Of a stretch of 64,000 nt of DNA, positions 1 through 64,000 are shown one piece after another. The stretch is taken from NCBI GenBank assembly GCA_041665485.1, contig JBAYIT010000001.1:73884-137883 (forward strand), in the 5' to 3' direction. The number at the start of each line of letters is the position of its first letter. Position 1 is the stretch's first letter. Position numbers and translations under genes: made by a program. Under the pieces are notes generated by a model. It was given only the letters and a program-made list of their open reading frames with translations. It was not told where the DNA came from and did not search any database. The DNA comes from Candidatus Shapirobacteria bacterium (GTDB taxonomy: Bacteria; Patescibacteriota; Microgenomatia; UBA12405).

Positions 1-123
1 ATCATTGCAACACTGTTTCATTTGTGAGACAATGTATTATCTCGGCAGGTGGACATGAGAATTTGTAAATAGCGCTAACTTGGACACCCCCTTGAGAATA
101 TTATTTTTTACGAATAAATCAAT

Positions 124-315
124 ATGCCAAAAACATATAAACCCGGTGAAATATCACCAAAATCATCCCAAGCAGAAATTATTGGTCCGCGAGGTGGGCG
201 TAGCGGAGTCGAAAGGACAGTCACAAAAGGCGAACCATTCCCTCCCGGAAGAAAGTCAGGAGAAACTTATCTGATAGTCGACCCGACTAAACATGGGCAA
301 AGGAGGGATAAATAA
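124..315 (+). CDS. small conserved hypothetical protein (63 aa)
   Basis: ORF directly upstream of, and abutting, the MBL gene. Pro/Gly-rich motif 'GPRGGRSGVERTVTKGEPFPPG...DPTKH'. No recognisable RBS was checked. Confidence 0.35.
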   Translation: MPKTYKPGEISPKSSQAEIIGPRGGRSGVERTVTKGEPFPPGRKSGETYLIVDPTKHGQRRDK

Positions 316-316
316 T

Positions 317-1372
317 ATGGCATTTGAAATTGATTATATCCCGGTGGGAAACGGAGAAAGCAGCGGTGATGCAATCGCACTTCGATATGGAAATCTTTCC
401 GGGCCAAGGGAAGAACAGACAATCGTCGTAATTGATGGAGGTTATAAAGAGTCAGGAGAAGCTCTTGTCCAACATATTAACAAGTATTACGGCACCAATT
501 TGGTAAATATGGCCATTTCAACACACCCAGACGCAGACCATGCGTCTGGCTTAGCTGTGGTTCTGGAAAAGTGTAAAGTTAACCAGTTGCTGATGCATAA
601 GCCATGGAATCATGCTCAGGACATCAAAAACATGTTTTTCGACGGAAGGATAACAGCATCTGGGCCAGAGGAAAGGTTGGAAAAGTCACTTCAGGACGCA
701 AGTGACTTGGAAAAATTGGCAAATAAAAACGGTATAGAAATATTGGAGCCATTCCAAGGTGTTGGAACAAGCGATGGCAGTATGAGGATATTAGGTCCAT
801 CCTTAGAACTATACGAATCACTTCTGTTATCTTTTAAACCATGCCCTGAATCGAAAGGATTGGATATAGCCTCACTCTTTAAGCAGGTAGCGTTAAAAGT
901 CGACGAATGGGTAGAAGATAACTTGGGGATCGATCTGTTGGATGATGATAATGACCAAACCTCCGCCGAAAACAACACGAGTACGATTGTCTTATTTACG
1001 ATTGAAGGACATAAATTACTATTTACCGGTGATGCCGGAAAAACTGGATTGCATTATGCCATTTCTTACGCTGAATCTCTAGGGATTCCATTAACTGACC
1101 TCAACTTTTTGGATGTTCCTCACCATGGGAGTAAGAATAACTTAAACAGTAAGATTTTGTTGAAAATAAGGGCACAAACAGCTTTTATTTCGGCTTCACC
1201 AAATGATCCAAAACATCCATCTAAAAAAGTGACAAATGCGTTGAAGAAACTTCGGCACGCGGTCTACGTTAATAGAAGCGGCATAATCTGCCACAACTTT
1301 AACTCACCCGTTCGAGAAGGGTGGGTTCCGGTGACTGAAGAACCGTTTCACGATAAATTCAAAGATGATTAA
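317..1372 (+). CDS. metallo-beta-lactamase-fold hydrolase
   Basis: HxHxDH-type motif 'STHPDADHASG' and later 'DVPHHGS'. Start ATG at 317 is preceded by AAGGAGGG, a Shine-Dalgarno sequence. The ORF track begins 24 nt upstream. Confidence 0.7.
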   Translation: MAFEIDYIPVGNGESSGDAIALRYGNLSGPREEQTIVVIDGGYKESGEALVQHINKYYGTNLVNMAISTHPDADHASGLAVVLEKCKVNQLLMHKPWNHAQDIKNMFFDGRITASGPEERLEKSLQDASDLEKLANKNGIEILEPFQGVGTSDGSMRILGPSLELYESLLLSFKPCPESKGLDIASLFKQVALKVDEWVEDNLGIDLLDDDNDQTSAENNTSTIVLFTIEGHKLLFTGDAGKTGLHYAISYAESLGIPLTDLNFLDVPHHGSKNNLNSKILLKIRAQTAFISASPNDPKHPSKKVTNALKKLRHAVYVNRSGIICHNFNSPVREGWVPVTEEPFHDKFKDD

Positions 1373-1395
1373 AAATTTGTTAGAATTAGCCTAAC

Positions 1396-2142
1396 ATGTC
1401 AGAAGATTTGAATAGTTTAAAACTAACAATTTTTGAGTTAATCAGCTATGTGTTCCCCGGCCTGTTGGTAATAATACTTGGGTTAGTATTTTTTCCGCCA
1501 GGGTTATCTATACTTAAAGACAACGTAATCTTGGTCTCATTCTTTTCCTACATAATCGGTAATTTGCTCCATCAACTAAGTGAGTCGAACCTTAATTTGA
1601 GACAGTATGGGTGGAAAATTTATCATTGGCTTAAAGAAAAAGATGAAAAAGGTCATGGAATTGAAAATCCGACAGGTCGGATAGGAAGATTAATGAAATG
1701 GTTTAGACATAAATGGTTGGAGAAAAAGAAGGACCCGATTAAAGATCTGTTGAATGTCACGGGGATCCTTAAAGAAAAGTGCAATGTAGACGAAGTCACC
1801 CCTTATGATCTGTATTTTTTAAAGGAGGCGTATCTGATAAACCAACCATCACTGGCTGGCTATTATCAATACCTTCTTTACCAAAAAATTTTTAATAAGT
1901 CATTGTCGTTGATATTTTTCTTAACCGCCGTTTTACTGATAATTTTGGATTACTTCAAAACTATTAGTGTCAATATTTATCCCGGATTATCATATTCAAT
2001 TGACGGTAAGGGATTGATCATTTCAGCAGGACTTATCTTGCTTTCCTTAGTCTTTAAAGACCGTTCTCGCTTTTTCAAAGATTATCGGGACAAAATATTG
2101 GATATGAATGTTTTAATGACTTTTGGAATGAAAAAAGCATAA
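1396..2142 (+). CDS. hypothetical integral membrane protein
   Basis: Multiple hydrophobic segments (several predicted TM helices). No recognisable catalytic motif. Confidence 0.45.
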   Translation: MSEDLNSLKLTIFELISYVFPGLLVIILGLVFFPPGLSILKDNVILVSFFSYIIGNLLHQLSESNLNLRQYGWKIYHWLKEKDEKGHGIENPTGRIGRLMKWFRHKWLEKKKDPIKDLLNVTGILKEKCNVDEVTPYDLYFLKEAYLINQPSLAGYYQYLLYQKIFNKSLSLIFFLTAVLLIILDYFKTISVNIYPGLSYSIDGKGLIISAGLILLSLVFKDRSRFFKDYRDKILDMNVLMTFGMKKA

Positions 2143-2235
2143 CCCTGGAAAGAAATCGTAGGCTTTCATTGAAGTTTATTGCTAGCAAATGTACACTCAA
2201 ACTCGTGGATCTGTCAGTAAAAAGACAACTATCTA

Positions 2236-3042
2236 TTAGTTTTCAAACACTCTCGATATCTCCCCGTAAACCTTAACCGACAGAGCCTCTTCCAAAAACT
2301 CGGAATCAAACTTTTTTACCTCGATCAACCGTCTTGCCTCATTTTTTGTCATCGATTTATTTTCGGTTAATCGATAATAGATAATTAGCCCTTCCACCAG
2401 TGAATTCTTGAGCTTTTGACTGCTATGCTGATATACGTACTGACGTAAAAATAAAGCCAAATCTTTAGTGTCAATCGGATCTGATAGCTTAATTAAATCA
2501 ATTAACACCGAGTTCGTTCTGGGAACGGGGTAGAATTTTTCTTTCCCCACTTCCATTAGCACTTTAACTTTAAAAAACGAACTAAAAACCCCATGTTCGT
2601 TGATAGTAGCCACCAGTTTCTTTGGTACCATTAGTACCACCCGGTCATAATTAATAAACGTCAAATGACCAAGCAATTGTTCGGCAAAAGAATATGGTAA
2701 ATTAGATACGATTTTGTTAAAGTCTTTCCCTTGTTTCCATCTTCCTCTTGGCAGAACGTGACCTCTGGCACTCTCAAAGTGGATTTCAACGTTGGTTGGC
2801 AAACCACTCAATATTGGCTCAAAATGCCTGTCTACCTCATAGGTAATAACCTTGCCCGCTTTAGTCGCCAACTCCCGGGTTAAATTACCAATTCCTGCTC
2901 CAATTTCCAATACCACATCATTCGAATTAATCTCTGCCATTTCAACTGTTTTCTTTATGATTTGGCTATCAGTCAGGAAAAACTGATCCAGCAAAGCATC
3001 GGGTGTAATTTTCCATTTACTTAATAACCTCTTTGCATCCAT
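2236..3042 (-). CDS. rRNA adenine N6-dimethyltransferase family (KsgA/Erm-like) paralog A
   Basis: SAM motif 'VLEIGAGIGNLT'. 'SNLPYSF' (NLPY-type motif IV). 'FYPVPRTNSVLIDL' (KsgA FxPxPKVDS-like). 'DQFFLTD' stands in place of the canonical GQNFL. Confidence 0.65.
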   Translation of the reverse strand: MDAKRLLSKWKITPDALLDQFFLTDSQIIKKTVEMAEINSNDVVLEIGAGIGNLTRELATKAGKVITYEVDRHFEPILSGLPTNVEIHFESARGHVLPRGRWKQGKDFNKIVSNLPYSFAEQLLGHLTFINYDRVVLMVPKKLVATINEHGVFSSFFKVKVLMEVGKEKFYPVPRTNSVLIDLIKLSDPIDTKDLALFLRQYVYQHSSQKLKNSLVEGLIIYYRLTENKSMTKNEARRLIEVKKFDSEFLEEALSVKVYGEISRVFEN

Positions 3043-3068
3043 ATCTAATTTTACTCTATTTTACCCTG

Positions 3069-3097
3069 TTTACAAAAGCCCTATAATAATATAAAAT
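3069..3097 (+). promoter_or_regulatory. sigma70-like promoter in divergent intergenic region
   Basis: TTTACA-17 nt-TAAAAT upstream of the 3121 start. The 78-bp intergenic region is shared with the divergently transcribed paralog. Confidence 0.35.
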
Positions 3098-3120
3098 AGA
3101 CCTATTGTTATAAACACCAT

Positions 3121-4224
3121 ATGTCTAGAACAAGAAGCCCTGAAACTCGCGAACTACCCCAAGAACCCCGTAGGACTAGACACGCCAGAATTGTTCCTAG
3201 TGTGGCCCTTGAACCTAGATTTTCGGAAGCAAATGGCGACGACGCCCCAATACTTTGGCAACCCGGCACCCCCATGGATGAAACTTTCTTAAGAGCGGCA
3301 GGAGTAATACCTAGTGAGGCAATTGGCCAAAATTTTCTCGTTGACCCTGAGCTTGTTGCCCTTGTCGCTTCCCAAATTATTCCTAACGCTCAAGTTGTAG
3401 AAATAGGCGCCGGCCCTGCCAATATGACCGCCGTTATTGCCCCAATCGTCCAAGAGGTTGTCGGTTTGGAAATCGATCCCGCCAGTTACCGACCTATTCA
3501 TGATGCCGTCTTGCCACAATTGGGTAATGCCCGCATCCTCTATCAAGACGCACTTAGTTTTAAATTTGAAAAATGGGTTGAATCACAGAGAGATGCCATT
3601 TATCAGGTGTTTGGCAATATTCCCTTTCACATTGCCGAGCCGCTTTTGGTTAAACTGGCTCGATTAGGGGATAGGGTTGACAGGATTACTTTGTTGGTGG
3701 GCGATAATTTTGCTCAAATTATGGCGATTCGGGATCCGCAAGATATTCGCTATGGCCGAATGTCTTTTGTGGCTAGCCTTTTCCAAGTCGATACTGTCGC
3801 CCAAATTCCTCGAGAGGGATTTTGGCCGGTTCCCCGCACCGATGCCACTCTTATTAACCTTACCCCCCTAGAACACGATTTAGACGGACGAGATTTGACT
3901 TTACAACTTCGTGGGCAAATTATAAATCAACCCGATCTAACGATAATTAAAGTATTAAATGGTTTTTCGCCCCGCCAAGCATCCGGCAAAATGTCGAAGG
4001 AACAAGCCCGTCGCCGTGACCGTCGACAAACTCGAGATGAACTTCGTGGTCTAACCCGACAACTTAAGCCCCAAGACGGTTATGCTTCAGGCGATAACCA
4101 ATCCCGTGTTGGTATTAGTCTTGTTACCCGTCTAGGCCTACCCCCAGAGATACTTAGCCAGCCCTTTAGTCGCTTAAATAATCAACAAGTCAGAATTCTA
4201 GCCCAAGCTATTGAAAAGTTGTAA
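3121..4224 (+). CDS. rsmA: 16S rRNA (adenine1518/1519) dimethyltransferase RsmA/KsgA-like, with N- and C-terminal extensions
   Basis: Canonical 'GQNFLVD', 'VVEIGAGPANMT', 'GNIPFHIAEP' and 'FWPVPRTDATLINL'. Noticeably more GC-rich than the flanking genes. Confidence 0.6.
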   Translation: MSRTRSPETRELPQEPRRTRHARIVPSVALEPRFSEANGDDAPILWQPGTPMDETFLRAAGVIPSEAIGQNFLVDPELVALVASQIIPNAQVVEIGAGPANMTAVIAPIVQEVVGLEIDPASYRPIHDAVLPQLGNARILYQDALSFKFEKWVESQRDAIYQVFGNIPFHIAEPLLVKLARLGDRVDRITLLVGDNFAQIMAIRDPQDIRYGRMSFVASLFQVDTVAQIPREGFWPVPRTDATLINLTPLEHDLDGRDLTLQLRGQIINQPDLTIIKVLNGFSPRQASGKMSKEQARRRDRRQTRDELRGLTRQLKPQDGYASGDNQSRVGISLVTRLGLPPEILSQPFSRLNNQQVRILAQAIEKL

Positions 4225-4237
4225 TATACAAATTTCG

Positions 4238-4882
4238 TCACTTAGTTTTTTTGGCTAGAATATAGTATCGACCTAAAGAATCCGGATATGATTTACGAGC
4301 TTTAATAATAGTAAAAAAACGCCCGATGATATGATCAACATCTTCGTTAGTAATACCAAATATTTGATCAAGCCTGTCTGGAATTTTCTCACTTTTTTTA
4401 GTTAGCGGGCAAGATAATAGGGTATTTGGTGGTCGAATGAACATTTCCAAAATAATATGTCCATCATTTTTTAATAGTCTATTAAATTCTTGATAGATCT
4501 TAGGCCAAAGGCGGGGACGGCATGAGGAAGTCATCGTTAAATCCATAATCAGATCAAAAGTGTTGCCGGGAATCGGTAAACCTTTGACAATATCTGCCTT
4601 AAATATGGTTGAATTCCTGTTCTGATTTTTAGCATATTTGACAGCCACGCTTGATATGTCGACGCCAGTAGTGTTGGTGAATCCGAGTTTTTCCAGCTTA
4701 ACCAATAACCGCCCTCGTCCACAACCGACATCCAGTATGGATGAATTCTTCTTCAAGACACCTTTTGATAATAGAGTTTTGACAAAACCAACAATATCTT
4801 CGGAAATTGGATAACATGACCAAGATGGTATGTCGTACGAGTAACGATATATTTTATTAAACCGTTTTTGATAGTCCAGCAT
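4238..4882 (-). CDS. class I SAM-dependent methyltransferase
   Basis: Motif I 'ILDVGCGRGRLL'. Overlaps the upstream aminotransferase gene by 26 nt (same-strand operon). Confidence 0.6.
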   Translation of the reverse strand: MLDYQKRFNKIYRYSYDIPSWSCYPISEDIVGFVKTLLSKGVLKKNSSILDVGCGRGRLLVKLEKLGFTNTTGVDISSVAVKYAKNQNRNSTIFKADIVKGLPIPGNTFDLIMDLTMTSSCRPRLWPKIYQEFNRLLKNDGHIILEMFIRPPNTLLSCPLTKKSEKIPDRLDQIFGITNEDVDHIIGRFFTIIKARKSYPDSLGRYYILAKKTK

Positions 4883-5987
4883 GTTTTAGCAGGATCTCTT
4901 TTAGGATTAAAACCCTTTCGACCTCGAGGAAATCTGTAGCATAGAGCTGGATGATGTTTTTTTGGATGATGCTCTCGGCATTAGCAAACTCCTCTTTTAC
5001 TTTAATATGATAAAAATCGGTTAGGATCTTATTTTTACTTAAAACAGTTTCATAGTTATGTTTTTGAGCATGGAAACCACTATTAATCAAATCTTCAATC
5101 AGATCCTTGGTATTTATATCCACCGACAACTCAATCACCGGCATATGAAAAACTCTATCTGCCTCCGGGTATGCAAGCTGAAAACTTATTTGATCAGTCG
5201 TCGACGACACCTCCCGCTGGAAGTTTAAAATATTAGTCTTTATCGTCAAACGTCGATTTTTGTTATTTTTCAAATCATGTAAGGCTAGCAATAAGGCAAA
5301 TAGGTGTGGTCTAAACTTAATGCCAACATTATTAGGAATATGTTTATAGTGGTTGGTTATTAAATCACTTGGGACTCTATTAGAGTGAGAAAAAAGCAAC
5401 GCCCTGTCGCGAAATACCGGATTATCGGTAGTTAATGCGCCAAGTTCACCTCCGCTAATCAGTTTACCTAAACCAAACGAAACACAATTAATGTCAAAAA
5501 ACTCTCCTATGGGTTTACCTCTCCACCGCGATTCATGGGCATGTGACGAATCAGAAATTATAAAGATTTTATGTTTTTTCTGTAATTGAGAAATTTTATT
5601 CAAATTGGTCAAGTTTCCCCAAGGCTGTAGAACCATTATCGCCAGAGTATTGTCATTGACAAGTTTGTCACACTTATCGACATCTAAAGCATAAGTTGCC
5701 GGATCAACATCACAAAAGACTGGTTTTAATCCAAAGGCGCAAATAACACTAATACTGACATGAAATCCGTAAGTTGGAATAATCACTTCCTTTTTATCAC
5801 TTTCCAGAGAAAGACAAAAAAGGGCTAGATACAGCGCCGAAGTGCCATTACATGTCGAAACACCAAACTTGTTGCCAAATAGTTTAGCCGCCTCGTTTTC
5901 AAACTCCTCCATGTAACCACCCTTAACTGTCGATAGCCAATTATCTTTAATACAGCGATCTATCTGTTCGAGATAGCTACTTGTCAT
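4857..5987 (-). CDS. DegT/DnrJ/EryC1/StrS-family PLP-dependent sugar aminotransferase
   Basis: N-terminal 'FGVSTCNGTSALYLAL' motif typical of DegT-family aminotransferases. Size about 376 aa. Confidence 0.7.
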   Translation of the reverse strand: MTSSYLEQIDRCIKDNWLSTVKGGYMEEFENEAAKLFGNKFGVSTCNGTSALYLALFCLSLESDKKEVIIPTYGFHVSISVICAFGLKPVFCDVDPATYALDVDKCDKLVNDNTLAIMVLQPWGNLTNLNKISQLQKKHKIFIISDSSHAHESRWRGKPIGEFFDINCVSFGLGKLISGGELGALTTDNPVFRDRALLFSHSNRVPSDLITNHYKHIPNNVGIKFRPHLFALLLALHDLKNNKNRRLTIKTNILNFQREVSSTTDQISFQLAYPEADRVFHMPVIELSVDINTKDLIEDLINSGFHAQKHNYETVLSKNKILTDFYHIKVKEEFANAESIIQKNIIQLYATDFLEVERVLILKEILLKHAGLSKTV

Positions 5988-5991
5988 GTTT

Positions 5992-7020
5992 TTATCGGTA
6001 ACATTGATATAATTTTAAAACTACCGTCAATGTTTTAAGCGCATCTTCTGGCTCCATAAACAATGACTTCGATTTTCCACAAACGACATTGAAAAAGTCT
6101 CCCATCTGCTCACGATGTTTAGTTCCATAGTAACTTACTGGTGGCGGTTCCGTAAATTTATCCGCATATGATTCCAATAACTCGCCCAACGTTTTAGCTA
6201 CTTCCGGATCCTCGTGGATAAGATGGATTACTTTAACGGGATAATCGGCCGAGAAAGTAATGGTTCCTTTGGTGCCAATTACTTCAATTTTTGAATCCCA
6301 GATATCGATAGAGGTGTTGGTTGTCGACAATATTGCCAAGCTCTCATCGGCAAATTTCATAATTGAAGCAAAAGTATCTTCTGTTTCAATAATCCCTTTA
6401 AATTTTAAATTAGAGCCAAAGGCTCCGACATCAACCGGCAAGCCTTTGATCCAAAGCAATAAATCTAAGGTATGGATAGCTTGGTTAATTAGAGTAGAAC
6501 CGCCCTCTTTGTCCAGTTTCCCTTTCCAGTAACTATTGGTGTAATACTCTTTATTTTTTTGGCTGTTTAGAGTTGCATTTACCATGGTGATGGCGCCGAA
6601 GGTGCCGGAATCAATCGCCTTTTTAATTTCCATGATTACCCGGTTGTACCGGTGCTGTGAAATCACCGTCAAAACATTGTGGTGCATTTTGGCCGTGGCA
6701 ATCATTCTTTCCGCATCTTGAACACTTAAGGCCATTGGCTTCTCAACAATAACATTTTTACCCGATTCCAACGCCCTGATTGCTAAATCAGCATGGCTTT
6801 TATGATCTGTACAGATCGAAACGGAATCAATTGAGCTATTAGCCAAGACTTCTTCAAATGAATTTGCTACCGATGCTATTTTGTGAGTGTCAGCAAATTT
6901 TTTGGCTTTTTCAATATCAAGATCGCAACAAGCGGCAATGGTTATGTTGTTGTGGATACATCCGTCAACATGGCTTGGAGCAATATGTCCGCAACCGATA
7001 ATGGCGTGCTTAATGTTCAT
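5992..7020 (-). CDS. Gfo/Idh/MocA-family NAD(P)-dependent oxidoreductase
   Basis: N-terminal Rossmann 'IGCGHIA' motif and typical family length. It pairs with the DegT aminotransferase in the manner of WbpB/WbpE-type sugar 3-oxidation and transamination. Confidence 0.7.
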   Translation of the reverse strand: MNIKHAIIGCGHIAPSHVDGCIHNNITIAACCDLDIEKAKKFADTHKIASVANSFEEVLANSSIDSVSICTDHKSHADLAIRALESGKNVIVEKPMALSVQDAERMIATAKMHHNVLTVISQHRYNRVIMEIKKAIDSGTFGAITMVNATLNSQKNKEYYTNSYWKGKLDKEGGSTLINQAIHTLDLLLWIKGLPVDVGAFGSNLKFKGIIETEDTFASIMKFADESLAILSTTNTSIDIWDSKIEVIGTKGTITFSADYPVKVIHLIHEDPEVAKTLGELLESYADKFTEPPPVSYYGTKHREQMGDFFNVVCGKSKSLFMEPEDALKTLTVVLKLYQCYR

Positions 7021-7028
7021 TTTTTTGT

Positions 7029-7943
7029 TTATAAATTAGTATTAGAATTAACTTCGTTAATTAAAATTTGAGCCCAAACGTCAGTTTTGTTTTGAGCCAG
7101 GTGAAGTATTTTTACCCCCGCCAAACTCTCTCTGATCTCTTGCGGACTGGGATTTGTTTTCTTCATTATTTCTTCAAGTGCATGTCCCGGCATAAAATTC
7201 CACGCCAGTGGTAATTCTCTTACTGTCAACTCGTTCTCCAATTGGTCGATGGCTAGCCATAAACAAAGTTGGTCATTGGGGATAAAACTATTTTTGTTTT
7301 TTCCGGTTAACATTTGTAAATAGAATTTTTTCCACAATCCAGCTAGGATGCGGATACCATCAGAAGAGCCGTAGATTATTCCTCCGTTCCAACATCTAAT
7401 ATTTAGTAACCTTTCCGCTGAGTAGTTGGTTTCAAAAGTGTTATTAACCAAATCAGCCATTTGTTGAGCCGATAATTGTGAACTGTCTTTAAAATACAGC
7501 CAACTAATGTCTGTTATGGATAATCTTCCCGGTCGACGTAATAATAAATAAACTACCGGTTTGTTGCTGTCACCAACTTCTAATTCTGTCGTTATCTTGT
7601 CCACATCTTCTAGGGCTAGAATATCGCTGTCGATGTACATTAGAGAATTAAAATTCTCGTCACTCATCGACTCTAATTTTGCGATTCTGGTGAGTGAGTG
7701 TTCGAGCTCACTGGTCGCACCAAGTGATTCTTTTAAATCTTGAGGCACTTTCACTTTCTTTATCTGGCAATATTGATCTCCCTGATCGGTTATATTTTTT
7801 ATATTACTACAGCTATAAACGTGGATAGGTAAATGGCTGTTAAGTTTTCTTATACTTCGAATGGCTGTTTTAAGGTAGGTTGTATATTTCTCGTCACTTG
7901 CCATCACTAGGCCAAAGGGTTGTTTTACTTTTTTGGGAATCAT
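7029..7943 (-). CDS. nucleotide-diphospho-sugar transferase, GT8-like glycosyltransferase (tentative)
   Basis: N-terminal 'VMASDEKYTTYL', DxD-like 'YIDSDILALEDV' and 'WNGGIIYGS' resemble the glycogenin/LPS galactosyltransferase family 8 layout. Confidence 0.45.
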   Translation of the reverse strand: MIPKKVKQPFGLVMASDEKYTTYLKTAIRSIRKLNSHLPIHVYSCSNIKNITDQGDQYCQIKKVKVPQDLKESLGATSELEHSLTRIAKLESMSDENFNSLMYIDSDILALEDVDKITTELEVGDSNKPVVYLLLRRPGRLSITDISWLYFKDSSQLSAQQMADLVNNTFETNYSAERLLNIRCWNGGIIYGSSDGIRILAGLWKKFYLQMLTGKNKNSFIPNDQLCLWLAIDQLENELTVRELPLAWNFMPGHALEEIMKKTNPSPQEIRESLAGVKILHLAQNKTDVWAQILINEVNSNTNL

Positions 7944-7976
7944 GAATATGTTTTATGAATAATTAATAATTTACCT

Positions 7977-8696
7977 TTAATTATCTTTTGTTGTTTCAAT
8001 AAAATTAGCTTCAAGCAGAAACTGCATCACTTTAATGGCAGTTTCCGAATATTTACCGTTGTTGTCAATGATGACATAGGAGCCATTTGGTAACAACCGA
8101 CTTTGTCGAAGAATTTCATCCTGGATTGCAAGCAGTTTGTCGTTCGAATATCGCTTTCTTAAAGTTTGATTATCACCAAAAAGTTTCTTTTCATTTGAAT
8201 TGAGTTTTGTCTCGTTGACCGTTAGTATGATTAGCTTACTATTTTTCTTTAGATATGGAGCAATAATTGTTGGGTTAAGCTGGACTCCCTCAAAAAGAAC
8301 GTTTTGAGCGCCTTGAACTTCTAGTTTGGGAATAATACTATCTAACAAAGAACACACCCCTTCAGAATAACGGTTATAACCCTTGATTAGATTATTTTTG
8401 GAATACAGACCATCTCCAATTAGTTTATAACTATCACAAGATCCAAGGAAAACATAAGGGTTTCTCATCTCTTTAACTTTTAGGTTTTCTATTTCTTGAG
8501 ACACGAGGCGCAGGACGTCCATCGACTGGAGGACACAACTTTCAATAGAACCCGATATTAGTGGGGCAATTGTTGACTTTCCTGATAGGGGAACCCCGGT
8601 CATAAAAAGAGCCGTATTGGGTAAGGTAAATTTATACTTTGGCTTAAGTATCGTAAAATGTGTTTTTATTGTATTATTCTTCATCTTTCCAAACAT
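7977..8696 (-). CDS. P-loop NTPase / putative kinase
   Basis: Walker A 'GVPLSGKST'. No further family assignment is possible by eye. Confidence 0.5.
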   Translation of the reverse strand: MFGKMKNNTIKTHFTILKPKYKFTLPNTALFMTGVPLSGKSTIAPLISGSIESCVLQSMDVLRLVSQEIENLKVKEMRNPYVFLGSCDSYKLIGDGLYSKNNLIKGYNRYSEGVCSLLDSIIPKLEVQGAQNVLFEGVQLNPTIIAPYLKKNSKLIILTVNETKLNSNEKKLFGDNQTLRKRYSNDKLLAIQDEILRQSRLLPNGSYVIIDNNGKYSETAIKVMQFLLEANFIETTKDN

Positions 8697-9969
8697 CCTT
8701 CTCTCTTTTGAGCTTTAATAAATGAACCAGTCTGTCTTTTGATTTTTTCTGCAGACCATTGTCGTTTGGTCTATTTAGGTTTTCAAGAACAATCTCGGCG
8801 ACGGTTTGAGTTTCGGTTTCGGTGTAGCCCCTCGCGGTTATCCAAGATGTTCCCAGCCTGATGCCGCTGGCCACATAAGGCTTTAATGTTTCGCCCGGCA
8901 CTACCTGTCTGTTGGTCAAAATTCCAATATTTTCCAAGTTAGTTTCCGCCTCTTTTCCGGTCAGATTAAAAGTCTTTAGGGTATTTAAAACCATTAAATG
9001 AGTGTCACTTCCGCCCGTAACCATAAGTTCGGGGTATTGTCCAAACACCTTTTCAAAAACTTTAATATTCGTTATCACCCTGGAAACATAGTCCTTAAAC
9101 CAAGGCTTACCAGAATCTATCAAGCATTGGGCTATTTCATAAATACGCCTTAATGGCACGCTTGATTGAACGCCGGGATGGACAGCTCTGTCAATATCCT
9201 CTTTCAGAGATTCTTTGCACAAAATAATGCCGCCATGTGGCCCCAACATGGTTTTATCAAGAGTTAACGTGACCACATCACAATAAGGAAATGGCTTTGG
9301 AAATTTTTCACCCACGATCAAACCGGCAGGGTGCGATAAATCAGCCATTAAATAAGCTCCAACCCGCCTTGAGATATCCGCCAATTTGCCAAAGTCTATT
9401 GTTCTTGGATATGAAGACGCTCCGCAGACAATTAGTTTAGGTTTAAATTCTTTTGCTTGCTTCCTGATGGCGTCATAATCTATCCACCCGTCATTTCCAA
9501 CTCCATAAAAATCAAAATTAAAGAATCTTCCTGAGAAGTTTTTCTTCATTCCATGGGTTAAATGTCCTCCGGCTTCAAACTTCATCGCCAAAACCCTGTC
9601 TCCGTTCTCCAGTAGCCCTTGATACACAGCCTGATTTGCCTGGCTAACCGAATGTGGCTGCACATTGGCATGTTCTGCCCCAAATAATTCACAAGCCACC
9701 TCGGTGGCTATTCTTTCAATCCGGTTAAATCCTTCAGCTCCGGCATAAGGTCTGTGTTCAAGAAGACCTTCGGCAATACTGGCATGCCTAAGGGGAATGT
9801 CGATATATTTTCGAAGAGTCGGGCTGGCCGGAGCAATCAGATTTGTCGTTATTAGGTCATACTGATCCTGCATCTTAGCCGCTAAAACCAACTCCTTTTC
9901 TTTTTCCTGATAATATTTTTTATTATTTTTCACTCTTGGATTAAGCCTAAGATTCTGACTTATAAGCAA
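8674..9969 (-). CDS. glyA: serine hydroxymethyltransferase
   Basis: Strong collinear similarity to SHMT: 'NVQPHSVSQAN', 'GGHLTHG', 'ADLSHPAGLI', PLP-lysine region 'TLDKTMLGPHGG' and 'GSDTHLMVLN'. The N-terminal 'ENY' region is diverged. Confidence 0.85.
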   Translation of the reverse strand: MLISQNLRLNPRVKNNKKYYQEKEKELVLAAKMQDQYDLITTNLIAPASPTLRKYIDIPLRHASIAEGLLEHRPYAGAEGFNRIERIATEVACELFGAEHANVQPHSVSQANQAVYQGLLENGDRVLAMKFEAGGHLTHGMKKNFSGRFFNFDFYGVGNDGWIDYDAIRKQAKEFKPKLIVCGASSYPRTIDFGKLADISRRVGAYLMADLSHPAGLIVGEKFPKPFPYCDVVTLTLDKTMLGPHGGIILCKESLKEDIDRAVHPGVQSSVPLRRIYEIAQCLIDSGKPWFKDYVSRVITNIKVFEKVFGQYPELMVTGGSDTHLMVLNTLKTFNLTGKEAETNLENIGILTNRQVVPGETLKPYVASGIRLGTSWITARGYTETETQTVAEIVLENLNRPNDNGLQKKSKDRLVHLLKLKREKDVWKDEE

Positions 9970-10642
9970 TCGGGTCTTTCATCAGATTCAGCTCAAAGGC
10001 TTCAATTCTGGCCTTACAGTTACTACAATGGCCGCAAGCAACCTCTGTTCCGTTATGGCAGGACCAGGTAAATTCAAACGGAACCTTCATGTTGTTACCC
10101 AATTTTATTGCCCCGGTTTTATCCGTTTCGGTCAGTGGGTGAAAAATCTTAATGTCTTTCTTCAACATCGTTCCCTTTTCAACTACTTTTTGGTAAGCAT
10201 CAATAAATTCAGGACTATTGTCTGGGCATATGTGGTCGCCTCCGGTTGACCCAACTACAATTATGTCCGCACCTTGGACCTCCGCCAAAGCCGTAGCTAC
10301 CCCAAGGAATATCGAATTTCGAAAAGGAACATATTCCAATCGAAAGTTTCTCTCATCAAGCGGTATATTTTTATCCAGCAATGCCGAACCGCCAAAATTT
10401 TTGATCCAAGGAAGATCTACTTTGTAAACTTGTTTAACTTTCCAATGTTTGACTAATTGATCCAAGCACCACTCTTCTTTTTCTGCTGTTTTTTGTCCAT
10501 ATCTAAGAAATAAAAAAATCGGCTGATAACCCTGCTCGATGGCCATCGCCGTCGCCACTGTGCTGTCTAAACCACCACTAATTAAACAAACTGCCTTTTT
10601 TTGTTCAGTTGTCATTATGTCCTCCTTTTTGGACCAAACCAT
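9947..10642 (-). CDS. queC: 7-cyano-7-deazaguanine synthase
   Basis: PP-loop 'LISGGLDST' and C-terminal zinc motif 'CGHCSNCKAR'. Confidence 0.85.
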   Translation of the reverse strand: MVWSKKEDIMTTEQKKAVCLISGGLDSTVATAMAIEQGYQPIFLFLRYGQKTAEKEEWCLDQLVKHWKVKQVYKVDLPWIKNFGGSALLDKNIPLDERNFRLEYVPFRNSIFLGVATALAEVQGADIIVVGSTGGDHICPDNSPEFIDAYQKVVEKGTMLKKDIKIFHPLTETDKTGAIKLGNNMKVPFEFTWSCHNGTEVACGHCSNCKARIEAFELNLMKDPIAYKSES

Positions 10643-11430
10643 ATTAATTGATTTCTCTCAATAATTCTCCACCCTCGGCTATTTGTGTCTTTTTGAACCA
10701 ACGTCTGATGTTCGGTCACTGCCTCTTTAGTTAATCCTTCCGGCATTATTAAGACCCTTTTGGGGTTTAAGTTACAACTTTCAACTATTTCTTCGATTTC
10801 CTTCAGATCTTCAACTCGGCTGACGACAAATTTAAACCATCCAACTGGCCACCCATTAATCAGACTTAAAACCTCGGGCCTAAATCTCAATTTTTTCTCA
10901 TTACCACTGTTGGCTAATTTGGGTGAACAGTTTATTTGACATTGAATCAATTCTGGACTCGGTTTGATCGTGCCATTGGTTTCAATTTCCACTTGCCAAT
11001 CTTTCATTTGGTTTAACAACTTAACAATCAAGTCTTGTTGTAACAAGGGTTCACCGCCGGTTATGACCACCCTTTTTTGGATATTTTTATCCAGCCCAAA
11101 TTTATCCACCCAAGCTTTTTCAATTTCTATTTTTGTTTTTTCTATACTCCAATCTTCTGGTTCCTGCCAGTATTCCGCTCTTTTGGTGTCCCACGTATAT
11201 CCTGTGTCACACCTCCATCCGTTTGGAAAACCACAATGAAGGTTACAAAACTGTAATCTTAAAAACACTGCCGGGCAACCAGCGGTACCTCCTTCAGATT
11301 CCAGTAGACCTTCTCCCTGAAGGGTAGCAAACACTTTATCTCCCGACACTTTAAAAAAATCGAGCTTCCGAGCTGACTTTAACAAGTCACCCTTAGTGGG
11401 TTTATAAACAACGCTAGATTGTTTTTTCAT
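10615..11430 (-). CDS. queE: 7-carboxy-7-deazaguanine synthase (radical SAM)
   Basis: QueE-type cluster motif 'CNLHCGFPNGWRCDTGYTWD' and 'ITGGEPLL'. Confidence 0.8.
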   Translation of the reverse strand: MKKQSSVVYKPTKGDLLKSARKLDFFKVSGDKVFATLQGEGLLESEGGTAGCPAVFLRLQFCNLHCGFPNGWRCDTGYTWDTKRAEYWQEPEDWSIEKTKIEIEKAWVDKFGLDKNIQKRVVITGGEPLLQQDLIVKLLNQMKDWQVEIETNGTIKPSPELIQCQINCSPKLANSGNEKKLRFRPEVLSLINGWPVGWFKFVVSRVEDLKEIEEIVESCNLNPKRVLIMPEGLTKEAVTEHQTLVQKDTNSRGWRIIERNQLIWFGPKRRT

Positions 11431-11550
11431 TTGCAGGTTTTATTGGCTCACCTTCGTGAGGTCCTGCTACCGCTGTAGGTTTTAATGGTCCGCCCATTAA
11501 GAGCGGGACACCTACCACCGTAGTTGGGAGAATCTTAGCTAATTGCAATA
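11431..11550 (-). promoter_or_regulatory. promoter (TTGACA-17-TAAGAT) plus roughly 95-nt structured leader of the queE operon
   Basis: Read on the minus strand: 'TTGACAAAGATATTGCAATTAGCTAAGAT', then leader hairpins CUACGGUGGUAG, CCGCUC-UUAAU-GGGCGG, CUACAGCGGUAG and CUCAC-GAAG-GUGAG before the ATG. Confidence 0.5.
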
Positions 11551-11603
11551 TCTTTGTCAAGATACATGTTTTTTACGAACAGAGAGATGATCGCCCTATG
11601 TTT

Positions 11604-11801
11604 TTATGAGATAATCCAGCGATCTAACAATGTATTTGGTGAAACTCCAGCCTTTCTGGCATTAATTGTTGTCTGATTTATTGCTCGACCGTTTGGTGTT
11701 TGAGGTGTGCCCTTTCGATAAATTTTATCTATTGTTTCTCGGCTCATTCTTTTTAAAAATATTTCGGGATTGTCTTGAAAACCGAGGGAAGTGGAGAACA
11801 A
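11604..11801 (-). pseudogene. ORF fragment / gene remnant downstream of the disrupted helicase
   Basis: A 65-aa ORF with an HTH-like tail 'ARKAGVSPNTLLDRW'. Neighbouring frames contain only short broken ORFs. Confidence 0.25.
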
Positions 11802-11919
11802 AAATTTTGTTTCTGGGGAAAAATCATAAAACGATTTTAAAACTGCCTTTTGTCTGTCTTTTGGGAGTGTAAAAAAGTGCTGATCAACTTGGAAAATGGC
11901 GTGATCATTTCATATTTTA

Positions 11920-14097
11920 TCAAAAAAGTCCCAACTGGTTTTCACAATTAATTTTCTTTTTAGCTGGACTAAAAATTTTATTTAGTCCCAAAGTTCGGTA
12001 AGTTCGTAAACGTTTGAAATACATAATTTTAAGCATTGGTACTTGATCATCAAAATAGTCATAAATCGTAGCGTTGGTTTTTCCCTCAAAACTTCGTTGA
12101 ACTCTACCCACATATTGGATTAGTTTTCCTTTCCACGAAAACGGAAAAGCTAAAAATAGATGTGACACTGCCGGCCAATCAAAACCTTCGCCGATTAATT
12201 TACCCGTAGCAATTAGTAGTTAAAATTGTTTTTGGTTAATTCGTTTAGCAATTCGTTCTCTCTGCTTTTTAGTCATCACTCCAGTAGCTATGGCAGCCTG
12301 AACACCTTTAGTTTATTGTCGAATGAGATCCAGTAGTGTGTGACAGTGGTCGAGACGTTCAGTTAATACTAAGCACTTAGCTCCGGTATTTAACGCATCG
12401 ATAATATCGTCAGTAATTTGATTGTTACGATCAGGGTCGGATATAACTAATCGACAGGCTTCTTGAAAATCTTCTAATTTTACATTAGCTTTAAACTGTG
12501 TTTTTCGAGTGATTAAATCGGTTTTTACGATTTGGTTGGAGTTTTCACTGTTATCAATATTTTCCGTAGTTGCTTTGACTATTTGATAGCTAACATACAA
12601 AAACATCAGTTTTTCTAATTTATCTTTACGATAAGTGGTGGCGGTTAATCCTAAAACATGTTTAGAAGGGAATTGTCTGACGACAGTACTAAAAGTATTG
12701 GCCGGGGCATGATGGCATTCGTCAATAATAATTAACCCAAAATCATTTTTAATTTCATCAACCCCTCGTCTGGATAAAGTCATGTAGGAAGCAATGGTTA
12801 CTTTTTTACCAACACTCCATTTGTTATCGCCAATAATGCCTATATCAAGTTTTGAAAGAGAAAAATAATCAGTAATTCGTTTTTGCCATTGATGGAGCAG
12901 AGTGTTAGTGTGAACAATAATTAAAGTTTTTTGACCCAGTTTTTTCATTAACGCTAGAGCGACCATAGTTTTACCAAAACCAGGTTGAGCTTCCAAAATA
13001 ACTCGGTCATGAGGTAGTAACTGATGTAAAACTTGTTTTTGATCTTTACGAAGGATCAGTTTAGACGGGAAACGTACTTGTTTTGTAGTTACTCGATTAT
13101 CAACAGCCTCGATTTTTATCTGTTCTTTTTGACAAAATTTATTTAGTTTTTCCAAAAATCCCAAAGGAACTCCTATTCCATCTGGCAATCTCTCGAGGGT
13201 TTTAATAAATCGAGGGGTGTTCCAAGTGGAATAACCAAATCGTTCTTTGGTGTAAAAGTCAGGGTTGGGAAAATTTAATTCTTTTTTGAGGTATTTATAC
13301 AGTTTGTCGGGTAAATGAGTGCTAGGAATAAATATGTTTGACCCTAAAATCAATTTAGTTTCTTGATTTTGAGTTGTGGTAACAGGTAGCTCTTCAACAT
13401 TTTCATCGGGCTGGTTAGGCAGATCGTCGATTGTTTTATTGCTGGATAGTTGAAGATATTGATTGATTTCTTGTAAAGATGTTCTTCGAATTGACTGTAG
13501 ATATTGCCATTGATCAGGAATCTCTTGACCATCTGAGTTAATAAAAACGGTTGTGTTGTTTGTGACAAATTTCCCATTAAGTGGCAAACAAATTAAATTT
13601 CCATAACCTTTACCGGTATGTTCATCTTGGCTGGGAAACATTCGATCAAATGTTTTTCGATCTTGGACTCCTGCCTGGTTTAATAGTAATTTACCCATTT
13701 GTCGGGCTAGATGAGCCGGAATTTGCCCGTTAAAGAAAAACCAGACATGACCACCATTGCCCGATTTTGACCGTTCTATGGCACAAAATAGATCATTGTT
13801 AAAAGCTTTAATGGTTACTTTTTGAGCCAAAATCAACCAATCTGGTCCGTCAAAATCGATGGCTAAAAAAGTAGTGGTGTTGTCTGGAAATAATGGATAA
13901 ACGCCAATTACCTGTTTTCCGTCTAAGTGTGATTGAATAACCGAATCTGTCAATGCTAAGGGGCTTTGATTTAGTCGAAAAACTGGAGCGTAACCAGACT
14001 TCTTCTTCGGTAAATCTTCCCAATAACGGGCAAAGACATCGTCTCGGGTGTCAAAGAGAGAACGATAAAGTTTAATATTTTCAGCCGAAATGCTCAT
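11920..14097 (-). pseudogene. primase-polymerase (AEP) / SF2 DExH helicase fusion, disrupted by two in-frame TAA codons
   Basis: N-terminal AEP motifs 'LAIDFDG', 'SKSGNGGHVWFFF' and 'ICLPLNGK'. Helicase motif I 'QPGFGKTM', motif II 'DECHH', motif VI 'QYVGRVQR' and 'LLIATGKLIGEGFDWP'. A single frame runs from 14097 to 11920 and is interrupted only by TAA at 12313-12315 and 12220-12222. Confidence 0.6.
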
Positions 14098-14278
14098 AAA
14101 TCTCTAGTATTTTACCTCTTAAAGAGCAATAATCCAACAATCTCCCTACAGATTGGCAGTTTCGTGCTTCTATATATCAAACAGTATCACTGTTTTAAGA
14201 CACTCCTTTTTTATGGTGTCTCATTTGTCTCGTTTAGCTTCAAAACTTTAATAGAATGAGACAGTGGGGAAGAGGGTG

Positions 14279-14326
14279 TTATAAGGACAGAAAGGTTCCA
14301 GACCCTAATGCTCCGCCAGATGAATA
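14279..14326 (+). repeat. copy 1 of the conserved intergenic motif of about 45 nt
   Basis: See the copy at 27010-27055. Confidence 0.55.
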
Positions 14327-14514
14327 AAAAAAATCAAGCCATAATTCGTATGAAAGAATTAGATGGCGATACTCCTGAAAGAATTAACGAACTAAAGACT
14401 CTTCTTGAAGACTCAGAAAAAGGTGAGAGGATAGATTCTATTAAGTCTTGGCTTACTATTGGAATTTCTATTGTCGCTTTGATAATTAGTGTTTTAGTTG
14501 CTGTTTTTAAGTAG
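14308..14514 (+). CDS. small membrane-anchored protein
   Basis: C-terminal TM segment 'WLTIGISIVALIISVLVAVF'. The start may be the ATG at 14320. Its 5' region is a repeated motif also found at 27010. Confidence 0.4.
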   Translation: MLRQMNKKNQAIIRMKELDGDTPERINELKTLLEDSEKGERIDSIKSWLTIGISIVALIISVLVAVFK

Positions 14515-14600
14515 TTAATTCATACGTATAAATAGCTTCCAAACCCGCCTGTTTCGAGCCTGCTGAGAGAAGTGCAATGGGGTGGTGATAAAATTGTCGC

Positions 14601-15002
14601 ATGGAAGACTGTATTTTTTGTAAAATTATTGCTGGTCAAGCAAGATCTTGGAAAGTTTTTGAGAACAATTTCGTATATGCATTTTTAGATATTCATCCAG
14701 CAAATAAATACCACGCCCTAGTTGTCCCCAAAAAACATTATAAAAATATTTTTGATATTCCTGAAGAAGAATTCCTGGAAGTAATGAAAGTAGTGAAAAA
14801 ATTAACAACTTTATATAACACCAAATTAGGAATAGAAAATGTTCAAATAATTAATAGTTCTGGGTCGGAAGCTCAACAGGATGTATTCCACTGTCATTTT
14901 CATATCGTTCCAAGAAGGCTGGGGGATGGACAAGATGTCAAATGGATCACCCACCCAGAATGGGTTGAAGAATATGACCGAATGTTGTTAGATATTCGAT
15001 AG
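14601..15002 (+). CDS. HIT-family (histidine triad) nucleotide hydrolase
   Basis: Histidine triad 'HCHFHIVPR' and N-terminal 'CIFCKII'. Confidence 0.8.
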   Translation: MEDCIFCKIIAGQARSWKVFENNFVYAFLDIHPANKYHALVVPKKHYKNIFDIPEEEFLEVMKVVKKLTTLYNTKLGIENVQIINSSGSEAQQDVFHCHFHIVPRRLGDGQDVKWITHPEWVEEYDRMLLDIR

Positions 15003-15053
15003 GAGTTAATAAGGGTGGAACGAAAAACAAAGAATTTATGCTAAGATGGAGAT

Positions 15054-15593
15054 ATGAAGGAGAAAACAGGAAGGGTGGAAGTGACTAATTTGGAGGACTT
15101 AAACGAAGAGAAGGTTTTAGTGGAATGGGAGGCGGTGGAGCGGTCGTATCAGGAGAGGGATCGGGATTTTTGGGTGACGGCAATTGCCCTCCTTGTTTTA
15201 GTATCGGTAATTTTGTTTTTCATTAAGGAATTCTTTTTAATTATCGCTTTGGGGTCGGTATTATTTTTGTATTATGTCCTGTCGACAGTACCCCCTGGAA
15301 AAGTAAAGAATAAGTTGACTAACCGAGGGGTTTATTTTGGCGAATCAAGATATGAGTGGGGGTGGCTGGAGCGGTTCTGGTTTGGAAAAAGTTTGAGTAG
15401 CAAAATGGTCCATTTTGAGACAAAACTACGTTTTCCCAGGCAAATTTCGTTGGTTATAAATCCGGAGGATGAGGAGGAAATTAAGGCTGTGGTGGTAAAA
15501 AGGATTCCCCTTTTGGAGGCTTCGCCAACATTTGTGGATAAAGTAACGAAGTGGTTTGGAGAAAGATTGCCTTTGGAGAATCGGAATAAGTAA
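15054..15593 (+). CDS. hypothetical membrane protein
   Basis: Two adjacent hydrophobic helices. No recognisable motif. Confidence 0.4.
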   Translation: MKEKTGRVEVTNLEDLNEEKVLVEWEAVERSYQERDRDFWVTAIALLVLVSVILFFIKEFFLIIALGSVLFLYYVLSTVPPGKVKNKLTNRGVYFGESRYEWGWLERFWFGKSLSSKMVHFETKLRFPRQISLVINPEDEEEIKAVVVKRIPLLEASPTFVDKVTKWFGERLPLENRNK

Positions 15594-15607
15594 AACAGGC
15601 TTGACTT

Positions 15608-15616
15608 TGGTATAAT
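15608..15616 (+). promoter_or_regulatory. extended -10 element (TGGTATAAT) upstream of the tRNA
   Basis: A TGnTATAAT match 10 nt upstream of the tRNA 5' end. Confidence 0.35.
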
Positions 15617-15625
15617 TTCGCTGTT

Positions 15626-15697
15626 GCGCCCATAGTTCAATGGATAGAATGGTTGTTTGCGGAACAATTGATCCAGGTCCGATTCCTGGTGGGCGTA
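15626..15697 (+). tRNA. tRNA-Arg(GCG): tRNA-Arg (anticodon GCG as read)
   Basis: Manual cloverleaf. Acceptor GCGCCCA/TGGGCGT, D-stem GTTC/GAAT, anticodon stem GTTGT/ACAAT, loop TTGCGGA, T-stem CCAGG/CCTGG with T-loop TCCGATT (C at position 55), discriminator A. Confidence 0.7.
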
Positions 15698-15698
15698 C

Positions 15699-16712
15699 AT
15701 GGAAAACAATACTTTGACGTCGTTGGCTGGAGTATTAGTTGGACAGACTGAGGACTTAAAAAGTTTAACTGGGTGTACGGTGGTGGCATTTGAAAGACCG
15801 ATTAATGTGGCTTGTGTCTCCTTGGGAGGAGCGGCAACAACGTACAACACCGAAAGTTTAAAACTCGATAAAAACTATTACCAGAAACACGCGATTTTTA
15901 TGACTGACGGGGCGATGTCTGGCCTAGAAGCTAGCTACTGGATTGCAAAAGGTTTAAGAGAAAAGAATGTGGGATGGAAAATGGGAAAGACTATAAACCC
16001 ATCAATGACTGGTGTTTGTATAATGGGATTCGAAAATAGTAGATTTGATCCAGAATTGGGATACAGGGCGGTAATTAGTTTGTCAAAAAACACGGTGGAA
16101 AGTGGAAATGTCGGAGTAGGAATAGGGGCGGGGGTAGGAAAATTTTCATGGACTGATTCGGGAAAGTGTTTGGGGATGAAGGGTGGAATTGGGTCGGCGA
16201 AAATTGATTTGGGTAAGGGGGCAGTGGTGTGTGCCTTAACAGTAGTTAATGCTCTGGGAAATGTGGTTGATAAAAACGGGGAAATAATGGCTGGAAATAG
16301 GAACGACAATAAAGACGGTGGATTTAAATTTAGGACTTTTGAAGGATTGTCAAAATGGGCAATAGAAAATCAAAATACGACGATATCGGTAGTCGGGACA
16401 AATATTAAGTTGCCACTGTTGCAACAAGATTTAACAAAAGTGGCTCAAATTGCCACTCATGGCCAGATTCGAGCAATTAAACCAGTTAATACTTCGCTTG
16501 ATGGCGATACTGTGTTTGCTTTTTCGACCCAAGAAATTGATATCGAGGGAATAAACTTTGGAGATGAATGGTGGAAGTTGTCGGCAGATATTGTTGGTCA
16601 GGCGGCGGCAGATGCAGTCCAGGAAAGTATATATGATGCCTGTAAGTCGGCGAAAACAGTTAAGTGGGGAAAGGGGTATCAAGGAATTATTCCGGCAATT
16701 GGCGATTATTGA
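15699..16712 (+). CDS. peptidase family S58 (DmpA / L-aminopeptidase-like)
   Basis: 'LTGCTVVAFE' N-terminal region and Gly-rich core typical of the DmpA/P1 aminopeptidase family. The ATG lies 2 nt after the tRNA 3' end. Confidence 0.6.
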   Translation: MENNTLTSLAGVLVGQTEDLKSLTGCTVVAFERPINVACVSLGGAATTYNTESLKLDKNYYQKHAIFMTDGAMSGLEASYWIAKGLREKNVGWKMGKTINPSMTGVCIMGFENSRFDPELGYRAVISLSKNTVESGNVGVGIGAGVGKFSWTDSGKCLGMKGGIGSAKIDLGKGAVVCALTVVNALGNVVDKNGEIMAGNRNDNKDGGFKFRTFEGLSKWAIENQNTTISVVGTNIKLPLLQQDLTKVAQIATHGQIRAIKPVNTSLDGDTVFAFSTQEIDIEGINFGDEWWKLSADIVGQAAADAVQESIYDACKSAKTVKWGKGYQGIIPAIGDY

Positions 16713-16714
16713 GA

Positions 16715-16951
16715 ATGAAAATAAAAGACAAAACCAAAGAACTATTGACCGAGGCGAAGAGATTGGAAGAAAAGATCAAGAAACTTGATGAAAAGTATCA
16801 GGAGTTAGAAATGGATAATGAGGATACCTGGGGCGGACACGATGGGCCAATGGCTTTGGGTTATGAAAATGAAAGAAAGCTTTGGGAGGCGCAATTGAAG
16901 GAAATAGCTCTGGAATTGGAAAAAATGGGATATCAGGATAAAATAGGATAG
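16715..16951 (+). CDS. small coiled-coil protein
   Basis: Lys/Glu-rich heptad-like sequence. Starts at an internal ATG of the 16664 ORF. Confidence 0.35.
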   Translation: MKIKDKTKELLTEAKRLEEKIKKLDEKYQELEMDNEDTWGGHDGPMALGYENERKLWEAQLKEIALELEKMGYQDKIG

Positions 16952-16962
16952 TTTCTAGAAAT

Positions 16963-17046
16963 GGAGGGTTGGCCGAGTGGTTCATGGCGCACGCCTCGAA
17001 AGCGTGTGGGTGAAAGCCCGCAGAGGTTCAAATCCTCTACCCTCCG
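16963..17046 (+). tRNA. tRNA-Ser(CGA): tRNA-Ser (anticodon CGA)
   Basis: Acceptor GGAGGGT/ACCCTCC, anticodon stem CACGC/GCGTG with loop CTCGAAA, long variable arm, T-arm AGAGG-TTCAAAT-CCTCT. Confidence 0.8.
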
Positions 17047-17048
17047 CC

Positions 17049-17090
17049 TTCGTCCCGACAAAGTCGGGACTTCGGCGGACAATGTCCGCA
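17049..17090 (+). terminator. two consecutive GC hairpins after the tRNA
   Basis: GTCCCGAC-AAA-GTCGGGAC followed by GCGGAC-AAT-GTCCGC. Confidence 0.4.
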
Positions 17091-17097
17091 TAACAAG

Positions 17098-17340
17098 ATG
17101 ATTACCAGACAAAAATACCCTATACCCGACTTTGTTCGGCAGACGTTAGAAAAAGAAGTTTTGTGGACAAAATATCAGGAAAGGCCGGAATATCAAAGAA
17201 ACGACTATGTTGGTTGGATTGCTAGAGCAAAACGAGAAGAAACAAAACAAAAGAGATTAGACCAAATGATTGAGGAGTTAAGAGGCGGGGACAGATATAT
17301 GAAAATGAAATGGAAAGTGAGAAAATTAAAATATGAATAA
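17098..17340 (+). CDS. hypothetical protein (80 aa)
   Basis: ORF with basic and acidic C-terminal helix. No motif recognised. Confidence 0.4.
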   Translation: MITRQKYPIPDFVRQTLEKEVLWTKYQERPEYQRNDYVGWIARAKREETKQKRLDQMIEELRGGDRYMKMKWKVRKLKYE

Positions 17341-17785
17341 CCAAACAATAAAACCAACTGGGTGTTGTCCAGTGTTTGATCCAAAGCTTTGGGATGGCAA
17401 AGAAGTTGTCTGGAAAGACAAAAAATTTATAAAAGATCAGGTTTTAACGGTGTTTTATATACCAGTGAATTTTGGGGCAGTGATGACCCGAGCAACTAAA
17501 AAAGTCGAAGAGGCGGGAGGTAACTTTGTTGATGGATTAGTTTTGTCGGAGTCGGTTTCAAAATGGAAAATGGATGTATGTTTGGCGGTGGATAAGGAAA
17601 TCGCCGGGGCGGAAAATGTTAAAATTTCGGGAAAATTTATAAGTAAAGTTTATGAGGGTGACTTTAAAGATATGGGCAAATGGATGGCCCAACAACCAAA
17701 AAGCCGGTATGTGTGGTACACAACTTGCCCGAAGTGCGCCAAAGTGTATGGTAAAAATTATGTGGTGATTTTTCGAGAAGTGTGA
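17333..17785 (+). CDS. hypothetical protein
   Basis: ORF overlapping neighbours by 8 nt and 4 nt. Cys pairs 'GCCP' and 'CPKC'. Confidence 0.4.
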   Translation: MNNQTIKPTGCCPVFDPKLWDGKEVVWKDKKFIKDQVLTVFYIPVNFGAVMTRATKKVEEAGGNFVDGLVLSESVSKWKMDVCLAVDKEIAGAENVKISGKFISKVYEGDFKDMGKWMAQQPKSRYVWYTTCPKCAKVYGKNYVVIFREV

Positions 17786-18051
17786 AAAAGTTAACTGATT
17801 TACCAAATATTGGGAAAGTAACGGCGGAGAAGCTTGAGAAAATCGGAATAAAAACTCCTGACGATTTTTTAGCCCACGACCCATATCGGATTTTTGACGA
17901 ACTTTTAGAAAAAGTTGATCCAACTTTGTGCCGATGTGCCTTGGCGGGAATTATTGGCGCCCATAAGGGGAAAAAATGGAACTTGGTGATGAAGGAGGCG
18001 GTGGCTAAATTTGAAAAAGATCATCCCGGCCATAAATGGATTAGTTGCTAA
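17782..18051 (+). CDS. TfoX C-terminal-domain-like HhH protein
   Basis: 'LTDLPNIGKVTAEKLEKIGI' helix-hairpin-helix typical of the TfoX/Sxy C-terminal domain. Confidence 0.5.
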   Translation: MKKLTDLPNIGKVTAEKLEKIGIKTPDDFLAHDPYRIFDELLEKVDPTLCRCALAGIIGAHKGKKWNLVMKEAVAKFEKDHPGHKWISC

Positions 18052-18060
18052 TAAATATTT

Positions 18061-18873
18061 ATGGACATAAAAACAATATTGGATAAATATGGGATTAAGC
18101 CGGATCCGCAGAAGGACCAGTTCTTTTTGACTGATGAGGAAATAATTGAAAAGACGGTGAAGGTGGCTGATATTAATGAAGATGACACAGTGCTAGAAAT
18201 TGGTGCAGGACTGGGAAACTTAACGACCGAATTGGCAAAAAAGGCTAAAAGAGTAATAAGTTTTGAAATTGACAGAGCGTTTGAGCCAATATTGAGCCAA
18301 CTACCCAAAAACGTAGAAACACATTTCGAAAATGCCTGGGAATATGTGCAACTTCATGGTAAATGGAGGAAAACTAAAGAATACAACAAGGTGGTGGCTA
18401 ATATCCCCTATTCTTTTGCCGAACAATTGTTACATAATTTCACCTTTTTGATGTATGACAAAATAGTTTTGTTGGTGCCAAAAAAATTTTTGGGGAGTGT
18501 TAAAAGACATGGTATTTTTAGCTCGTTTTTTGAACCAAAACTGATACTGGAGGTGGATAGAACAAAATTTTTCCCGGTGCCACGAACCGATTCGGTTTTG
18601 ATTGATTTGGTTAAATTGCCCGACCCTTTGAAAAACAGGGATTTGGCCTTATTTTTAAGGCAGTATGTATATCAACACGAAGATCAAAAAGTTAGAAATT
18701 CATTAATGGAGGGAATAATTACTTACAAATGGTTAGCGTTGGAAGAAACAATGACGAAAAACGAGGCGAGAAAAATGGTTAAAGATAGTGGAATTGATTT
18801 AAATTTATTAGAAACTCAACCCGGTGATAAAATTTATGAAGAAATTAGTAGGGTTAAGTGGATGGTAGACTAA
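18061..18873 (+). CDS. rRNA adenine dimethyltransferase family (KsgA/Erm-like) paralog B
   Basis: Roughly 60% identical by eye to the protein at 2236-3042. Shares 'DQFFLTDEEII', 'VLEIGAGLGNLT', 'ANIPYSFAEQLL' and 'FFPVPRTDSVLIDL'. Confidence 0.65.
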   Translation: MDIKTILDKYGIKPDPQKDQFFLTDEEIIEKTVKVADINEDDTVLEIGAGLGNLTTELAKKAKRVISFEIDRAFEPILSQLPKNVETHFENAWEYVQLHGKWRKTKEYNKVVANIPYSFAEQLLHNFTFLMYDKIVLLVPKKFLGSVKRHGIFSSFFEPKLILEVDRTKFFPVPRTDSVLIDLVKLPDPLKNRDLALFLRQYVYQHEDQKVRNSLMEGIITYKWLALEETMTKNEARKMVKDSGIDLNLLETQPGDKIYEEISRVKWMVD

Positions 18874-18876
18874 ATT

Positions 18877-19218
18877 ATGAAGAAATTTTTGAAAGGATTT
18901 GAATATGCAGGGAAAGGAGTAATGGAGGGATTTGGAGGGAGAAATATGAAGATTCACGGAATAATCGGAGTATCGGTGATATTGGTTGGATTAGCGATGG
19001 GGCTGGAGAGGTGGGAGTGGGTGGCAGTATTTTTGGCGATTGGATTGGTGATGGGGGCAGAGCTCTTTAACAGCAGTATTGAGGAATTAGCCAACGTGGT
19101 GAGAGACGAAAACAAATTGGCTTACGAGGCAACCAGAAAAGTCCGAGATTTGGCGGCGGGGGCAGTGCTGGTGGCGGCAATTATGGCGGGTATTGTGGGT
19201 ATAGTAGTCCTTCTTTAA
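18877..19218 (+). CDS. dgkA: diacylglycerol / undecaprenol kinase
   Basis: 'GAELFNSSIEELAN' DgkA signature and three TM segments. 113 aa. Confidence 0.75.
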   Translation: MKKFLKGFEYAGKGVMEGFGGRNMKIHGIIGVSVILVGLAMGLERWEWVAVFLAIGLVMGAELFNSSIEELANVVRDENKLAYEATRKVRDLAAGAVLVAAIMAGIVGIVVLL

Positions 19219-19280
19219 ACAACTTGTTGACAACTAAAGGCGCGTGTTTATAATTAATCTATTACAGCTGTAGTAGATAT

Positions 19281-20297
19281 ATGACACTATCAATCTGGAA
19301 AATAAAAGAAGAAAAATTTCCTCAAAAAGGAAAGTTGGAGGCCAAGATAAAATTTTTGTTAAATTACGCTATTTTGGCACCGTCGGGGCATAATTCCCAA
19401 CCATGGAAATTCAAAATTGAGGATAATACCCTATCGGTTTACGCCGATTTAACCAGAGAAAGGAAAGGAGTTGACCCGAATAATCGCGAACTTTATATAA
19501 GTGTGGGGTGCGCTATTGCCAATATTGAGGTGGCAGCTAAGCATTTTGGGCTAATATGGGAAGAAGAGTGGTGGCCAAAAGCGGTGGAACCAACACTAGT
19601 GGTTGTTTATAAATTTGTTGAGGGAAAAAAAGTTTGGGGCCAGAAAAAAGAACTTTTAAAAGCCATAAGTCAGCGGTCAACTTTTAGAGAAAAATTTGAG
19701 CCAAAAAAGTTAAAAGTTTCAGACAAGCAAAAATTAATGAAATCTGGCCGTGGCGATGGAGCGGAAATAGTTTGGACGAACAATAGTAATAAAGAAAAAT
19801 TGGCGGATTTGATTGAACGAGCCCAAAAAATATGGTTCAGAAGCCGAAAACTAACAGAGGAATTAGAACTTTGGATCAGAAAAGATTTACACGGATTAGG
19901 AGCGGATAAAAAGAAACGAGATATTATAAACCTAAGTAATTTTTCCAATGGATTGAAAGATTTTTTAAGTCATGATTTTGCTGATATAGACAGGAGGGCG
20001 GGGAGAGATAAACAGTGGGCACTGGAAGCCCCAGTATTGGGAGTATTGGTGACAACTAAAGATCACAGAAGGGCGTGGGTGGAGGCGGGAGTGCTGTACC
20101 AAAAAGTAGCATTAGAGGCTGTTGGGCTGGGAATTCAAATTGGGTTTTTCAACTCGGTGGCCGAATTGCCAAAAAAGAGGGCGGAATTGGCACTACTTCT
20201 GAAGAAAAACTGGTGGCCGCAGTTGGTGCTCCGCGCCGGTTATGCAAAGTCGGCTCCCCATAGTCCGAGGAGGGTGGTGGAGGAGGTGTTGGTGTAG
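19281..20297 (+). CDS. nitroreductase-family protein (two-domain)
   Basis: 'ILAPSGHNSQPWKF' nitroreductase motif. 338 aa. Confidence 0.55.
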   Translation: MTLSIWKIKEEKFPQKGKLEAKIKFLLNYAILAPSGHNSQPWKFKIEDNTLSVYADLTRERKGVDPNNRELYISVGCAIANIEVAAKHFGLIWEEEWWPKAVEPTLVVVYKFVEGKKVWGQKKELLKAISQRSTFREKFEPKKLKVSDKQKLMKSGRGDGAEIVWTNNSNKEKLADLIERAQKIWFRSRKLTEELELWIRKDLHGLGADKKKRDIINLSNFSNGLKDFLSHDFADIDRRAGRDKQWALEAPVLGVLVTTKDHRRAWVEAGVLYQKVALEAVGLGIQIGFFNSVAELPKKRAELALLLKKNWWPQLVLRAGYAKSAPHSPRRVVEEVLV

Positions 20298-20309
20298 TAG
20301 ACTAATGTA

Positions 20310-20957
20310 ATGTTGTATGTATTGCTTCTTGTTGTTTGTGGGTGGTTCATCTGGAGAAATAGAAGGACGAAATTTACAAGGCTTGTCTTACTTATCTGGT
20401 TATTACTTTGGATATTATTCTTCAGCTTTTTGTTTTTATTTAAAAAAAATATCTTAATGAGGTGGCAACCTGACCGTAAGTGTGAGCCTACACCAGTACC
20501 CGGGGCGTTGATAATTGAGTTTTATGACAATACTAGTTACGAAGAAGTGAAAAGTTTATTGCAATCATTCGAAATTTCTACAAAAGATATTGAAAGGGAA
20601 ACATTTATGAATGTGACAGTTAAGGCAAATTTTGTCAGCGAAACTAATATAGGAACAGATTTTGAAAGGGTAGTGAGTGAAATAGAAAGAGACGAAAGGG
20701 TGGAGAGAACAATCGGGAATGCTTCTATTTCAAATGAACTAACAGTAGTTTTTAAACCTCAGGCTAAGGTAACCAGACGTGAGACTGATTTGTTTTTGGA
20801 AAGCTTGGGTTTTAAGGTGATTGATTTTATGCGTGATAATTTTGCAGGAATCAATGTTCCCATCGGGAAAGAGGAGCAGTTTACGAACACTTTTAGAGCT
20901 AATAGCATGGTCAAGTCAGTCTCGAATGATATGTATTTATGTTTAGATTTTAATTAG
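20310..20957 (+). CDS. hypothetical membrane-anchored protein
   Basis: N-terminal TM helices followed by a soluble domain. No motif recognised. Confidence 0.4.
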   Translation: MLYVLLLVVCGWFIWRNRRTKFTRLVLLIWLLLWILFFSFLFLFKKNILMRWQPDRKCEPTPVPGALIIEFYDNTSYEEVKSLLQSFEISTKDIERETFMNVTVKANFVSETNIGTDFERVVSEIERDERVERTIGNASISNELTVVFKPQAKVTRRETDLFLESLGFKVIDFMRDNFAGINVPIGKEEQFTNTFRANSMVKSVSNDMYLCLDFN

Positions 20958-20998
20958 CAGTCGTTGACAGAGAGTGCTAAGTTGGTTAAAATAGTGGC

Positions 20999-23476
20999 AT
21001 GAACCAGCCACAATTTAGCCAACTAACACAGGAGACATTAGTAAGGGCGATGGAAAAAGCCCGAGAGTTAAAAAACTCGAATGTTGAGGAAATTCATCTA
21101 GTATGGGCACTAAAAAATGCCGAAGGAGTGGGGCAGGAATTGTTGAAAGAAATTGATGGAGAGAAGGTTGAAGAAAAATTAAAATCTCTGCCAGTGGTTG
21201 AGAACCAAGTTGAACCACAGATGTCCCCTGCCCTACAAAAAATAATCGGAGTGGCGGTGAGAAAATCTCAAGAACTGGGTGATAATTATGTGCCACAGGA
21301 AATGCTGGTGTGGGGACTAGTGGAAAGCGGAGGCGAGAGTCTTGACAAAGAAAAAGTCAAGAATGCAATAATGGATATGAGAGGAGGCAAAAAAATGGAA
21401 AGCGAAAATGGCGAGTCAAGCTATAAAGCACTGGAAAAATATACGACTGATTTAACGGCCTTGGCCAAAAGTGGCAAAGTGGACCCGGTAGTGGGAAGAG
21501 AAGAGGAGATTAGAAGGGTAACCCAAGTTTTATCGAGGCGAACAAAAAACAACCCGGTGTTGGTGGGCGAGCCGGGGGTGGGAAAAACAGCGATTGTAGA
21601 AGGACTAGCTTACCGAATAATTAATGGCGACGTGCCGGAATCGCTAAAAAATAAAAAGATAGTGGCGCTGGAAATGTCGTCCTTGCTAGCCGGGGCCAAA
21701 TACCGGGGGGAGTTTGAAGAAAGATTGAAAAATGTAATCAATGAAGTGGTTAAAGCCGAGGGTAAAGTGATTTTGTTTATCGATGAATTGCACACTCTAG
21801 TGGGGGCAGGGGGAGCAGAGGGGGCGGTGGATGCGGCCAACATGCTAAAGCCGGGCCTGGCCCGGGGAACATTGCGAGTGATTGGAGCAACAACATTAAA
21901 TGAATATCGGAAATATATTGAAAAAGATGCGGCGTTGGAGAGAAGATTTCAACCGGTGTTAGTAGGCGAGCCGACAGTGGAGGACACGATTTCAATTTTA
22001 CGAGGGATTAAGGAAAAATACGAAGTTCATCATGGAATAAAAATTACCGATAGTGCCCTGGTGGCGGCAGCTAAATTGTCGGAGAGATACATTCGGGATA
22101 GATTTTTACCAGATAAAGCAATTGATTTGGTAGATGAGGCGGCCTCGGGATTAAGGATTCAAATGGAGAGTAGCCCGACAGAAATTGATGGCCTAGAAAG
22201 GCTGGCCAGACAGCTGGAAATTGAGGAAAAGGCGATAAGCAAGGAAAAGAGTGACGAATCAAAAAAAAGATTAGAGGAAATTAGAAAAGAACTAGGAGAA
22301 AAACGAGAAGAGCTAAATAAATTAATGACAAGATGGAAAGAGCAAAAAGAAAAATTAACACTAGTGAAGGAAAGCCGGGAAAAACTTGATCAACTAAGGG
22401 GAAAATTAGAAGAGGCGGAGAGAAATTTAGAGCTTGATAAGGCAGCGGAAATTAAATATGGGGAAATTCCGGCGGTAGAAAAAAAATTAAAGGAGGCGGA
22501 GGAAGGGTGGAAACAGATCAAAGAAAGTGAGCGGTTAATTAAACAGGAGGTGGGGGAGGAAGAAATAGCCAAAGTGGTGGGAAGATGGACAGGAATTCCA
22601 GCATCGAGAATGATGGAGACAGAAAATCAAAAACTTAGAAACCTAGAAACAGAGATGGAAAAACGGGTGGTGGGGCAAGAAGAGGCAGTTAAGGCGGTGG
22701 CCAACGCAGTGCGAAGGTCGAGATTACATCTTGGGGAAAGCAATAAGCCGGCGACTTTTTTGTTTTTAGGGCCAACCGGAGTGGGAAAGACGGAAACTGC
22801 CAAAGCGCTGGCAGAAGAGTTGTTTAACGACGAAAAAGCCTTAATTAGGGTGGATATGAGTGAATATGGCGAGCAACACAGCCTAGCAAGAATGATCGGG
22901 TCGCCCCCGGGGTATGTTGGTTATGATGAGGGCGGGCAATTAACCGAGGCAGTAAGGCGAAAACCATATAGTGTAATACTGCTTGATGAAATTGAAAAAG
23001 CGCATCCGCTGGTTTTTAATATATTTTTACAGGTATTTGATGACGGACGATTAACCGATGGTAAGGGAAAAACGGTCGATTTTTCCAACTGTGTCATTAT
23101 AATGACCTCAAACTTAGCCGAAGACGAGGTGGATAAGGTGTTGCGACCGGAATTTATTAACCGGATTGACAGAATAATTGTCTTTAACAGTTTGAGTGAA
23201 AAAGATTTGGTGAAAATTGTGGAGATTCAAATAAAAAGACTAATGGAAAGACTAAAGGAGCAGGGAGTGGTGCTAACAATAACTGATGAAGTAAAAAAAT
23301 ATTTAGCAAAAAATGGATTTGACAAGGTGTTTGGAGCCAGACCATTAAAACGATTGATTGAAATGGAAATTACCGATAAAGTGGCAATGCTATTGTTGGA
23401 CAAGGAAGAGAGTGAAATTAGTGGCATGGTGGCGGAGATTAAAAACGGGAAAATTGTGGTGGAGTTGGGGGATTGA
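20999..23476 (+). CDS. clpB: ATP-dependent chaperone ClpB
   Basis: Two AAA+ modules ('[15 protein letters not shown]' and '[15 protein letters not shown]'), a coiled-coil middle domain and a Clp N-domain. Confidence 0.9.
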
Positions 23477-23478
23477 TT

Positions 23479-23513
23479 CAGTTAACAGTTACGAGTTATC
23501 GGTTACGAGTTGA
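23479..23513. repeat. heptamer tandem array (CAGTTAA CAGTTAC GAGTTAT CGGTTAC GAGTTGA)
   Basis: Five degenerate 7-mers directly after the clpB stop. A near-identical array lies at 63362-63389. Confidence 0.6.
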
Positions 23514-23544
23514 TCTAGTTTGCGATAAAATAGCGAGTAGTTTA

Positions 23545-23632
23545 GTCTCCGTAGTTCAATGGACCCGCCTACGTTGAAACTTCGGCGGGCAAGTAGAATA
23601 GACTACAGAGGCAGAAGCTAACTTGGACAAGT
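23545..23632 (+). other. partial duplicate of the 5' 28 nt of tRNA-Arg(CCG), interrupted by a 30-nt GC hairpin
   Basis: GTCTCCGTAGTTCAATGGA-[CCCGCCTACGTTGAAACTTCGGCGGGCAAG]-TAGAATAG matches the tRNA 5' end at 23633 (GTCCCCGTAGTTCAATTGGATAGAATAG), then diverges. Confidence 0.55.
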
Positions 23633-23706
23633 TGTCCCCGTAGTTCAATTGGATAGAATAGTGGCCTCCGAAGCCATTGATTCGGGTTCAACTCCCGACG
23701 GGGATA
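23633..23706 (+). tRNA. tRNA-Arg(CCG): tRNA-Arg (anticodon CCG)
   Basis: Acceptor GTCCCCG/CGGGGAT, anticodon stem GTGGC/GCCAT with loop CTCCGAA, T-arm TCGGG-TTCAACT-CCCGA. Confidence 0.8.
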
Positions 23707-23709
23707 CTG

Positions 23710-24912
23710 ATGAAAAAATTATTGTTGATGTGGTTTCCGGGGGCAGAAAGAGAACAGGTGAGGTGGTATTATCTGACCTCAATTTTGTTGGATGTTTGGT
23801 TTGTAGAGGCAATTTGGTATTTTTATTGGGGAAAATTTGGCAGTTATCAGAGTGTGGGCTTGGTTTTTTCGGTATTGACGGCAATTTGGGTGATATTAGA
23901 AATTCCAACTGGATTATTTGCTGACAGATTTGGAAGGAGAAAGTCGACAGTTCTGGGGGCGGGTATTATGGCAGTCGGAGCGGTGGTGGTGGCTGGTGCT
24001 CAGAATATGGCTTGGTTGGCGGTTGGTGGCCTAATGGAAAACGTGGGTAGAGCCTTTATCTCTGGGGCGATTGACGCCTTGGTCTACGAAGATATAAAGG
24101 CGGGGGGCGGAGATTATGACAAACTCTATGGCAAAGTTGCAGCAGCAAAGGTAAGGGGACAAATAGCAATATATAGCTTATCGGTAGTGACTGGTGGATT
24201 TTTGTTTTCGGTTTATTTTAGATTGGCTCATATCTTGCAGGCAATTGTAATTGCGGCAGCCTTCTTGGCCAGCCGGCAACTGAAAGAAGTGGAAACCAAA
24301 TTAAGCTCGGGAGAGAGGATAGATTATGTAGCTGGGTTTAAACAATTGGCAACTAAAAAAATGAGGGGGTATCTCTTACCATTATTGGGGACAGCGATTT
24401 TGGTGTATTTCTACGATTGGGGGTTATCAAAACCGAATATTGCCCTGAAGTTTGGGTATGGTTACGAGGCCCAGGGTGTAATTTTTGGAATGATGGCAGT
24501 AATTAATGTGATCTTGCTAGGGCAGTTTGGTCGATGGCGAGAAAAGGTTGGTGATTATTGGAACACATACATGACAAATTTTCTTGTTGCCGGTTGTCTG
24601 GTGATGGTGGGGGTAGTAACTGGATATATCGGAATAATTCTGGTTTTATTAATGGAGTTGGCGACTGCTTGGGGAGCAACTATCCAAACAACTGTTATTA
24701 ATAGGCACATTGATTCTAAATATCGGGCAACAACTCTTTCGACATTAGAGTTTGTAACAAAAATTCCTTTTATCTTAACAACGACGATGGTGGGGAGGCT
24801 TATCGATACGGGGAAAATTGACTATTTTCATTTAGCAATTGGTGGAATGGGGTTGGCGGTGGGGTTAATATCACTTATTATTTACAAATCAAATGAGCCG
24901 AACAAAATTTGA
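23710..24912 (+). CDS. MFS-type transporter (paralog 1 of 4)
   Basis: 'LFADRFGRRK' MFS loop motif and about 12 TM segments. Start moved to the ATG after the tRNA. C-terminal 'SKYRATTLSTL' is shared with the paralogs. Confidence 0.6.
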   Translation: MKKLLLMWFPGAEREQVRWYYLTSILLDVWFVEAIWYFYWGKFGSYQSVGLVFSVLTAIWVILEIPTGLFADRFGRRKSTVLGAGIMAVGAVVVAGAQNMAWLAVGGLMENVGRAFISGAIDALVYEDIKAGGGDYDKLYGKVAAAKVRGQIAIYSLSVVTGGFLFSVYFRLAHILQAIVIAAAFLASRQLKEVETKLSSGERIDYVAGFKQLATKKMRGYLLPLLGTAILVYFYDWGLSKPNIALKFGYGYEAQGVIFGMMAVINVILLGQFGRWREKVGDYWNTYMTNFLVAGCLVMVGVVTGYIGIILVLLMELATAWGATIQTTVINRHIDSKYRATTLSTLEFVTKIPFILTTTMVGRLIDTGKIDYFHLAIGGMGLAVGLISLIIYKSNEPNKI

Positions 24913-25351
24913 TGAGGTACTAAAAAATTTGGGGGTAAAATCGGAAATTGTGAGATTTGAGAAGTTGACGCGGACGGCGGTGGAGGCGGCGGAGGCTTTG
25001 GGATGCGAAGTGGCCCAAATTGCTAAATCATTGATTTTTAAGACAAAGGGAAGTGATACTCCCCTGCTTATCATTACCTCTGGGGTAAATAGGGTGGACG
25101 AAAAGGTAATTGCCGGCTTGGGATATGAAATTGAGAAAGCAGATGCCGATTTTGTGTACGAAAAAACGGGGTATGTAATTGGCGGAGTGCCGCCATTTGG
25201 ATTCAAAAGCCCCATAAAAACATTATTTGATAAGGACTTGCTGAAATTTGATGAAGTCTGGGCGGCGGCGGGAGAAAATAACGCGGTGTTTAAAATTGGG
25301 ACAGAAGAACTTATAAAAGTAACCCAAGCAGAGGTGAGTGCGATACAATAA
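24893..25351 (+). CDS. YbaK/ProX-family aminoacyl-tRNA deacylase domain protein
   Basis: 'AKSLIFKTKG' and 'GYVIGGVPPFG' typical of the YbaK/EbsC editing domain. Confidence 0.65.
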   Translation: MSRTKFDEVLKNLGVKSEIVRFEKLTRTAVEAAEALGCEVAQIAKSLIFKTKGSDTPLLIITSGVNRVDEKVIAGLGYEIEKADADFVYEKTGYVIGGVPPFGFKSPIKTLFDKDLLKFDEVWAAAGENNAVFKIGTEELIKVTQAEVSAIQ

Positions 25352-25354
25352 GCA

Positions 25355-25825
25355 ATGGATTATGATGAGAGATCTGCCGGCGGGATCGTTTTTAAAAAGA
25401 GTGATGGACAAATAAAATGGCTTTTAATTAAGACGGCAAATTTTAGACGTGGCAACGACCGAAACTATCAGCCACAGAAAAAGGCGGTGTTTAAGTTTCC
25501 CAAGGGCCACCTACAAAAAGATGAGTTTTTAAAAGAAGCAGCACTAAGAGAGGTGGAGGAAGAGGGGCGAGTGAAAACTAGAATTGTGGCCAAAATCGGG
25601 TCTAATAATTACTTTATTTCCGACAAGCTGACCAAAAAGAAAATAGTTAAAAAAGTGACGTTCTTTTTGATGGAATATGTGGGAGACAGTGAACTTCGCC
25701 ATTTCGATAAGGAAATGGTGATTGACCGGCAATGGCTTGACTATGAAACGGCCTTGGAATTATTGGCATATGATTCGGAAAAAACACTTCTTCGCAAAAC
25801 CAGGCAAAAGCTGGAATCCTTATGA
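25355..25825 (+). CDS. NUDIX hydrolase
   Basis: Nudix box 'GHLQKDEFLKEAALREVEEEGRV'. Confidence 0.75.
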   Translation: MDYDERSAGGIVFKKSDGQIKWLLIKTANFRRGNDRNYQPQKKAVFKFPKGHLQKDEFLKEAALREVEEEGRVKTRIVAKIGSNNYFISDKLTKKKIVKKVTFFLMEYVGDSELRHFDKEMVIDRQWLDYETALELLAYDSEKTLLRKTRQKLESL

Positions 25826-26001
25826 AAATAATAAAAAATAAGGCAAGATCCCCGAGAGAGGGTGTTTTGTCTTTAGCAGGTAGGTTCAAGGTTAAGAATC
25901 CGCTACGAGCCGAAGAAATCAGAAGTCAAGTTGATTGTCTTTGGTTTGAAAAATACAAGACTAATTAGCCTAAAGATTTGATAAAATAGGCTACATCTTT
26001 G

Positions 26002-26077
26002 GAGAAGTCGCACCCGCCTTCGCCAATGGCTTCGGCCGGGCGCAGTAGTGATTCATTGCAAGATGGTTTAACAATTT
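26002..26077 (+). other. partial duplicate of the 5' 27 nt of tRNA-Ser(GGA), interrupted by a 33-nt GC hairpin
   Basis: TTTGGAGAAGTCGCA-[CCCGCCTTCGCCAATGGCTTCGGCCGGGCGCAG]-TAGTGATTCATTGCA, where the tRNA at 26078 reads TTTGGAGAAGTCGCATAGTGGTTCATTGCA. Confidence 0.55.
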
Positions 26078-26165
26078 GGAGAAGTCGCATAGTGGTTCAT
26101 TGCACAGACCTGGAAAGTCTGCGTCCCACAAGGACTCGCGAGTTCGAATCTCGCCTTCTCCGCCA
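26078..26165 (+). tRNA. tRNA-Ser(GGA): tRNA-Ser (anticodon GGA), CCA encoded
   Basis: Acceptor GGAGAAG/CTTCTCC, anticodon stem CAGAC/GTCTG with loop CTGGAAA, long variable arm, T-arm CGAGTTCGAATCTCG, 3' GCCA. Confidence 0.8.
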
Positions 26166-26169
26166 AATT

Positions 26170-27012
26170 ATGTCAAATTCTCAAGGAATTGATTTTTGTT
26201 TATCTCTAAAATTCGGTATGTCATTGAGCATTGTTGCTCGTAAACTTGATCATTTACATGCTGATATAGAATCCTCCTTGATGATGCATAACTTATACGA
26301 GTCATTTAATCCAGAAAACAACAAAACCTACTTTGATGGAAACAAAGAAAGATTAACACAGAGACTACACGATCAGATAACAGACATAAATAGTTTGATT
26401 CGTTTTAATAACAAGTTTATTGCGTTCATTCCGCTAAAACAAAGAATCGTCGTATTGAGTTGGAAGACATTTAGAGAAGTAATAAATGAAAGATTCGAGA
26501 ACAAACTAAGAGATCAAAAGTCTCAAGAATTAGCAAATGAAAATTTAAGATTAAAACTTCAACAACTAGTACAGTTTACACAGAAATCTGTCACAGATTT
26601 TATATCGCATTTAGATGAAGAGAAAAGATTCGAAAAAATTAAATCAATAGGCAAGAAATATGTTAACGGAGTTGATGAATCAATTGATCTATTTTCTTGT
26701 GGATTTTACAATATTTCAATTTTTATAATGGGAAAGACAATTGAATCTGTGATAAATGATCTGCTAAAAAAACTAATAAAAACAAGGAAGATTGAAAATC
26801 TCAATTTAGACGAAGTGAAATATAAAGACAAAATAGGAATATTAAAAGGTTCTAAGTTAATAAATGAAAAGCTATTTCTTGACCTGAATGTAGTCAGGAT
26901 TGACCGCAATTATATTGGTCATCCGTCTCGTAAAAACTTCTCGAGGAATGAGAATAAAATAGCAATAAGCAAAGGATTGTTATTGATAAATGAATTGCAA
27001 AAGAAATTATAA
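26170..27012 (+). CDS. hypothetical protein (coiled-coil rich)
   Basis: The ORF continues upstream through the tRNA. The plausible start is ATG 26170 ('MSNSQGIDF'). No motif recognised. Confidence 0.45.
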   Translation: MSNSQGIDFCLSLKFGMSLSIVARKLDHLHADIESSLMMHNLYESFNPENNKTYFDGNKERLTQRLHDQITDINSLIRFNNKFIAFIPLKQRIVVLSWKTFREVINERFENKLRDQKSQELANENLRLKLQQLVQFTQKSVTDFISHLDEEKRFEKIKSIGKKYVNGVDESIDLFSCGFYNISIFIMGKTIESVINDLLKKLIKTRKIENLNLDEVKYKDKIGILKGSKLINEKLFLDLNVVRIDRNYIGHPSRKNFSRNENKIAISKGLLLINELQKKL

Positions 27013-27055
27013 GGACAGAAAAGTTCCAGACTCATCTGTTCCGCTAAATAAATAT
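27010..27055 (+). repeat. copy 2 of a conserved intergenic motif of about 45 nt (TATAAGGACAGAAARGTTCCAGAC...)
   Basis: About 80% identical to 14279-14326 (TATAAGGACAGAAAGGTTCCAGACCCTAATGCTCCGCCAGATGAATAAA). Both lie just upstream of small genes. Confidence 0.55.
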
Positions 27056-27090
27056 TCAACTTAATTTTACGTATTTTTTTATTATTATAA

Positions 27091-27438
27091 TTGTTTATGG
27101 ACAATAAAGTTTCTGAATATATTGCAAAACAAAAATCGCCGCAGAGAGAAATCTTGATGAAAATAAGAGAATTAATTGCGAGATTGATTCCAGATGCGGA
27201 GGAAAAAATGAGTTATGGAGCCCCGGCTTTTAAATTAAGCGGAAAAACTATTTTATATGCGGCATTTAAAGAACATGTGGGAATTTATCCTGAACCGGAA
27301 ATAATTGAATACTTTAAGAAAGACTTGAAAAATTATAAAACTGCAAAAGGAACCATTAAATTTGATTTAGACAATCCAATTCCTTATGCTTTAATAGAAA
27401 AAATTATTAGTTATAAATACAAAAATGAAATATTGTAA
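27091..27438 (+). CDS. DUF1801 (YdhG-like) domain protein
   Basis: 'SYGAPAFKLSGKTILYAAFKEHVGIYPEPE' is typical of the DUF1801 family. Confidence 0.5.
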   Translation: MFMDNKVSEYIAKQKSPQREILMKIRELIARLIPDAEEKMSYGAPAFKLSGKTILYAAFKEHVGIYPEPEIIEYFKKDLKNYKTAKGTIKFDLDNPIPYALIEKIISYKYKNEIL

Positions 27439-27733
27439 TGCTTGTGGAATGCCCCTTAATAAAAAGGAAGATTTTGCTAATGGTGATGAAAATTCTGATT
27501 TTTGTCTTTATTGTGTAAATGAGGATGGAAGTGTTAAACCCGTTGGAGAAATTTTTGAAGGCGGAGTTCAATTTTTTATGAGCCAATTTGGTGACGATAG
27601 AAATATGGCTGAAAAAATTACTCGAAAAAATATGAATCAACAACCATATTGGCAAGGAAAGGATTGTGGGTGTTTGAAAGGTGAAACGGCAACAGATGAA
27701 GAATTCGCAGAAATGATGAAAAAAGTGGCTTAA
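27425..27733 (+). CDS. zinc-ribbon domain protein
   Basis: 'CNACGMP...CLYC' and a C-terminal 'CGC' cysteine pattern. Confidence 0.45.
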   Translation: MKYCNACGMPLNKKEDFANGDENSDFCLYCVNEDGSVKPVGEIFEGGVQFFMSQFGDDRNMAEKITRKNMNQQPYWQGKDCGCLKGETATDEEFAEMMKKVA

Positions 27734-27829
27734 GAAAGAACAAAATAAGTTCTAACTGCGATAATGGTTCTATATCCAAGTATTTTGGGTTTTGAAAAAC
27801 ATAAGTTTGCCAACAAAGAGGGGGTATAA

Positions 27830-28360
27830 TTGGCTATGAAAAATGCTGTGATATTGCACGCGATGGATGACTCCCCTAACAACCATTGGTATCCGTGGTT
27901 AAAGACAGAATTAGAGAAAAAAGGATACGAAGTTTGGTTGCCACAATTACCGAATGATAAAGATCCACAATTAAACGTATGGGTGCCATTTATTTTGGAT
28001 GGGGGTAAGTTTACTGAAGAAACAGTGATTATTGGCCACTCGGCCGGAGCGGCGGTAATTTTTTCGGTCTTAGAAGAATTGAAAATTAAAATCAAACAAG
28101 CGATTCTGGTAGCTGGATTTTCATTTTACCCGGGTGGTGATGGAATTTTGAAACCAGCCTATGATTGGCGAAAAATAAAAAATAATGTTGGCGAGATTAT
28201 TTTTATTAACTCTGACAATGATCCGTATGGCCACAATGATGTTCGAGCCAGAATAATGCTGGAAATGCTGGATATGCCGGGAAGTGTTCAAATTACGGTA
28301 AAGGGACAAGGTCATTTTTGCGAAAATGAACTTCCATTATTGGCGAGACTGGTTGTATAG
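27830..28360 (+). CDS. alpha/beta hydrolase, RBBP9/YdeN-like serine hydrolase
   Basis: 'HWYPWL' and nucleophile elbow 'GHSAG'. About 176 aa. Confidence 0.6.
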   Translation: MAMKNAVILHAMDDSPNNHWYPWLKTELEKKGYEVWLPQLPNDKDPQLNVWVPFILDGGKFTEETVIIGHSAGAAVIFSVLEELKIKIKQAILVAGFSFYPGGDGILKPAYDWRKIKNNVGEIIFINSDNDPYGHNDVRARIMLEMLDMPGSVQITVKGQGHFCENELPLLARLVV

Positions 28361-28362
28361 AA

Positions 28363-29553
28363 GTGAAAAAAAATATAAAAATTGCCTATTTTTTGTCTTT
28401 TCTTAGTGAATTATACTTTCCAATATCGGTATGGTTGTTTTACTACCTTAGGTTTTTAGATTTTAAACAAATTGGTGTTTTGACGGCGGTAAAACTAATT
28501 TCATCAAATTTGTTTGAAGTGCCAACCGGGGTGTTTGCCGATGTGTTTGGGAGGAAAAAGGCAATAGTGATATCTTTTTTTCTATACGGATTGGTAATGC
28601 TTGGCTTTGCTAATGTGTCGGTATTTTGGATGTTTATAGTGCTTGATGTGCTAAAAGCGCTTAGTAACGCTTTCTTTTCGGGAAGTTTGGAGGCCTTAAT
28701 TTACGACTCATTAAAAAATGAAGGGAAAGAGAGTCAATACGACAAAGTGGTGGCAAACATGGAATCAATGGCGTGGGTGGGATTATTTATTTCAGCGATT
28801 GGTGGCGGATATTTATATTATTATTGGTTTAGGTCCCCATATATTGTTCAGGGTGGATTATATTTGGTAGCGGCGGTGATAGCCTTGAGGTTAGTGGAAC
28901 CAAAAATTGATTCGCAAAAATTTAAGTTATCGGAGGCAATTAAATTTAATCTTGTTGGTTTTAAGGAACTTTTTGCCAATTCGAAGGTTTCACAGCTATC
29001 AACGATCTTTATTACTTTGGGCGCCGGGTATTTTATTGCTTCGGAAATGCTAGGGATCTCGCAAGCCAAGGAATATGGAATGGATTCAAGAGGGGTTGGA
29101 TTTTTGTTTGGAACCGGTTATATTGTTTCGGCGATTGCCTCACAGTTTTACCCGAGATTAAAAAGGTGGTTAGGGGTAGAGAGATTACTATTGATTGCGG
29201 CTGGGATTTTATTAGGATCATTTTTGCTGGCCAAATGGGTTGGGGTGGTCGTTGGTTCATTATTAATAATTGGGAGAATTTCAAGTTCAACGACCTTTAG
29301 AAATACAAGATCAAGCGTGATAAACGGACTAGTTAATTCAAAAAGTCGAGCAACAACAATTTCAACATTAGTTTTGTTGTCACAATTACCCATGGCTCTG
29401 ATGGCCTATTTTATGGGTGATTATATTGATAAAAATTCTCCTAATTCTTTGGCTTGGGTATTGGGATTAGTAATGATCGGCCTTTTGGTCGGTCAATTAA
29501 TAGTTTTTAGGAGAAAAGGGGGTTTGCAATATCCACCTTGCATTATTGGGTAA
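28363..29553 (+). CDS. MFS-type transporter (paralog 2 of 4)
   Basis: 'GVFADVFGRKKAIV' and a C-terminal 'SKSRATTISTL' motif shared with the paralogs. Confidence 0.6.
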   Translation: MKKNIKIAYFLSFLSELYFPISVWLFYYLRFLDFKQIGVLTAVKLISSNLFEVPTGVFADVFGRKKAIVISFFLYGLVMLGFANVSVFWMFIVLDVLKALSNAFFSGSLEALIYDSLKNEGKESQYDKVVANMESMAWVGLFISAIGGGYLYYYWFRSPYIVQGGLYLVAAVIALRLVEPKIDSQKFKLSEAIKFNLVGFKELFANSKVSQLSTIFITLGAGYFIASEMLGISQAKEYGMDSRGVGFLFGTGYIVSAIASQFYPRLKRWLGVERLLLIAAGILLGSFLLAKWVGVVVGSLLIIGRISSSTTFRNTRSSVINGLVNSKSRATTISTLVLLSQLPMALMAYFMGDYIDKNSPNSLAWVLGLVMIGLLVGQLIVFRRKGGLQYPPCIIG

Positions 29554-29572
29554 TGTGTTTTTAGATTAGAGT

Positions 29573-30970
29573 GTGTTTCATGAAAAATGCGCAGTGTTTG
29601 GAATCTATGGAACTGATCCGTCAATTGAGGCGGCCAGGTTGGTCCACACTGGTTTGTGGGCACTGCAACACCGAGGCCAAGAAAGTTCGGGAATTGTTAG
29701 TTCAGATGGAAGTAGTTTGTCGGTCCATAAAGGGATGGGATTAGTGGCTCATGTTTATGATGAAAAATGTTTTGACTCACTGGCCGGGGAGTTGGCAATT
29801 GGCCATAATCGTTATGCAACCTCCGGACCGTCGGAAATAAGCCATGTTCAACCGGTGATTTCCCAAGATCGCAATTTGGCAATGGCCCACAATGGAAACT
29901 TGCCAACCACAACTCGATTAAGCAGATTTTTAATCAGCAAAGGAATTAGCCCCCGCTTTAATAATGATTCGGAATTGATGTACAAAGCAGTGGCGTATTA
30001 TTTTGTAAAGGGGCTGGGATTACCAGAGGCGGTGGCCAAGGCTTTTCCACTGTTTACGGGAGTATTCTCGACACTTTTTATGTCAGTAGACACGATGGTA
30101 GCGGTGCGAGACAGGAGAGGAATCAGGCCATTATCACTTGGGAAGATAGATGGAATCGGGCATGTAATTTCATCAGAAACATGTGCGATTAATACGGTTG
30201 GCGGGGAATATGTGCGGGATATTAAACCAGCAGAAATGGTGGTTATAAACAAATCGGGGATTTCCTCCCAACTGCTGACAAAAGGGAAAGAGATGTTGGA
30301 TGCATTTGAATTTGTCTACTTTTCCCGGCCAGATAGTTACCTGGCGGGAAAAAGCGTAAATGAAGTGCGGAAGGAATCGGGCCGGCAGTTGGCAAAAGAG
30401 AATCCAAACATAAAGGCTGACCTGGTGATTCCTGTCCCTGATTCCGGCATTCCGGCGGCGATTGGTTTTTCCCAGGCCTCGGGCATTCCTTTTGACATGG
30501 GATTGATAAAAAATCGCTATATTCACCGAACATTCATTCGACCAGCCCAAAGTTTAAGAAAAAATGACGTCAGGTTAAAATTAAATCCATTGCCTTCGGT
30601 GCTAAAGGATAAACGAGTGATACTGATTGACGATTCAATAGTTCGAGGAACTACCAGTGAAGAAATAGTTAGCCTGTTAAGGCAGGCGGGGGCCAAAGAA
30701 GTCCATTTTCTGATCAGTTCACCGCCAGTTAAATACCCTGATTTTTACGGCATTAATACCCCGAATCAAAACGAATTAATCGCGGCAACGAAAACAATTC
30801 CGGAAATTAAAAAATTTATTAAGGCTGATAGCCTGGCGTATTTGTCTTTGAAAGGCCTAGTAAAAGCAATTGGCCTACCACAAAGGGATATTTGCACATC
30901 TTGCTTTACCGGTAAATACCCAGTTAGTATCGGCTTAAATAAAAAGACGATCAAGTTCTTGGGTACTTAA
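29573..30970 (+). CDS. purF: amidophosphoribosyltransferase (glutamine PRPP amidotransferase)
   Basis: Ntn-type 'CAVFGIYG' N-terminus, 'GHNRYATSG' and a PRTase motif 'VILIDDSIVRGTT'. Confidence 0.85.
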   Translation: MFHEKCAVFGIYGTDPSIEAARLVHTGLWALQHRGQESSGIVSSDGSSLSVHKGMGLVAHVYDEKCFDSLAGELAIGHNRYATSGPSEISHVQPVISQDRNLAMAHNGNLPTTTRLSRFLISKGISPRFNNDSELMYKAVAYYFVKGLGLPEAVAKAFPLFTGVFSTLFMSVDTMVAVRDRRGIRPLSLGKIDGIGHVISSETCAINTVGGEYVRDIKPAEMVVINKSGISSQLLTKGKEMLDAFEFVYFSRPDSYLAGKSVNEVRKESGRQLAKENPNIKADLVIPVPDSGIPAAIGFSQASGIPFDMGLIKNRYIHRTFIRPAQSLRKNDVRLKLNPLPSVLKDKRVILIDDSIVRGTTSEEIVSLLRQAGAKEVHFLISSPPVKYPDFYGINTPNQNELIAATKTIPEIKKFIKADSLAYLSLKGLVKAIGLPQRDICTSCFTGKYPVSIGLNKKTIKFLGT

Positions 30971-31678
30971 ACCGTGGCAGTCGATAGTTTTTTGTAAAAA
31001 TGTGACTTTATCTCCAAACCTATCTCCAAAGGCTTTAGTTACTCTTTCTGAATTGACCAAGCCATCGTTGGGGGCAGTGATAATGGTAAACGAAATACCC
31101 TTTTTGATGAAAAGGTAGTAAGCGTCAAGAGATTGAGAAGTAGTGGGGTAGTTAACCAGCCCACCCAAACGATTGATGCTTGGAGAAATGACGTCGAGGC
31201 TAATGGCCGGGCAAACGAGGGTTACTGTTTTAACCCGATTAAGCCATTCCAGTTGGCAACCGGAAGCAGCAAGGGACAAAGAAGCAGCACCGACTGAATG
31301 AGCGATGATATTAATGTCCCCTTTTGTATAAGACAATGGTTTTCCTAAATTCCAGGAATAAGGGAGGGTTGGTCCAAGATATGAATGAATAAAAGCCGTG
31401 TTGGGATGATTTTGATGAAATCGAACAATTGTTTTTTCGAGACGGGAGCCAATGCTTTGTGATAATTCCAATAGTTTTTCCGGCCAACCAGTAGCAAGAA
31501 CAGAATTACTTGTTGCCTTTCCAATATTGTCGGTGCCAGCCCAGTGATTTTCACGATCATGAATCATGTTAATATCGCCGACAGTTAATATTTCAGTGTA
31601 GTGAGGTGGTTGAGCAAGGACGGCGCCGGCGGTGGCAAGTGCAGTAGCTCTCAAAAAACCTCTACGGTCAATACTCAT
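30935..31678 (-). CDS. Tat-signal secreted alpha/beta hydrolase (esterase/lipase-like)
   Basis: Twin-arginine signal 'SIDRRGFLRATALATAGAVLA' and GxSxG 'AHSVGA'. The start was chosen at the second Met. Confidence 0.55.
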   Translation of the reverse strand: MSIDRRGFLRATALATAGAVLAQPPHYTEILTVGDINMIHDRENHWAGTDNIGKATSNSVLATGWPEKLLELSQSIGSRLEKTIVRFHQNHPNTAFIHSYLGPTLPYSWNLGKPLSYTKGDINIIAHSVGAASLSLAASGCQLEWLNRVKTVTLVCPAISLDVISPSINRLGGLVNYPTTSQSLDAYYLFIKKGISFTIITAPNDGLVNSERVTKAFGDRFGDKVTFLQKTIDCHGLSTQELDRLFI

Positions 31679-31796
31679 ATACTGATAATACCTCACCAGT
31701 TTTGGCTTTGGTAAAGAAAAATTTTCTTAATTAAAATGCTAGACTAATTTAAGATGGGCGAAGCTTTATCTATTAGAGGTTGTATCCTTTTATAAA

Positions 31797-33227
31797 ATGT
31801 GGCTAGAGAAGAAAAGTTTGAAGGATAAAGTATTTCTTTTGGCAATATTGGGGCTGTGTTATTTGACATTTTTTCATCATTTAGATGAGTTTACGATCAG
31901 GCTGTGGGATGAGGGGCGAAATGCAGTCAGTGCTCTAGAAATGATTAAAAATGGAAATCCGATAGTTACCTACTTTAACGGCATTCCCGATACCTGGAAC
32001 ACTAAACCGCCATTGCAAATATGGATAGTGGCGATAATGTATAAAATTTTTGGGGTTAATGAATTGGCACTAAGGTTGCCTTCGGCAATAGCGGCATCTC
32101 TGGTGGTGATATTAATATTTGGATTCGGACTGAAAATATTAAAAAATAGATGGATAGGTTTGTTGGGAGCACTGATTATTTTATCGAGTATGGGTTTCCC
32201 AGATATTCATATTGGCCGAACGGGTGATTATGATGCTTTATTGGTGTTGTTTATATCTCTGGGTAGTTTGTCTTTTTTTGGCTATTTGGAAAACAAGGCA
32301 AATAAATGGATGTACTTTAGTGGCTTGTTTTTTGTATTGGCGGTTTTGACGAAAGGAGTGGCGGGGTTATTAATATGCCCGGGAATAGTATTGTATGTAT
32401 TGTTTTCGGGCAATTTGATTTGGTTGGCAAAGAAGAAAGGCTTTTGGGAAACGGTATTATTAGCTTTATTAGTTATTGGTAGTTACTATTTGGGGCGGGA
32501 GGCATTAAATCAGGGATATTTGGCGGAGGTGTGGCGGGAGGAGGTTTGGAACAGGTCACAAAATAATCTGGGGGCGAATAGTAGTGATTTTTGGTATTAC
32601 TGGAAACTGTTGGCGAGTTTCAGATTTCAGAAATGGATATATTTCGTGCCCTTGTCAATTGTTGCCGTGCTTCTGACTAAAAATAAGGTAATTAAAAGAT
32701 TTGTTGTGTTTGCGTTTTTAATTACTGTTTCTTATTTTTTAATAATTTCGAAGACCGAGACTAAACAGATGTGGTATGACGCTCAACTATATCCATTTAT
32801 GTCGCTATTGGTGGCAATTTTTATTATTGAGATGATTAATAGAGTTCCGCTTTTACTAAGACTCGCACCAATTTTAATAGTTTGTTTTTACATGCAAAGG
32901 TATATTCGGACGAATATTGCCTACATAAATCGGCCGGATTTGGAAAAGTCGGAGGCGTGCTTGAAATATGGTTATTTGTTTCGGGATAAATCAATTAATA
33001 AGAGTGGATTTGTTGGCGTTCATAAGGCCAGCTGGTGTAATCCAATATATTTTTATTTGGAAAGAGAAGGGCTCAAAAGAAAGGAAATCTCACAATTAAC
33101 TGTTGGCGACAAAGCCTTAACTTGCGACAGTATTACTTTTAATGAAATTAAGGAGAGGTACGAAATTGGAATGATTTTTGATAATCGGGATGGATGTTTG
33201 GGGTTTGAGATTAGGGGGATAAAATAA
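31797..33227 (+). CDS. GT39/GT83-like (ArnT/PMT-family) membrane glycosyltransferase
   Basis: N-terminal 'RLWDEGRNA' loop and more than 10 TM segments, typical of undecaprenyl- or dolichyl-phosphate-sugar transferases. Confidence 0.55.
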   Translation: MWLEKKSLKDKVFLLAILGLCYLTFFHHLDEFTIRLWDEGRNAVSALEMIKNGNPIVTYFNGIPDTWNTKPPLQIWIVAIMYKIFGVNELALRLPSAIAASLVVILIFGFGLKILKNRWIGLLGALIILSSMGFPDIHIGRTGDYDALLVLFISLGSLSFFGYLENKANKWMYFSGLFFVLAVLTKGVAGLLICPGIVLYVLFSGNLIWLAKKKGFWETVLLALLVIGSYYLGREALNQGYLAEVWREEVWNRSQNNLGANSSDFWYYWKLLASFRFQKWIYFVPLSIVAVLLTKNKVIKRFVVFAFLITVSYFLIISKTETKQMWYDAQLYPFMSLLVAIFIIEMINRVPLLLRLAPILIVCFYMQRYIRTNIAYINRPDLEKSEACLKYGYLFRDKSINKSGFVGVHKASWCNPIYFYLEREGLKRKEISQLTVGDKALTCDSITFNEIKERYEIGMIFDNRDGCLGFEIRGIK

Positions 33228-33262
33228 TGGTTTTGGACCTCCTTTCTTTATTAAGTTAGGTG

Positions 33263-34948
33263 TTAAGTTTCTTCTAATAGCAAAGTTGTGTCGGCGTCTA
33301 AGCCGTTTTTCTTATAGACAATTACTCCCATGCTTTTGGCAACTTCGACAATAACTTCTGGCTCGTTGGCCCCTTGAGAAATTTGTTTTAAAACCTGTTT
33401 GGCTAATCTAAACCTGGCTGAAATTGTAGGCGGTTTGATTTCGTTTGGACCAGGTTTCACTAAAGCATAGATGCCGTCGGTGGAGCGAACAACGGATAAA
33501 AATATAAACGGGTCTGATAAAAAGTTAAAGAGATCGGCAAGACCGTGCCCGCAAAAATCGGCCACTTGATGGGTGTGGATTAGCCCGACCCGTTCTTTTA
33601 TCGGCTGGGAATAAACCCGAGGCAGAGAGCAAAAGGCGGATCCGGCCCTAGCACCAACGACATAGGCTGTTGGAATATTGGTTTTACCTGGAAAGATCAT
33701 AATATTGGCCGCCCACTCCTGACCAGAGTCTTGAGCGACTTGATTGAGATGGTCTGCGTGGGGTTGAATTTCACTTAGATCCAAAAACCGACCACCAGTG
33801 GCAGTGTTAACGACACAATGAGGGGCTGACCATTCATCAAATATTTGCCGAGAGGTTGCCAGATTTTCTGGGTCGGGTTCGCTTTGGATTCTTTGAAAGG
33901 ACCTAATTAAATCGCGAACAAAGGCGAGACTGTTTTGGCCTTGATGCAGAAGTTTCCTTAAGCGAGTGGGTAGATTAATTTTTGCTTGTTGTTCTTCAAG
34001 ACCAATTAATTCATCCTTGCTTAGTTTAATGTCACCAAAGAGCTCTTCATATTGGGCCATTTCTGCAACCTTGGTGGGGTCTAAGGGTTGATAATTAAAT
34101 TTATCTAACTCATTCTTTAAATAAGCGGTAACAACTGTTTTTTCGGCAACCTCAAAAGCCATTCCCTGAGAGTGGAGCCACAGAACCGTCCAGGCGTTTT
34201 CAGGATTGTTGGTGAAATAGCCAACAGCAAAGGCTCTGTTGGCGCGAGCAGAACCAACATTGGCCATGGTTTGATATGGATTAGGGTCGCCCAGAAACTC
34301 GCCAATATTTAATTCTCCGCGTTGAGCAAACATGGCATTAAAGTCCGATTCGTGCTGAAGGTAGGTTGCAAACCGCCTCAAAAGTGGATCGTTTGTCTCT
34401 TCTGGGCCTAAAATCCAGGGGGCAATTAGATAATCTGCGGCTCTGCCAGAGAGAACGGCCTCAAGATATGCTTCTGGGGTGACAGCGGCGGTTAGGATTC
34501 GGTCGCCATTGTCATGATCTACAAATGGGCGAGATCCAGATTCAATTTCAAGTAAACGGTTAACAGTGTATGTTAAGGCGTTGTTTAGTGGCAAAATTCC
34601 GGTTTCTTGAAGGTAATGAGTGTCTTCGTGGGCCAAAACTGGTTCATCAAAACCACCACGAGGAATATCAATATCGTTCGGGAAAAGACCTAAGGAGTCT
34701 TTAACGATACTTCCAGCACTGGCGTCGCGACCGTCTTCCCAAGAAAGCCGATAGATGGTGTGTCGAGCGATTTGCTGAACTAGGTGGGCTCTTTGGGTTA
34801 GGGGACGATCTCGTAATAGCCGGTCAGTCAAACGAGCGCCAACAGCCGTGACAGTGTCCCTATCGGCTGGTTCAAGTTCGGTGACGAAAGCTCTTCTTAA
34901 AGCATCTCTGGTTCCCGGTTTGGTGTTTTGATCAACGGTGTGTGGCAT
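33263..34948 (-). CDS. large hypothetical protein with HExxH (zincin-like, DUF4157-like) motif, GC-rich
   Basis: 'PVLAHEDTHYLQETG' resembles the DUF4157 'LAHELTHVVQ' zincin motif. The nucleotide composition is visibly GC-richer than the neighbours. Confidence 0.45.
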   Translation of the reverse strand: MPHTVDQNTKPGTRDALRRAFVTELEPADRDTVTAVGARLTDRLLRDRPLTQRAHLVQQIARHTIYRLSWEDGRDASAGSIVKDSLGLFPNDIDIPRGGFDEPVLAHEDTHYLQETGILPLNNALTYTVNRLLEIESGSRPFVDHDNGDRILTAAVTPEAYLEAVLSGRAADYLIAPWILGPEETNDPLLRRFATYLQHESDFNAMFAQRGELNIGEFLGDPNPYQTMANVGSARANRAFAVGYFTNNPENAWTVLWLHSQGMAFEVAEKTVVTAYLKNELDKFNYQPLDPTKVAEMAQYEELFGDIKLSKDELIGLEEQQAKINLPTRLRKLLHQGQNSLAFVRDLIRSFQRIQSEPDPENLATSRQIFDEWSAPHCVVNTATGGRFLDLSEIQPHADHLNQVAQDSGQEWAANIMIFPGKTNIPTAYVVGARAGSAFCSLPRVYSQPIKERVGLIHTHQVADFCGHGLADLFNFLSDPFIFLSVVRSTDGIYALVKPGPNEIKPPTISARFRLAKQVLKQISQGANEPEVIVEVAKSMGVIVYKKNGLDADTTLLLEET

Positions 34949-35010
34949 ATTTTAGTGCCTGGCGCTTAGGATTAGTCTCGGTAAGTTTAACAGTTTGTTA
35001 GAATAGATTT

Positions 35011-35409
35011 ATGAATGAAACATATAATTGGTATCAGCAGTTAATTAAACCAAGTTGGGCACCGCCAAGCTGGCTGTTTGGGCCGGTGTGGTCGGTGCTT
35101 TATTTAATTATTGCCATTTCTTTTGGCTATGTTTTTTATTTGGCAATTAAGGGAAGAATTTCGTGGGTAATGGCCTTACCTTTTATTTTGAATCTGGTTT
35201 TTAATTTGATTTTTACCCCAATTCAATTTGGGTTGAGAAATAATTTATTAGCGGCAGTTGATATCTTGGCGGTGTTAGTGACAATGATTTGGAGTTTTGT
35301 AGCGATTTTGCCGGTGGCGAGGTGGGTAGTAATAGCCAACGTCCCCTATCTTATTTGGGTGTCGTTTGCGACAGTGTTGCAATTTACGATTACATATTTA
35401 AACAAATAA
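35011..35409 (+). CDS. TspO/MBR family protein
   Basis: 'WYQQLIKPSWAPPSWLFGPVWSVLY' signature and five TM segments. Confidence 0.75.
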   Translation: MNETYNWYQQLIKPSWAPPSWLFGPVWSVLYLIIAISFGYVFYLAIKGRISWVMALPFILNLVFNLIFTPIQFGLRNNLLAAVDILAVLVTMIWSFVAILPVARWVVIANVPYLIWVSFATVLQFTITYLNK

Positions 35410-35410
35410 A

Positions 35411-35809
35411 ATGTTTTTAAAGGCTTATCTTGTTTCCCTGGTTACTTTTTTAATGATTGACGGAGTGTGGCTGACAGTGGTGGCGAAAGATTTTTATGCC
35501 AAACATTTGGGATTTTTGATGACCAAAACGCCAAATTTGGCGGTGGCGGGGATATTTTACTTAATTTATATTTTGGGAATGGCGGTATTGGTGTTAATGC
35601 CGGCGATAGAAAAAGGGTCTTTGGCTAGAGCAATTTTAACTGGGGCACTGTTTGGGCTTTGCGGATACGCCACCTATGACTTAACTAACTTGGCGACCAT
35701 AAAAGATTGGCCAATTTTAGTGACGATAGTTGATTTGATCTGGGGGACAGTCTTGTCGGCAACAGTGGCAGGGGTGAGTTATCTGGTACTGACACGATGG
35801 TTGAAATAA
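35411..35809 (+). CDS. DUF2177-like membrane protein
   Basis: Four TM segments. No catalytic motif. Confidence 0.4.
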   Translation: MFLKAYLVSLVTFLMIDGVWLTVVAKDFYAKHLGFLMTKTPNLAVAGIFYLIYILGMAVLVLMPAIEKGSLARAILTGALFGLCGYATYDLTNLATIKDWPILVTIVDLIWGTVLSATVAGVSYLVLTRWLK

Positions 35810-36527
35810 ATAGCTTTGTTGTTGGCGGGTTTTTGATTTGGATTTACATGACAGGGTGGTTTGTAATTTCGAAAGTGGCCAAAAGAAATGATGTGGCTGA
35901 TATTGCTTGGGGATTGGGGTTTATTTTGGTAACGCTGGCTAACTTGACTATTTATCCGAACAGCAAATTGCTGGTATCACTCTTGTTAATTTCTACTTGG
36001 GGAATAAGGTTGGCTTACCATATTTACAATCGTAACAAAAAGAAAAAGGAGGACTATAGATATGAACAGTGGAAAAGTGGGACATATTTTAAGGTGTTTA
36101 TAACACAGGGGGTTTTATGTGGCTTATTTGTTGGCCAATTTTTTGGTCGGTTGGGGAAATAGAACAATTAAATTTAGTGGGGGTTTTAGTTTGGCTGGTT
36201 GGTTTTTACTTTGAGGCAGTGGGGGATTGGCAACTGAAAAAGTTTATTAAAAATCCGGAAAACAAGGGAAAGATTATGCAGTCTGGTTTATGGGCCTATA
36301 GCCGGCACCCTAATTATTTTGGCGAGGTAACAATGTGGTGGGGAATATGGCTACTTAATTTTAGCCAAAATTGGTGGACTGTGGTTGGGCCAATGACGAT
36401 AACTTTTTTGATTTTAAAGGTGTCGGGAGTTCCTCTATTGGAAAAAAAATATGAGGGAAATAAGGAATTTGAAGACTACAAAAAGAGAACTAGTATTTTC
36501 TTACCATTGCCACAAAGAAAAAAATGA
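35797..36527 (+). pseudogene. DUF1295 / steroid-5-alpha-reductase-like membrane methyltransferase-fold protein, split by a frameshift near 36117-36162
   Basis: Two overlapping ORFs in different frames jointly span a roughly 250-aa DUF1295-type protein. The 'GLWAYSRHPNYFGE' signature is in the second ORF. Confidence 0.5.
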
Positions 36528-37027
36528 TGAGACGAGTAAAAGTAATCGATTTGATGCAAAAGGGTTATGGCTACTACCTGACAGAATTGCAGGGTAAAAA
36601 TTTTGATCCGGTTTTTAAACCGGATCTAACACCAAAAGAAATGCTTGAAATGGGAGTGTTTGGAGGGAAATACATGACTGATTGCCGAAAAGAGTTTCCA
36701 AAGGACTGGTTTGAGAAGGCCAAACTGTGCCACGAGTTTCATGATCCAAGTATAAATTTTTTTGGAGTTAATGCTAGTCAGCCGTTATTTGTTTGGCGCA
36801 AAAATGGCTGGATTCATCCTGACGACCCACGAGGTTGGTTTCAATGGTATTGCCGATATTTTATGGGGCGAAGACATGAGGATGATCAAAGACAGATTCG
36901 CCGGTGGAGAGCAATGAAACGCCACATTACTCAAATCAGACTTAACTGCCAAGCGGGTGATTTAAACTGCCGAAAGAGGCAAAGACAGGCGGTGTTGCAC
37001 TGGGGGTATGATAGTAGGAGGATTTAA
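36524..37027 (+). CDS. hypothetical protein
   Basis: ORF with Trp and Arg-rich C-terminus. No motif recognised. Confidence 0.35.
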   Translation: MMRRVKVIDLMQKGYGYYLTELQGKNFDPVFKPDLTPKEMLEMGVFGGKYMTDCRKEFPKDWFEKAKLCHEFHDPSINFFGVNASQPLFVWRKNGWIHPDDPRGWFQWYCRYFMGRRHEDDQRQIRRWRAMKRHITQIRLNCQAGDLNCRKRQRQAVLHWGYDSRRI

Positions 37028-38028
37028 GAGATTGGCAGTGTGACGGTGACGGTGGTGCCGTGATGAAGACGGCTGTAAACAACAATGGAACCATGGTGAG
37101 AGTCAACAATGTTTTTGGCGATAGAAAGCCCGAGTCCGTAACCAGGGGTGTCAGTGTGAGAACGGGCGGAATCGGCGCGATAAAAACGATCAAAGATGTG
37201 GGGTAGGTCTTTTTTACTAATACCGATACCGTGATCCTTAAAGAGGATTGACACGGATTTTGGGGACGGATTAACACGGATATTAATAGTCTTACCCGAG
37301 TGGCTGTACTTAATGGCATTATCGAGAAGGATAGTGAAGAGGTCGGTTAATTTATCGGTATCACCAGTGATTTTAACCGAAGAAATTTTGGTGACGATTT
37401 TTATTTTTTTGGCTTCGGCTTGAGGTTTAAGGCGAATGATAGAGCGGGAGATCATAGTTTTGAGAGGAAGCGAATTTTTAGGAATGTTTTTGGGATTTTG
37501 ATAGCGAGAAAGGTCGAGAAGATAATTAGAAAGCTGTTGAAGTTGGTCAACTTGGGATAAGCTACCAGCAATTAGACTTTTGGCTTCGGAAAGGGTTAGT
37601 TTGGGATCGCGAAGACTAACTTCAAGGGAAGTTTTAAGAGAGGTTAGAGGGGTGCGGAGTTCGTGGGAGGCATCAGAAACAAAACGATTTTGATCATCAA
37701 GCATGGTTTGAATAGGTTTGAGGGTGCGGCCGGCAAGAAAATAACCAAAACCGCCGGAAATTAGCAGGATACCGCCATTAATACTGATTAAGATCACCAG
37801 GAGACGATGGCGGATATCTTCAACTAATTCAATGTCGAGAGTGGAGAGTGGGGGTGGAGGTTCTTGTCGCCAATTAAATGGACGCTCAAGTCTAATGCGT
37901 TGAATACGGGTGACCCGCTCAAGTTCGACTGACAGAAGCCTGTAGATGAAAGTGCTAAAAAATAAACAAACCAACATAATGATAAACAAGTACCAAGCGG
38001 TAAGTTTGAGACGGGCGATTTCAAACAT
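37024..38028 (-). CDS. sensor histidine kinase
   Basis: H-box 'SHELRTPLTSL' and G2 box 'GYGLGLSIAKNIV'. Two N-terminal TM segments. Confidence 0.8.
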   Translation of the reverse strand: MFEIARLKLTAWYLFIIMLVCLFFSTFIYRLLSVELERVTRIQRIRLERPFNWRQEPPPPLSTLDIELVEDIRHRLLVILISINGGILLISGGFGYFLAGRTLKPIQTMLDDQNRFVSDASHELRTPLTSLKTSLEVSLRDPKLTLSEAKSLIAGSLSQVDQLQQLSNYLLDLSRYQNPKNIPKNSLPLKTMISRSIIRLKPQAEAKKIKIVTKISSVKITGDTDKLTDLFTILLDNAIKYSHSGKTINIRVNPSPKSVSILFKDHGIGISKKDLPHIFDRFYRADSARSHTDTPGYGLGLSIAKNIVDSHHGSIVVYSRLHHGTTVTVTLPIS

Positions 38029-38033
38029 GGTGA

Positions 38034-38690
38034 TTATTTCTCCCCTATTTTATAACCAAAACCACGGACAGTGTGAATTAAATTGGGAATCTTATGACGA
38101 AGATTTTTAATATAAACTTCGACAGTGTTGGGGAGAACATTGGCATCATAATTCCAGACTTGTTGAATAATTTGGTCTTTAGTAAGAATTCGATTTTGAT
38201 GGCGCATTAAACATTCAAGTAGGGCAAATTCTTTACTGGATAGACGAACGGATTTGTTGCCATGTTTAACTTCGAAAGAGACAGTATTAAGAGAAAGATT
38301 GCCAAGAATTAGAACGGGGTCACTGGTTTGGTGAGGACGGCGAGTGAGAGCACGAAGGCGGGCTAAAAGCTCTTCAAAAGCAAAAGGTTTGGTTAAGTAG
38401 TCGTCAGCACCTTGGTTTAAAAGAGTGACTTTGTCTTGGGTCTGGCTTTTAGCGGTGAGAATTAGAATCGGAGTATGAATATTCTGCCGACGTAATTTTT
38501 GGCAAATTTGGAGGCCATCTAACCCGGGAAGCATTAGGTCGAGAATGAGACAGTCAAAATCCCCGGTTGAGGCGAGATCGTAGCCGTCAGAGCCAGTATG
38601 GGCGACGTCGACAGCATAATGCTCAAGTTCGAGGCCTTTTTTAATGGAATTAGCAATTAAACGCTCATCTTCAACAATCAAGATTCTCAT
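38034..38690 (-). CDS. OmpR-family response regulator
   Basis: Receiver 'MRILIVEDE...LDLMLPGLDG' plus a C-terminal winged-helix 'trans_reg_C'. 4-nt gap to the kinase gene. Confidence 0.85.
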   Translation of the reverse strand: MRILIVEDERLIANSIKKGLELEHYAVDVAHTGSDGYDLASTGDFDCLILDLMLPGLDGLQICQKLRRQNIHTPILILTAKSQTQDKVTLLNQGADDYLTKPFAFEELLARLRALTRRPHQTSDPVLILGNLSLNTVSFEVKHGNKSVRLSSKEFALLECLMRHQNRILTKDQIIQQVWNYDANVLPNTVEVYIKNLRHKIPNLIHTVRGFGYKIGEK

Positions 38691-38742
38691 GATACTTGTA
38701 TTTTACGCTTGAAGCTGAATTCTGGCTGAAAAAATCCGTTCT

Positions 38743-39021
38743 TTAGTCTCTTTCGACTTTGATGGTGCACTCGGTAAGGATGGCGGCCAGAGCACCAACA
38801 ACAATTAGGGGCGGAGAAAGAATGGCGCCGATGATACCTAGATTTAGGGGAATATTGAGAAGGTTCTTGCCATTTTTGTTGATAATGGAAATTTTGCGGA
38901 CGTTGCCCTCGGCAATGAGCTCTTTGACTTTTTTAACTAACTCTCTGCCCTCAACTTTAAAGGTTTCGGTTTTGGGAGCGGATTTTGGGGTACTGGTTTT
39001 AGCTTTAGTTTTAGTTGGCAT
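38743..39021 (-). CDS. small DUF4342-like protein
   Basis: Pro/Lys-rich N-terminus and C-terminal hydrophobic hairpin 'LGIIGAILSPPLIVVGALAAIL'. Confidence 0.4.
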   Translation of the reverse strand: MPTKTKAKTSTPKSAPKTETFKVEGRELVKKVKELIAEGNVRKISIINKNGKNLLNIPLNLGIIGAILSPPLIVVGALAAILTECTIKVERD

Positions 39022-39043
39022 AATTTAGTGTAACATACGATGG

Positions 39044-40498
39044 ATGATAAGAGTTAGCAATCTAAAATTTAGATATGGAGGTGAGCCGGTATTTGACGGA
39101 GTTAGTTTTTTTGTAAATAAAGGAGAAAAAGTAGGTTTGGTGGGGCAAAATGGGAGCGGAAAATCGACCTTGTTTCGAATACTGGCGGGAATTGAAGCCC
39201 AGGACGAGGGGCGAATTGAAATGGGAGGAAAAATTTGGTTGGTGCCCCAAGAGATCAGACAAGATATGTTGATTGACGGAGCGGAAAGTATTAGCGACTA
39301 TCTTGATTTGGAAAAACAACATCCGGAATTTGAGTTGAAGCAAATGCTTGCCGGCATGGAAATGAAAAGGGTGAAACTAACAGATTTGCCAATCAATTTA
39401 AGTGGCGGACAAAAAACGAAGTTAGCCATAATTAAAGCATTGTTGGCCCAGCCGGAGATATTGTTGCTTGATGAACCGACGAATTTTTTGGATGTAAATG
39501 GTAAAAGGTGGATGTTTGAAACACTGGCAAAATACCCCAAAACACTGTTGGTCGTTTCCCACGATCTGCCTCTACTCAATAAAACAATTACTAAGGTGCT
39601 ATATATAAACCCCCAGTTTAGAAAGATTGACGAATATGTTGGCAACTATGATAAATTTCTAAAACAAAAGGCGGAAAAAGAAGCGCTTATAAAGAGGCAA
39701 ATTGAAACAGAGAAAAAACATATCGCTCAAATGAAGGAGAGTTTGGTGAAATCGGCCGGAGTGAAATCAAGCAAGGGGGTAAGACAAAGAATGAATGTAA
39801 AAAGGAGATTAGAAAAAATGGAGGAGATGTTACCGCCGATGCCGGCTGAAGCCAAAAAAATAAAAGTGGTGTTGCCGGAACCAATTTGGGTGGGCGAATT
39901 ACCGATATTTTGTGAAAATATAAGTAAAAGTTTTGGTGAAAATAAGGTGCTGTCGGGAGTTAACTTAACCATTAGGCGGGGCGAAAGAGTGGTGTTTCTA
40001 GGACCAAACGGGGCGGGAAAAAGCACGTTAATTAAAATACTTTTAGGAGTATATGAAGCGGACAGTGGCCGGGTGGTGAGGGACGCAAAATTGAAAACTG
40101 GCTATTACACCCAAGAACTGGAAAATTTTGATTATGGAATGAAGGTTTTAGAAACGGTAAGAATAAAAACTAGTAAATCAGAGGCGATGATTCGGCCGAT
40201 TTTAGCAAAATTTTTATTTCCCTTTGACAAACTCGAACAAAAAGTGGGGACGCTATCGGGAGGAGAAAAGACGAGACTGTCGATTGCTTGTCTGCTGTTA
40301 TCTGATTTTAATTTGTTGGTATTGGATGAACCAACAACTTACCTTGATGTGCTGTCGCAAAGACTAATCCTTGAAGGCTTAAAAGAATACAAAGGGGCGA
40401 TGATTTTGGTGTCGCACAACCCGGAATTTGTTGACGAAATCGCCCCACGGCAAAGACTGTATCTGCCGGAAAATAGGATTGAGGTAACTACCACTTGA
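39044..40498 (+). CDS. ABC-F family ATPase (two ABC domains, no TM domain)
   Basis: Walker A 'GQNGSGKST' and 'GPNGAGKST'. Signatures 'LSGGQKTKLAI' and 'LSGGEKTRLSI'. A charged inter-domain linker is present. Confidence 0.8.
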   Translation: MIRVSNLKFRYGGEPVFDGVSFFVNKGEKVGLVGQNGSGKSTLFRILAGIEAQDEGRIEMGGKIWLVPQEIRQDMLIDGAESISDYLDLEKQHPEFELKQMLAGMEMKRVKLTDLPINLSGGQKTKLAIIKALLAQPEILLLDEPTNFLDVNGKRWMFETLAKYPKTLLVVSHDLPLLNKTITKVLYINPQFRKIDEYVGNYDKFLKQKAEKEALIKRQIETEKKHIAQMKESLVKSAGVKSSKGVRQRMNVKRRLEKMEEMLPPMPAEAKKIKVVLPEPIWVGELPIFCENISKSFGENKVLSGVNLTIRRGERVVFLGPNGAGKSTLIKILLGVYEADSGRVVRDAKLKTGYYTQELENFDYGMKVLETVRIKTSKSEAMIRPILAKFLFPFDKLEQKVGTLSGGEKTRLSIACLLLSDFNLLVLDEPTTYLDVLSQRLILEGLKEYKGAMILVSHNPEFVDEIAPRQRLYLPENRIEVTTT

Positions 40499-40529
40499 CA
40501 CACCCTAGGGGGGTGTGTAGAATGGAGGA
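40494..40529 (+). promoter_or_regulatory. promoter TTGACA-17-TAGAAT with embedded GC palindrome (candidate CsoR-family operator)
   Basis: Within 'cTTGACAcaccctaggggggtgtgTAGAATgg', the spacer holds ACACCC-TAGG-GGGTGT. It lies directly upstream of the CsoR-like gene. Confidence 0.5.
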
Positions 40530-40766
40530 GTGAAGACGATAAGTCAGAGGCTAAATAATATTGCCGGACAAATTGAAGGGGTAAAAAAACTGATTGACAA
40601 AAAAGAAGATTGTCTGTCGGTTTTAACCCAATTAAAGGCAGTTAAGTCGGCAGTTTCTAGCGTAATTGGCCAAGTGGTTGAAGAACAGTTTGACAACTGC
40701 TTAAATGATTTGTCGCCAAAACAAAAAAAATTATTGATTGAAATTAAAAAATATGCAACTAATTAA
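40530..40766 (+). CDS. CsoR/RcnR/FrmR-family metal- or persulfide-sensing repressor (CstR-like Cys...Cys pattern)
   Basis: Family fold 'RLNNIAGQIEGVKKLIDKKEDCLSVLTQLKAVKSA'. Cys is at the x and z positions, with Gln where CsoR has His. Confidence 0.65.
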   Translation: MKTISQRLNNIAGQIEGVKKLIDKKEDCLSVLTQLKAVKSAVSSVIGQVVEEQFDNCLNDLSPKQKKLLIEIKKYATN

Positions 40767-41079
40767 TGTTGATAACCAAAATTTTGAGGCGGAAGTGCTA
40801 AAGTCCCCTATCCCGGTGTTAGTAGATTTCTGGGCGCCGTGGTGTGGGCCGTGCATGATGATGGGGCCGGTTTTAGAAGAAATTGCTAAGGAAATGGATG
40901 GCAAATTAAAAATTGCCAAATTAAATACTGATTTGGCAGAGAACCAACAGCTGGCAATTCAATACCAAATTCAAAGTATTCCCAACATGAAACTGTTTAA
41001 GGGCGGAGTGGTGGTAAAAGAAGTCATCGGCTTTAAACCAAAAGAGGCCCTGATGGCAGAAGTTAAAGAATTTATTTAA
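40753..41079 (+). CDS. trxA: thioredoxin
   Basis: Active site 'WAPWCGPC'. Overlaps the repressor gene. The start was chosen at the internal ATG ('MQLINVDNQNF'). Confidence 0.85.
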   Translation: MQLINVDNQNFEAEVLKSPIPVLVDFWAPWCGPCMMMGPVLEEIAKEMDGKLKIAKLNTDLAENQQLAIQYQIQSIPNMKLFKGGVVVKEVIGFKPKEALMAEVKEFI

Positions 41080-41086
41080 TAAAAAA

Positions 41087-41581
41087 TTGAGTGAATACCT
41101 TGGGCTGACTGATGGAGTATTATTCGAAATAGATAATAGTGCCTATAGGCCACTTCGTGTGATTGGAGGTGAAAAATTTGATTTTTCCCCAAAAACACCA
41201 CCTGAAAAATCAAGGGGGATGGCTTTGGTGGTCGGATTAGAGGAATTACCACCACCAAGCGACAGCGAAGGAGATAGGGTTGATTTGAGACTATCAGCCC
41301 CAACAAGTTGGTATAATGTTTTTTTGGAAGAGTTTGAAAAACGATTGAGAACCTATGTGCCAAGATCGGCAAAGATTAATGGGGTGTGGATTTTGAGATC
41401 AAGCCAACAAATTAGCGAAGGTGGTTATTGGCCGATTTGGTTTGATCATAGACTAACTGGACCCGGGGAAATGATAACCTTGGGAATTCCCAAGGGCAGG
41501 AATATATTTCCAACAACCGAAGACCTAATTAGATCTTCATTATTTGCGGTGGCAAGGGCCTCAGTAAACGCAGTACAATGA
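41087..41581 (+). CDS. hypothetical protein
   Basis: ORF with no recognisable motif. Confidence 0.35.
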   Translation: MSEYLGLTDGVLFEIDNSAYRPLRVIGGEKFDFSPKTPPEKSRGMALVVGLEELPPPSDSEGDRVDLRLSAPTSWYNVFLEEFEKRLRTYVPRSAKINGVWILRSSQQISEGGYWPIWFDHRLTGPGEMITLGIPKGRNIFPTTEDLIRSSLFAVARASVNAVQ

Positions 41582-41608
41582 AGATTATTACTAAGTAAGT
41601 AAAAAATC

Positions 41609-42760
41609 ATGGATTACAACCAAGCGTCGCTTGATAAGCATAAGCAATTTAGGGGGAAGATTGAAATTAGGTCGAAGTTTGGGGAAGTTAAAACGAGGGA
41701 TGATTTGAGCACGGCCTATACTCCGGGGGTGGCGGCGGTGTCAAAACTTCTGGCAGAGAAACCGGAAGAGGCAAAAAACTATTCGATTAAGGGTAATACT
41801 ATCGCTGTGGTATCGGACGGATCAGCAGTGCTGGGGTTGGGAAACATTGGGCCACTGGGAGCATTGCCAGTAATGGAAGGAAAAGCATTGCTGTTTAAGG
41901 AATTTGGCGGGGTGGATGCTTACCCGATTGTGTTGTCGACCCAAGAAACGGAAGAAATCATTAAAACGGTGGTGGCGATTGCCCCAACATTTGGAGGAAT
42001 AAACCTGGAAGATATAAGTGCGCCGAGGTGTTTTGAAATTGAAAAAAGATTACAGGAACAACTTGATATCCCGGTATTCCACGATGATCAACATGGGACG
42101 GCGATAGTAGTGCTGGCAGGGCTAATAAACAGTTTTAAATTAACGGATAGATCTAAAGAAGCAGTAAAAGTGGTAGTAAGTGGGGCTGGAGCGGCCGGAG
42201 TGGCAGTAACAAAATTACTGCTGGCTTTTGGAATTAAAAATGTAATCATGATTGATTCCGTAGGGATAATTTCTAAAGACAGGGCGGATTTAAATTGGAT
42301 TAAAAAAGAAATGGTGGAAGTGACTAACCCGGAAAACAAGCACGGGGGATTGGCGGAGGCAATAATTGGTGCTGATGTGTTTGTTGGAGTAAGTGCCCCG
42401 GGAATATTGACCGGTGAGATGGTGAAAAGTATGGCGGAAAGGTCGATTGTGATGGCCATGGCTAATCCGGTGCCGGAAATTATGCCTGAGGTAGCGTTGA
42501 CGGCCGGAGCTTATATAGTAGGAACCGGTAGAAGCGATTACCCTAATCAAATAAATAATGTGTTGGCATTTCCGGGAATTTTTAGAGGGTTGCTGGATTC
42601 GGGGGTGAAAAGGGTGAACGATGAAATAAAATTGGCGGCAGCAGAGGCGATTGCAACATGTGTTAATGAAGCGGACTTGGGGCCAGAAATGATTATCCCC
42701 TCACCTTTTAATAAAGAGGTGGCCCTAAAAGTGGCTCAAAGTGTGAGAAAATTGGGATAA
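41609..42760 (+). CDS. NAD(P)-dependent malic enzyme (short form)
   Basis: 'AYTPGVA', '[16 protein letters not shown]' and 'SGAGAAGVA' malic-enzyme motifs. Confidence 0.8.
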
Positions 42761-43977
42761 TGAAAAGATGGATAATTGTTGTTGGCTTGAGTGTTTTGTA
42801 TTTGGGGGTAAGGCTGTGGCATTTTGAAGAAGCGATGACGTTTCACTTGGACCAAGGATTGCACTTGCTAGAGGCAAAGGATATGGTCGACTCGGGGAAA
42901 ATTAGATTAATTGGGCCAATGGTGTCTTCAAAAACGTTTTTGGATCGTGGATTTTTTATCGGACCGCAATATTATTATGTCTTGGCAGTTTTGGGAATAT
43001 TAACCAGTTGGAACGCATTGGCGATAACAATAATTTTACTGGTAGTTGAATTTGGAGCAGTGTTGTTATTGATTAGGTGGATAAAGAGGAAATTTTCATT
43101 TGAAATAGCAATGATAGTAATGGCGTTAGTTACCCTGTCGCCTTATTTAATAATTCATAGCCGTTTTATTTGGAACCCGCATTTTTTGTGGCCACTGGGA
43201 ACAGTTGGATTAATAACAGCAGAAAAGGCAATTAAAAATAAAAAATGGTGGGTGGTTTTGGGAATTTTGTGGGGAGTGGCGTTCGGTTTTCATTACAGTG
43301 CCGTATTGTGGATGTTTTGGGTGGCGATATTTTGGTGGAAGCAAAAAAACAGAAAGTTAACCGATTGGTTAATAATGGGAGTGGGGGTGGGGTTAGGCAA
43401 TCTCCCCTATTGGCTATTTGAATTGCGACATAGTCTTTATAATTTAAAAACTTTGGGGTGGGTAATCAGTAACAGTAATGGCGGTTTTAGACTTGAGCCG
43501 CATTATGTTATTTACCCTCTTTTACCCCTTTTTGTTTATTTATTAATTGAATGGCTTAAAATAAAACCCAACAAAGTATTAATAATAGTGGTGGGACTAA
43601 TGTTAGTAATTGGACAGAGTTTAATTTTTAGGGACAGATTGCCACTTGGGCACCCACCGGGGTGGAATCTTCTAATAGAAAGATTGGTGGTGAATAAAAT
43701 TTTGGACAAGGGGTGTCCAAAAAACTACAATGTGGCTAGCACGGTTTCGGGGGATACCAGGGCTTATGATTTGAGGTTTTTATTGACGGCCAGGGGTTGC
43801 CCACCAATGGGAGTAACCGAATACCCTAGAGCAGAAAAATTATTTTTAGTGGCGCCGCCGACTAGGCCGCCAGAAAACGAGGAGGTGTGGGAGGTGAACA
43901 GCTTGGGTAAAATTAAAGTTGTAGAAAGGTTAGTAATTAATGATAAAGTGGTGTTTTATGAACTGGAAAAAAATTAA
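42760..43977 (+). CDS. polytopic membrane protein, GT39/GT83-like (tentative)
   Basis: About 11 TM segments. Architecture is similar to the neighbouring PMT/ArnT-like proteins. Confidence 0.35.
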   Translation: MKRWIIVVGLSVLYLGVRLWHFEEAMTFHLDQGLHLLEAKDMVDSGKIRLIGPMVSSKTFLDRGFFIGPQYYYVLAVLGILTSWNALAITIILLVVEFGAVLLLIRWIKRKFSFEIAMIVMALVTLSPYLIIHSRFIWNPHFLWPLGTVGLITAEKAIKNKKWWVVLGILWGVAFGFHYSAVLWMFWVAIFWWKQKNRKLTDWLIMGVGVGLGNLPYWLFELRHSLYNLKTLGWVISNSNGGFRLEPHYVIYPLLPLFVYLLIEWLKIKPNKVLIIVVGLMLVIGQSLIFRDRLPLGHPPGWNLLIERLVVNKILDKGCPKNYNVASTVSGDTRAYDLRFLLTARGCPPMGVTEYPRAEKLFLVAPPTRPPENEEVWEVNSLGKIKVVERLVINDKVVFYELEKN

Positions 43978-45691
43978 CCCGTATTTTTGGATAATTACAC
44001 TGGCCTTGGTGTTAAGAGTGTGGGGATATGATAAAAATCCAGTGGGGCTGGTGCATGACGAAATTCATCAATTGGTTAATGCCAAATCGTTATTGTTAAC
44101 CGGAAAAGAGGCAGCAGGGACCGGAGCTGGAGTATTTAACAATAATCCATACTGTGAGGGAAATTGTGTTTTTGGTGAATTGCCAAGTTATTTGTTGGTG
44201 CCCTTCGCTTTATTGCCAACAAATTTTCCCTGGCTTAAATTACCGTTTATTATCCTGTCGTTGGCGATGGTTTATCTGGGAGGAAAGTTTTTTGAAAATT
44301 TGACTGGGAACAAAAAAATTGGAATGTTGGTTGGTTTAGTAACGGCAATTAACCCGTGGTCGGTAAATTTTGGAAGGACGGCTTATGAAAATCTTTTTTC
44401 GTTTATGTTTTATTTCTGGAGTCTGTATTTATGGACAAAAAAACCAGTAAAACTAACGAACAAAATTGGGGCGATAGTGACTGGTTTGGCGGCATCGTTG
44501 TGTTATTTCGGAGCCAAACCTATTTTTGTGCCAATAATGTTACTAGGGTTGGGGTATAGCTGGTTTGAGGAAAAGAAAAACATAAGGAAATATTTAATTT
44601 TGGGAATGGTGGTAGTGATTCTGATGGCAGGATACGGATTGATTTTGAAAAATTCTTATGCCGGAGTACGGCTTAAAGAAACTAATTTAATAAATCGAGA
44701 GGTGGTGGAACAGGTGAATGAGGAGAGAAGAATGTCGCTTGAGATACCGATTTTTAGGGATGTTTTTATCAATAAATACACAGTGTTGGCCAAAATCTTA
44801 ATAAAAAAGTATTTTGCGGTTTTAGCGCCTAACTATCTATTTAATGAGGGTGAATTGGGCTATGACCACTTTATGATTGCCAACCATCCATTTTTATATT
44901 TGATTGATTTACCACTAATACTTTTAGGGTTATATTTTTTGGCGGTTAACAACGCCAGAGCGTTGGTTTTAATTGGAGGATTATTGTTTGTTTTACCGAT
45001 AACGCCGACACTAAGTAACTTTGCTTCGACTTATGCATTAAGGGCAGGTTTAGTCTTTCCGATTTTAGCGGGAGTTTCGGGGGTGGGAATTTATGAACTT
45101 AATAAATTGTTAGGAAATAAAAAAAGGTGGATGGTGGGGCTAGTGTTTTTAGGATACTTGGTATCGATAATCAATTTTTTGGTAATGTATTGGTTTAGAA
45201 CACCCTTTGAAAAGAGTGCTGGGTGGGTATTTTTTGAGAGAGAAACGGCGAGGTATATAAGTTTGGTTCAGGATATTAACAAAACAACTAAGATTGAATT
45301 GACTACTAAAGACCCGGTGGATGTGATTTATGAATATGCTTTATTCACAGGAAAAATTAATAATAAGATTTTTGTTGAAGAAATGAATCGGGCAATAACC
45401 AGCAGGACTTATATGGTGAATGGAATTAAATTTTCTAAATTGTGTCCAACAGAGATTGATGACAAAACGGTGTATTTATGGGAGAGAGAGCAGGGTTGCG
45501 TTAAAGAACCGAATAGACTGGCCCGAATATCGGAACCAAGGGATGGAGGGGCAAGATATTTCATCCCCAACGAACAGTTGTGCGAAGGCGTAACTTTGGG
45601 CGCTTACCCGTTCCCAAGAAAAGTTGAAGATTTTATGATTGAGAAGATGGATAGAAATGAATTTTGCCAAAAATGGATTAGTAAACCGTAG
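43940..45691 (+). CDS. PMT/ArnT-like membrane glycosyltransferase (tentative)
   Basis: N-terminal 'VHDEIHQLVNAKSLL' loop, many TM segments and a large C-terminal soluble domain. Confidence 0.4.
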   Translation: MIKWCFMNWKKINPYFWIITLALVLRVWGYDKNPVGLVHDEIHQLVNAKSLLLTGKEAAGTGAGVFNNNPYCEGNCVFGELPSYLLVPFALLPTNFPWLKLPFIILSLAMVYLGGKFFENLTGNKKIGMLVGLVTAINPWSVNFGRTAYENLFSFMFYFWSLYLWTKKPVKLTNKIGAIVTGLAASLCYFGAKPIFVPIMLLGLGYSWFEEKKNIRKYLILGMVVVILMAGYGLILKNSYAGVRLKETNLINREVVEQVNEERRMSLEIPIFRDVFINKYTVLAKILIKKYFAVLAPNYLFNEGELGYDHFMIANHPFLYLIDLPLILLGLYFLAVNNARALVLIGGLLFVLPITPTLSNFASTYALRAGLVFPILAGVSGVGIYELNKLLGNKKRWMVGLVFLGYLVSIINFLVMYWFRTPFEKSAGWVFFERETARYISLVQDINKTTKIELTTKDPVDVIYEYALFTGKINNKIFVEEMNRAITSRTYMVNGIKFSKLCPTEIDDKTVYLWEREQGCVKEPNRLARISEPRDGGARYFIPNEQLCEGVTLGAYPFPRKVEDFMIEKMDRNEFCQKWISKP

Positions 45692-45716
45692 GGCAGATAA
45701 GATGGTAAAATAGGAA

Positions 45717-46901
45717 ATGTTGTATAAAAAGCGACTGGAAAGAAATATCTTTCTGTCTTATGTCTCGACTTTTTTAGTGTCGTGGTTGTTCTTCATTCCC
45801 ATATGGTTCTCCTTTGAAACACAATTTGCCAACCCCGGGTTACTTTCAGTAATTTACGCTTTGACTTATGTGATAACAATTATTTTAGAGATTCCAACAG
45901 GGGCTTTGGCTGATCTTATTGGTAGAAAAAGTACAGTAATAACTGGGTCAATTATTCAAGGATTGGGGTGGATTTTAATTTCACAGTCAAAAGGAGTTGA
46001 ATGGTTGTGGTGTGGTTATGGAATAGGAGCGATAGGAGGAGCTTTGATTTCTGGCGCCAATACAGCATTGGTATATGACTCATTAAAGGAATTGGGGAGA
46101 GAACGATATTTTGCCAGATTTTCGAGTCTTAGCGGTCTACTTTTTAGAGTAGGAATGATATTTTCGTCTTTTTTAGGTGGATACATTTATTTGATCAATA
46201 AGGGATTGCCTTATATCTTAGTAGGAGTCAATTATATTTTAGCTGGAATAGTGACTTTTCTAATAATTGAACCAAAAATTGATTCGGAGAAGTTTAGTTT
46301 CCAAAATTATTTACGACAGACAGGTCTGGGGGTAAAGCATCTTTTGGCCAATGAAAAAATTAAATGGTACTCGGTTTATTACATGATTATTGGAGGAACA
46401 ACTTGGTATTTTCAATATTTCTTAAATCAAAGTTACGCCACACTGATGGGATTTGACGAAATTCAAAGGAGCTGGCTGTTTTCTAGTGTTTTTTTAATAA
46501 TCGGAGTTTTGGGGTTGTTTATCGCTAAACATGTAAGTAAGTACAAATTTTTTATCGTGATGTTGCCGGTGTTGACAATTGTCGGTTATTTTTCCGGAGC
46601 GGTGGCAAATAGTTTGGTGGCAATAGTTGCCATATTTTTGGTTCAATTTACGGGAACGTTGCGTTTTTCCATTTTAGATCAATATGCTAATGATCAAATT
46701 GAGTCAAGATATAGAGCAACGGCGTTATCGGTTTTGAATATGTCAGTTAGCTTGGTATTTGTGGTTTTATCTCTCGGATTAAGCTCGGTTATAGATTCTC
46801 ACGGCGCTAAAATAGTTATGGGAATAATGGGGATGATTACATTAATAGCGGGAGTGCCGGCAACAATTAAAGTATTGGTTAATGAAAGAAATGGAAAATA
46901 G
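45717..46901 (+). CDS. MFS-type transporter (paralog 3 of 4)
   Basis: 'ALADLIGRKSTVI' and 'SRYRATALSVL'. Confidence 0.6.
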   Translation: MLYKKRLERNIFLSYVSTFLVSWLFFIPIWFSFETQFANPGLLSVIYALTYVITIILEIPTGALADLIGRKSTVITGSIIQGLGWILISQSKGVEWLWCGYGIGAIGGALISGANTALVYDSLKELGRERYFARFSSLSGLLFRVGMIFSSFLGGYIYLINKGLPYILVGVNYILAGIVTFLIIEPKIDSEKFSFQNYLRQTGLGVKHLLANEKIKWYSVYYMIIGGTTWYFQYFLNQSYATLMGFDEIQRSWLFSSVFLIIGVLGLFIAKHVSKYKFFIVMLPVLTIVGYFSGAVANSLVAIVAIFLVQFTGTLRFSILDQYANDQIESRYRATALSVLNMSVSLVFVVLSLGLSSVIDSHGAKIVMGIMGMITLIAGVPATIKVLVNERNGK

Positions 46902-47463
46902 ACAGGAGAAGATTGAGAGGGTGATTGGGAATAGGAGAGAGGGGGTGGTGGTGCTGGAAGATATTCATGACCCACATAATGCGGCGGCGGTATGGAGAAG
47001 TTGTGATGCTTTTGGCTGGCAAAAAGTCTATTTGATTTTTGATAAAGAAATCCCTTTTAATCCAAAAAAGGTTGGTAAAGCCAGTTCGTCATCGGCCAAT
47101 AAATGGCTAACTTTTAAGATTTTTAAGTCGACAAAAGAATGTTTTGAAGAACTAAAAAAGGATGGCTTTGAAATTTACGCCACAGTACTTGATGAGGGAT
47201 CGAAGGGCTTGTGGGAAACAAAATTTAGAAACAAGAAAACAGCCATAGCTTTGGGAAACGAGCATAGAGGATTGTCGGAAACGGCAGTGAAATTGGCTGA
47301 CCGAAAAATTTATATTCCAATGAGAGGAATGGTGCAGAGTTTGAATTTGTCGGTGACGGCGGGGATAGTGTTGGCAGAGGCCGAAAGACAGAGAAATTCA
47401 GATCCTAGATCTTGGATGTTAGATCTTAGGGAAAAAGAAGAGTTGTTGAAGAGGTGGAGATAG
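46882..47463 (+). CDS. SpoU/TrmH-family RNA 2'-O-methyltransferase
   Basis: 'LEDIHDPHNAAAVWRSCDAFG', 'ALGNEHRGLS' and 'IPMRGMVQSLNLSV' SPOUT motifs. The C-terminus overlaps a heptamer array. Confidence 0.7.
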   Translation: MKEMENRQEKIERVIGNRREGVVVLEDIHDPHNAAAVWRSCDAFGWQKVYLIFDKEIPFNPKKVGKASSSSANKWLTFKIFKSTKECFEELKKDGFEIYATVLDEGSKGLWETKFRNKKTAIALGNEHRGLSETAVKLADRKIYIPMRGMVQSLNLSVTAGIVLAEAERQRNSDPRSWMLDLREKEELLKRWR

Positions 47464-47487
47464 GAAGGGAACTGTATAATAGGGCTT

Positions 47488-49266
47488 ATGGTTAGCAAAA
47501 AACAAATAAGCTGGAACCTGGATGGTTTGTATAAAGCGGAGGAGTTTGAAAAGAAATTGAAAGAGACGGAAGAAGAATTAAAAAAGTTTGATGAGTGGTG
47601 GGAGAAAATAAGCCCGGAAATGGCGGAGGAGGAATTTAAAAAATTGTTGGTATTTTTGGAAGAATTTTCAGATAAGCTGGCTATTTTGGGAGGGAGGCCG
47701 GGGTTGGCCGAATCGGTTGATCAAAAAGATAGAGAAGCAAAACTACAAAGGGCAAAAATAGAAGAATTGGGATTAAGAATTGCCGATAAAACTAGAAAAT
47801 TTGATCATTGGATAAAAGGGCTACCACTAGAAAGCAGAAAAACACTTGATGACAAAAATGCCAAAAGACTGTTTGGAGTAATTGCCGATTTAAAATATGG
47901 ATTGGAAAAAGGGAGAGAAGCGGCCAAACATACTTTGAGCCAAAAAGAGGAAAGAATAATTGATTATAAAGATACTTTTGGAATTGGGCCATTAAATGAT
48001 CTTCGAGAAATGGTGGTGACAGAGTGGGATTTTGACTTAAAAATTGGCAAAAAGATTAAAAAGATTAAAACACAGTCGGATTTGATGGCGCTTGTCCATA
48101 GCCCAAAAAGAGAAATAAGAAAGGCGGCATATAAAGCTTTATGGCAAAAATATGGAAAAAATATTGATAAGCTATTTTTGGTTTATAGCAATGTGGTCAA
48201 AGATTGGGGTTTTGAGGCTAAGGCGAGGAATTACAAAAGCCCAATTGGTGTGAGAAATTTTGGTAATAATATACCCGATGAAGCCGTAGAAACATTGATG
48301 GAAGTGTGCCGAGAAAAAAAGCCGATATTTGAGAGATATTTTAAAACCAAGGCAAAGATATTGGGACTAAAAAAACTGTCGCGATGGGACGTTTATGCCC
48401 CAACGGGGGTGGAGGTGGATAAAAAAATTGATTATACCCACGCCAAAGAAATAGTTCTGGAAAACTTTAATAAATTCGGGCCGAAATTTTTTGAATATGC
48501 AAAAGAGATTCTTGATAAAAAGCACGTCGACGTGTTTCCAAGACCAAGTAAAAGAAGCGGGGCGTTTTGCGCCACTATTAGCCCAAGAATTGCCCCATAT
48601 GTGATGCTTAATCACACCAATAAATTACGAGATGTGATGACACTGGCCCATGAACTGGGGCACGGAGTTCATTCGTTATTTGGGCAAAACCATTATCCTT
48701 CGGCTCAACATGCCGGGTTGCCACTGGCGGAAACAGCCTCGACTTTGGGAGAAATGATGGTGTTTGAAGAAATTTACAAAAACAGCGATAAAAAAACGAA
48801 AAAGGCCTTGTTGGTGGAAAAAATGGCTGACAGCTATGCCACTATTTTGAGGCAAAATTATTTTGTGATGTTTGAGAAAGAAGCCCACGAAAAAATTCCC
48901 GGAGGAATAAGGGTGGAAGAGTTAAATAAAATGTATCTAGATAATTTGAAAGATCAGTTTGGGGGGAGTGTGGTAGTTTCTGACGACTTTAAATACGAAT
49001 GGGCGTATGTGTCGCATATTTTTGAAACGCCGTTTTATTGTTATGCCTACAACTTTGGTCAATTGGTGTCGTATTACTTGTATTCAAGGTATAAAAATGA
49101 AGGAAAAGGGTTTGTAAAAGTAATCGAAAAGATACTGGAGGCAGGTGGATCAAGAGATCCGGATCTGGTTTTAAAGGAAGTTGGGATTGATATGAGGGAT
49201 AGAAATTTTTGGGTAAACGCTTTTGGGGTAGTAGAAAGTTGGCAAAAAGAATTAGAGGGGCTTTGA
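47488..49266 (+). CDS. pepF: oligoendopeptidase F (M3 family)
   Basis: Zinc motif 'HELGHGVH' and M3B family length. Confidence 0.8.
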   Translation: MVSKKQISWNLDGLYKAEEFEKKLKETEEELKKFDEWWEKISPEMAEEEFKKLLVFLEEFSDKLAILGGRPGLAESVDQKDREAKLQRAKIEELGLRIADKTRKFDHWIKGLPLESRKTLDDKNAKRLFGVIADLKYGLEKGREAAKHTLSQKEERIIDYKDTFGIGPLNDLREMVVTEWDFDLKIGKKIKKIKTQSDLMALVHSPKREIRKAAYKALWQKYGKNIDKLFLVYSNVVKDWGFEAKARNYKSPIGVRNFGNNIPDEAVETLMEVCREKKPIFERYFKTKAKILGLKKLSRWDVYAPTGVEVDKKIDYTHAKEIVLENFNKFGPKFFEYAKEILDKKHVDVFPRPSKRSGAFCATISPRIAPYVMLNHTNKLRDVMTLAHELGHGVHSLFGQNHYPSAQHAGLPLAETASTLGEMMVFEEIYKNSDKKTKKALLVEKMADSYATILRQNYFVMFEKEAHEKIPGGIRVEELNKMYLDNLKDQFGGSVVVSDDFKYEWAYVSHIFETPFYCYAYNFGQLVSYYLYSRYKNEGKGFVKVIEKILEAGGSRDPDLVLKEVGIDMRDRNFWVNAFGVVESWQKELEGL

Positions 49267-49272
49267 AAGTAG

Positions 49273-49833
49273 TTATTCGCGGCAACAGTCAAGAACTTTA
49301 CCGATAACACCACTTATTTTGCCCATAAAGTCGGATTTTTTGTAAGTGATGGGTGTTTCTTTGGGATCCAATCCCTCTAAATCTCCCTTTGACCCGTCGG
49401 GTGCCCGGGCAAGCGAGGGAGACTTAATCATGCCCAAATTAATACCCCAAAAGAGATTGTAGAGGTCGTAGGACTTTTTGAAGTAATCATAGGCCTTGGC
49501 GTTATCCCCTTTTGTTTGATGTTTAGTACCAACTTCCATTAAGCGCATCGAGGCGGCCAGGAGGTGTTTACTAATGCACCATTCTTCACCACCATAGTCT
49601 TTGATAATTTCCTTAAGAAGGTCGACTCGCATGCGACGAATGTCATTGATTAGGTCGTAATATTTGTTGTCACCAGTTTTGCCACCGGAAAAAAATAAGT
49701 GTTCTTCAATAGAAATCAAATTCATAATACCAATGGAGAGGTCCTCCCCGGAAGATAGGTCAAGTTTTTGGCCGGCTTCGGCACTTTTAACTTTATCCAT
49801 GAATTGCTGAAGGTCGAGGGTTTTTGGTTTCAT
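49273..49833 (-). CDS. hypothetical protein
   Basis: ORF convergent with pepF. No motif recognised. Confidence 0.4.
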   Translation of the reverse strand: MKPKTLDLQQFMDKVKSAEAGQKLDLSSGEDLSIGIMNLISIEEHLFFSGGKTGDNKYYDLINDIRRMRVDLLKEIIKDYGGEEWCISKHLLAASMRLMEVGTKHQTKGDNAKAYDYFKKSYDLYNLFWGINLGMIKSPSLARAPDGSKGDLEGLDPKETPITYKKSDFMGKISGVIGKVLDCCRE

Positions 49834-49899
49834 GGGAGAATTATATCAGCCGGGATTATAATTAAGGTAGTGAAGACAAACAGACAGATAACAGAGTTG

Positions 49900-50250
49900 A
49901 TGGTGGATGATGTTGGTCAGTCAGTTGATTTTTATAGTAAATTTTTGGGGTTTAAACTAAAAAATAGGGTAGAGGAAACTTGGGCGGAGGTAGAAAACGA
50001 AAGTGTTGTTATTCAGTTTTTAGCAAGAAAGGCATTTGAAAAAGAAGTAAATGAGTTTGGAGGAAGAGAGAAAGGAGGAACTTTTTTGTTGCTATTTGAA
50101 ATTGAAGAGGTGGAGGAAATATACAAGAAAATAATGAATCTGGTGGAAATTGTTGACAGGTTAAAAAAGACTGATTATGGAACGAAGGAGTTTAAATTTA
50201 AAGATAACAGTGGTTATATAATTCAATTAACAGAGAGAGTTAGAGATTAA
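49900..50250 (+). CDS. VOC / glyoxalase-bleomycin-resistance family protein
   Basis: 'MVDDVGQSVDFYSKFLGFKL' beta-alpha-beta-beta-beta N-terminus. The start is uncertain (ATG 49900 or GTG 49869). Confidence 0.5.
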   Translation: MVDDVGQSVDFYSKFLGFKLKNRVEETWAEVENESVVIQFLARKAFEKEVNEFGGREKGGTFLLLFEIEEVEEIYKKIMNLVEIVDRLKKTDYGTKEFKFKDNSGYIIQLTERVRD

Positions 50251-50255
50251 TAGCT

Positions 50256-51074
50256 ATGAAACAAATGGTGGTGAGAACAAAGATGGGTTTGGAGGAGATC
50301 GGGAAGACGAAGAATGATTTTGAGTATTGGTCGGCGAGGGAGTTGATGACAGTGCTGGGGTATATTGAATGGAGGAAATTTTGGGGTGTAGTGAAAAAAG
50401 CGAAGGTGGCTTGTAAAAATAGCGGATATGAGCCGAAAAACCATTTTGTCGGAGCCGCCAAAATGGTAGCAATTGGATCTGATACCATGAGGCGGTTAAG
50501 TGACTATTGGTTAACCCGTTATGCCTGTTATTTAATAGCCCAGAATGGGGATAGCCGGAAACCAGAGATTGCTTTTGCCCAAACTTATTTTGCGGTACAA
50601 ACAAGAAAACAGGAAATCAGGGAGGCGGATGAGAAACTGGTAAAAAGAATTGAAGCTAGAGAGAGGTTAAAAGAAACAGAAAGAAAAATTGAGGGAACGG
50701 TATATAAAAGAGGAATTCGAAGTTCGGCTGATTTTGCTAGCTTTAAAGATAAACATATTCGAGGTCTGTATGGAGGGATAGGGATTGCTAGTTTAAAAAA
50801 GAAAAGAAAGATTCCTAAAAATCGGGCCCTGGCAGACTTCGACAGCTTTTTGGAGTTAAGGGCGAAAGATTTTGCCCTAGCGATGACTGATCACAATATT
50901 AAAGACAAAAATTTGACTGGGAAGCCAAAACTAGAAAAAGAGGTTTATGAGAACAGCGTGGCAACTAGAAGAACAATGCTAAAACGTGGAATAATGCCGG
51001 AAAACTTAAAGCCGGAAAAAGATATCAAGGAGATTAAAAGCAGACTAGAGATTAAAGGCGAACTTGAAGGCTAG
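50256..51074 (+). CDS. DNA-damage-inducible protein D (DinD) homolog
   Basis: Collinear with E. coli DinD: 'YWSARELM..LGY', 'KMVAIGSDTMRRLSDYWLTRYACYLIAQNGDSRKPEIAFAQTYFAVQTR'. Confidence 0.6.
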   Translation: MKQMVVRTKMGLEEIGKTKNDFEYWSARELMTVLGYIEWRKFWGVVKKAKVACKNSGYEPKNHFVGAAKMVAIGSDTMRRLSDYWLTRYACYLIAQNGDSRKPEIAFAQTYFAVQTRKQEIREADEKLVKRIEARERLKETERKIEGTVYKRGIRSSADFASFKDKHIRGLYGGIGIASLKKKRKIPKNRALADFDSFLELRAKDFALAMTDHNIKDKNLTGKPKLEKEVYENSVATRRTMLKRGIMPENLKPEKDIKEIKSRLEIKGELEG

Positions 51075-51584
51075 GGTTAGCAAAAGAACAAGACTGACGG
51101 GGAAAACGACTTTGGCATAGGGAAAAGGAGCGTAGCCTAGCTTCTTTTTAGTGTTGAGATAGGTGATGTTGCCAATAAGCATGCCTAGGAAACCCAGGAC
51201 TTGGCCGAAAATAATTTTGTCAATGCCAAGCAGTTTATTAGCGGAGTGGCCAGTTTGGCCGGTGGTAATAAAATAAGCAAGGGTGGTTAGAAGTAAGATT
51301 AGAGAAAGAAATATGGGTTTGGAAAAAATTTCCAATTTCCAATTTCCAATTTCTAATTTATTCAGTTTGGGAGCCAGCCAGAAGGCGAGGGCGGTGTTGA
51401 GGGCGGAGATCCAGATACTAACTAGAAGATCGTCAATGCCGAGTTTTTTGGCAATTAACATTCCCCCACCGACAGTAACGATACATACGGGGCACTGCGC
51501 CCCTACGGGGGGCGCAAGAAATAAGAAATAAGAAATAAGAAATAAGAATGAAAACAAAAATATCATAGAGTTATTGTAATACAT
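51045..51584 (-). CDS. hypothetical membrane protein (start uncertain)
   Basis: Several TM segments. The N-terminal 50 codons run through simple repeats and GC hairpins, so the real start may be an internal Met. Confidence 0.35.
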   Translation of the reverse strand: MYYNNSMIFLFSFLFLISYFLFLAPPVGAQCPVCIVTVGGGMLIAKKLGIDDLLVSIWISALNTALAFWLAPKLNKLEIGNWKLEIFSKPIFLSLILLLTTLAYFITTGQTGHSANKLLGIDKIIFGQVLGFLGMLIGNITYLNTKKKLGYAPFPYAKVVFPVSLVLLLTLAFKFAFNL

Positions 51585-51600
51585 GTTCCCGAAGGCGCCT
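51573..51600. terminator. perfect 28-nt palindrome ATGTTCCCGAAGGCGCCTTCGGGAACAT (hairpin)
   Basis: Perfect inverted repeat 15 nt downstream of the Cys-rich mini-ORF stop, read on the minus strand. Confidence 0.5.
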
Positions 51601-51614
51601 TCGGGAACATCTGG

Positions 51615-51698
51615 CTACTTACCGCATTTACATGCTTTACCTTTTTGGCAGTCGCAGGAACAACTGGAGTCACAGGAACAATTTTTGCTGTCGTCCAT
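51615..51698 (-). CDS. metallothionein-like Cys-rich peptide (27 aa: MDDSKNCSCDSSCSCDCQKGKACKCGK)
   Basis: Not in the supplied ORF track. Has its own promoter (TTGCAT-17-TACACT) and a downstream perfect palindrome. 9 Cys in 27 residues. Confidence 0.4.
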   Translation of the reverse strand: MDDSKNCSCDSSCSCDCQKGKACKCGK

Positions 51699-51719
51699 GG
51701 TTTGTTTAACTGATAACTA

Positions 51720-52271
51720 CTACGAGTGTAGTACTTTATTTAAGATGATGCAAGAGGCAAACCAAAGGGAACCGAGAAGGTAACCACCAAGAATGTCGGT
51801 GGGGTAATGAACTCCGAGGTAGATACGGCTAAAACCAATAAGAAGAACAACAATCACAGCAAACATAAAAGAAATTAAACTTAAACGTCTGTTTTTGGTG
51901 AGACGGTAAATTAAAAAAACTAGGGTGAAATAAAAAACTAGAGAATTCATGGCGTGGCCGGAGGGGAAGCTGGTAGTGGATTCAAAAATTAGCGGAGAAA
52001 TATTGGGCCGAGGCCGGGCAATAAGTGATTTAAGCAGTAAGTTAATAGGGAGACTTAGGGAAGCAAATAAACCAAAGGAGAGAAGATGTTTGGCCCGTTT
52101 AAGCCGGACAACAAGGGCGAGAACTAAAAAGAGAGCAGAAAAAACATACTCGGAACCGAGATTGGTGACGAATAACATAAATTCTGTTAAAGCCGGGGTG
52201 CGAAAAGTGTAGATGAATTGGGAAATAACAAGATCAAAAGGAAGAATAAGATTAATAATATTGTTGACCAC
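51720..52271 (-). CDS. PAP2-family phosphatase (undecaprenyl-diphosphate / lipid phosphatase-like)
   Basis: PAP2 motifs 'KSLIARPRP', 'SFPSGHA' and 'SRIYLGVHYPTD'. Confidence 0.75.
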   Translation of the reverse strand: MVNNIINLILPFDLVISQFIYTFRTPALTEFMLFVTNLGSEYVFSALFLVLALVVRLKRAKHLLSFGLFASLSLPINLLLKSLIARPRPNISPLIFESTTSFPSGHAMNSLVFYFTLVFLIYRLTKNRRLSLISFMFAVIVVLLIGFSRIYLGVHYPTDILGGYLLGSLWFASCIILNKVLHS

Positions 52272-52277
52272 AAACGA

Positions 52278-52787
52278 TTATAAGTTATCTTTAATCCATT
52301 TTTCGATTGGAATGGAAGGATTGATGGTTAAAAAAACTTCAGGAAAAATGGGTGGCTCTAACTCTTTTATGGTGGCTTTAAATAATTCATTACTAACATC
52401 AAAACGAATTTGGTGTTGACGATTGTGAAGCAATCTTTGGCGGGCGAGCGAGGGTGGAGTGTCGACAAAAATAGTAATGGCTTCTAAACCGAGATTGTCG
52501 ACAATGGCCCTGACTAATCCCCTTTCATAACGAGTAAAGTTACCAGCATCTTGAACGACTGACTGCCCGGAAAGTAGGGCATTTTTGACTTTCTGATACA
52601 TAGATTGATAAATTTGGTCCCATTCCGGCTCTGTGACTTTTTCGTCGGGTAAATCTGGCCCGACAATTTCGACCTTAACTTCATCAAGATCAACACGAAC
52701 AAAACCTTTTATTTGGGAAATGAGTTTTGAAATAGTGGTTTTACCAGAAAAAGAGATACCACACATTATGTAGAGTTTAGGAAGCAT
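52278..52787 (-). CDS. P-loop kinase (AAA_33-like)
   Basis: Walker A 'CGISFSGKTT'. 169 aa. Confidence 0.5.
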   Translation of the reverse strand: MLPKLYIMCGISFSGKTTISKLISQIKGFVRVDLDEVKVEIVGPDLPDEKVTEPEWDQIYQSMYQKVKNALLSGQSVVQDAGNFTRYERGLVRAIVDNLGLEAITIFVDTPPSLARQRLLHNRQHQIRFDVSNELFKATIKELEPPIFPEVFLTINPSIPIEKWIKDNL

Positions 52788-52799
52788 AGTTTATTATAC

Positions 52800-52855
52800 T
52801 TGACAACAGTGTTAGAAGGGTCTAACATATGAGTGTTAGAAGAATCTAACTTATG
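52800..52855 (+). promoter_or_regulatory. promoter TTGACA-17-TAACAT overlapped by two tandem 24-nt palindromic operator repeats
   Basis: AGTGTTAGAAGGGTCTAACATATG and AGTGTTAGAAGAATCTAACTTATG. Each contains TGTTAGA-N4-TCTAACA. The second overlaps the XRE start codon. Confidence 0.6.
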
Positions 52856-53047
52856 AAAACGAAAATTAAAGAGATGAGGACCAAACTTGGGCTGACCCAG
52901 GAGCAATTGGCCGACAAGACGGGAGTGAGGCGGGAAACGATAGTGTTTCTGGAGCAGGGAAAATATATCCCCTCTTTAAAGTTGGCACATGATGTAGCGA
53001 AAATATTAAAGACAAAAATTGATTATTTATTTATTTTTGAGGATTAA
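52853..53047 (+). CDS. XRE-family HTH transcriptional regulator (64 aa)
   Basis: '[26 protein letters not shown]' HTH_3 motif. Confidence 0.7.
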
Positions 53048-53049
53048 AA

Positions 53050-53472
53050 ATGCTAGCAAAAACAGAATGGTTTAATAGTAGAAAGTTTGGCGGATGGGGA
53101 TTAACACCCAGAACTTGGCAGGGGTGGGTGTATGTGTTGGTTTTGACGGCACCGTTGGCCCTGATCCCCTATTTGCCCATTGAACAAAAATGGCAGACAC
53201 CGTTAATGTTGGGGTGGGGAGCAGTAGTAGTGATTGATGTTATGGGAATAATGTATCGAATTAAAAAAGATGAGCGGGAAGTGGCTCATGAGGCGCTGGC
53301 GGAGCGAAATGCGATGTGGTTTATGGTGACGGCACTGGGAATTGGAGTGGCCTATCAGGCAATGATGAGCGCTACGGCCGGGACAAACCAGGTGGACCCA
53401 GTAATAATTATTGCCCTAGCGGGATCAACGATAGTCAAGGCCACTAGCCATTGGTGGTTGAGGGATAAATAA
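53050..53472 (+). CDS. small membrane protein (partner of the XRE regulator)
   Basis: Three or four TM segments. 3-nt gap after the HTH gene. Confidence 0.4.
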   Translation: MLAKTEWFNSRKFGGWGLTPRTWQGWVYVLVLTAPLALIPYLPIEQKWQTPLMLGWGAVVVIDVMGIMYRIKKDEREVAHEALAERNAMWFMVTALGIGVAYQAMMSATAGTNQVDPVIIIALAGSTIVKATSHWWLRDK

Positions 53473-53475
53473 AAA

Positions 53476-54630
53476 ATGACAGATTGGAAGAAAAACGTAC
53501 TGGTCTATAAGATTGATTCGTTCTTAAATTGGTTCTATGTGCCGATTGGAGTCTGGGTGCTGATTTGGAATCATTTTTTTAGCTTTAGCCAAATATCGTT
53601 ATCGATGGGAATAAGTTTGTTGGCGGGGGTGGCTTGCGAACTACCATCGGGGGCATTGGCAGACATGATTGGACGGAAAAGGACGGTAATGCTAGGGAGA
53701 TTAATTTTGTTTCTGGGGTATGTATGGTTATTTTTCAGGCACGATTTTGTTGGTTTTTTAGTCTGGCAAATTGCTTACCAAATTGATGGAGCCTTTACAT
53801 CTGGGGCTAATTCGGCTCTACTTTACGACTCACTTAAGGAAAACGGACAAGTGGAGAAACATTACAAAAAAGTTGAGGCGGACACTTTTATGTACAACAC
53901 TATCGGCATGGCAGTGGGAGGAATCTTTGGGGGATTATTGTACGAAATTACCCCAATGGGGCCATATAATTTTATGATTTTAGTAACAGGGCTGGGGTTG
54001 TTGGCCTCGTGTTTTTACCAAGAGCCAGCAATGGAAAAAATTGGGTGGAGCGTTAAATCTTATTTAAAGCAAAATTATGATGGTTTTATGCACATTTTTA
54101 GCAATGAAAAGATTAAAGCAGTGTCGCTGTTTTCAATTGCAGTGAGTGTGGTGACATATACCGGACTTTGGTATCTGTATGAACCGAGGCTGACGGCGGG
54201 AGGGTTTGACCCAAAAATTTTGGCAATACTAATTTCTGGAACGTACGCCATCAGAGCGGTGGGGACAAGATTTAACCCAACTCCTTTAGTAATGGCGATT
54301 TCTCAAACCGTGGGAACAGCATTATCGTTTGCTGGGGGGAAATTTGGAGCAGTGAGTTCGGTTTATCTCAGAAAATTTGTAGATGGTTGCCGACAACCGA
54401 GTTTAATTGCCTGGCAAAATGATCAAATAGAATCGAAATACCGAGCGACGTCATTGTCGGCGATATCTTTGCTAACAAATTTAATAGTCGGAGGGGTGGG
54501 GCCATTATTAGGAGTGGGAATTGATAGGTTCGGAGCGGAAACTACTTTGGGGATATGGACTATTTTTGGGGTAGTAGTGGTAATACCGTTGGGGTGGAGG
54601 TTGGGAGTTATAATGAAAAATAAGACATGA
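53476..54630 (+). CDS. MFS-type transporter (paralog 4 of 4)
   Basis: 'ALADMIGRKRTVM' and 'SKYRATSLSAISLL'. Confidence 0.6.
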   Translation: MTDWKKNVLVYKIDSFLNWFYVPIGVWVLIWNHFFSFSQISLSMGISLLAGVACELPSGALADMIGRKRTVMLGRLILFLGYVWLFFRHDFVGFLVWQIAYQIDGAFTSGANSALLYDSLKENGQVEKHYKKVEADTFMYNTIGMAVGGIFGGLLYEITPMGPYNFMILVTGLGLLASCFYQEPAMEKIGWSVKSYLKQNYDGFMHIFSNEKIKAVSLFSIAVSVVTYTGLWYLYEPRLTAGGFDPKILAILISGTYAIRAVGTRFNPTPLVMAISQTVGTALSFAGGKFGAVSSVYLRKFVDGCRQPSLIAWQNDQIESKYRATSLSAISLLTNLIVGGVGPLLGVGIDRFGAETTLGIWTIFGVVVVIPLGWRLGVIMKNKT

Positions 54631-54834
54631 AAAGTAAAAAGATTAGACCAACTAAAAAGTACTCCTTTCGAGATTTGGGAACAAAATGGGTGATAAAAAA
54701 TGGCCCAACTGAAGGATCAATTAATCATGATAGAGACATGTACGAATTTGAGGAAAATAAAATAAAGAAGCAATTAAAAAAGTCTTGACTTTTGATAGCG
54801 ATTTTGAGAAGGCGGGATTTGAGATAATTAATGG

Positions 54835-55893
54835 CTAAATAGCCTCGAGGGTGCCGGAGACCATGCCCATCCAACAGGAGAAGTTGTAGACGCCTGGTTT
54901 GGTGACAGAGAACTCGCGAACAGAAGTGGTGCCGGGGACTAAATTGACGGGGCCGTCGAACAGTTGGCGGGCAATAACGGCGTTGGTGCAACCGCCGGTG
55001 CCAGTGTCAGTAATTTCCCAACGAACGGGAACATTGGCGCGGACTTTAAGACGAGAGGGAGAGTAGCCACGGGAAGAGGCGGACATTTTGAGGACTTGGA
55101 CGCCGTTGACGATGGGGGGTAAACCTTTGTTAGATCCTAGATTTTGGATGTTAGATCCTAGATTAATTTGTGGAGAAAAACCGAGGACTTTTAGTTGAGA
55201 AGAGAGATTAAAAAAGGCAAAGGCAATGACCAAAAGCCCGACAACTTGGGAGACAGAAGGCTTGGAGCTAAACTTTGAGCCTGAATAGCCGATGAGAAAA
55301 AGCGGAATAGCCGTGCCTAGGGCAAAAAAGCCCATAATTAGGGCGCCGGTAACAAAAGAGCCGGAGGCGAGGGCGAGAGATTGAGAAGTGAGAGTAAAAC
55401 CGCAAGGAAGAAAAAATGTTAGAGCGCCGATAAGAAAACTATTTTTGGTTAGTGATTGAGGAGAAAAAGACAAGCGGATAACTCTTAGACCAAGAATTTG
55501 GAGACCAAAAAGAATCATGGCAAGAGATACGATAATAGTTAGGATTGAACCAAGAGTAAAAGAAAGTCGGATAGACTGGCCAAGAAAACCCAGAAGACCG
55601 CCAAGAAGAAAAAAAGAAGTGAGCCTTCCGGTGTTAAATGAAAAACGATGGTGAGAAAGAGAAAGGGCAATGCCGCCAATTAGTCCGGCGCAAGTGGAAA
55701 AGCCAGCTAAGAGACCAAAGGGAAAGAAGGCTAGGGGGAGAGAATCTGGGGTGACACTAAAAAGAGAAAACAAGCTTGTTTGACTTAAAAAATAAACGGT
55801 AGTTAGAATTATTCCAACAATAATAAAAGAATTTATTAGATTGGCTGGTTTGGAGGGAGTATTTGAATGACAACAATCGCCTTGTGAAGACAT
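54835..55893 (-). CDS. polytopic permease with C-terminal cupredoxin-like (Cu-binding-like) domain
   Basis: N-terminal 'DCCHS'. TM Cys motifs 'FSTCAG' and 'LPCGF'. C-terminal 'TGGCTNAV...GVYNFSCWMGMVSG' resembles cupredoxin_1-type domains. Confidence 0.45.
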   Translation of the reverse strand: MSSQGDCCHSNTPSKPANLINSFIIVGIILTTVYFLSQTSLFSLFSVTPDSLPLAFFPFGLLAGFSTCAGLIGGIALSLSHHRFSFNTGRLTSFFLLGGLLGFLGQSIRLSFTLGSILTIIVSLAMILFGLQILGLRVIRLSFSPQSLTKNSFLIGALTFFLPCGFTLTSQSLALASGSFVTGALIMGFFALGTAIPLFLIGYSGSKFSSKPSVSQVVGLLVIAFAFFNLSSQLKVLGFSPQINLGSNIQNLGSNKGLPPIVNGVQVLKMSASSRGYSPSRLKVRANVPVRWEITDTGTGGCTNAVIARQLFDGPVNLVPGTTSVREFSVTKPGVYNFSCWMGMVSGTLEAI

Positions 55894-55923
55894 ACTACAA
55901 GTGTAGTACTTAAGAAGGATTTG

Positions 55924-56232
55924 TCAAGTGAAGTTTATTTCCAATTTGGTATTAGTAGCCTTGGCGATACGTTCCAACATAGAAAAGTTAGGTTTTGAAT
56001 TGCCCGATTCCAGCCGTGAGATGGCTGGCTGTTGAGAACCGATTTTTTTAGCCAATTGAAGTTGACTTAGTTGATGTTTTAGCCTCAATTCAATAAGTTT
56101 TTGGGTGAGTTGAAATTGAAGATCGAGACAACTAGAGGCCCGTTTAAAAGCCTTGTCTTGGGATAATTTTTTGTCAAGTTGGGTGAGAGTGGTTAATTTA
56201 TTGATATTTCTAGCCATGGGTAAATATAACAT
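55924..56232 (-). CDS. HigA-like XRE HTH antitoxin
   Basis: 'LSQLQLAKKIGSQQPAISRLESG'. Immediately downstream of the toxin gene. Confidence 0.6.
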   Translation of the reverse strand: MLYLPMARNINKLTTLTQLDKKLSQDKAFKRASSCLDLQFQLTQKLIELRLKHQLSQLQLAKKIGSQQPAISRLESGNSKPNFSMLERIAKATNTKLEINFT

Positions 56233-56242
56233 TTTTGGTATA

Positions 56243-56584
56243 TTATGTAAACTCCTTGGTGCGCTTGATGGCTAAATCCAACTCAGATCGGGGAGTTTTT
56301 TGACTTTTTTTGACAAAAACATTGGTAATCAAATAACGAGACTTGATAATTGAGAAAAATAATCTGAAATTAAACTTACCAACAATACGTAGTTCGTAAA
56401 TGGCTGGGTTAGCATAAATTTTTTTAACCCATTTGGTTTGCAGTAGTTGTAATTCATAAATATTTAGCAATTTAAGGCCGTTTCGAACTTTAACCTGATC
56501 TTGAGTGCCTAATTTCTCTATTTGATTAACGATAATTTCTTTACCGGAAACTGATTTATAAAAGACGATTTTGTCGTAGGACAT
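56243..56584 (-). CDS. RelE/ParE-superfamily toxin (HigB / phage Gp49-like)
   Basis: 'IYELRIVGKFNFRLFF' and a C-terminal 'KKSQKTPRSELDLAIKR' pattern typical of the Gp49/HigB family. Confidence 0.55.
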   Translation of the reverse strand: MSYDKIVFYKSVSGKEIIVNQIEKLGTQDQVKVRNGLKLLNIYELQLLQTKWVKKIYANPAIYELRIVGKFNFRLFFSIIKSRYLITNVFVKKSQKTPRSELDLAIKRTKEFT

Positions 56585-56636
56585 AATTTAATATACCGAA
56601 TAAAAGGCGAAGTGGCAATAATGATAAAATTGGATT

Positions 56637-57367
56637 ATGAAGAAAATGGAGAAAGTGAAAAAGATTTTGGAGAAGACGGGAAAATATTGGATTGGATTTG
56701 TGGGAGATTCGATAACCAGTTGCGAATGGGTGCATCCAAACTGGCGAGAGATTGTGGAGTATGTGCTGAAAGAAGAATTACAACCGAAGTTTGCTGATTG
56801 GCGGGTTCCCTCCTGGGGAATTAGATGTTTTAATTATGGGTTTGACGGAGCAACAACTGGAGATATATTAAAACTAATTTCCAATTACCAATTACCAATT
56901 TCCAACCTCAACCTAGTGATTAGTTTAATGGGAGGAAATGACAGATTGTTTGGAATAAAACCGGAAGAATCAAAAAAAATATTGAGAAAATAATTAAAAA
57001 ACTTGATGAGAGTGGTGTTGAAGTGGTGTGGTGTACTTCAATTCCGGCTTATTATCGGGCAGACAAAAACAAAGAATACGAGCCTTATGCTAAGGCAACT
57101 ATGGCAATTGAAAAATCAATGGGTGTTCAGATAATTAATATGTTTGAAAAATACAAACAATTTGACCTAGATCGTTTTTTTACGTTTAAATCGGAGGAAA
57201 ACCCAGAAGAGAGAGTAAAGGAGGGAGATTTAGATTTTTGGCATCCGAATCAGCTGGGAAATGCTTATATTGCCAAAATAATTTTGGGAGAAGTGTTTGG
57301 GGTGGAATTTGACCCGGAAAAATATATTAAAGAAAATTTGGCAGGAGAAAAATATCCGGGGTATTAA
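56637..57367 (+). pseudogene. SGNH/GDSL hydrolase split by a frameshift at an A8 homopolymer (56976-56983)
   Basis: Block I 'GFVGDSIT' and block III 'GGND' are in the first ORF. Block V 'DFWHPN' is in the second. Adding one A in the A8 run fuses the frames (PEESKKNIEKIIKKLDESGVEVVWCTS). Confidence 0.6.
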
Positions 57368-57720
57368 AGCTTGATGCCGGCTTGAGCGGCAGATTTTTTG
57401 AAAGAAGTGATGGCAAGTTCGCCATAGGCACAAAAAATACGTTCGAAAAGATCATCAAGAGCGGAAGCGGCGAAGTCTTCTTTGGAAAAAGACGGGCTGT
57501 AGGTGTAGGTGTTGCCCTGCATTATCCGTTTGACTATTTTTTTATCGGCCATACGTTTAAGGACAGTCATGATGGTGGTGTAGGCGTGTTTGCCTTCAAT
57601 TTTTTTTAAAACTTCGGCGGGTTTAAGGGCGGTTTTACTTTCCCAAAGAACTTCCATTATTTTTTGTTCAAGACCGCCTAAAAGCTGGCATTTACCGTTG
57701 CAGTGACATTCGCAGTTCAT
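57364..57720 (-). CDS. BlaI/MecI/CopY-family winged-helix repressor with Cys-rich N-terminal tag
   Basis: 'LEQKIMEVLWESKTALKPAEVLK...AYTTIMTVLKRMADKKIV', preceded by 'MNCECHCNGKCQ'. Confidence 0.55.
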   Translation of the reverse strand: MNCECHCNGKCQLLGGLEQKIMEVLWESKTALKPAEVLKKIEGKHAYTTIMTVLKRMADKKIVKRIMQGNTYTYSPSFSKEDFAASALDDLFERIFCAYGELAITSFKKSAAQAGIKL

Positions 57721-57739
57721 AAGTACTACTATTGTAGCA

Positions 57740-58003
57740 TTAATAGACTTCTTCGTGTTTGCCGAAATTTAAGAGCAAAATTCCGTCGGGAACATAAGTG
57801 AAAGTTAAGCGGAGACTACGGTTGAGGCTAATGCTCCAAACGTCACCGTTTTTACCAGACAACTTATGGAGACGAAGAGAATTGGTGTTGGGATTGTCTG
57901 TAAGATCATCGAGAGACTGGCGGATTTTGGCGGCTAATTTAGGTTGAGAACGACGAGATTTGTGAAGCTTTTTTAGGAAAATAGGAGTGAAGTAAAGTTT
58001 CAT
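57740..58003 (-). CDS. RelE/StbE-family toxin
   Basis: 87 aa. 'LRLTFTYVPDGILLLNFGKHEEVY' is a typical RelE/YafQ-type C-terminus. Overlaps the antitoxin gene by 4 nt. Confidence 0.55.
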   Translation of the reverse strand: MKLYFTPIFLKKLHKSRRSQPKLAAKIRQSLDDLTDNPNTNSLRLHKLSGKNGDVWSISLNRSLRLTFTYVPDGILLLNFGKHEEVY

Positions 58004-58248
58004 AGGTCAAACAACTCATCGACGGAATCAACCGAAGACAGTTTACCCTGTTGATATTGAGCGAGAGAGTCGCCCAAAAGCCGGTCGGCTTTAGTGCTTA
58101 AATGGGTAGATCTTTGGCTAACAACGCTGTCAACGGACTTGGAAATGAGGTATTTAACATAGCGGGTAATATCGTAACCAAAACGACTGGCAAGAAAAGA
58201 GAGGGAGGTGGCTTCGGCGGGAGTAAGAGTGATTTGTAGTTTAGTCAT
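58000..58248 (-). CDS. antitoxin (RelB/DinJ or Phd/YefM-like)
   Basis: 82 aa and upstream of the toxin in the same operon. Acidic C-terminus. Confidence 0.45.
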   Translation of the reverse strand: MTKLQITLTPAEATSLSFLASRFGYDITRYVKYLISKSVDSVVSQRSTHLSTKADRLLGDSLAQYQQGKLSSVDSVDELFDL

Positions 58249-58312
58249 GAATGAATTATAAATGTTTACTCAATGACTTGTCAAGTTTTGAAGATGGTGT
58301 TAGGATTAATCT

Positions 58313-58870
58313 ATGAAACAAACACAACAGAATCTTCTTAAGGCCTTTGCCGGTGAGTCACAGGCAAGGAATAAATATACAACTTTTGCCAAGATTGCCA
58401 GAAAGGAGAATTTGGAATGGGTGGCGAGGATTTTTGAGGAGACAGCTGATAACGAAAGAGTTCATGCGGAGGAATTGTTTGAAATGATCAATGAGCCGGT
58501 AGTAGTGCCGGGAGACTTGGCGATTGCCCCGTTTAGCAAAACAAGCGATAACCTAAAAATGGCGGCGGAGGGGGAAAAATATGAATGGACGCAAATGTAT
58601 CCTGACTTTGAGGCAATTGCCAAGGAAGAAGGCGAGACCGAGCCAACAAGACTGTTTGGAGAATTAAAAGAAGTTGAGGAGAAACACGAGGAAAGATATA
58701 TTATAATTGCTCGGAAACTTGATAGTAATACCCTTTACAATTCGGAGGCGGAGTTGGAATGGAAATGTTTAAATTGTGGCTATATTCACAAGGGGACAAC
58801 TCCCCCACCGACTTGTCCAGTCTGTAAAAAACCGTTGACATGGTATGCGGGGTTGGGATTGATAAGGTAA
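58313..58870 (+). CDS. rubrerythrin with C-terminal rubredoxin-like domain
   Basis: Ferritin-like 'LLKAFAGESQARNKY' with 'ERVHAEE' diiron ligands, and a C-terminal 'CLNCGY...CPVC'. Confidence 0.85.
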   Translation: MKQTQQNLLKAFAGESQARNKYTTFAKIARKENLEWVARIFEETADNERVHAEELFEMINEPVVVPGDLAIAPFSKTSDNLKMAAEGEKYEWTQMYPDFEAIAKEEGETEPTRLFGELKEVEEKHEERYIIIARKLDSNTLYNSEAELEWKCLNCGYIHKGTTPPPTCPVCKKPLTWYAGLGLIR

Positions 58871-58873
58871 TCG

Positions 58874-58908
58874 TAGATCCTAGATGCTAGATCTTAGATC
58901 CTAGATAC
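58874..58908. repeat. heptamer tandem array (TAGATCC TAGATGC TAGATCT TAGATCC TAGATAC)
   Basis: Five 7-mers between the convergent rubrerythrin and HAD genes. Related arrays lie at 47401-47430 and 55134-55168. Confidence 0.6.
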
Positions 58909-59501
58909 TTTTTTAAGTCGGAAAGGAGGCGGGGGTAGTTTTGATAAAGAATAGTGTTGAGGCCGAGGGGTTGGGCGGCGAGAATATTTTCTAAACCGTC
59001 GTCAATATATAAAACTTCCTTGAAGTTATAACCAGTGTGTTTGGGGATCTGCTGATAAAACTCTGGTTCGGGTTTACGAACACCAACTTGCCAAGAAATA
59101 ATTGAGCGGTGAAACAGTGAGGTGAGAGGTTGATTAATGTAGGGAAAAAGGAAGTTTTCAGCATTGGAAACCATAATTAGAGTAAATTTTGGTTTTAGTT
59201 GTTTTAGAAGTCTGATTAATCGGTGATTGAGATGTTTTTCAAACCGAGTTTGGCTAAGTGAATTTTTGAGGCAATTATCGATTTGCTGAGGGGTAATTTG
59301 AGGATTAATGGAGCGAGACCATTGGTAAATGTCGAGGTGATTGGTTTCAAAGTCACGATAAACCTCTTGATATTTTTGCCAATACGGGGCAAATTTGATA
59401 CCAAGCAAGGAAGCGTGGCGATGACGAAAATAGGTTAGGGGTTTTTTAAAATACCAAATGACATTGCCAACATCAAAGGCAAGACAACGGATCATGGCCA
59501 A
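58887..59501 (-). CDS. HAD-superfamily hydrolase
   Basis: Motif I 'LAFDVGNV' and motif IV 'YIDDGLENI'. Confidence 0.6.
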   Translation of the reverse strand: MAMIRCLAFDVGNVIWYFKKPLTYFRHRHASLLGIKFAPYWQKYQEVYRDFETNHLDIYQWSRSINPQITPQQIDNCLKNSLSQTRFEKHLNHRLIRLLKQLKPKFTLIMVSNAENFLFPYINQPLTSLFHRSIISWQVGVRKPEPEFYQQIPKHTGYNFKEVLYIDDGLENILAAQPLGLNTILYQNYPRLLSDLKKYLGSKI

Positions 59502-59518
59502 TGATAGTGGAAATTATT

Positions 59519-60751
59519 TTAGAGGTCTACAGGGCGGGAACAAATGTAAGTGATTAGTTTAGGTTTAGAGGTCAATTTGGCAAGTAATTGCCGAATGCTT
59601 GATTCTCGGAACCGCTGAGATAGCTTTAGATATTCTTCGGGCTTAATCCACCGGCCGTCATTGAGGAGGTAGCCGGATAAGCTACTAGCAATTTTGTCGG
59701 GAGAATCGTAGACATTGTTGATTTGAAGGTTAAGATAATTGATGGCGCGGGAGAACTCGGCCTCCGGAATGGGGGTGGAGACAAATTTGGCAATTTCGGC
59801 ATTAATCAGATCGCGGATTTGGAGATACTTAGTGGGATCGGCGGAAAAAAATAAACCAAAGTAGCCGGCCAACGGATACATACCAGTAACGGTTTCGAGG
59901 CGATAAACCAAACCGTTGGCGGTGCGGAGGAGTTTGAATAAGCGAGAGCTTTGACTGTCACCAAGAAGGGTGCGAAGTAATGAGTATTCCATTTGTTGAA
60001 AAATAGTGAGTTTGGCATCACCATGGTTTGGCCAAAACCAATGGAAAACACTACTGTCACTGTGGGCTTCGGAAAAATAGAGGGTGGAGGGGTCGAAATG
60101 GGTAGGAGGAATGGTCTCTTGGACAGCTGATCCAAGATGATTGGACAAAATTTGGTCGATGTGTTTAAGTACTGTTTCGGTGGGTACATTGCCTGAAGCT
60201 CCAATAAAAATGTTTGGTTTAACAAAATAGTGGCGGTGGAGGTTTTGGAGGTCGGCGGAGGTTAAAGTTTTAACGTAGTCAGGTTGGCCCAGGCCATCGC
60301 GAATGTACGGGTGTTCGGGGCCGTAAAGTTTTTGGTCAATTTGCCGATGGTATTTAACGTAAGGGGAAGACCACTTGTCTTGATATTCTTGATCAATAAC
60401 TTTAATTTCGTTGGCTAAGTCCGGCGAATCAAGAAGGGGATGGAAAAGAAGTTCGTCGATTAGTTCGAGGACCTGGCTAAGAGATTGGTCTGGAGCCTTA
60501 AGGTGAATGTTGATTTCGGAGTTAGAGGTGCTAAGGCCGACGTTGATGCCATGGTCTTCAAGGTGCTGACGAAACAGCTCTGAAGATGGGTATTTAGCAG
60601 TACCAAAAGCAGAAATGGCGTGCTCCAAGAGATGAAAAGCCCCCCAAGAAGGACCGGGTTCATAGCGGGAGCCGGCTTTAACTCGAATACTAACGGCGAT
60701 AGTTTTAACTCCGGACAAAGGATAAACAACTAGGTGGCGATTGGCTGACAT
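59519..60751 (-). CDS. M16-family (pitrilysin/insulinase-like) zinc peptidase
   Basis: Inverted zinc motif 'HLLEH'. About 410 aa. Confidence 0.65.
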   Translation of the reverse strand: MSANRHLVVYPLSGVKTIAVSIRVKAGSRYEPGPSWGAFHLLEHAISAFGTAKYPSSELFRQHLEDHGINVGLSTSNSEINIHLKAPDQSLSQVLELIDELLFHPLLDSPDLANEIKVIDQEYQDKWSSPYVKYHRQIDQKLYGPEHPYIRDGLGQPDYVKTLTSADLQNLHRHYFVKPNIFIGASGNVPTETVLKHIDQILSNHLGSAVQETIPPTHFDPSTLYFSEAHSDSSVFHWFWPNHGDAKLTIFQQMEYSLLRTLLGDSQSSRLFKLLRTANGLVYRLETVTGMYPLAGYFGLFFSADPTKYLQIRDLINAEIAKFVSTPIPEAEFSRAINYLNLQINNVYDSPDKIASSLSGYLLNDGRWIKPEEYLKLSQRFRESSIRQLLAKLTSKPKLITYICSRPVDL

Positions 60752-60759
60752 GACTTATT

Positions 60760-61617
60760 TTAACGCATTTTTTGGCAACTAGGGCAAAAGAAGGTGCCAC
60801 GGCCGCCAAGAGTAAAACGCTCGATCTTGGCATTACAAACCAAACAAGACTCCCCTGCTCGTTGGTAAACACGAAATTGAAATTGATTTTCCCCAGGAGA
60901 ACCGTCGGGACGAACATATTTATTGTCTTTGGCGGTGGAGCCGCCGGCGAGGATTGATTGGTTGATAACAAGTAGAACAGACTTATGGAGCGCTAGTGCT
61001 CTAGTTCGCTGGATTTGATTTGCTGGATTCTTTGGGTGGATTTTGGCTAAAAAGAGGGCGTCGTTGGCATAAATGTTGCCTATACCAGCAAAGACTGATT
61101 GGTCAAGAAGAACTGATTTGATTGGTGCCCTAGTTCGCTGGAGCGCTAGGTAAAAATAGTTAAAAATGAACTTAGGATCGAGGACGTCAATGCCAAGATG
61201 GTGTTGGAATTGTGTGAGCGAATCCTTGGTAAAAATTTTTATCCAACCAAATTTGCGCTGATCGTTAAAGAAAAGAATGGATTTGTCGGAAAAATGAAAA
61301 ATGACGCGAGTAGATTTATTAGGGAGGTTTTGGGAAAGAGAATCTTTAGTTGGATGGCCTAAAACGGTACGCGACTGGCTTTGATAAATAAGTTGGCCGG
61401 TCATTTTGAGGTGGAATAATAGAATTAAATTATTGGAAAGATGGACGGATAATTGCTTACCATGGCGAGTGAATTTAGTAATTTTTTGGCCTTCGACGAA
61501 CTTAGGGTCGCCATCAAAAGATTTGGGGGTGAGAATGTCAAGAGAAATAATTTTTTGATTGAGAACAGCGACTTCTAAAAAGCGTTTGACGGTTTCGACT
61601 TCGGGTAACTCGGGCAT
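60760..61617 (-). CDS. mutM: formamidopyrimidine-DNA glycosylase / endonuclease VIII family
   Basis: N-terminal 'MPELPEVETV' and C-terminal zinc finger 'CLVCNAKIERFTLGGRGTFFCPSCQ'. Confidence 0.8.
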   Translation of the reverse strand: MPELPEVETVKRFLEVAVLNQKIISLDILTPKSFDGDPKFVEGQKITKFTRHGKQLSVHLSNNLILLFHLKMTGQLIYQSQSRTVLGHPTKDSLSQNLPNKSTRVIFHFSDKSILFFNDQRKFGWIKIFTKDSLTQFQHHLGIDVLDPKFIFNYFYLALQRTRAPIKSVLLDQSVFAGIGNIYANDALFLAKIHPKNPANQIQRTRALALHKSVLLVINQSILAGGSTAKDNKYVRPDGSPGENQFQFRVYQRAGESCLVCNAKIERFTLGGRGTFFCPSCQKMR

Positions 61618-61685
61618 AAATTAGTATAAAGTTATAAAATAAAAAGTTGAAAGCAAAGGTAGATTATAGACTGTATTGCGAAGTT

Positions 61686-62606
61686 TTATGTTAAATCGTC
61701 GAGGGAGAGGACGGAAATGAATTTGTTGCGAGCTAGATGACCCAGAGCGACAGACATATCGTCGAGACCGTAGACAATATCAGTAAAAGAGTTAAGAAAG
61801 GCTTGAGTTTGGGTGACATAACCAATAATAAGGATTAGGTCGGAAACATGGATGGTTCCGGAAAATACCTGAGATACTTGAAAAAATAGAAAAATGAAAT
61901 AAAAGACGACGGCGGTGTTTTGAAGAAAAAACCACTCAATAAAGGTCCAATTAGTAAGGCGATGAAAATGGCGGGTGTAGGTGGACTGTTCGAGATCGAT
62001 GTCGTTGCTTTCTTGAAGTTTGGCATAATAGTCTTCGGTCTTGGTGTTTTGATAATCGCGAAGTTCTTTATAACGCTGACTAGTGTAGTAATTAACAAAA
62101 GAGTAAATAGTAATATAGCTAATAATTAGGATAAAAGAACGAAAGTCAACAAAAAAAAGAGCAACAGGAATAAAGAGGACGGAAACAATACTGTCAACTC
62201 CGGGTTGTTTGAAAGAAGTGAGAGCTTTGATAGTGGCATCGGCAAAATTACGAATAGCCTGAATGCTGGCGTGGCGATCTTCTTTGGTTTCGGGCTTAAA
62301 GTCAACTAAAAAGAAATTATGGATATCAAAAGAGAGATTGCTGATGAGGTAGTCGATCTGGGTGGTGGAGCGAAGACGGAGAAAATTGTCGAGAAGACGA
62401 ACTGCCAGTATAGAGACCAAATAGACGAACAAGGAATGAAAATCGGTTTTGTTTTCAATGAGCTTGATGAGATGGGAAAATTGGTAAATGGTTACCAGAG
62501 GTAAGGTGGCGGAAACGAAGCGAACGAAAAGCCAGAAAAATAACTCCCCTTTTTGCTTTGAGGTATTAAGGATGAAGATAACTGATTTAATGGTTTTGGA
62601 TGTCAA
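61686..62606 (-). CDS. ABC exporter transmembrane-domain-only protein (no NBD; possibly truncated)
   Basis: Six-TM ABC_membrane-like layout. The ORF stops where an NBD would begin, and the next gene (fpg) starts 69 nt later. Confidence 0.4.
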   Translation of the reverse strand: MTSKTIKSVIFILNTSKQKGELFFWLFVRFVSATLPLVTIYQFSHLIKLIENKTDFHSLFVYLVSILAVRLLDNFLRLRSTTQIDYLISNLSFDIHNFFLVDFKPETKEDRHASIQAIRNFADATIKALTSFKQPGVDSIVSVLFIPVALFFVDFRSFILIISYITIYSFVNYYTSQRYKELRDYQNTKTEDYYAKLQESNDIDLEQSTYTRHFHRLTNWTFIEWFFLQNTAVVFYFIFLFFQVSQVFSGTIHVSDLILIIGYVTQTQAFLNSFTDIVYGLDDMSVALGHLARNKFISVLSLDDLT

Positions 62607-62685
62607 TGATTTAGTATATAAGAAACAAGGAACTTGGTACTAGGAGCTAGGGACAAGAAGTAAGAAATAAGATAAAATACAGCCT

Positions 62686-63696
62686 ATGCAGGATAATGTT
62701 TACGATACGATCATTGTCGGATCAGGACCGGCGGGATTAACGGCGGCGATATATAATGTCCGATCGGCACTGAAAACAATTGTGGTTGCCGGAAACCAGC
62801 CAGGGGGACAATTGACACTAACAACAACGGTGGATAATTTTCCAGGATTTCCAGAAGGGGTTGGCGGGGTTAAGTTGATGATGGATACCCAGCAACAGGT
62901 GAGGAATTTAGGAGTGACTATTCGTAACAACTCTGTTACGAAAATAACCAATAACCAAAAAACAATTTCCAAACAAGTTCCAATAACCAATTTTCCAAGT
63001 TCCAAACTATTTGAAGTTGAATTGGATAATGGGGAAAAATTGCAGGCAAGGGCGGTGATTGTGGCAACGGGAGCGAGGGCAAAGTGGCTCCAGATTCCAA
63101 AAGAAAGAGAGTTAGTTGGGAAAGGAGTATCGGGATGCGCTACTTGTGATGGGATGTTTTTTAGGGACAAAACGGTAGTGGTGGTGGGCGGTGGAGAAAC
63201 AGCGGTAGAGGACGCGGAGTTTTTAGCTAGAATGGCAAAAAAAGTTTATATAATTCACCGAAGAGATGAATTAAGAACCAGCGCCTCGGCACAAAAAAGA
63301 GTGTTTGCAAATCCAAAAATTGAAATGGTGTGGAATAGTGAAGTGGTGGAAATCAATTGTCAGTTATCAGTTACGAGTTACGAGTTAGAAAAGTTACAAA
63401 ATATAAAAATAAAGAACAACAAAACTGGGGAAGAAAAGATAATGGAAATTGAGGGATTGTTTGTGGCGATTGGGAGGCAACCGGAGACGGAGTTTGTTAA
63501 GGATTTAGTGGAATTAAGAGATGAGGGTTATGTAGTGACTGGGAAAAATCCAGAATATCCGATGATGACAACACTGGAAGGAGTTTTTGCCGCCGGTGAC
63601 TGCATGGATTCTATATACAGACAGGCGATTGTGGCGGCAGGAGCGGGGGCAAGGGCGGCACTGGATGCGGAGAGATGGCTGAAGAATGGAAGTTAG
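62686..63696 (+). CDS. trxB: thioredoxin reductase
   Basis: 'IVGSGPAGLTAAIY', redox-active 'CATCDG', 'VVGGGETAVEDA' and 'GVFAAGDCMD'. Contains two embedded heptamer arrays. Confidence 0.85.
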   Translation: MQDNVYDTIIVGSGPAGLTAAIYNVRSALKTIVVAGNQPGGQLTLTTTVDNFPGFPEGVGGVKLMMDTQQQVRNLGVTIRNNSVTKITNNQKTISKQVPITNFPSSKLFEVELDNGEKLQARAVIVATGARAKWLQIPKERELVGKGVSGCATCDGMFFRDKTVVVVGGGETAVEDAEFLARMAKKVYIIHRRDELRTSASAQKRVFANPKIEMVWNSEVVEINCQLSVTSYELEKLQNIKIKNNKTGEEKIMEIEGLFVAIGRQPETEFVKDLVELRDEGYVVTGKNPEYPMMTTLEGVFAAGDCMDSIYRQAIVAAGAGARAALDAERWLKNGS

Positions 63697-63736
63697 GTAT
63701 GTGGTACGTGGAACGAGGAACTAGAAGTAGGTGTTT

Positions 63737-64000
63737 AGACAAGGGTGATTTGGAGTTTTTTGCCGAGGGCGGTGGCGACCTTGGTTAGAAGGGCTAGTGA
63801 GGGGTTGAAGGACATGGCTTCGAGGCGGGAAACGACCGCTTGAGTGGTGTTAGCTTTTTTGGCCAGTTGGCTTTGAGAGAGTTTTTGGGCGAGGCGAGTT
63901 TCAATAAGCTGACAAGTAAGACAATATTCAGGCTCCCCTTCTTCCCAAATATGTTTGAATTCGGGATTTTTGAGGGATTCTTTAAGGTGTTGGCGGAAAG
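63737..64000 (-). CDS. XRE-family HTH protein (HigA-like), 5' end outside the window
   Basis: 'LSQSQLAKKANTTQAVVSRLE' HTH. The stop is at 63737. The ORF runs off the window edge. Confidence 0.4.

What the first reader, a model, noticed from the sequence alone, without database searches (positions are those of the whole stretch)
56876..56913. AATTTCC/CAATTAC heptamer arrays embedded in three unrelated coding regions
The array 56876-56913 (AATTTCC AATTACC AATTACC AATTTCC AACCTCA ACC) lies in the SGNH hydrolase gene. The array 51326-51356 (AATTTCC AATTTCC AATTTCT AATTTAT) lies in the minus-strand membrane-protein ORF. A longer, looser TTCCAA-rich tract at about 62950-63012 lies in trxB and gives a roughly 20-aa loop insertion relative to E. 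coli TrxB. The unit sequence is shared but the frame and strand differ. This points to insertion or expansion of a DNA-level repeat into ORFs.
Basis: seen in the sequence. Interest (0 to 1): 0.55.

Follow-up and report, generated by a model that had tools for sequence, protein, structure and literature searches.

The report
Heptamer repeat cassettes inside protein-coding genes
Short DNA repeats built from 7-base units have been copied into surface loops of several unrelated genes in this tiny uncultured bacterium (Candidatus Shapirobacteria), where they are translated as extra, apparently functionless protein loops; it is a new variant of a known type of repeat, not a new system.

Summary
The window comes from a Candidatus Shapirobacteria (CPR/Patescibacteria) genome. 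Tandem repeats of period 7 are far in excess there: 6 observed against 0.23 expected. The same holds across about 770 kb of related Microgenomates DNA, with 51 period-7 arrays and at most 10 of any other period.

The three flagged tracts belong to one family, (CCAATNN)n. Each is an insertion or replacement relative to orthologs:
- TrxB: +16 aa in a low-confidence beta-hairpin loop.
- Membrane protein: +8 aa.
- SGNH hydrolase: about 11 aa replaced, net +2.

The trxB tract is a 67-nt cassette. In relatives, a 61-nt stretch of it (93% identical) sits in a different TrxB loop, and its first 30 nt (100% identical) sit in the SGNH gene. The DNA is therefore copied between non-homologous sites. Orthologous sites carry different heptamer families, or GC-rich hairpins, in close relatives.

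Unit number varies between near-identical strains at one intergenic array. The in-ORF arrays do not vary in length.

The best reading is STRR-like dispersed heptamer repeats, spread by slippage and ectopic copying and kept in ORFs only at permissive loops. The closest known kinds are cyanobacterial STRR and TAACTGA repeats and Rickettsia palindromic elements. I rate it a new variant of a known kind, of moderate interest.

The parts
56876..56913 (+). Family-1 heptamer array (AATTTCC AATTACC AATTACC AATTTCC AACCTCA ACC) inside the SGNH hydrolase gene. It encodes ISNYQLPISNLN, just before the GGND block.
   Evidence: Orthologs without the array read EKIDD--ILLVKPD. L088 and L090 carry AATAACC AATAACC AAATTCC AATAACC at the same place with the same length. 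DNA homology to L088/L090 ends at 56905.
56637..57367 (+). SGNH/GDSL hydrolase gene, split into two ORFs (56637-56993 and 57023-57367) by a 1-nt frameshift in the A8 run at 56972-56979.
   Evidence: The frameshift-corrected 243-aa protein aligns end to end with 237-243-aa orthologs. The Logan contig is identical.
51327..51359 (+). Family-1 array (AATTTCC x3, AATTTCT, AATTT), read on the minus strand as LEIGNWKLEI in a loop after the second membrane helix of a CPxC membrane protein.
   Evidence: It adds 24 nt / 8 aa relative to L088 and the family consensus. 34 nt are 91% identical to the TrxB loop-1 array of L011.
51045..51584 (-). Gene for a small membrane protein with a conserved CPxC motif and no Pfam match. 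It hosts two heptamer arrays.
62943..63009 (+). 67-nt family-1 cassette in trxB, encoding ITNNQKTISKQVPITNFPSSKL. It fills the beta-hairpin loop between strands 84-89 and 109-113.
   Evidence: +16 aa relative to solved TrxRs. pLDDT is below 50 at residues 93-105. It is 83% identical to the L092 cassette, which recurs in TrxB loop 2 of L073 (61 nt, 93%) and in SGNH of L088/L090 (30 nt, 100%).
62686..63696 (+). trxB (thioredoxin-disulfide reductase, 336 aa). It hosts two heptamer tracts.
63360..63387 (+). Family-2 array (TCAGTTA TCAGTTA CGAGTTA CGAGTTA) in trxB loop 2, encoding QLSVTSYEL. TCAGTTA is the reverse complement of TAACTGA.
   Evidence: +8 aa relative to solved TrxRs. L092 has a CAATCTT-family array of the same length here, and L073 has the family-1 cassette.
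51516..51548 (-). Perfect array of 4.7 copies (AAGAAAT on +, ATTTCTT on the coding strand), encoding the hydrophobic core FLFLISYFLFL of the signal or first membrane segment of the membrane protein.
   Evidence: L088 has a decayed array of the same length at this site.
55131..55163 (-). Family-3 (TAGATNN) cassette inside the DsbD-like/cupredoxin gene, encoding NLGSNIQNLGSN in the interdomain linker.
   Evidence: 26 nt are 96% identical to the intergenic copy at 47400-47429.
58874..58908 (.). Family-3 array (TAGATCC TAGATGC TAGATCT TAGATCC TAGATAC) between the convergent rubrerythrin and HAD genes. Its CTAG core puts stop codons in all frames on both strands, and it supplies the HAD stop codon.
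   Evidence: L088 and L090 carry a family-2 (NNAGTTA) array at this same site.
47400..47429 (+). Family-3 cassette (AGATCCTAGATCTTGGATGTTAGATCTTAG), intergenic, upstream of the M3 peptidase gene.
23480..23516 (+). Family-2 array (TCAGTTA ACAGTTA CGAGTTA TCGGTTA CGAGTTG), starting immediately after the stop codon of the ClpB-like gene.
   Evidence: 27 nt are 96% identical to the rubrerythrin/HAD spacer array of L090.

Best explanation
The tracts are copies of STRR-like dispersed heptanucleotide repeat families. Each family has a 5-base constant core plus 2 variable bases: (CCAATNN)n, (AGTTANN)n, (TAGATNN)n. They are common in Shapirobacteria and other Microgenomates.

Proposed mechanism:
1. Arrays grow, shrink and homogenise by replication slippage.
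2. Array segments of about 25-70 nt are also copied between loci. The likely route is ectopic template switching or gene conversion at A/T-rich microhomology, carried out by the ordinary replication and recombination machinery.
3. Seven and three share no factor, so three units (21 nt) encode seven residues whatever the phase. An array is therefore translatable whenever its units lack stop codons on the sense strand.
4. Selection then keeps in-ORF copies only at permissive places: beta-hairpin turns of TrxB, the loop before strand 3 of the SGNH fold, an inter-helix loop, a signal-peptide core and an interdomain linker. It also keeps only lengths that preserve the reading frame.
5. The encoded peptides are passengers with no required function. 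The arrays do act as local hotspots for replacement and recombination.

Shown: the existence of the arrays, the period-7 excess, families shared between sites, insertion relative to orthologs, identical cassettes at non-homologous sites, cassette replacement at orthologous sites, unit-number polymorphism at one intergenic array, and location in low-confidence loops.

Inferred: slippage and template switching as the mechanisms, and neutrality of the peptides.
For: Period-7 excess: 6 arrays against 0.23 expected in the window. In 771 kb of Microgenomates loci there are 51 unique arrays, against at most 10 for any other period.

Insertions relative to orthologs: TrxB, membrane protein, SGNH.

Copying between sites:
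- A 30-nt string containing an irregular unit is identical in SGNH (L088, L090) and TrxB loop 1 (L092). The longest common substring in the null is at most 14 nt.
- A 61-nt cassette is 93% identical between TrxB loop 1 of L092 and TrxB loop 2 of L073, although the two genes are only 73% identical.
- Further irregular cassettes are shared by non-orthologous sites: window 47400 and 55132; window 23484 and the L090 spacer; L092 loop 2 and an L090 intergenic spacer.

Turnover at fixed sites:
- TrxB loop 2 carries family 2, the CAATCTT family or family 1 in relatives.
- TrxB loop 1 carries a GC-rich hairpin in L093.
- The rubrerythrin/HAD spacer carries family 3 in the window and family 2 in L088/L090.

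Slippage and homogenisation:
- A 28-nt (4-unit) indel separates near-identical strains at an AAACAAG array.
- The window has a perfect array where L088 has a decayed one of equal length.

Selection filter:
- 60% of arrays lie in long ORFs, against 93% of random windows.
- Orthologous in-ORF arrays keep their length.
- The AATAACC cassette is open in only one frame.

Permissive loops: the AlphaFold2 model places both trxB tracts at beta-hairpin turns, with pLDDT below 50 at residues 93-105.

Recombination boundary: homology to L088/L090 ends at 56905, the last base of the array. Segment-wise identities are incongruent: N-terminus 94% to P0125 and 77% to P0121; middle 34% to P0125 and 70% to P0121.
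Against: - No empty-site/filled-site pair close enough to define insertion boundaries, target duplications or microhomology was available, so the copying mechanism is untested.
- Arrays of the same low-complexity unit can resemble each other by convergence. Only the cassettes with irregular internal units are informative, and these are few.
- L090 and L092, and likewise L088 and L093, are assumed to come from one genome only because they share a sample.
- No length polymorphism was seen at any of the window's own arrays.
- The membrane-protein array could have expanded in place from a local AAATT-rich sequence rather than being imported.
- Neutrality of the peptides is assumed, not measured.
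- The coincidence of the recombination boundary with an array end is a single case.
Confidence: 0.68

Rival explanations
1. The arrays are ordinary microsatellites that arose independently in place at each locus by replication slippage. Nothing is transferred between loci. Shared units reflect only base composition and the need to avoid stop codons.
For: - Heptamer SSRs are over-represented in many bacteria, and polymerase slippage has been proposed as the cause (PMC4692102).
- Unit-number polymorphism is seen.
- The membrane-protein site has an AAATT-rich proto-repeat in L088.
- Units are diverse: 32 canonical units among 54 arrays.
Against: - 30-61-nt cassettes with irregular internal units are 93-100% identical at non-homologous sites.
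- The variant third unit AAATTCC differs from AATAACC at 3 positions, more than is needed to remove the stop codon.
- Whole arrays are replaced by another family at equal length in close relatives.
Confidence: 0.14
2. The cassettes are very small mobile elements moved by a dedicated enzyme, such as a transposase, reverse transcriptase or primase-polymerase. They would be analogous to the small dispersed repeats of Nostoc or the Rickettsia palindromic elements.
For: - The same cassette occurs at three non-homologous sites.
- Families co-occur within a genome: both TrxB loops of L009 carry AATTACG, and both loops of L018 carry the same hairpin.
- A hairpin is nested inside a heptamer array in L072.
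- An AEP primase-helicase gene is present in the window, but nothing links it to the arrays.
Against: - The cassettes have no terminal inverted repeats and no secondary structure (fold z-scores +0.78 to -0.74).
- No target-site duplication could be defined.
- Copies have variable extent (30, 61 and 67 nt), as expected from template switching rather than excision and integration.
- No candidate enzyme is linked to them, and viral contigs hold no copy.
Confidence: 0.13
3. The in-ORF arrays are phase-variation switches (contingency loci). Gain or loss of one 7-nt unit shifts the frame and turns the gene off or on, as in E. coli K1 neuO.
For: - The unit length is not a multiple of 3.
- The membrane-protein gene carries two near-perfect arrays (96% and 100% matches, 4.7 copies each).
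- neuO shows that in-ORF heptanucleotide repeats can work this way (PMC13001214).
- Unit number does vary at an intergenic array upstream of an mscL-like gene.
Against: - The sequences are identical across three assemblies, and no length variants occur in the 90% protein clusters.
- The arrays are short and imperfect in trxB and SGNH.
- trxB is a core housekeeping gene.
- Orthologous in-ORF arrays keep the same length across species.
Confidence: 0.06
4. The tracts are selected at the protein level as functional loops or motifs, and the DNA periodicity is incidental.
For: The trxB loop-1 tract keeps its length, and 17 of 24 residues, among 85%-identical orthologs.
Against: - The same DNA unit gives unrelated peptides on the two strands.
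- Identical families occur in intergenic DNA.
- The loops are less conserved than the rest of the protein and are swapped for unrelated sequences in close relatives.
- Confidence in the structure model is low at these loops.
Confidence: 0.03

Closest known systems
STRR (short tandemly repeated repetitive) heptanucleotide sequences of heterocystous cyanobacteria (Mazel et al. 1990; from my own knowledge, and cited as the Calothrix heptanucleotides in PMC4692102)
   Same: Tandem 7-nt units. Several sequence families, each dispersed over many loci of one genome. No known function.
   Different: Different unit sequences and a different phylum (CPR). STRR are described as mainly intergenic. Here most arrays lie in ORFs and are translated inside conserved enzymes.
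TAACTGA direct repeats of Beggiatoaceae, Cyanobacteria and Bacteroidetes (MacGregor 2015, PMC4679880)
   Same: Heptamer direct repeats of 2-6 or more copies. In reverse orientation they are translatable (LSVISYQ). The window's family 2 contains TCAGTTA, the exact reverse complement, and encodes QLSVTSY in trxB.
   Different: TAACTGA repeats lie mostly a few nucleotides upstream of start codons, and in ORFs mostly at protein ends. Here they sit mid-domain in surface loops, several other unit families coexist, and the host phylum is new.
Rickettsia palindromic elements (RPE; Ogata et al. 2000; from my own knowledge, mentioned in PMC10969869)
   Same: Repeated DNA inserted in frame into unrelated protein-coding genes, translated, and tolerated at surface-exposed positions.
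   Different: RPEs are 100-150 bp and palindromic. These cassettes are 25-70 nt, heptamer-periodic and unstructured.
Small dispersed repeats (SDR) of Nostoc (Elhai et al. 2008, Genome Res 18:1484; from my own knowledge, paper not held)
   Same: Very small repeats with no coding capacity of their own. They are found nested in heptamer arrays and hairpins, and their mobility is inferred from comparison of orthologous sites.
   Different: SDR units are 21-27 nt with defined sequences, occur in cyanobacteria and are largely intergenic. Only one nested case was seen here (L072).
Phase-variable heptanucleotide repeat of neuO in E. coli K1 (PMC13001214)
   Same: A heptanucleotide tandem repeat inside an ORF, translated as a heptad peptide, with the frame kept only when the unit number is a multiple of three.
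   Different: neuO has 3-53 perfect units that vary between cells. The window's arrays have 4-5 often imperfect units and show no variation.
Tandem repeats of Borg elements that create disordered protein regions (PMC9879509)
   Same: DNA-level tandem repeats that arise within ORFs and add low-complexity, probably disordered protein segments.
   Different: Borg repeat units in ORFs are multiples of 3 nt, arise locally and are perfect. Here the units are 7 nt and belong to dispersed families.

Membership tests
Simple sequence repeat (microsatellite) evolving by slippage | Head-to-tail tandem copies of a short unit | tested here: met
   TRF reports 4.3-5.3 copies at 83-100% matches at 51327, 51516, 56876 and 58870.
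Simple sequence repeat (microsatellite) evolving by slippage | Unit-number polymorphism between closely related genomes | tested here: inconclusive
   Seen at an intergenic AAACAAG array in relatives: 9.3 against about 5 units with near-identical flanks. Not seen at any array of the window. Reads were not available.
Cyanobacterial STRR | Heptanucleotide unit, several families, each dispersed at many loci | tested here: met
   The window holds three families, each at 2-3 sites. The pattern holds across the clade.
Cyanobacterial STRR | The specific STRR unit sequences, and occurrence in heterocystous cyanobacteria | tested here: not met
   The units here are CCAATNN, AGTTANN, TAGATNN and AAGAAAT. 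The organism is Candidatus Shapirobacteria. The STRR unit sequences themselves are recalled from memory.
TAACTGA direct repeats | Unit TAACTGA in direct repeats | tested here: met
   Two exact TCAGTTA units (the reverse complement) at 63360-63373, followed by CGAGTTA x2. Related units occur at 23480-23516. The match is only partial.
TAACTGA direct repeats | Position within a few nucleotides upstream of start codons | tested here: not met
   The window's copies lie inside trxB and directly after a stop codon.
Rickettsia palindromic elements / REP / MITE-like elements | In-frame presence inside unrelated protein-coding genes | tested here: met
   Present in SGNH, TrxB (two loops), the membrane protein (two sites) and the DsbD-like linker.
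Rickettsia palindromic elements / REP / MITE-like elements | Palindromic or hairpin structure, or terminal inverted repeats | tested here: not met
   DNA folding of the four window tracts gives z-scores from +0.78 to -0.74. The GC-rich hairpins that occupy the same TrxB loops in relatives would meet this feature.
Rickettsia palindromic elements / REP / MITE-like elements | Target-site duplication, or an associated transposase such as a RAYT | not testable with these tools
   No sufficiently close empty-site/filled-site pairs were available. Only 64 kb of the genome was seen.
Phase-variable contingency locus | Repeat tract in an ORF or promoter whose unit length is not a multiple of 3 | tested here: met
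   7-nt units inside ORFs.
Phase-variable contingency locus | Tract length varies within or between populations, giving ON and OFF alleles | tested here: not met
   The three assemblies are identical. The 90% clusters hold only start-codon variants. Orthologs keep the length. Read-level data were not available.

The most novel reading that the evidence does not exclude
CPR bacteria may harbour an active, enzyme-driven copy-and-paste system for the smallest known mobile DNA: 25-70-nt heptamer-periodic cassettes, together with a companion family of GC-rich hairpins. These would be written repeatedly into the same permissive loops of core enzymes, continually remodelling protein surfaces in genomes otherwise regarded as streamlined.
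Probability: 0.13. Interest if true: 0.8.

Novelty: new variant of a known kind. Interest (0 to 1): 0.55.

Why it matters
Patescibacteria/CPR genomes are regarded as minimal and streamlined. Finding STRR-like heptamer repeat families there extends a poorly understood class of bacterial repeats to a new phylum and a new genomic niche. Until now that class was known mainly from cyanobacteria, Beggiatoaceae and Xanthomonas, and mainly from intergenic DNA. Here most copies sit inside coding sequences of conserved enzymes, and different cassettes replace one another at the same two TrxB loops.

Three practical consequences follow:
- The tracts explain lineage-specific low-complexity insertions in CPR proteins. 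Such insertions confuse alignments, structure models and annotation.
- They mark recombination and indel hotspots. One mosaic gene boundary lies exactly at an array end.
- They provide a tractable test of how non-triplet repeats become coding sequence. TrxB has many orthologs with empty, heptamer-filled or hairpin-filled loops, which makes it well suited to that test.

Tried and rejected
- A genome-contig scan with the M16 peptidase found only distant relatives at 23% identity, so GTDB representatives gave no synteny.
- Rfam matched only four tRNAs in the window.
- Searching the protein database with the cassette peptide failed. A 44-aa concatenate gave 3 candidates, none of which scored. The spread of the cassette across protein families therefore could not be measured.
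- A scan of viral contigs for the 21-mer AATAACCAAATTCCAATAACC gave 0 hits.
- The Elhai 2008 paper could not be read.
- I looked for GC-rich hairpin elements in the window itself. There are only 6, and just one is relevant (51496-51516), so the hairpin class seen in TrxB loops of relatives is not prominent in this genome.
- I considered an orientation bias of family 1 relative to GC skew: 12 of 13 copies lie on the G-rich strand. I rejected it as evidence because it is confounded with gene orientation and with stop codons on the reverse strand.
- Assembly artefact and chance were rejected.
- A functional protein motif was rejected.
Full report
**What is in the sequence**

The three tracts exist as described, all written on the + strand.
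- SGNH gene, 56876-56913: AATTTCC AATTACC AATTACC AATTTCC AACCTCA ACC.
- Minus-strand membrane-protein ORF, 51327-51359: AATTTCC x3, AATTTCT, AATTT.
- trxB, 62943-63009: a looser tract, AATAACC AATAACC AAAAAAC AATTTCC AAACAAG TTCCAAT AACCAAT TTTCCAA GTTCCAA.

All three can be written (CCAATNN)n.

They are translated in three ways:
- ISNYQLPISNLN in SGNH.
- LEIGNWKLEI in the membrane protein, read from the opposite strand.
- ITNNQKTISKQVPITNFPSSKL in TrxB.

The motif is over-represented: 10 hits against 3.5 expected, 7 of them in these tracts. Period-7 tandem repeats dominate the window: 6 observed against 0.23 expected in first-order Markov simulations, while other periods give 0-3.

**Source and reliability**

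The exact TrxB protein is named by NCBI as coming from a Candidatus Shapirobacteria MAG. The window lies on a 411,674-bp ENA contig. A Logan contig (SRR6484324) and a JGI contig (3300037810) are 100% identical to the window across the SGNH and trxB tracts.

The tracts are 30-67 nt long, shorter than a sequencing read, so an assembly artefact can be set aside. No length variant of any host protein exists in the 90% clusters; only start-codon differences appear.

**Are they insertions?**

TrxB:
- In an alignment of 81 loci, outgroups and many Microgenomates have short loops at two positions.
- The window carries +16 aa at loop 1 and +8 aa at loop 2 relative to solved thioredoxin reductases.
- An AlphaFold2 model (mean pLDDT 80) places both tracts at beta-hairpin turns. 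Loop 1 lies between strands 84-89 and 109-113, with pLDDT below 50 at residues 93-105. Loop 2 lies between strands 218-223 and 239-244.

Membrane protein:
- The window has +24 nt / 8 aa relative to the syntenic relative L088 and the family consensus.

SGNH:
- The gene is split by a 1-nt deletion in an A8 run (56972-56979).
- Once corrected, the 243-aa product aligns end to end with 237-243-aa orthologs.
- The array replaces about 11 residues (KLISNYQLPISNLN against the consensus EKIDD--ILLVKPD), for a net gain of only 2.

**A lineage-wide phenomenon**

Across 771 kb of Microgenomates loci there are 51 unique period-7 arrays of at least 3.5 copies. No other period exceeds 10.

The window holds at least four families, three of them at two or three sites each.

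| Family | Unit | Sites in the window |
|---|---|---|
| 1 | CCAATNN | 51327, 56876, 62943 |
| 2 | AGTTANN | 23480 (directly after the ClpB-like stop codon); 63360 (in trxB) |
| 3 | TAGATNN | 47400 (intergenic); 55131-55163 (DsbD-like/cupredoxin gene, encoding NLGSNIQNLGSN in the interdomain linker); 58874-58908 (between convergent genes) |
| 4 | AAGAAAT | 51516-51548 (perfect 4.7-copy array) |

Supporting calls: 5, 70, 87, 88, 91.

- The family-3 array at 58874-58908 has a CTAG core that gives stop codons in every frame on both strands.
- The AAGAAAT array encodes the hydrophobic core FLFLISYFLFL of the membrane protein's first segment.

About 60% of arrays lie in long open frames, against 93% of random positions. 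Arrays are therefore selected against in genes but are far from excluded.

**Evidence that the DNA is copied between sites**

This is the main new result.

- The syntenic relatives L088 and L090 (about 80-87% DNA identity) carry AATAACC AATAACC AAATTCC AATAACC at the SGNH site.
- The TrxB loop-1 cassette of L092, which comes from the same sample as L090, begins with the identical 30 nt, including the irregular third unit. The longest common substring under the null is at most 14 nt.
- L073 has a TrxB gene only 73% identical to that of L092. It carries 61 nt of this cassette, at 93% identity, in loop 2 rather than loop 1.

An all-against-all comparison found further irregular cassettes at non-orthologous sites:
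- Window 47400 and window 55132 (26 nt, 96%).
- Window 23484 and the rubrerythrin/HAD spacer of L090 (27 nt, 96%).
- L092 TrxB loop 2 and an intergenic spacer of L090 (36 nt, 92%).
- Window 51323-51356 and TrxB loop 1 of L011 (34 nt, 91%).

**Turnover at fixed sites**

Among TrxB genes 82-85% identical to the window's:
- Loop 2 is family 2 in the window, L093 and L094, but a CAATCTT-family array of exactly the same length in L092.
- Loop 1 is the family-1 cassette in the window, L092 and L094, but a GC-rich hairpin in L093.

The rubrerythrin/HAD spacer holds family 3 in the window and family 2 in L088/L090.

Across 70 unique TrxB sequences, enlarged loops are heptamer-periodic, GC-rich hairpins (for example TCCCCCTT TGAC AAGGGGGA, read as SPFDKGD), or decayed. 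In L072 a hairpin is nested inside a heptamer array.

**Slippage and homogenisation**

- Near-identical strains differ by four units (28 nt) at an AAACAAG array just upstream of an mscL-like gene.
- The window's perfect ATTTCTT array corresponds to a decayed array of identical length in L088.
- The SGNH array differs from that of L088 by the same substitutions repeated in several units.
- In-ORF arrays keep their length between species. This is expected if only 21-nt steps are tolerated.

**A recombination boundary**

DNA homology between the window and L088/L090 ends at 56905, the last base of the SGNH array, and resumes at about 57221. Protein identities by segment are incongruent:

| Segment | Identity to P0125 | Identity to P0121 |
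|---|---|---|
| N-terminus | 94% | 77% |
| Middle | 34% | 70% |

The gene is therefore mosaic, with a junction at the array. This is a single case and is only suggestive.

**Mechanism**

The best reading is STRR-like dispersed heptamer repeats. They expand and homogenise by slippage and are copied between loci by ectopic template switching or gene conversion. In ORFs they are retained only where the sense strand lacks stop codons, the frame is preserved and the protein tolerates a loop.

- The cassettes have no secondary structure, so they fail the palindrome criterion of RPE, REP and MITE elements.
- Phase variation is unlikely for trxB and SGNH and unsupported for the membrane protein.
- A dedicated enzyme cannot be excluded.

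**Comparison with known systems**

- Heptamer SSR excess in bacteria, and the slippage hypothesis for it, are already in the literature (PMC4692102).
- TAACTGA heptamer repeats, whose reverse complement is the window's family-2 unit, are described in Beggiatoaceae, Cyanobacteria and Bacteroidetes. They are mostly upstream of start codons or at protein ends (PMC4679880).
- neuO shows a phase-variable in-ORF heptanucleotide repeat (PMC13001214).
- Rickettsia palindromic elements are the classical case of repeats inserted in frame into genes (my own knowledge).

What differs here:
- The phylum.
- Mid-domain positions in core enzymes.
- Several unit families coexisting in one genome.
- Cassette swapping at the same loops.

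My literature searches found no description of this in CPR/Patescibacteria.

**Verdict**

This is a new variant of a known kind of repeat, of moderate interest.

Noticed in passing
window 56972-56979: The SGNH hydrolase gene is interrupted by a 1-nt deletion in an A8 run, which forms the slippery sequence A_AAA_AAA. The frameshift is identical in the Logan contig. Orthologs are intact. The gene is either a pseudogene or is rescued by -1 ribosomal or transcriptional slippage.
   Followed up: partly
window 63360-63387: A second heptamer array lies in trxB loop 2 (TCAGTTA x2, CGAGTTA x2). TCAGTTA is the exact reverse complement of the TAACTGA repeat described in Beggiatoaceae and cyanobacteria.
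   Followed up: yes
window 55131-55163: A TAGATNN-family cassette lies inside the DsbD-like/cupredoxin gene, encoding NLGSNIQNLGSN in the interdomain linker. It is 96% identical over 26 nt to the intergenic copy at 47400-47429.
   Followed up: yes
window 58874-58908: This array has a CTAG core that places stop codons in all three frames on both strands. It lies between the convergent rubrerythrin and HAD genes and supplies the HAD stop codon. Relatives carry a different heptamer family at the same spot.
   Followed up: partly
L016, L018, L060, L093 and others, at TrxB loops 1 and 2: GC-rich hairpin repeats, such as TCCCCCTT TGAC AAGGGGGA read as SPFDKGD, occupy the same two TrxB loops in many Microgenomates. 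Some have a second hairpin nested inside, and in L072 a hairpin is nested in a heptamer array.
   Followed up: partly
window 51496-51516 and about 51585-51612: Two GC-rich hairpins flank the start of the membrane-protein gene. TGCGCCCC TACGG GGGGCGCA encodes LAPPVGAQ next to the conserved CPxC motif. GTTCCCGAAGG CG CCTTCGGGAAC lies just upstream of the first ATG. Both are also present in L088.
   Followed up: no
window 59519-60751: The M16 peptidase gene is absent from the syntenic relatives L088 and L090. The indel is flanked by the 7-nt direct repeat TTATTTT, which suggests deletion through microhomology.
   Followed up: partly
window 1-64000, switch at about 12000-14000: GC skew is very strong, about +0.3 from 14 kb onward, and persists where genes lie on both strands. 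The sign changes near 12-14 kb. The gene at 12313-14097 (minus strand) encodes an AEP-TOTE primase domain fused to a helicase. No dnaA gene was seen there.
   Followed up: partly
L054 783-847, compared with L055 4417-4453, L057 513-546 and L058 5446-5479: An AAACAAG array about 15 nt upstream of an mscL-like start codon has 9.3 units in one strain and about 5 in three near-identical strains. It is a candidate expression-tuning repeat.
   Followed up: partly
window 51045-51584: This small membrane protein family has an invariant CPxC motif and no Pfam match. It is widespread (280 representatives with E up to 0.001) and sits near the DsbD-like and TrxB genes. It may be a membrane thiol-disulfide protein.
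   Followed up: no
window 52808-52856: A 24-nt unit (AGTGTTAGAAGAATCTAACATATG) is present in two tandem copies at 88% matches, in the intergenic region upstream of 53050.
   Followed up: no
L075 5764-7855: An outgroup contig (TrxB 46% identical) holds a dense cluster of eight different heptamer arrays, including AGTGACC, TTTTCAA, AAATTAA, AAATTGA and CTAATCA, within 2 kb.
   Followed up: no
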